The translations under genes and the position numbers were made by a program. A stretch of 7,067 nt of DNA from IMG/VR virus record IMGVR_UViG_2703718789_000002; one strand, written 5' to 3'. This DNA is from a virus (Duplodnaviria > Heunggongvirae > Uroviricota > Caudoviricetes). The notes beneath the pieces were generated by a model. It was not told the origin of the DNA. It did not search any database and saw nothing but the letters and a program-made list of their open reading frames with translations. Of the stretch, positions 1-7,067 are shown piece after piece. Every line of letters starts with the position of its first letter. Positions within the stretch are counted from its first letter, which is position 1.

Positions 1-471
1 CTGCTGATGATCAACTGGCTTTCCAAACTCGTATTTATCACAAGGATAATCGGCGTGGCAGATGACATATTTTTTTCCTTTACTCACCAGTTCGATGATT
101 AACGGAAGTTCATCTGCTTTATGGGCAAGAGCTTTAGCCAGAATTTCTTTGTCGTAATCGAGATTAAAGAACCAGCCACCGCCATTAAGCAGCCAGTGAT
201 TGACGTTTCCACGCTCTGATAAGCCATCAATCATCATTTGCTCATGGTTTCCACGTACAGCTCTGAACCAGGGGAATGTGATTAATTCCAGGCATTCTAC
301 GTTCTCTGTACCGCGATCAACCAAATCGCCCACCGAGATAAGCAGGTCTTTTTTGGTGTCGAATCCTATCGTCTCCAGTTTTTTCATCAGGTTCGTGTAG
401 CATCCGTGCAGATCGCCAACTACCCAAATATTTCGGTATTTGCTGCCATCAATTCTTTCGTAGATATTCAT
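1..471 (-). CDS. Serine/threonine protein phosphatase (lambda PPase/orf221-like), partial; C-terminus lies beyond the window's left edge
   Basis: Minus-strand ORF with ATG at 471 (cat 469-471), open to position 1. Translation [25 protein letters not shown]...GNHEQMM carries the GDLHG, GDLVDRG and GNHE motifs of calcineurin-like phosphoesterases and closely resembles lambda Ser/Thr phosphatase as I recall it. Confidence 0.9.
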
Positions 472-1091
472 GCAACCTCACTTCTGCTGTTTCGCAGTTT
501 TTTAAGTTTCTGTTGATACTCCGCCTTGATGGCCCTGCACTCTTCGACAGTCCAGCGATAGCGGTTATGGTTTGATTCGATTTCCTCTACTGCTTCCTGC
601 CCGATGCGGCTAATCAGTTCGACGCGATACGGAACGAGATTTCCGCTTTTGTGCTGGTTGCACACCACGCATTGCTTGTGAATATTGCGTTCATCAAATC
701 GGAGTTGAGGTGCCGCAGCAGTTGTCCGGTAATGTCCGGCATCCCACTGAGCAGACGTGAGCGTTCCGCACGAGATACATGGTAAGTCGCGGTCTCTTTC
801 TCTGATGAAGGCGTTTACGGCTTGTTGGGCTTGTTTAATCCAGTAACTGCGGGGCTTTAAGGCGAGTTTTTGAATCTTAAGTTTATCTTTCTGTTTCTGC
901 TCCTCTCGTCGTCGTTTCTTCTCTGCTGCCTTTTCTGCCTTTTCCGCTTTTTCGCGTTCTTTGCTTCGTCGTTCGAGTGCTATCTTGGTTCCACACTCTG
1001 GAGAGCACCACCACTGATTAGCGAATGCAGGGTGAAACCATTCCCGACATTCATCGTTTTTACATCGTCTTCGCGCTGGTTTAGCCATCAT
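468..1091 (-). CDS. ninG: NinG (Rap-like recombination-associated protein)
   Basis: 207-aa [24 protein letters not shown]... with Cys-rich N-terminus and K/E-rich low-complexity stretch, matching my recollection of lambda NinG. Stop at 468-470 abuts the phosphatase start at 471. Start at 1091 or 1088 (tandem ATG). Confidence 0.85.
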
Positions 1092-1251
1092 CTTCTTCCT
1101 CGTGCATCGAGCTATTCGAATCGCTCATCAGCTCTGCGCAGCAGTGCTCACACACGTGAACTTCCAGCACATGCAGCTTCTGACCGCAGTTAGCGCACGT
1201 TAAAGCTCGCTCGACGCTTTCTTGTTCGTAACTTCGATTTTGGTCAATCAC
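1081..1251 (-). CDS. ninF: NinF-like small Cys-rich protein (start codon uncertain)
   Basis: ORF ending ...[34 protein letters not shown]...EEEDDG, recognised as lambda NinF-like. The ORF track opens at a GTG at 1293, which would overlap ninE by 46 nt. An in-frame GTG at 1249-1251 directly abuts the ninE stop (GTGA overlap) and is my preferred start. No ATG is available. Confidence 0.6.
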
Positions 1252-1430
1252 CTTGTTTTCCTCGCACAATGTCTTAGCCACCGGATATCCCACAGGTGAG
1301 CCGTGTAGTTGAAGGTTTTTACGTCAGATTCTTTTGGGATTGGCTTGCGTTTATTTCTGGAGCGTTTCGTTGGAAGGTATTTGCAGTTTTCGCAGATGAT
1401 GTCGGTGAAACTTCGTCGCTGTCGCCTCAT
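1248..1430 (-). CDS. ninE: NinE
   Basis: Internal ATG at 1430 (cat 1428-1430) gives 60 aa [60 protein letters not shown], matching lambda NinE length and sequence as recalled. The start overlaps the upstream gene's stop (ATGA). Confidence 0.85.
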
Positions 1431-1954
1431 GCCGCCCTCCTGACGCCCTGCCCGATCGCCATCAATGCCGCTTTGGATACGGTAGTAAACATCCGTCGAG
1501 GACTGATGAACGGTCGCCAAATCAGCAGCATGGAGCCTTTGCTGTTTCCCTTCTTCTCCAACCCTGTCGATGGTTCGATAAAATTAATCCGTCCATCAGT
1601 GATAATGCGAACTTCGTCGACACTCTCCAGAGCCTTGCTGAACCATCCGACTGACATATCCTCTGGCACAAGCATAACTACCGTCTGTCGCTGTTGTATG
1701 CACTGCTCAGCGGCTTTTTCCACCCACGGCCTGATATTGCTGTACGGTGGGTTATTCCAGATTGCACCGTGGCTTACCCACTCAAAATTGAGCGCGTCGT
1801 CGGCCTCAGTTAGCCAGTGAGCACACAGAGCATTTTTGTCGCTCGCTGCCGAATCCAGCCAGAATCCAAACTCAATATCCAGTGCATCAAAAAGCCAAAG
1901 CGGCGTTTGCCAGCAGTCCTTGTCGTGTGCTGGCGTATTTGATTTGATAGTCAT
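1427..1954 (-). CDS. Phage DNA N6-adenine methyltransferase (Dam family)
   Basis: 175 aa from ATG at 1954 (cat 1952-1954): [31 protein letters not shown]...[18 protein letters not shown]... The NPPY motif (motif IV of N6-adenine MTases) and the CWQTP N-terminus are typical of the phage Dam MTase family. It sits where lambda has ninC/ninD. The longer ORF-track start at 2014 is rejected because it would overlap ninB by 60 nt. Confidence 0.8.
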
Positions 1955-2391
1955 GCAGCCCGATCTCCCCATCTCGCTTTCCACTCCAGAGCCAGTCTCG
2001 CTTCGTCTGACCACTTAACGCCACGCTCTGTACCGAATGCCTGTATAAGCTCTAATAGCTCCGCAAATTCGCCTACACGCATCCTGCTGGTTGACTGGCC
2101 TATTACCACAAAGCCATTCCCGGCAAGGTTAGGAACAACATCCTGCTGCTTTAATGCTGCGGTAAACACACACTTCCAGCTTTCTGCATCCAGCCAGCGA
2201 CCATGCCATTCAACCTGACGAGAGACGTCACCTAAGCAGGCCCATAGCTTCCTGTTTTGGTCTAAGCTGCGGTTGCGTTCCTGAATGGTTACTACGATTG
2301 GTTTGGTTGGGTCTGGAAGGATTTGCTGTACTGCGTGAATAGCGTTTTGCTGATGTGCTGGAGATCGAATTTCAAAGGTTAGTTTTTTCAT
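1951..2391 (-). CDS. ninB: NinB (Orf-family recombination mediator)
   Basis: 146 aa from ATG at 2391 (cat 2389-2391): MKKLTFEIRSPAHQQNAIHAVQQILPDPTKPIVVTIQERNRSLDQNRKLWACLGDV..., which I recognise as lambda NinB. Stop overlaps the MTase start (ATGA). Confidence 0.9.
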   Translation of the reverse strand: MKKLTFEIRSPAHQQNAIHAVQQILPDPTKPIVVTIQERNRSLDQNRKLWACLGDVSRQVEWHGRWLDAESWKCVFTAALKQQDVVPNLAGNGFVVIGQSTSRMRVGEFAELLELIQAFGTERGVKWSDEARLALEWKARWGDRAA

Positions 2392-2404
2392 GACTTCCCT
2401 CTCC

Positions 2405-2440
2405 CCCAAATAAAAAGGCCTGCGATTACCAGCAGGCCTG
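2405..2440 (-). terminator. Rho-independent terminator, lambda tR2-like
   Basis: Read on the minus strand: AGGCCTGC (2439-2432), loop, GCAGGCCT (2423-2416), then TTTTTATTT (2415-2407). Perfect 8-bp GC-rich stem plus U-tract, between ren and ninB where lambda tR2 lies. Confidence 0.85.
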
Positions 2441-2464
2441 TTATTAGCTCAGTAATGTAGATGG

Positions 2465-2755
2465 TCATCTTTTAACTCCATATACCGCCAATACCCGTTT
2501 CATCGCGGCACTCTGGCGACACTCCTTAAAAACCAGGTTCGTGCTCATCTTTCCTTCCCGTTCTTCCCTGGTAGCAAACCGGTAATACACCGTTCGCCAG
2601 ACCTTACCTTCGATAACCAGAAGACCTGCCCGTGCCATTTTAGCCGCGGCCTGATTTATGCTGGTTACTGTTGCGCCTGTTAGCGCGGCAACGTCCGGCG
2701 CACAGAAGCTATTATGCGTCCTCAGGTAATGAATAATTGCCTCTTTGCCCGTCAT
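2465..2755 (-). CDS. ren: Ren protein
   Basis: 96 aa MTGKEAIIHYLRTHNSFCAPDVAALTGATVTSINQAAAKMARAGLLVIEGKVWRTVYY..., matching lambda Ren as recalled. Start overlaps the P stop. Confidence 0.9.
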   Translation of the reverse strand: MTGKEAIIHYLRTHNSFCAPDVAALTGATVTSINQAAAKMARAGLLVIEGKVWRTVYYRFATREEREGKMSTNLVFKECRQSAAMKRVLAVYGVKR

Positions 2756-3453
2756 ACACTTGCTCCTTTCAGTCCGAACTTAGCTTTGATTTCTGCGATC
2801 TTCGCCAGAGCCTGTGCACGATTTAGAGGTCTACCGCCCATGACAGGAAGTTGTTTTACTGGTTCAGGGATCGCCTCACCACGGTTAATTCTCGCAGTCA
2901 TATGGACAAGCTCATCTGCGGCCTTACGGCGTAATTCCGCATCAGTAAGCGCATTGGCCCGCATGTTCTGATACAGGTTGGTAACCAGCCAGTAGTGCGC
3001 GTTTGATTTCCACGGATAAGACTCCGCATCCGGATACAGGCCTCGCTTCCGGCAATACTCGTAAACCATATCAACCAGCTCGCTGACGTTTGGCAGTCCG
3101 GCGATAACGGATGCTTCTTCCCGGCACCATGCAACAAACTGCCCGGGTGATGGCAGAAATGGTCGATTCTGCCGACGGGCTACGCGCATTCCTGCGTTAA
3201 CCTGTTCCATTGTGGTGATCCCGTTTTCCCGGAAAGCCAGAACCCACTGGCGGCGGATTTCGTTCAGTTCGTTCTGGTCACGGTTAGCCAGACTCGCCGG
3301 GAAAGTTGCCAGTAACTGGCTGAACACACCGTTGATGATCTGCGCTACCTGCTGTACCTGCGGCTTTTCGTCGTACTGTTCCGGCATGTTGTTGGCGATC
3401 CTACACATCTGCTCACGGTCAAAGTTAACCATCTGTGCGGCGATGTTTTTCAT
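2752..3453 (-). CDS. P: Replication protein P (DnaB helicase loader)
   Basis: 233 aa MKNIAAQMVNFDREQMCRIANNMPEQYDEKPQVQQ..., recognised as lambda P. ATGA overlap with the O stop at 3450-3453. Confidence 0.93.
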   Translation of the reverse strand: MKNIAAQMVNFDREQMCRIANNMPEQYDEKPQVQQVAQIINGVFSQLLATFPASLANRDQNELNEIRRQWVLAFRENGITTMEQVNAGMRVARRQNRPFLPSPGQFVAWCREEASVIAGLPNVSELVDMVYEYCRKRGLYPDAESYPWKSNAHYWLVTNLYQNMRANALTDAELRRKAADELVHMTARINRGEAIPEPVKQLPVMGGRPLNRAQALAKIAEIKAKFGLKGASV

Positions 3454-4349
3454 AGATCCACCCCGTAAATCCAGTCTGTGTTTGTCAGGTCGAGTTTTGG
3501 TTTGCTGGCTGTCACGACTGCCTGTTGCTTGTTACGGTTGATTTCGAGCTGGGTCCACTTGTCGCGGAGTTTGGCCGGGCTCAGCACGTTACCGGACCAG
3601 AAGTTGTCCTGGCATGCCCAGCGGAACAGCACGCACATGTCGCGGTGGTTACGTCCGTCACGTTCACGCATCAGGCGGATATCGTTAGCCCACCCAGCAA
3701 AATTCGGTTTTCTGGCTGATGGTGCGATAGTCTTCACCATGTCAAACATCCACTCTGCGGCGGTCAGGTCTTCTGCTGTCCCCCACTTGCTGCCGCTCTG
3801 AATTGCAGCATCCGGTTTCACCACAGAAAGGTCGTTTTCTGGCTGGTCAGAGGATTCGCCAGAATTCTCTGACGAATAATCTTTTCTTTTTTCTTTTGTA
3901 ATAGTGTCTTTTGTGTCCCCCTGTTTTGAGGGATAGCAATCCCCCAATTTGAGGGATGTTTTATCCCTCGTTTTAGGGGATTTTCCCTCGTTTTGAGGGA
4001 TGCACCATTCTGAGATGTTTTTATTTGGTCCAAACATGCCGCCTTGCTGCTTGATAATATTCATTCTGACGAGTTCTAACTTGGCTTCATTGCACCGTTT
4101 GACGGGTAACTTTGTAATCTCGCTAAGTTGAGAATCGGTGATTCTGTCCATTGGTTTATTCCACCCATAGGTTTTACGCAGAATGGCAAGCAGCACTTTA
4201 AACTGTCGCTTGGTCAGATCTGCGCCCGAATAAGCCTCAAGCAGCATATTTGATAGTCTGGCGTAACCATCATCGAGATCTGCCACATTACGCTCCTGTC
4301 CGGCAAAGTTACCTCTGCCGAAGTTGAGTATTTTTGCTGTATTTGTCAT
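3450..4349 (-). CDS. O: Replication initiator protein O
   Basis: 299 aa MTNTAKILNFGRGNFAGQERNVADLDDGYARLSNMLLEAYSG..., recognised as lambda O. The gene contains the iteron array (ori) in its middle, as in lambda. Confidence 0.93.
   Translation of the reverse strand: MTNTAKILNFGRGNFAGQERNVADLDDGYARLSNMLLEAYSGADLTKRQFKVLLAILRKTYGWNKPMDRITDSQLSEITKLPVKRCNEAKLELVRMNIIKQQGGMFGPNKNISEWCIPQNEGKSPKTRDKTSLKLGDCYPSKQGDTKDTITKEKRKDYSSENSGESSDQPENDLSVVKPDAAIQSGSKWGTAEDLTAAEWMFDMVKTIAPSARKPNFAGWANDIRLMRERDGRNHRDMCVLFRWACQDNFWSGNVLSPAKLRDKWTQLEINRNKQQAVVTASKPKLDLTNTDWIYGVDL
3880..4005. repeat. ori-lambda-like replication origin: four ~17-18 bp iterons plus adjacent AT-rich region, embedded in O
   Basis: Iterons on the plus strand: tccccctgttttgaggga (3916-3933), tcccccaatttgaggga (3940-3956), tccctcgttttagggga (3964-3980), tccctcgttttgaggga (3984-4000). 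Each is an inverted repeat TCCC...GGGA. Flanked at 3880-3915 by an AT-rich run (ttttctttttt cttttgtaatagtgtcttttgtg). Confidence 0.9.
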
Positions 4350-4359
4350 AATGACTCCT
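4324..4359 (+). promoter_or_regulatory. pO promoter for oop RNA
   Basis: TTGAGT (4324-4329), 17-nt spacer, CATAAT (4347-4352), with the oop 5' end about 7 nt downstream at 4360. Confidence 0.7.
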
Positions 4360-4436
4360 GTTGATAGATCCAGTAATGACCTCAGAACTCCATCTGGATT
4401 TGTTCAGAACGCTCGGTTGCCGCCGGGCGTTTTTTA
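4360..4436 (+). ncRNA. oop: oop antisense RNA (77 nt), overlapping the 3' end of cII
   Basis: Plus-strand gttgatagatccagtaatgacctcagaactccatctggatttgttcagaacgctcggttgccgccgggcgtttttt matches the lambda oop RNA sequence as I recall it. It ends in a GC-rich hairpin plus T-run (4430-4436) and is antisense to cII codons at 4382-4436. Confidence 0.85.
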
Positions 4437-4675
4437 TTGGTGAGAATCGCAGCAACTTGTCGCGCCAATCGAGCCATGTCGTCGTCAACGCCCCCCCATT
4501 CAAGAACAGCAAGCAGCATTGAGAACTTGGGAATCCAGTCTCTCTTCCACCTGCTGATCTGCGACTTATCAACTCCCACAGCTTCCGCTGTCTTCTCAGT
4601 TCCAAGCATTGCGATTTTGTTAAGCAACGCACTCTCGATTCGTAGTGCCTCGTTGCGTTTGTTTGCACGAACCAT
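4382..4675 (-). CDS. cII: Transcriptional activator cII
   Basis: 97 aa from ATG at 4675 (cat 4673-4675): MVRANKRNEALRIESALLNKIAMLGTEKTAEAVGVDKSQISRWKRDW..., recognised as lambda cII. The longer ORF-track start at 4735 is rejected. Confidence 0.93.
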   Translation of the reverse strand: MVRANKRNEALRIESALLNKIAMLGTEKTAEAVGVDKSQISRWKRDWIPKFSMLLAVLEWGGVDDDMARLARQVAAILTNKKRPAATERSEQIQMEF

Positions 4676-4695
4676 ATGTAAGTATTTCCTTAGAT
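4650..4695 (+). promoter_or_regulatory. pRE (cII-dependent establishment promoter) with TTGC-N6-TTGC cII site
   Basis: Plus strand ttgcgtttgtttgc (4653-4666) is the direct TTGC repeat bound by cII. A -10-like aagtat lies at 4680-4685. The promoter overlaps the cII start and is oriented toward cro/cI (antisense to cro), as in lambda. Confidence 0.75.
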
Positions 4696-4754
4696 AACAA
4701 TTGATTGAATGTATGCAAATAAATGCATACACCATAGGTGTGGTTTAATTGGAT

Positions 4755-4786
4755 GCCCTTTTTCAGGGCTGTGATGTGTAAGAGCG
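4755..4786 (-). promoter_or_regulatory. nutR-like N-utilisation site (boxA + boxB hairpin), in the cro-cII spacer that also holds the tR1 region
   Basis: On the minus strand boxA CGCTCTTAC (complement of 4778-4786) is followed by boxB hairpin GCCCTGAAAAAGGGC (complement of 4755-4769). Order and spacing relative to cro and cII are as in lambda. A palindrome gtatgcaaataaatgcatac (4711-4730) lies between boxB and cII. Confidence 0.8.
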
Positions 4787-4793
4787 GTGTTAT

Positions 4794-5808
<1,015 letters not shown>

Positions 5809-5858
5809 TGATAAGTCGCCGAGATGCTCGTAGAGCATACAGCGATGCAGGAGAATTT

Positions 5859-6293
5859 ATGGCACTTAATTTAGAAAGAATATCTTTTATAACCCCATTT
5901 GATAGCAGCGAAGAACCCAACCAACCGACGCTTAATTTTACATGCAATGAATTTCCTGCGCGGCTATCAATTGATTTCAGGGTTGGTATGATCGGGTTGA
6001 AACCAAATTCAAGATATAATTTGGGTATTATGGTAATCCCCGCGCACCTAATTATAAAAAAAGGTGAGGAAATTCAATTCCCTGACGGCTCTTCGGAATC
6101 AGTTTCACTTTTCATCGATACGAAAGATAGCCATTTTGAAACAGGGGTTGGCGGACAGGTAATAGTAACATTGAAAGAAATTAGGATCCCAGCTAAAGGG
6201 CTGTATAGTGTTATAGGGAGATTGCAAGATAATGAAGACCCTAAAAATGAACTTCATAAAAATGAATCATTTTTCACCGTAGAGCTATTATGA
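5859..6293 (+). CDS. Hypothetical protein (soluble, ~144 aa), first gene of the cassette that occupies the rexA position
   Basis: ORF in frame with ORF-track 5805..6293. Preferred start is ATG 5859-5861, preceded by AGGAG (5849-5853) at 5-nt spacing. GTG 5805 and ATG 5808 are alternatives without a good SD. Translation MALNLERISFITPFDSSEEPNQPTLNFTCNEF...ESFFTVELL has no hydrophobic segment and no motif I recognise. It is not similar to lambda RexA. Confidence 0.7.
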   Translation: MALNLERISFITPFDSSEEPNQPTLNFTCNEFPARLSIDFRVGMIGLKPNSRYNLGIMVIPAHLIIKKGEEIQFPDGSSESVSLFIDTKDSHFETGVGGQVIVTLKEIRIPAKGLYSVIGRLQDNEDPKNELHKNESFFTVELL

Positions 6294-6892
6294 GTGACGA
6301 CAGCAATTTAAATAATCATGGAAAGCAAGACACCAACATATCTGAAAGCCGGAGGTTGAAGGTTGTTGGCGGTTCCGATTTTGAGGCTGAATTTGATAAT
6401 TCTCCCACCAAGGTGCAAAATAATTACATAAAACCGCCACAAACGGAGGAAGAAGTGGGAACGATCAGCAGAGAGGAACTTGATGCTCGCTTAGCTGCTA
6501 ATAAAGCAGAGATGGAGTCTATTGCTTCTTCCATTAGGGCTGACATGGCTCTATCTCGTGAAAGCGTTAATGTCCAATTTGCATCACTTAATGCGGCCAT
6601 AAGCTCTCTATCGTCCAAGATCGATGGAAAAATGGATAGCGCTGCTGGCGATTTAAAAGCAATTAATGGGAGATTCGAAGGAATTCAAGGACAAATAACA
6701 GGGGTTAATACCGCAATTAGTGGTGTTCAGTCGGGTATTTCTATACGATTAGCCATTTTTAGTGTCATTATCGCTGTAATAGTTGCGATTCCCGGGCTGG
6801 TATCAGCTTTAAAGTCAGACCACGCACCTTTGCAAGCGCCGCCACAAAATACCCAGCCAACAGACAACAAAAAAATCACTCCCCAGCATTAA
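6290..6892 (+). CDS. Hypothetical membrane-anchored coiled-coil protein (200 aa, single C-terminal TM helix), second gene of the cassette in the rexB position
   Basis: ATG 6290 overlaps the upstream stop (ATGA at 6290-6293). Polar N-terminus, then Ala/Ser/Ile-rich heptad-like helical region (aa ~60-150: REELDARLAANKAEMESIASSIRADMALSRESVNVQFASLNAAISSLSSKIDGK...), then hydrophobic helix LAIFSVIIAVIVAIPGLVSAL (aa 154-174, nt ~6749-6811), then a short Pro/Gln-rich tail. Not similar to lambda RexB, which is polytopic. Confidence 0.8.
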   Translation: MSDDSNLNNHGKQDTNISESRRLKVVGGSDFEAEFDNSPTKVQNNYIKPPQTEEEVGTISREELDARLAANKAEMESIASSIRADMALSRESVNVQFASLNAAISSLSSKIDGKMDSAAGDLKAINGRFEGIQGQITGVNTAISGVQSGISIRLAIFSVIIAVIVAIPGLVSALKSDHAPLQAPPQNTQPTDNKKITPQH

Positions 6893-6918
6893 CCCGGCCT
6901 CAGCGCCGGTTTTTCTTT
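6893..6918 (+). terminator. Putative Rho-independent terminator downstream of the cassette
   Basis: CCGGC (6894-6898), 6-nt loop, GCCGG (6905-6909), then TTTTTCTTT (6910-6918), immediately after the ORF B stop (taa 6890-6892). The stem is short (5 bp, all GC), so confidence is moderate. Confidence 0.55.
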
Positions 6919-7067
6919 GCCTCACGATCGCCCCACCTAAAAACACATAACCAATTGTATTTATTGGAAAATAAATAGATACAACTCACTAAACAACGCA
7001 ATTCTGATCTCTCCTTACATCGCCGAGGCAATACACTCACTCGTAAGCGTACAGCCTGAACCGTCTG

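Follow-up and report, generated by a model that had tools for sequence, protein, structure and literature searches.

Introduction

The closest described relative of the gene considered here is an enzyme that one report introduces, in a passage following Radlinska & Bujnicki 2001, as the "orphan MTase M.EcoVT2Dam of E. coli prophage VT2-Sa", with 5′-GATC-3′ as its known target (PMC6602927). Dam-like or GATC methylation activity is also ascribed to VT-2 and HP1 in one paper (PMC7556043) and to VT-2 in another, which cites the T1 methyltransferase paper (PMC7139368). The GATC specificity of the VT2-type enzyme rests on such citing papers, and the adenine of GATC is most likely the base that is methylated. 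It has been noted that specificities derived from overexpression can overstate or distort the targets of an enzyme (PMC10810198). A 528-bp gene of phage Phi24B, designated "dam", encodes a product that is 100% identical to NP_050531 and 99% identical to the HK97 protein; this product has been found in lysogen cultures, and its expression is significantly altered upon induction (PMC3342100).

A different enzyme, M.EcoPA8orf6770P, was annotated as a GATC DNA methyltransferase, and together with its partner PNB-2 it mainly methylates 16S rRNA (PMC10810198). This case warns that labels of the "GATC Dam-like" kind may tell only part of the story. An enzyme of the related M.EcoGV type can share one prophage with M.EcoVT2Dam (PMC6602927).

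Results

A Methyltransferase Gene Is Coupled to ninB and ninE

The stretch of DNA that we analyzed, 7,067 nt in length and hereafter called the window, corresponds to the early-right region of a lambda-like phage as read on the minus strand. Its genes are, in order, cI (plus strand, 5095-5808), cro, cII, O, P, ren, ninB, the methyltransferase gene, ninE, ninF, and ninG (468-1091). The initial annotation had described a 175-aa protein with an NPPY motif at 1427-1954, and translation of the open reading frame bears this out. On the minus strand, an ATG at 1954-1952 and a TGA stop at 1429-1427 delimit 176 codons that specify 175 amino acids, among which NPPY occupies residues 68-71. The relevant features of the locus are the following:

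1951..2409, minus strand: ninB/orf, the lambda-like upstream neighbor (PF05772, E 2.3e-54)
1951..1954, minus strand: ATGA overlap of the ninB stop and the methyltransferase start, indicative of translational coupling (TCAT on the plus strand)
1427..1954, minus strand: coding sequence of the predicted orphan phage N6-adenine DNA methyltransferase, a very probable M.EcoVT2Dam orthologue, 175 aa plus stop (open reading frame, translation, family profiles)
1841..1858, minus strand: LDSAAS codons, residues 33-38, at the end of strand 1 and including the invariant L33-D34 (alignment and AlphaFold strand E31-34)
1742..1753, minus strand: catalytic motif IV NPPY codons, residues 68-71 (AAC CCA CCG TAC, by direct reading)
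1427..1430, minus strand: ATGA overlap of the methyltransferase stop and the ninE start (TCAT on the plus strand)
1248..1430, minus strand: ninE, the downstream neighbor (PF05322, E 7.5e-42; homology to lambda restarts at 1423)

A mechanical gene call had produced a longer alternative, a 195-aa open reading frame starting at a GTG at position 2014. This form was dropped in favor of the 175-aa ATG form on the basis of homologue lengths, which are approximately 175 aa, of the N-terminal alignment (MTI/MTL...), which begins at the methyltransferase ATG, and of the ATGA junction. The tight ATGA coupling that had been proposed for both sides of the gene is likewise present, with TCAT read on the plus strand at 1951-1954 and at 1427-1430. 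Such junctions, and tight packing more broadly, are a general trait of lambdoid nin regions (PMC8022706).

A Shine-Dalgarno-like GGAG is located 10 nt 5′ of the methyltransferase ATG. Directly after this element, and close 5′ of the start codon, the window carries a GATC at 1962-1965 (GGAGATCGGG). The position of this tetranucleotide is probably a coincidence, because the frequency of GATC in the window matches expectation (see below).

The Gene Replaces ninC and ninD in a Mosaic Lambdoid Region

Comparison with lambda by blastn aligns window 1951-5809 at 98.5% identity and window 468-1423 at 96.4%, leaving between them 527 bp (1424-1950) that have no lambda counterpart and that stand for 1012 bp of lambda. 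In NC_001416, the replaced 1012 bp encode NinC (290 aa, PAPS-reductase-like) and NinD (57 aa). The proposal that the methyltransferase gene is found in place of ninC/ninD is thus upheld by the alignment, in which window 1424-1950 takes the position of the segment bearing these two genes. In lambda, the ninC-ninD segment fills the position between ninB and ninE that the methyltransferase gene holds in the window, whereas the genes themselves are unrelated. Relative to lambda, the sequence breaks where ninB stops and where ninE starts, and the replacement is a clean exchange of modules at gene boundaries that is characteristic of lambdoid mosaicism. Across lambdoid nin regions, the methyltransferase gene serves as a standard module that can be exchanged for others; it belongs to the pR delayed-early operon, between the replication genes and Q.

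Phage 434 matches window 1-4787 as one piece at 97.5% identity, with the methyltransferase gene included, and mEp332 matches 1257-7046 at 99.1%. Lambda covers 76% of the window, without the methyltransferase gene and the rex replacement, and no single phage record covers at least 80% of window 1-7067. On the evidence of these alignments, the window is a mosaic in which lambda immunity and replication genes are combined with non-lambda modules in the nin region and in the rex slot.

The NinG protein encoded on the minus strand at 468-1091 is 207 aa in the window versus 204 aa in lambda, and the 96.4% alignment of the ninG-ninE block contains two gaps and nine extra bases.

The position 3′ of cI that is held by rexA/rexB in lambda is filled in the window (5805-6892) by two coupled open reading frames on the plus strand:

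5805-6293, plus strand: rex-slot open reading frame 1, 162 aa, with a GTG start overlapping the cI stop
6290-6892, plus strand: rex-slot open reading frame 2, 200 aa, ATGA-coupled, with a C-terminal hydrophobic stretch

Homology to lambda ends at 5809 and restarts at 6890, and mEp332 matches the region at 99.1%, with annotated features there that include a "T2SS GspM containing protein" and a "hypothetical protein". Neither open reading frame gave a Pfam match above cut-off or a PADLOC match. The hydrophobic stretch at the C terminus of the 200-aa product looks like a membrane anchor. Because the slot is that of the lysogen-expressed RexAB, the two genes may constitute an uncharacterized prophage exclusion or defense pair.

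The Protein Belongs to the Phage T1/HP1/VT-2 Dam Family

A search with HMMs of the phage Dam family had been suggested as a check on the identity of the protein, and both relevant profiles are matched far above their curated cut-offs. The Pfam family PF05869, "DNA N-6-adenine-methyltransferase (Dam)", is matched at E 3.4e-64 with 216 bits (cut-off 28.1) over positions 1-167 of the 169 in the profile. For TIGR01712, the NCBIfam equivalog named "phage N-6-adenine-methyltransferase", the match reaches E 4.6e-79 and 263.7 bits (cut-off 97.05) and spans positions 1-165 of 165. PF05869 is the sole Pfam match of the protein at E ≤ 0.01. The protein also matches phrog_111 (PHROG 111, "DNA methyltransferase") at E 3.8e-87, and its top PADLOC matches are "orphan methyltransferase" (oMTase) models, accompanied by weak matches to Type II methyltransferase models.

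In an alignment of 30 Enterobacterales homologues with 59-98% identity, N68, P69, P70, and Y71 are invariant, and the same holds for T17-P18, which belong to a WQTP block, and for L33, D34, and A36. Both the NPPY and the LD are retained in HP1 Dam as well. Loss of catalytic residues on careful alignment had been named as a finding that would speak against the assignment; no such loss is apparent, and the window protein keeps every invariant family residue, including NPPY. By analogy with class-I methyltransferase topology, LDSAAS (residues 33-38) is a putative equivalent of the AdoMet-binding motif I. As judged by profiles and alignment, the protein falls within the phage T1/HP1/VT-2 Dam family defined by PF05869/TIGR01712. 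The earlier description of the product as a Dam-type N6-adenine methyltransferase can therefore be retained in a clarified form, in which the phage family is meant and the host Dam family is excluded.

Near Identity to the VT2-Sakai Protein

The window protein is identical to the product of VT2-Sakai orf32 (NP_050531) at 174 of 175 amino acids (99.4%), the one difference being F57 in the window versus S57 in VT2-Sakai. Residue 57 corresponds to a variable column that is occupied by S, A, H, V, T, and others in homologues. At the codon level, the two genes are distinguished by six synonymous differences and one non-synonymous difference, a 6:1 ratio that fits, and suggests, purifying selection. 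The orf32 product is the only methyltransferase annotated in VT2-Sakai, and because there is no other, we equate it with M.EcoVT2Dam by elimination. The possibility that a second VT2-Sakai methyltransferase is the true M.EcoVT2Dam was considered and rejected: none is annotated, and a 2806-aa polyvalent protein is without a methyltransferase domain.

A Compact Catalytic Core

A search of PDB sequences with the window protein returned no significant match (best E 0.52), and we found no solved structure of a PF05869 member. An AlphaFold2 model built from the 30-sequence alignment has a mean pLDDT of 80.6 and a pTM of 0.81, and depicts a single alpha/beta domain in which low confidence is restricted to residues 1-5 and 39-46. 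The best Foldseek match of this model is the cap-specific adenosine N6-methyltransferase PCIF1/CAPAM (E 6.6e-5, query TM 0.53-0.58), and METTL3/14 and METTL4 appear as weak matches only (E ≥ 0.05). All of these structural matches are limited to the catalytic domains of methyltransferases of 380-1500 aa. We rejected them as specific relatives, as they represent only generic N6-adenine methyltransferase catalytic domains. Since the model aligns with nothing but catalytic domains, each part of a far larger protein, the modeled protein is best described as a bare Rossmann-fold catalytic core that has no separate target-recognition domain.

Within this core, the N-terminal segment running from WQTP to LD probably binds AdoMet where the first strands end on their carboxyl side, at the position of the invariant LD. 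By the established mechanism of N6-adenine methyltransferases, a flipped target adenine would be accepted by the pocket or loop formed by NPPY and methylated at N6. As candidates for the elements that read GATC, we infer from the model a long loop at residues 39-62, a hairpin at residues 121-140, or dimerization.

Predicted Expression from pR

A terminator-like site is found upstream of ninB:

2416..2439, minus strand: intrinsic terminator hairpin and T-run between ren and ninB

We take this hairpin to be lambda tR2, the stretch being 98.5% identical to lambda. A promoter for the methyltransferase gene itself was also considered and rejected, as a promoter-site scan revealed no sigma-70-like site in window 1000-2800. 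Because tR2 is upstream and no promoter is nearby, transcription of the gene is predicted to come from pR and to require N antitermination, which would make it a delayed-early gene. The enzyme would then be made during lytic growth or induction, with its translation ATGA-coupled to that of ninB and ninE.

Distribution

The 528-bp gene is present at full length and at least 95% nucleotide identity in 244 phage records, whose carriers include 434, HK544, Sf6, Sf101, 933W, many environmental lambda isolates, and scores of Stx1/Stx2 phages. Where annotations are present, these phages label it "DNA methyltransferase" or "N-6-adenine-methyltransferase", and among the annotated phage records listed, ninB is a neighbor in all and ninE in nearly all. 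At the same threshold of at least 95% identity, the gene is found in 1566 of the 5426 complete E. coli genomes (29%), in up to 5 copies per genome. In E. coli, RefSeq calls the gene "phage N-6-adenine-methyltransferase" and its two neighbors "recombination protein NinB" and "NinE family protein". The wider family is represented in 2124 phage records, as determined by tblastn. A methyltransferase gene between ninB and ninE is an already known and routinely annotated feature, and our analysis confirms a routine annotation, namely that of a lambda-immunity phage with a common methyltransferase module in its nin region.

Four database protein clusters (P0002, P0024, P0015, and P0112) contain apparent fusions of the methyltransferase to NinE (233-235 aa) or to NinB (PF05772), with P0002 comprising 41 member sequences. 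These are most likely not real fusions, and would result from single-base frameshifts or from read-through calls at the ATGA junctions.

Discussion

Proposed Role

The virion DNA of lambda and P22 is under-methylated by host Dam (PMC8022706). A phage-encoded enzyme with GATC specificity would top up the activity of host Dam where the latter is outpaced by phage replication, such that packaged DNA would become fully GATC-methylated, and this full methylation would serve the phage in its next host or in dam-poor hosts. Among the roles that can be envisioned, we infer that this topping up of host Dam is the most plausible. Such an activity could shield phage DNA from methylation-sensitive GATC endonucleases of the MboI/DpnII type, spare it nicking by MutH, preserve Dam/SeqA-dependent control of promoters and replication, and make the phage independent of the dam status of the host.

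The window itself contains 25 GATC sites versus an expectation of 26.7 ± 4.7, and there is neither enrichment nor avoidance of GATC within it. Being neither enriched nor depleted, the GATC sites of the window give no sign of selection linked to the enzyme. Moreover, lambda does well without this gene, which counts against a benefit to the phage. In the literature that we searched, there was no demonstrated role for a PF05869 enzyme in lambdoid phages and no direct test of its benefit. The family raises the question of why a further GATC methyltransferase is retained by prophages in approximately 29% of complete E. coli genomes, alongside the Dam of the host, and the further questions of whether packaged DNA is more fully GATC-methylated because of the enzyme and how four-base specificity is achieved by 175 residues without a recognition domain. 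These remaining questions are generic to the family, and none is raised specifically by this window.

Alternative Interpretations

In our assessment, there is a high probability that the gene encodes an orphan AdoMet-dependent N6-adenine methyltransferase that is effectively M.EcoVT2Dam and most likely methylates GATC, and that it does so as a bare catalytic domain carried as a nin module and expressed as a delayed-early gene. The lack of a recognizable target-recognition domain, together with the RNA cap m6Am methyltransferase PCIF1 as the best structural match of the model, could be taken to mean that in the cell the enzyme acts on something other than, or in addition to, duplex GATC, and that it has relaxed adenine specificity or acts on single-stranded DNA or RNA, possibly with a partner. 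Translational coupling to NinB, an ssDNA-binding protein (PMC4118853), is compatible with this interpretation, as is the precedent of M.EcoPA8orf6770P, whose Dam-like label conceals a mainly 16S rRNA substrate (PMC10810198). M.EcoPA8orf6770P, however, is a different gene, a gp5 of the MT-A70 family with a DPPW motif, and GATC or Dam-like activity is reported for the VT-2, HP1, and T1 members (PMC6602927, PMC7556043, PMC7139368), such that a substrate other than duplex GATC appears unlikely. We attach a similarly small probability to the corresponding picture of an enzyme that is not a simple Dam mimic in vivo, in which GATC would be read by a dimer or by the poorly modeled loops (39-62/121-140), or in which a second substrate, such as NinB-bound ssDNA recombination intermediates or RNA, would be used.

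It might also be argued that nin-region mosaicism has merely carried along a passenger gene that is inactive or dispensable and has no methyltransferase function in the window phage. The nin-region genes are non-essential in lambda (PMC8022706), which is itself without this methyltransferase gene, and F57 departs from the characterized VT2-Sakai protein. Yet the column of residue 57 is variable among homologues, the open reading frame is intact, and the invariant residues including NPPY are all kept; in addition, the 6:1 ratio relative to VT2-Sakai suggests purifying selection, the conservation at 95% or more extends across the 244 phage records and 1566 E. coli genomes, and the identical Phi24B product is detectably expressed (PMC3342100). 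We regard a passenger without function as very improbable in light of these observations. Some Stx phages carry complete restriction-modification systems, EcoGIII being one example (PMC6602927), and the weak PADLOC matches to Type II methyltransferase models might suggest that the enzyme is the modification half of such a system or of another prophage defense system. This idea can scarcely be entertained for a gene whose best PADLOC matches are "orphan methyltransferase" models, which NinB and NinE adjoin through 4-nt overlaps that leave no space for a nuclease gene, and which has the same NinB/NinE flanks in the listed phage and E. coli records. Consistent with this, no adjacent nuclease gene was found among the window open reading frames or by Pfam.

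Comparison with Known Methyltransferases

The Dam proteins of E. coli and T4 are members of the alpha class (PF02086, MethyltransfD12), of which the window protein shows no match. These enzymes are approximately 260-280 aa in length and include an inserted target-recognition domain, whereas the window protein is about 100 residues shorter and has no such domain. Among the Dam-like enzymes of phages, only DamT2 and DamT4 are homologous to cellular Dam (PMC7139368), and because of this, a GATC specificity shared with cellular Dam would be convergent, with kinship limited to the Rossmann fold.

M.EcoGII and Hia5 are, like the window protein, orphan m6A enzymes borne by prophages, but they are non-specific. 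Their layout of approximately 350 aa consists of an N-terminal DPPY, a central target-recognition domain, and a C-terminal FxGxG (PMC5778455, PMC3299994). In contrast, the window protein has 175 aa, places its LD segment 5′ of NPPY, and has no C-terminal FxGxG. Assignment to this type, a 349-aa beta class with DPPY, a target-recognition domain, and FxGxG, was rejected, as it represents an unrelated family. M.EcoGV and M.EcoPA8orf6770P resemble the window protein in being small "Dam-like" orphans of Stx-type lambdoid prophages, but these are MT-A70 enzymes with DPPW, and the window protein has NPPY and no PF05063 match. The prophage 16S rRNA methyltransferase of the Koudelka lab (PMC10810198) was rejected as a candidate for this gene on the same grounds, being an M.EcoGV-like MT-A70/DPPW gp5 at another locus.

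True relatives are found within PF05869. HP1 Dam (orf13, 173 aa, from a Haemophilus phage) and the window protein have 38% identity (E 4e-32) and share the DKD-W-TP, LD, and NPPYS blocks. The genes of T1-like Drexlerviridae, one of which is annotated as dam (swan01), specify proteins with approximately 32-35% identity that carry an N-terminal extension (726-bp gene) relative to the 175 aa of the window protein. HP1 is P2-like and temperate and the T1-like phages are virulent, and the gene neighborhoods of both differ from that of the window. Much closer are the "dam" genes of Phi24B, 933W, HK97, and 434, which group with M.EcoVT2Dam. With VT2-Sakai orf32, the window gene has in common its length, its ninB-methyltransferase-ninE context, and its 4-nt ATGA-type overlaps. 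What distinguishes the two phages is the genome that surrounds this module, which in the window combines lambda-type immunity with the lambda O/P replication genes, and in VT2-Sakai is a Stx-phage backbone.

Follow-up and report, generated by a model that had tools for sequence, protein, structure and literature searches.

A two-gene cassette between cI and Timm of a lambda-immunity prophage as a candidate phage-exclusion module

The interval between cI and N of lambdoid phages has been published as variable or mosaic, or as a defence hotspot (PMC8585504; bioRxiv 10.1101/2024.02.24.581848, both citing Degnan et al. 2007). Besides rexAB, the slot is known to house HigBAC in E. coli NT1F31, and in BTP1 bstA is situated behind cI (PMC8585504; bioRxiv 10.1101/2024.02.24.581848). 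RexA is DNA-binding and RdgC-like in structure, according to PMC12315714, which cites Adams et al. 2024, and Rex-like membrane components, RexB included, cross the membrane four times (PMC7542560). Rex-like pairs, namely Sbash gp30/31, CarolAnn gp44/43, Butters gp30/31 and RexABpp of P. putida, consist of a cytoplasmic and a membrane protein expressed in the lysogen and encoded near the repressor; most are without similarity to lambda Rex, and membrane damage or partner sequestration is described for them (PMC7542560, PMC12894663).

Here we describe the occupant of this slot in a window of 7,067 nucleotides (IMG/VR record IMGVR_UViG_2703718789_000002). The first-pass annotation had called it an unrecognised cassette. 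It had in fact been annotated before, as two hypothetical proteins, in the identical slot of the immunity regions of HK244 (HK24405/HK24404) and HK542 (gp35 pair) (GenBank EF120457, EF120458 and NC_019769; Degnan et al. 2007, Mol Microbiol 64:232). The swap is already on record and the rexAB-slot observation is itself not new; what is new is the context of the ORF-B family, that is, its placement behind unrelated repressors and its partner families.

Limits of the cassette and its operon signals

The following features were located in the window:

5095..5808, + strand: cI repressor gene, with HTH_3 and Peptidase_S24 domains (Pfam 4.6e-29 and 2.6e-11)
5809..5858, + strand: leader of the cassette, 50 nt, beginning where lambda homology ends (5809)
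5859..6293, + strand: ORF-A, 144 aa, family phrog_5893, soluble and acidic (pI 5.0)
6290..6892, + strand: ORF-B, 200 aa, family phrog_5820
6894..6919, + strand: Timm intrinsic terminator, CCGGCC-TCAGCG-CCGG followed by TTTTTCTTTG, at the right junction of the cassette
6890..7046, + strand: lambda-type right flank, from the cassette to oL/PL, with similarity running out at 7013 (lambda) or 7046 (mEp332)

The cI gene has 96.4% nucleotide identity to that of lambda and belongs to the lambda immunity type, and comparison of ORFs and sequence bore out that cI, cro, cII, O and P are lambda-like. In nucleotide comparison, lambda homology ends one base past the cI stop codon and restarts at the ORF-B stop codon (6890), immediately before Timm. 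The junctions are exact, with similarity to lambda, mEp332, ev099 and PhiR5_2 stopping at 5804-5809 and restarting at 6887-6893; the cassette takes the exact place of rexAB, from the stop codon of cI to Timm. The first-pass description of a bounded, unrelated two-gene cassette in the rex slot was thus correct, with both reading frames present where it had placed them, but its right limit needs shifting: lambda-like sequence, taken to resume from about 6920, already includes the terminator hairpin (6894-6909). The dissimilarity of both products to RexA and RexB was also upheld (BLASTP against a database of the two sequences gave at best an E value of 0.059, for a stretch of 16 residues), and Pfam returned no RexA or RexB match for either. 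The GC content of the cassette is 0.37-0.44 vs about 0.5 in the flanks. The right flank (6890..7046) was found in 592 complete E. coli genomes, and other occupants of the slot were identified as follows:

ev099: NYN-domain protein
mEp332: 'T2SS GspM containing protein'
PhiR5_2: 253-aa hypothetical protein

The leader contains a hairpin (ATGCTC-GTA-GAGCAT, 5824-5838) and a Shine-Dalgarno sequence, GGAG, at 5850-5853, five bases before the ATG of ORF-A. An alternative in-frame GTG at 5805 would give a protein of 162 aa; every homologue begins at the ATG. The leader accompanies the cassette elsewhere, being the same before ORF-A in two loci behind other repressors (L031, L040). The ORF-B ATG overlaps the ORF-A stop codon (ATGA), which implies translational coupling. 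A terminator scan of the + strand from cI to the end of ORF-B gave no terminator-like site, no + strand promoter-like site was found upstream of ORF-A, the only one lying inside ORF-B (6393-6421), and no PLIT-like promoter was predicted upstream of ORF-B. No RNA family of Rfam was detected in 4700-7067. Timm is common to lambda and the window and is annotated in HK244, where PRM and OR1-3 are also placed at cI, and in most other contexts ORF-B homologues are followed by a terminator almost identical to it. Given the 50-nt gap between cI and ORF-A with its Shine-Dalgarno sequence, the ATGA overlap and Timm directly after, these signals fit read-through from PRM/PRE, on which the cassette, like rexAB, appears to depend.

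The two proteins

Searches of Pfam and NCBIfam with ORF-A and ORF-B gave nothing significant, and PADLOC-DB v2.0.0 gave no families for either protein at E values up to 1, this library dating from 2023 and so covering the defence systems described by then. In PHROGs both matched only families of unknown function, neither RefSeq accession of the pair was present in the DefensePredictor supplements, and the literature gave no match for the protein accessions or PHROG ids. Relative to the pair in Citrobacter, differences affect about 83% of synonymous sites but 22% of non-synonymous sites in ORF-A and 39% in ORF-B, and dN/dS of ORF-B against its Cedecea homologue is 0.13. Since synonymous differences far exceed non-synonymous ones, ORF-A and ORF-B are real genes under purifying selection.

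ORF-A lacks hydrophobic segments, with neither a signal peptide nor a membrane-spanning stretch, and has no catalytic motif. A first structural model, based on nine close homologues, was dropped for its pLDDT of 56; the structure used was taken from a 15-sequence run. The predicted fold is an eight-stranded Ig-like beta-sandwich, confident but generic, whose two sheets superpose on E-set domains. Comparable folds are found in RhoGDI, the Wzt carbohydrate-binding domain, GH2 Ig-like domains, adhesin repeats and Pycsar AGS-C. By an hhalign E value of 0.0017, the Xenorhabdus partner is probably a member of the A family. A 149-aa Salmonella partner had entered alignments A3 and A4 through shared motifs, which made later matches to P0046 circular; in an independent profile test its hhalign probability was 0.3%, and it was therefore left out of the A-family count.

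In ORF-B three regions can be distinguished:

6455..6739, + strand: coiled coil, residues ~56-150, about 13 heptads by heptad register
6749..6811, + strand: single transmembrane helix and C-terminal anchor, residues ~154-174, LAIFSVIIAVIVAIPGLVSAL
6812..6889, + strand: Pro/Gln-rich C-terminal tail, 26 aa, predicted to be periplasmic

The core of the coiled coil is Ile/Val-rich towards the membrane, and homologues vary by whole-heptad insertions and deletions, such as the seven-residue IDGKIEG. There is one hydrophobic segment (residues 154-172, mean Kyte-Doolittle value 2.7 over 19 residues), and the transmembrane helix is kept in 23 of the 23 aligned homologues. The tail is 10-20 aa shorter than in other genera. 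The PADLOC-DB search placed neither protein in a known defence family, and the layout first proposed, a soluble protein and a coiled-coil membrane protein with a C-terminal anchor, was confirmed.

Several matches of ORF-B were rejected. SmhB, of the ClyA family of alpha-pore-forming toxins, was matched at noise level (E value 0.015, 18 bits) and MakE with 13 bits vs a cutoff of 360 bits (E value 0.033), both ranking among coiled-coil matches to haemagglutinin, apolipoprotein and sigma-1. The matches to Baculo_PEP_C and SlaB were coiled-coil noise far under their cutoffs. To our knowledge, a single-pass tail-anchored coiled coil corresponds to no known type of pore or channel.

Distribution, repressor contexts and exchange of partners

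The cassette was found in about 51 of 5,426 complete E. coli genomes (about 1%), human and cattle isolates included, and 49 complete genomes have both reading frames intact. Three E. coli genomes have a copy split by IS1, and in MDR_56 it is kept in a decayed prophage remnant along with cI, cro and cII. Full-length lambda-type cI occurs in 618 of the complete genomes and rexAB in 99, so that rexAB is not the default occupant of the slot that it had been taken to be. As most lambda-immunity prophages are without the pair, it is dispensable. By its junctions, composition, dispensability and varying cargo, the cassette is a moron, or cargo of the cI-N variable hotspot.

In Enterobacterales, ORF-B homologues are almost always preceded by a small partner gene, lie behind prophage repressors of several unrelated types and are followed by a terminator. 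The following contexts were identified upstream of the pair:

window: lambda cI
L040: 215-aa S24 hybrid repressor
L031: 235-aa S24 repressor, then DUF3024
Citrobacter L008 and Pectobacterium L013: RacR-like HTH repressors with divergent ydaS/ydaT
Cedecea L016, Yersinia L012 and Klebsiella-type L046-54: other S24 repressors

Repressor, partner and B gene follow one another directly in 27 of the 44 analysable IMG/VR loci, with one additional gene between them in nine more, and the stop and start codons of partner and B gene overlap in many loci; a scan of genome contigs gave two loci only. The synteny survey thus bears out that the pair recurs as a unit, its position being kept behind unrelated repressors. 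ORF-B homologues are accompanied by at least three unrelated partner families: the beta-sandwich proteins (phrog_5893), 4-Cys proteins (phrog_4293) and proteins of 92-101 aa, including phrog_4231. Conversely, in one locus (L019) a distant A-like gene is paired with an unrelated tail-anchored coiled-coil protein of 134 aa, which has no detectable homology to ORF-B and is analogous only.

Proposed function and comparison with known systems

With a probability of about 0.45, we favour the reading of the cassette as a membrane module that is expressed in the lysogen and can take different cytoplasmic partners, its most likely role being phage exclusion. Such a cassette would be a two-gene moron, as its purifying selection and a GC content below that of the flanks suggest, transcribed with the repressor in the lysogen and terminated by Timm. 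ORF-B would be the constant part, an N-in inner-membrane protein with a C-terminal anchor, and its coiled coil of roughly 95 residues suggests an oligomer. ORF-A would be the interchangeable cytoplasmic partner, an Ig-like binding module that may interact with ORF-B. Superinfecting phages would be excluded by Rex-like logic: sensing or gating would fall to the partner, and the membrane protein would abort infection by depolarising or permeabilising the membrane. This proposal draws on the occupation of the slot by rexAB and HigBAC and the presence of bstA behind cI in BTP1, on the operon signals, on the recurrence of the pair behind unrelated repressors and the exchange of partners, and on a layout shared with Rex-like systems, in which a soluble protein accompanies a membrane protein that forms oligomers (PMC12894663, PMC7542560).

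Judged by its context, the pair may reasonably be put forward as a candidate system by which the prophage excludes other phages, but to assign it an anti-phage function would be overstated, since what points to one is position and architecture. Besides exclusion, lambda RexAB modulates the switch from lysogeny to lysis (Thomason et al. 2021, as cited in PMC12315714), and position alone therefore does not imply exclusion. Other points count against this reading: PADLOC-DB and the DefensePredictor supplements gave no match, a single-pass tail-anchored coiled coil would be an unfamiliar kind of pore, and some copies are interrupted by IS1. It is somewhat doubtful that phrog_5820 as a whole represents a new repressor-operon-embedded defence family with a tail-anchored coiled-coil effector. 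Its interchangeable sensors would be the Ig-like beta-sandwich, the 4-Cys zinc-ribbon-like protein and the roughly 95-aa protein, the different partners would give different phage specificities, and the family would have spread by recombination between the 3' end of the repressor gene and the Timm-like terminator.

The family is found almost only in repressor operons of lambdoid prophages and not in defence islands, a restriction that fits a lysogeny-specific role as well as defence. The module may then tune the maintenance or induction of lysogeny, or alter the host envelope as a form of lysogenic conversion; retention of the cassette in the MDR_56 remnant and the precedent of the second role of Rex would agree with this. 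We nevertheless consider it unlikely. The repressors that precede the pair have unrelated DNA-binding domains, and some carry an S24 domain while others do not, which argues against a specific repressor partner. The pair is also dispensable, and its swapping of partners and exchange as a cassette are more like the behaviour of conflict systems than that of core regulators.

Membrane anchoring and an extracytoplasmic Pro/Gln-rich tail of varying length would also suit superinfection exclusion at the entry step, in which the tail or the transmembrane helix of ORF-B blocks DNA injection at the inner membrane without cell death and ORF-A aids the assembly or stability of ORF-B. Interference with injection has precedents in P22 SieA, HK97 gp15 and T4 Imm, and Sie genes typically lie close to the repressor and are active in the lysogen; the genes described here occur almost exclusively in prophages. 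However, about 150 of the 200 residues of ORF-B, including the conserved coiled coil, are predicted to be cytoplasmic along with the partner, the periplasmic part of this allele comprises just about 26 residues and shows the lowest conservation of any region among the aligned homologues, and the family libraries gave no similarity to any known Sie protein. This makes the entry-step reading quite unlikely.

The order of a small and then a larger gene, whose stop and start codons overlap in many of the loci, together with several unrelated upstream families for one downstream family, is reminiscent of toxin-antitoxin pairs. ORF-B would then be a membrane toxin restrained by its coupled upstream partner and serving prophage addiction, and a labile partner could secondarily trigger abortive infection. 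This is improbable, as no toxin-antitoxin or HTH/RHH/AbrB domain and no DNA-binding antitoxin fold was detected in either protein, no promoter of its own was predicted, and the model of ORF-A is a beta-sandwich that looks stable and is free of disorder. The order of the genes and their overlap are the only such trait, and the pair falls outside type II systems. That the genes are hitchhiking or decaying ORFs without current function, as the annotation 'hypothetical protein' and the IS1-disrupted copies might suggest, is very unlikely given the 49 genomes with intact frames, strong purifying selection across genera, the confident fold of ORF-A and the architecture and synteny conserved across Enterobacterales.

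If phages are excluded by the pair, it would represent a defence family in which plug-in sensors serve an uncommon type of effector, a coiled-coil protein held in the membrane by a single pass at its tail, and the repressor-to-terminator interval of lambdoid prophages would be a systematic hunting ground for new systems. Should its role lie outside defence, the pair would remain a membrane module that is linked to lysogeny and widespread. Testing should be easy, because the context is among the best-understood regulatory regions and HK542, which carries the cassette, is cultivable.

Like lambda rexAB, whose products exclude T4 rII and other phages by depolarising the membrane, the cassette comprises two genes between cI and Timm on the cI strand, a soluble protein being followed by a membrane protein, and, as far as the sequence indicates, the two share presumably a common PRM/PRE transcript. 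The proteins themselves differ: RexA is an RdgC-like DNA-binding protein whereas ORF-A is an Ig-like beta-sandwich outside the RexA family, and RexB has four transmembrane segments whereas ORF-B has a single C-terminal helix and a long coiled coil, which sets it apart from RexB. Four passes are likewise seen in the membrane proteins of Sbash, CarolAnn and Butters, unlike ORF-B, and the cytoplasmic components of Rex-like pairs give a weak DUF4747 or RexA-like signal that neither ORF-A nor ORF-B has. BstA and HigBAC are similar in being defence genes behind a prophage repressor with a presumed common promoter (PMC8585504; bioRxiv 10.1101/2024.02.24.581848), but their proteins and mechanisms are unrelated, and none is a pair of beta-sandwich and tail-anchored coiled-coil proteins. 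HK244 and HK542, whose records assign no function to the pair, are HK97-like phages, whereas the window is from an E. coli prophage with lambda-type O and P. Their ORF-B is 206 aa vs 200 aa, six residues of the C-terminal tail being absent from the window, and HK244 differs from the window at three (A) and five (B) nucleotides of the cassette. With protein identities of 98.6% for ORF-A and 95.6% for ORF-B and the same flanks of cI and Timm, HK244 and HK542 carry the same cassette in the same slot.

Position and boundaries of the cassette

The window is early-region DNA of a lambdoid prophage from E. coli. Both plus-strand ORFs that the first-pass annotation had placed after cI are present. As it had also claimed, neither of their products shows resemblance to RexA or RexB. 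The genes of the region are as follows:

minus strand: ninG, ninF, ninE, DNA adenine methyltransferase gene, ninB, ren, P, O, cII and cro
5095-5808, plus strand: cI
5859-6293, plus strand: ORF-A (144 aa)
6290-6892, plus strand: ORF-B (200 aa)

To map the boundaries, the window was aligned by BLASTN to lambda and to mEp332, ev099 and PhiR5_2, three further lambda-immunity phages that carry other cargo. On the left, similarity to the lambda-immunity phages stops at 5804-5809, one base past the cI stop codon. On the right it restarts at the ORF-B stop codon (6887-6893), which is followed by a hairpin and T-run (6894-6919). In lambda the restart corresponds to the stop codon of rexB, and the hairpin is Timm. 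Given these two limits, the cassette is placed at 5810-6889, with edges exact to the nucleotide: the repressor gene on one side, the terminator of the operon on the other. The lambda-like right flank noted at first pass is present, but its start had been put slightly late ("from about 6920"); the flank takes in the terminator and starts 30 bases before that point.

The ATG assigned to ORF-A is at the position used by every homologue and has GGAG 5 bases upstream; an in-frame GTG at 5805, given by some gene callers, yields a 162-aa form. The start codon of ORF-B overlaps the ORF-A stop codon (ATGA), the usual mark of translational coupling. No terminator-like sites were found on the plus strand from cI to the end of ORF-B and no promoter-like sites ahead of ORF-B, the sole plus-strand promoter-like site lying within ORF-B (6393-6421). 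The GC content of the cassette is 0.37-0.44, compared to about 0.5 for the replication genes. Its leader contains a small perfect hairpin (5824-5838; ATGCTC-GTA-GAGCAT), 12 bases 5' of the ORF-A Shine-Dalgarno sequence, which may be a candidate element for RNA processing or translation control. The leader, hairpin included, is kept where the cassette follows other repressors (prophage loci L031 and L040).

The chromosome of the cattle isolate E. coli 13E0725 is 100% identical to the window across cI and the last 168 bases (6900-7067), and strain 2013C-3264 is 99.9% identical. The phage N6-adenine methyltransferase gene (1427-2014, minus strand) is intact in both the window and 13E0725, but an IS3-family element interrupts it in the 2013C-3264 prophage, which is otherwise 99.9% identical. 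The last 21 bases of the window (7047-7067; TAAGCGTACAGCCTGAACCGTCTG, with the preceding G) diverge from all lambda-type relatives, which run on towards oL3. These bases are the left end of the IS66-family element ISEc8, inserted between Timm and oL/PL as in 13E0725, where tnpA, tnpB and the ISEc8 transposase gene come next.

Occurrence, synteny and exchange

The cassette had been described at first pass as unrecognised, which does not hold. Phages HK244 and HK542 already have it in their immunity regions (Degnan et al., 2007), where it is annotated in EF120457 as hypothetical proteins HK24405 and HK24404 between cI and "Timm". This kind of location is also recognised: two published texts, crediting Degnan et al. 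(2007), treat the cI-N interval of lambdoid phages as a hotspot of mosaic diversity or a variable defence locus. Its occupant is rexAB in lambda but HigBAC in one E. coli prophage, and in BTP1 bstA is found downstream of cI (PMC8585504; bioRxiv 10.1101/2024.02.24.581848).

Among 50,697 phage records, the pair is present in HK244 and HK542 only. Within 5,426 complete E. coli genomes it was found in 51 (49 of them at ≥80% of its length), compared to 99 with rexAB, all at ≥99% identity, and 618 with a full-length lambda-type cI. From these counts, only a minority of slots hold rexAB, and the cassette fills approximately one in twelve lambda-type slots. Single-gene cargo was observed at the same position in other lambda-immunity phages, namely a 345-aa "T2SS GspM containing protein" (mEp332, L003), a 285-aa NYN-domain protein (ev099, L006) and a 253-aa hypothetical protein (PhiR5_2, L007). 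IS1 splits the cassette match into two pieces in three complete genomes (NZ_CP063473, NZ_CP031134 and NZ_CP195467), so the module is inactivated in some strains. The prophage of E. coli MDR_56 (L018) retains cII, cro, cI, ORF-A, ORF-B and the early-left genes through bet; its replication and nin region is replaced by an IS1203 element adjoining the lysis genes.

The main new evidence comes from the context of the pair elsewhere, which is independent of the type of repressor. Homologues of ORF-B form 29 clusters from Escherichia, Klebsiella, Enterobacter, Citrobacter, Cedecea, Salmonella, Yersinia and Pectobacterium, as well as Xenorhabdus and Arsenophonus, and their contexts were surveyed on assembled contigs and 46 IMG/VR loci. 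The recurrent order on one strand is prophage repressor, small ORF, ORF-B homologue and terminator, with a cro/ydaS-like gene opposite. Several unrelated kinds of repressor occur in this order: lambda cI, a 215-aa S24 protein whose HTH differs, several more HTH+S24 proteins (229-253 aa) and short RacR-like HTH proteins (125-172 aa) with divergent ydaS/ydaT. In E. coli alone, the cassette lies at ≥96% nucleotide identity behind at least three different repressors. In this survey of the kind proposed at first pass, the direct repressor-partner-B order was seen in 27 of the 44 analysable IMG/VR loci; the ORF upstream of ORF-B homologues is not always of the A family. A DUF3024 gene lies between an S24 repressor and ORF-A in eight of the 44, a different small membrane ORF intervenes in one, and eight were left without a resolved arrangement. 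Exceptions are loci of Yersinia (L011) and Xenorhabdus (L022), where the pair is near tail genes.

Many E. coli prophages (L030-L039, L043 and L045) have a gene for a 113-aa DUF3024 protein inserted after the repressor, about 360 bases 5' of ORF-A, so the slot can carry more than one cargo unit. Between the DUF3024 gene and ORF-A, L031 has a relic of approximately 20 bases of the lambda cI 3' end (2999-3020; GTGAAGAGACGTTTGGATGA), its counterpart in the window being 5788-5808. The cassette in the DUF3024 arrangement keeps this relic along with the leader; cassette and cI end evidently moved jointly into a prophage with a different S24 repressor. At the other side, in most of 16 contexts inspected, other genera included, a near-identical terminator (CCCGGCC-N6-GCCGGG-T5) comes directly 3' of the homologue of ORF-B; sequences like 6894-6919 of the window follow the homologue in L008, L012, L016, L019, L025, L046 and L067. 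Both junctions used in the window, at the 3' end of the repressor gene and at Timm, thus look like joints for recombination in general.

The cassettes of the window and HK244 (L001) are about 99% identical, with three differences in ORF-A, five in ORF-B and one 18-base indel, whereas the adjoining cI genes have 22 differences, mostly synonymous (about 3% divergence). This suggests recent spread of the cassette among different cI alleles; cassette and repressor have different histories. Between the window and the Citrobacter pair, synonymous sites are saturated and protein identity is 68% (A) and about 60% (B), and both genes are under purifying selection.

The two proteins and their partners

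The layout proposed at first pass, a soluble ORF-A and a coiled-coil, C-terminally anchored ORF-B, agrees with sequence analysis, though the membrane topology is something we infer. ORF-A is acidic and has no transmembrane segment or signal peptide. Pfam, NCBIfam, PADLOC and PDB gave no sequence match for it, and its PHROG assignment is to 5893, a family of unknown function. AlphaFold2 confidently predicts an eight-stranded beta-sandwich (pLDDT 88, pTM 0.81) from a 15-sequence alignment, a nine-sequence input having been insufficient. An exhaustive profile search gave 44 matches. About half are small proteins of 131-153 aa, which constitute a wider A family; the others are long LPXTG adhesins matched via Bact_surface_Ig-like repeats, a fold-level motif. 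The conserved residues are core positions (F10, P33, G99, G114, Y116 and F138), and as no catalytic signature was seen, ORF-A looks like a binding module.

ORF-B has the following parts:

N-terminal region: about 55 residues, variable
coiled coil: about 13 heptads in regular succession; the core is rich in Ile/Val close to the membrane
residues 154-174: single, strongly hydrophobic helix
6812-6889, plus strand: Pro/Gln-rich tail

Homologues vary by insertion or deletion of whole heptads. Since ORF-B lacks a signal peptide and its single transmembrane helix comes after 150 hydrophilic residues, much the likeliest topology is N-in and tail-anchored. Database matches to ORF-B were coiled-coil noise, all far under thresholds. 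Two E. coli alleles differ in the tail by an 18-base indel in the Pro/Gln-rich region, one of 200 aa (window; WP_001278659) and one of 206 aa (HK244/HK542; WP_024233432), and tails in other genera are 10-20 residues longer.

Partner families encoded upstream of ORF-B homologues
beta-sandwich A family: window, Klebsiella/Enterobacter/Citrobacter types, Cedecea (38% identity) and probably Xenorhabdus
112-120-aa family with two CxxC pairs: phrog_4293
92-101-aa family or families: including phrog_4231

No assignment to a partner family was obtained for the 149-aa Salmonella partner. P0065, a distant A-family member, lies behind an S24 repressor, and its gene overlaps the next one, which encodes a tail-anchored coiled-coil protein of 134 aa (L019) for which no relation to ORF-B was detected. 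ORF-B proteins with A-family or four-Cys partners have in common a short hydrophobic N-terminal motif around residue 23 (LKVV, LRVV or LQAV), a possible candidate docking strand; a motif of this type is also found in the L019 protein.

Function and comparison with known systems

It is firmly supported that the cassette is a dispensable, horizontally exchanged two-gene module, arranged for predicted co-expression with the repressor. In the proposed scheme ORF-B would be the conserved oligomeric membrane component and the upstream protein the swappable cytoplasmic binding component. As such a combination sits in a slot known to carry exclusion systems, Rex-like exclusion or abortive infection would be the likeliest single function, to which we give a probability of roughly 0.45 from context; the first-pass interpretation is thus supported in part. 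An entry block, a lysogeny-related role or a toxin-antitoxin-like pair would account for the near-exclusive linkage to repressor operons about as well as exclusion would. Single-pass coiled-coil anchors are not, to our knowledge, among the known types of effector. Repressor-independent synteny and partner modularity make the pair a concrete experimental target, and a cheap one because HK542 is in culture collections.

Compared with known systems, the cassette resembles neither RexAB nor any PADLOC family in sequence or fold, and it is best filed as an uncharacterised member of the known class of repressor-linked prophage cargo.

Follow-up and report, generated by a model that had tools for sequence, protein, structure and literature searches.

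Two overlapping genes, here called ORF A and ORF B, exactly replace rexA and rexB behind the repressor of a prophage that is, by its sequence, of lambda immunity, with the terminator Timm retained. The stretch analysed, referred to below as the window, comprises 7,067 nucleotides of a Caudoviricetes virus (IMG/VR record IMGVR_UViG_2703718789_000002). ORF B codes for a tail-anchored coiled-coil protein and, judged from its homologs, is a real, conserved prophage gene. The pair is a good candidate for a new anti-phage module. Because of its position and design we infer a Rex-like function: ORF A and ORF B would jointly bring about exclusion or abortive infection, ORF B being the membrane subunit that stays constant; this is the reading we prefer, although we rate it at somewhat short of an even chance. 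The features of the immunity region are:

5019–5088, both strands: oR operators with the divergent promoters pR (minus strand) and pRM (plus strand), mapped over from the HK244 annotation and from a promoter scan.
5095–5808, plus strand: cI repressor of lambda immunity type, 237 aa (Pfam HTH_3, E = 2.6e-11; Peptidase_S24, E = 4.6e-29).
5859–6293, plus strand: ORF A, soluble partner of 144 aa, a predicted all-beta Ig/Fn3-like sandwich.
6290–6892, plus strand: ORF B, tail-anchored coiled-coil protein of 200 aa plus stop, ATG to TAA.
6894–6919, plus strand: Timm, an intrinsic terminator kept from lambda, scanned as CCGGCCTCAGCGCCGG then TTTTTCTTTG and annotated as Timm in HK244.

The boundaries of the replacement are sharp. 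Positions 38300–37226 of lambda align with 4735–5809 of the window, covering oR and cI, at 96.6% identity, and lambda 35827–35708 aligns with 6890–7013 at 91.9%. The homology breaks off at the cI stop codon (5809) and restarts at the stop codon of ORF B and rexB (6890), and the DNA between these junctions gave no alignment to lambda. The pR, oR1–3 and pRM elements annotated in the HK244 record EF120457 map to the window at an offset of 4387, and the promoter scan placed the pR hexamers at 5047..5019. In lysogens, transcription of cI, ORF A and ORF B is expected to start at pRM, and Timm is the predicted end of their common transcript. The stop codon of ORF A and the start codon of ORF B share 4 nt (ATGA, 6290–6293); the start of ORF A is probably the ATG at 5859, not the GTG at 5805 given by the ORF finder. 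A terminator scan of the window found none between cI and ORF B, a promoter-like site is located at 6393–6421, and an Rfam scan of the window gave no RNA family above threshold. The initial annotation had proposed that the two genes form a cassette, and the overlap, the uninterrupted position behind cI and the ending at Timm bear this out. Taken together, the junctions, the HK244 promoter and terminator annotation and the lack of an internal terminator would put the cassette on the repressor transcript between cI and Timm, that is, in the rexAB slot.

The cI–N interval of lambdoid phages is the classic site of exclusion genes, of which rexAB has been known for more than 60 years and bstA is a newer example. 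The original description of these immunity regions is reportedly that of Degnan et al. in 2007. Between the same flanks other imm-lambda phages carry rexAB, a gene with an NYN domain or a 346-aa membrane protein. According to PMC8585504 the interval is a mosaic hotspot in which two abortive-infection systems, RexAB and BstA, are found and share the transcript of the repressor.

The protein encoded by ORF B falls into four parts, all on the plus strand:

6290–6460: head, aa 1–57, variable and probably disordered (from pLDDT, identity and dN/dS).
6461–6745: coiled-coil stalk, aa 58–152 (from periodicity, register and conservation).
6749–6811: sole transmembrane (TM) helix, aa 154–174, LAIFSVIIAVIVAIPGLVSAL (from Kyte–Doolittle hydropathy).
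6812–6889: Pro/Gln-rich C-terminal tail, aa 175–200, probably periplasmic (from composition).

The first ~60 residues are polar, as had been noted earlier, with S, N, E and D the commonest residues in aa 1–60. The head holds a short conserved motif, L-[KRQ]-V-[VI]-x-G-x-[DA]-F (RRLKVVGGSDFEAEF; alignment A1). The stalk opens with an S/T-R/K-x-E helix cap (ISREEL) and closes with four Gly-rich heptads (I-x-G-x-[IF]-x-G), the segment from aa 131 to 152 being free of charges. Residues G127, G131, G138, G145, Q147, S148, G149 and S151 are invariant in alignment A1, and one-heptad indels are present in the stalks of homologs. The hydrophobic residues of aa 56–152 recur with a helical period of 3.5–3.6 at a power reached by none of 2000 shuffles, in agreement with the heptad-like spacing first described. 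From about aa 100 to 153 they keep a single heptad register, with I, V, L or F at most core positions, and the register shifts upstream; core positions are mostly Ile or Val. The Ala/Ser/Ile/Gln richness claimed for aa 60–150 holds for A (14), S (13) and I (9) but not for Gln, which is not among the commonest residues there; Gly (8) is notable in aa 61–150, and Gln concentrates in the membrane-proximal stalk and the tail.

The 21-residue hydrophobic helix at aa 154–174 was correctly recognised in the initial annotation. It is the only membrane-grade segment of ORF B, with a Kyte–Doolittle 19-residue mean of 2.71, a value which none of 2000 composition-preserving shuffles reached. The short Pro/Gln-rich tail is likewise as described, with 5 Pro and 4 Gln in the 22 residues from aa 179 to 200; across the family the tail has a median length of 34 aa and contains 19.5% Pro and 16.9% Gln. 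Alleles of 200 and 206 aa differ by an 18-nt indel in this tail. The AlphaFold2 monomer model, of low overall confidence (pLDDT ~56), has helices at 61–139 and 149–173, with pLDDT 82–90 at aa 61–100, low values elsewhere and values below 50 at aa 1–35. A PDB sequence search with the family profile gave only weak coiled-coil matches (best E = 7.5e-4), almost all of them to trimeric viral or adhesin coiled coils, and these were used solely as a hint of a trimeric stalk. The Ile/Val-rich core positions are a second, indirect sign of this kind. The stalk would be a parallel, probably trimeric coiled coil like that of the DUF1640/CCDC90-like relatives discussed below.

Positive-inside counts across the family (1.26 K+R on the N-terminal side of the helix against 1.04 on the C-terminal side) do not settle the topology. 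Because 108–220 residues precede the TM helix without a signal peptide, the N-terminus is most simply placed in the cytoplasm. ORF B would then be tail-anchored in the inner membrane, with its N-terminal part of ~150 residues cytoplasmic and only the Pro/Gln tail periplasmic. This arrangement bears on a form of superinfection exclusion that is not abortive, in which ORF B with ORF A would block phage genome entry at the inner membrane and the cell would survive, for example by interference with the inner-membrane channel or receptor for DNA injection, resembling P22 SieA, T4 Imm, HK97 gp15 and lactococcal Sie2009. Prophage entry blockers beside repressor genes are a known theme, ORF B is a predicted membrane protein that would be co-expressed with the repressor in lysogens, and the tails of many homologs carry a conserved hydrophobic QPIIIQVPQ which could contact a periplasmic or membrane partner. 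However, the IIIQV stretch is absent from the E. coli alleles and, given a cytoplasmic N-terminus, only ~26–35 poorly conserved residues (tail identity 0.16) would reach the periplasm. Both the soluble partner and the conserved parts of ORF B that are under constraint probably lie in the cytoplasm, which is a better fit to sensing from inside, and we regard an entry block as unlikely.

ORF B matches PHROG 5820, a family of unknown function, with E = 4.7e-74, and reached no curated Pfam, NCBIfam or PADLOC family. It appears to be distantly related to the DUF1640/CCDC90-like tail-anchored coiled-coil proteins, so that the earlier statement that no named family could be assigned holds as regards the Pfam threshold and can be refined by the PHROG and by this distant relationship. 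Against PF07798, ORF B scores 12.6 bits (E = 0.13) and the best individually checked family member, P0110, 30.2 bits, both below the gathering threshold of 33.5 bits; 28 of 76 family members match at E ≤ 0.01. The family profile itself reaches the DUF1640-annotated proteins P0195 (E = 1.1e-22) and P0198 (E = 2.8e-18), scores that coiled-coil composition may inflate. With hhalign, alignment A1 and P0198 match at 98.8% probability (E = 6e-17), again with possible inflation by coiled-coil composition; the match is confined to the head and the N-terminal half of the stalk.

Proteins of the DUF1640/CCDC90-like family (PF07798; MCUR1, CCDC90B, Fmp32 and prokaryotic members) consist of an N-terminal head followed by a coiled-coil stalk, with a TM helix at the C-terminal end, and their stalk starts with a beta-layer motif, [aliphatic]-A-T-K-[polar]-[DE] (Hartmann et al. 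2016, PMC4786415). The stalk of ORF B similarly runs into a C-terminal TM helix, and its G-T-I-S-R-E-E-L resembles the beta-layer motif but is one residue shorter and may be a mere helix cap; homologs have [IVMF]-[ST]-[RK]-x-E-[LI] at this place and, in one case, F-T-K-T-E-L. DUF1640-annotated enterobacterial proteins also share with ORF B a place in a repressor–partner–X operon. The membrane-proximal stalk of ORF B differs from theirs in being a distinct Gly-rich heptad array. We know of no function for the prokaryotic DUF1640 proteins, and a search of the literature on phages carrying the cassette, on the PHROG and on DUF1640 found no functional study.

Other matches are all of the coiled-coil kind. 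Baculo_PEP_C reached E = 3.8e-4 and 21 bits against a cut-off of 38 bits, and SlaB and MakE also remained below threshold; none was taken as homology. The initial annotation had compared ORF B with small phage membrane-active proteins of the holin type, a comparison which we do not retain. A 200-aa protein exceeds typical holins, Pfam and PHROGs gave no holin match, and the gene belongs to an immunity operon and not to a lysis cassette. A single TM helix with a coiled coil is also the layout of XhlA, which ORF B recalls, and the weak matches, which are to Baculo_PEP_C and to coiled coils of phage fibres and needles, could suggest a structural role. ORF B nevertheless lies on the strand of the repressor between cI and Timm, with cI and N as neighbours, far from lysis and tail genes, and no holin, XhlA or structural family was found in Pfam or PHROGs (none at E ≤ 1 for holin and XhlA). 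A clear match to a virion structural family, which the earlier reading had named as a possible refutation, was looked for, and only sub-threshold coiled-coil similarities appeared. It is therefore extremely improbable that ORF B is a lysis protein of the holin or XhlA kind or a structural coiled-coil component of the virion.

ORF A has neither a predicted TM helix nor a predicted signal peptide and no significant Pfam, NCBIfam or PADLOC match, and its monomer model is of low overall confidence (pLDDT 56). At least three unrelated types of partner are found at the position of ORF A: the beta-sandwich, a CxxC...CxxC zinc ribbon and a type of ~98 aa. They are small binding-type folds and contain no enzymatic domain, and the partners of the other types matched no Pfam or PADLOC family. 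Neither ORF A nor ORF B matched any model in PADLOC-DB 2.0.0, nor did six further partners. The only matches to PADLOC models, weak and of the coiled-coil kind (LmuB, E = 1e-4; LeoC, E = 0.0035), came from two distant homologs of ORF B.

The family profile collects 293 cluster representatives at E ≤ 0.001; nearly all of the best 100 measure 160–270 aa and possess one hydrophobic helix, at the C-terminal end. In a comparison of 20 homologs belonging to other genera, identity is 65–67% in the core of ORF B, with a mean of 0.67 in the stalk, against 0.20 in the head and 0.16 in the tail. The core is under strong purifying selection (dN 0.14–0.28, with dS saturated), and the head evolves faster, with a dN/dS of ~0.4–0.85. 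HK244 and HK542, both isolated as viable phages, carry the same cassette, annotated as hypothetical and with pRM and Timm annotated. The cassette is present in 51 of 5426 complete E. coli genomes, and in 49 of these the match extends over 80% of the query or more. Occasional copies of the cassette have an ORF B that is truncated or disrupted by IS1.

Across Enterobacterales the relatives of ORF B almost always lie in the order repressor, small partner, ORF B homolog, a layout which is kept even in DUF1640-annotated relatives at 25–39% identity. The loci were scanned in viral contigs with alignment A1, the broader alignment A2 being too divergent. A same-strand partner ORF overlaps the ORF B homolog or lies within 18 nt of it in 50 of 52 scored loci. 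Distinct genes upstream of the partner/ORF B pairs have HTH_3 in 25 of 28 cases and Peptidase_S24 in 18. Repressors of 22 types (at 80% identity) precede cassettes, and more than 10 of these types precede a cassette of the ORF A type. A scan of species genomes, one per species, gave only 2 loci. In Xenorhabdus the pair adjoins a tape-measure-like gene and not a repressor.

Partners and heads, when clustered, show no cross-pairing: partner cluster P1 occurs with head cluster N1 in 33 loci, P2 with N2 in 5 and P4 with N3 in 4. The comparison of these sequences shows a modular design, in which the stalk and TM helix are conserved and head and partner are exchanged jointly. Since head and partner are linked as one unit, their co-variation is partly inheritance and not independent proof of contact. 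The suggestion that ORF B, as the second gene, is the effector of the cassette gains indirect support, because its core is constant while the partner and the N-terminus of ORF B swap jointly, and because the cassette occupies the exact position of lambda rexAB.

This modularity can also be read in terms of an addiction pair similar to toxin–antitoxin (TA) systems, with ORF B as a membrane toxin restrained by ORF A and the prophage stabilised as a result. The genes are small and translationally coupled, the soluble one first and the membrane one second; every type of ORF B head goes with a partner type of its own, and the occasional disrupted or truncated copies of ORF B would also fit. Known membrane toxins, however, are much smaller than ORF B, no TA family was matched, almost every E. 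coli copy of ORF B is intact, and the strict placement behind a repressor is atypical of TA modules. We consider an addiction pair very unlikely, although TA and abortive-infection roles of the cassette are not mutually exclusive.

The tie to the repressor raises a further alternative, namely that the cassette serves lysogeny or host physiology, with ORF B as a membrane scaffold that tunes a host complex or the lysis–lysogeny switch and induction. RexA is reported to tune this switch and induction, and the cassette is strictly tied to the repressor across 22 repressor types. There is also the distant profile-level link to the DUF1640/CCDC90-like proteins, whose eukaryotic relative MCUR1 is described as a scaffold factor for assembly of the mitochondrial calcium uniporter, MCU (PMC7519068). 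This link, however, is remote, sub-threshold and based on coiled coils. Head and partner change rapidly between close relatives, and the alternative cargos of the slot include known or typical defence genes, both of which look more like an arms-race locus than a housekeeping regulator. A role of this kind is distinctly unlikely.

We therefore return to the Rex-like exclusion or abortive-infection module, for which the rexAB slot, the cargos of the hotspot, the synteny with repressors, the modularity, the binding-type partners and the maintenance in E. coli argue. The cassette would be transcribed with cI from pRM or pRE as far as Timm and, being on the cI transcript, both proteins should be made in lysogens. 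The disordered head of ORF B would dock a soluble partner, at this locus the beta-sandwich ORF A, through the short L-K-V-V-x-G-x-D-F motif (RLKVVGGSDFEAEF), and the exchangeable partner and head would recognise something that a superinfecting phage makes or brings in. The conserved stalk and TM helix of ORF B would then act at the inner membrane, most likely by forming, from the charge-free Gly/Gln/Ile-rich stalk (aa 131–152) and the TM helix, a higher-order assembly that leaks ions. Against the Rex-like reading, chains with one TM helix each are ill suited to form a channel except by the assembly of many of them; the lack of a PADLOC model match, the literature search without a functional study, the Xenorhabdus pair without an adjoining repressor and the low-confidence monomer models also count against it.

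A broader proposal, which we find plausible but doubtful, is that such pairs form a widespread, unrecognised family of prophage defence systems with a constant effector stalk, trimeric, tail-anchored and of DUF1640 type, and an exchangeable head and sensor. The head and its matching soluble sensor (beta-sandwich, zinc ribbon or ~98-aa type) would set which phages are recognised, and the system would be firmly tied to the transcript of the repressor in lambdoid prophages throughout Enterobacterales. The cassette is annotated as hypothetical everywhere, although it is conserved with the same layout behind no fewer than 22 types of repressor in numerous genera of enterobacteria, and is absent from PADLOC-DB 2.0.0. 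Should the cassette be an exclusion or abortive-infection system, its two-part design would be new, a coiled-coil subunit anchored by its tail staying constant while head and sensor are swapped. Such a system would be readily testable, HK542 being a cultivable K-12 phage, and would account for resistance to phages in ~1% of sequenced E. coli, STEC-type strains among them. Prokaryotic members of the DUF1640/MCUR1 superfamily would thereby gain a first function. If not defensive, the cassette would still be a conserved repressor-linked membrane module in a lysogeny context.

Comparison with known systems shows likeness in position more than in sequence. The slot of lambda RexA and RexB is the same, bounded by the cI stop codon and by Timm and transcribed with the repressor, and in both cases the gene for the soluble protein precedes that for the inner-membrane protein; as to homology, no Rex match was found for ORF A or ORF B in PADLOC, Pfam or NCBIfam. 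RexB is described as a polytopic membrane protein and ion channel, whereas ORF B combines a long coiled coil with one hydrophobic segment, the TM helix near its C-terminal end. RexA, the product of an 840-nt gene, is reported as a DNA-binding protein (PMC11077077), unlike ORF A, a predicted beta-sandwich of 144 aa.

BstA of prophage BTP1 is encoded directly 3' of the repressor, presumably under the same promoter, and its synteny is kept across diverse prophages (PMC8585504), as is that of the repressor-linked ORF A and ORF B. It differs from the cassette in having no sequence similarity to it and in not being a two-part membrane system; BstA is described as a single protein which localises to sites of phage DNA replication. 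GiPD474, a Gifsy prophage defence protein, is an ATPase unrelated to the cassette. Gp30 and gp31 of mycobacteriophage Butters are said to pair a cytoplasmic with a membrane protein, the membrane partner being polytopic. They are presented as prophage-encoded proteins that aid host defence against viral attack (PMC7542560), and they differ from ORF A and ORF B in their unrelated sequences and in the phylum of the host.

The window comes from a lambda-like prophage, of which it comprises the immunity and replication region, and is of the lambda immunity type since positions 4735–5809 are 96.6% identical to lambda 38300–37226. Its features are as follows.

2752–3453, minus strand: P
3450–4349, minus strand: O
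4794–4994, minus strand: cro
Minus strand of the window: cII, ren, ninB and further nin genes
5095–5808, plus strand: cI repressor, 237 aa, with HTH_3 and Peptidase_S24 domains
6290–6892, plus strand: ORF B, 200 aa
6894–6919: GC-rich hairpin followed by a T-run

Homology to lambda stops at the cI stop codon and restarts exactly at the stop codon common to ORF B and rexB, continuing through the terminator Timm; the 1080-nt cassette of ORF A and ORF B is thus a precise replacement of rexA–rexB. ATG 5859, preceded by GGAGAA, is the most likely start of ORF A (144 aa), because it is so annotated in HK244, HK542 and RefSeq and the homologs align accordingly. This start lies 50 nt past the cI stop, the ORF A stop overlaps the ORF B start as ATGA, and a terminator scan of the window found no terminator-like site on the plus strand from cI to ORF B. 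We infer that both proteins are produced in lysogens from pRM. The long form of ORF A in the ORF list (162 aa) adds positions 5805–5858, starting at GTG 5805 and overlapping the cI stop, and is used by some metagenome gene calls (protein P0030). A sigma-70-like site (TTGATA, 17-nt spacer, CAAAAT; 9/12 matches) lies in the 5′ part of ORF B at 6393–6421, plus strand, but may be due to chance, as such sites are no commoner in the region than in shuffled sequence. Lambda rexA contains an internal promoter, pLit.

A near-identical region (99.9% over the cassette) is found in a prophage of E. coli 2013C-3264, adjoining tRNA-Arg and fimZ, where the two proteins (WP_001207141.1 and WP_001278659.1) are both labelled ‘hypothetical protein’. 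Phages HK244 and HK542 carry the same cassette at 96.6% identity, with pRM, the operators and Timm annotated around it; of 5426 complete E. coli genomes, 51 have it, chromosomal in every case. Other imm-lambda phages have different cargo between the same flanks.

Lambda (locus L064, 526–1815), SfI and ev243: rexAB
Phage ev099 (locus L069, 1237–2094): NYN-domain protein
Phage mEp332 (locus L003, 2832–3869): 346-aa ‘T2SS GspM containing protein’

The interval between a lambda-type cI and Timm behaves as a cargo hotspot. Owen et al. described the cI–N interval as a mosaic hotspot with rexAB and bstA, both of them abortive-infection systems that use the repressor promoter, which is highly transcribed (PMC8585504). 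Several E. coli-type loci (L022, ~2655–2996; also L021, L026 and L028) have an additional 113-aa ORF (MAFTDLEYQAVKKEV...KIYWMRKDMKWHQY...) between repressor and ORF A, giving an insert of three genes.

A word-index search found 29 relatives of ORF B in Klebsiella, Enterobacter, Cedecea, Salmonella, Yersinia and Pectobacterium, and an exhaustive profile search extended this to 293 cluster representatives (E ≤ 0.001), of which 101 pass E ≤ 1e-10. Among the 100 best-scoring, almost all have 160–270 aa and a single C-terminal hydrophobic helix; named members are ‘hypothetical’ without exception. The genomic context was compared in 52 loci, including the window. In 50 of these, a same-strand partner ORF of 92–162 aa overlaps the ORF B homolog or ends within 18 nt of it. 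The gene next upstream of the partner is a prophage repressor (HTH_3 in 25 and Peptidase_S24 in 18 of 28 distinct upstream proteins), beyond which lie a divergent cro-like gene and replication genes. The repressors form 22 types at 80% identity, more than 10 of which precede an ORF A-type cassette, indicating that the pair travels as a unit and repeatedly lands in the slot downstream of a repressor. Exceptions to this synteny exist: in Xenorhabdus anantnagensis (L009, 1943–5435) the ORF A-like/ORF B-like pair follows, instead of a repressor, a tape-measure-like protein of 656 aa and a small ORF resembling a lipoprotein, and a Yersinia copy is within a degraded prophage. The position of the cassette contradicts a lysis or structural role, and does not support the likeness to holins that the initial annotation noted for the layout of ORF B.

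The four segments claimed for ORF B were all found.

aa 1–60: polar head
aa 61–150: helical region rich in Ala, Ser, Ile and Gly
aa 154–174: single, strongly hydrophobic helix
C-terminal to this helix: Pro/Gln-rich tail

The Kyte–Doolittle 19-residue mean of aa 154–174 is 2.71, and aa 56–152 have a hydrophobic period of 3.5–3.6 residues; neither was matched by any of 2000 shuffles. The heptads keep a single register from about aa 100 into the transmembrane (TM) helix, with I, V, L or F in most core positions, the final four heptads reading I-x-G-x-[IF]-x-G, and aa 131–152 are free of charge. The AlphaFold2 monomer has helices at 61–139 and 149–173 with high confidence at aa 61–100 only, as expected if the chain needs partners to fold. 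We are highly confident of this anatomy. PDB sequence matches to the family are weak and nearly all to trimeric coiled coils, which, with the Ile/Val-rich core, suggests that the stalk is a trimer. ORF B is probably tail-anchored with a cytoplasmic N-terminus, since 108–220 residues precede the TM helix and there is no signal peptide; the flanking charges did not decide the topology.

None of the curated families in Pfam, NCBIfam and PADLOC was reached by ORF B, and PHROG 5820 and PHROG 5893, which contain ORF B and ORF A, respectively, have no assigned function. Sub-threshold matches to CCDC90-like/DUF1640 came from 28 of 76 family members at E ≤ 0.01, the best individually checked scoring 30.2 bits against a cut-off of 33.5 bits. 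The family profile matches proteins named DUF1640 by NCBI or UniRef (E 1e-22 to 3e-18), and hhalign against a DUF1640-annotated protein gave 98.8% probability, confined to the head and first half of the stalk. These DUF1640-annotated relatives likewise have the repressor–partner–X layout. DUF1640 proteins occur in prokaryotes and mitochondria as integral membrane proteins whose C-terminal stalk begins with a beta-layer motif (Hartmann et al., PMC4786415). The ORF B stalk cap, I-S-R-E-E-L, may be related to this motif but is shorter, and ORF B is therefore best described as a divergent relative of the same architecture rather than a demonstrated member.

Across genera, the core (stalk and TM helix) is 65–67% identical, compared with 16–20% for head and tail. 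The core has dN of 0.14–0.28 with dS saturated, and the head dN/dS of ~0.4–0.85. On sequence grounds, ORF B is a real gene.

The partners belong to more than one family, none of whose types matched Pfam or PADLOC.

143–159 aa: beta-sandwich type, including ORF A
~98 aa: a further type
110–121 aa: CxxC...CxxC zinc-ribbon type
Several singletons

ORF A is a predicted seven-strand beta-sandwich (pTM 0.52, pLDDT 56), its likenesses limited to generic Ig/Fn3-like domains and uncharacterised phage proteins. Partner and head clusters pair one-to-one (P1–N1 in 33 loci, P2–N2 in 5, P4–N3 in 4) with no cross-pairing, and stalk and TM helix remain alignable across differing heads and partners. The ORF A-type group keeps a single short motif, L-[KRQ]-V-[VI]-x-G-x-[DA]-F, in an otherwise divergent head. 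The head probably docks the partner, such that ORF A would bind that of ORF B, and together they would form an exchangeable specificity module upon a constant membrane stalk; the co-variation supports contact without proving it, because both are inherited together.

Position, operon, architecture, synteny and modularity are observed directly. As to function, the cassette may be a Rex-like exclusion or abortive-infection module, in which partner and head would detect an incoming phage and the inner membrane would be the target of the conserved stalk and TM helix. We hold this overall reading tentatively, as one falling a little short of probable. The charge-free Gly/Gln/Ile-rich stalk segment and the TM helix might together form part of a larger assembly that leaks, a specific pore that we consider rather unlikely. 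The pair could instead block entry non-abortively, provide a scaffold in lysogeny or host physiology, or be an addiction pair. Accessory or defence genes on the repressor transcript in the cI–N hotspot are already known; the architecture and breadth of conservation of ORF A/ORF B appear undescribed, and we found no functional study of the proteins in the literature. The cassette is a clean candidate, easy to test, and could provide a first function for bacterial DUF1640-like proteins. Numerous candidate defence loci exist already.

In E. coli CFSAN064035 (L070, 1982–3121), IS1A lies within ORF B past ~codon 137 and the TM helix is lost, and truncated products of 111 and 128 aa occur in other genomes (P0019, P0002), so that ORF B is occasionally inactivated. 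The HK542 allele (206 aa) is set apart from the 200-aa allele of the window by an indel of 18 nt within the Pro/Gln-rich tail (6830–6860); most other genera have a hydrophobic tail stretch, QPIIIQVPQ, absent from E. coli alleles. At 6650–6745 (aa 120–152), homologs differ by exact one-heptad insertions (e.g. IDGKIEG, IDGMGTA), so that the Gly-rich membrane-proximal stalk changes in length by whole heptads. Gly at aa 127, 131, 138, 145 and 149 is invariant in a 22-sequence alignment.
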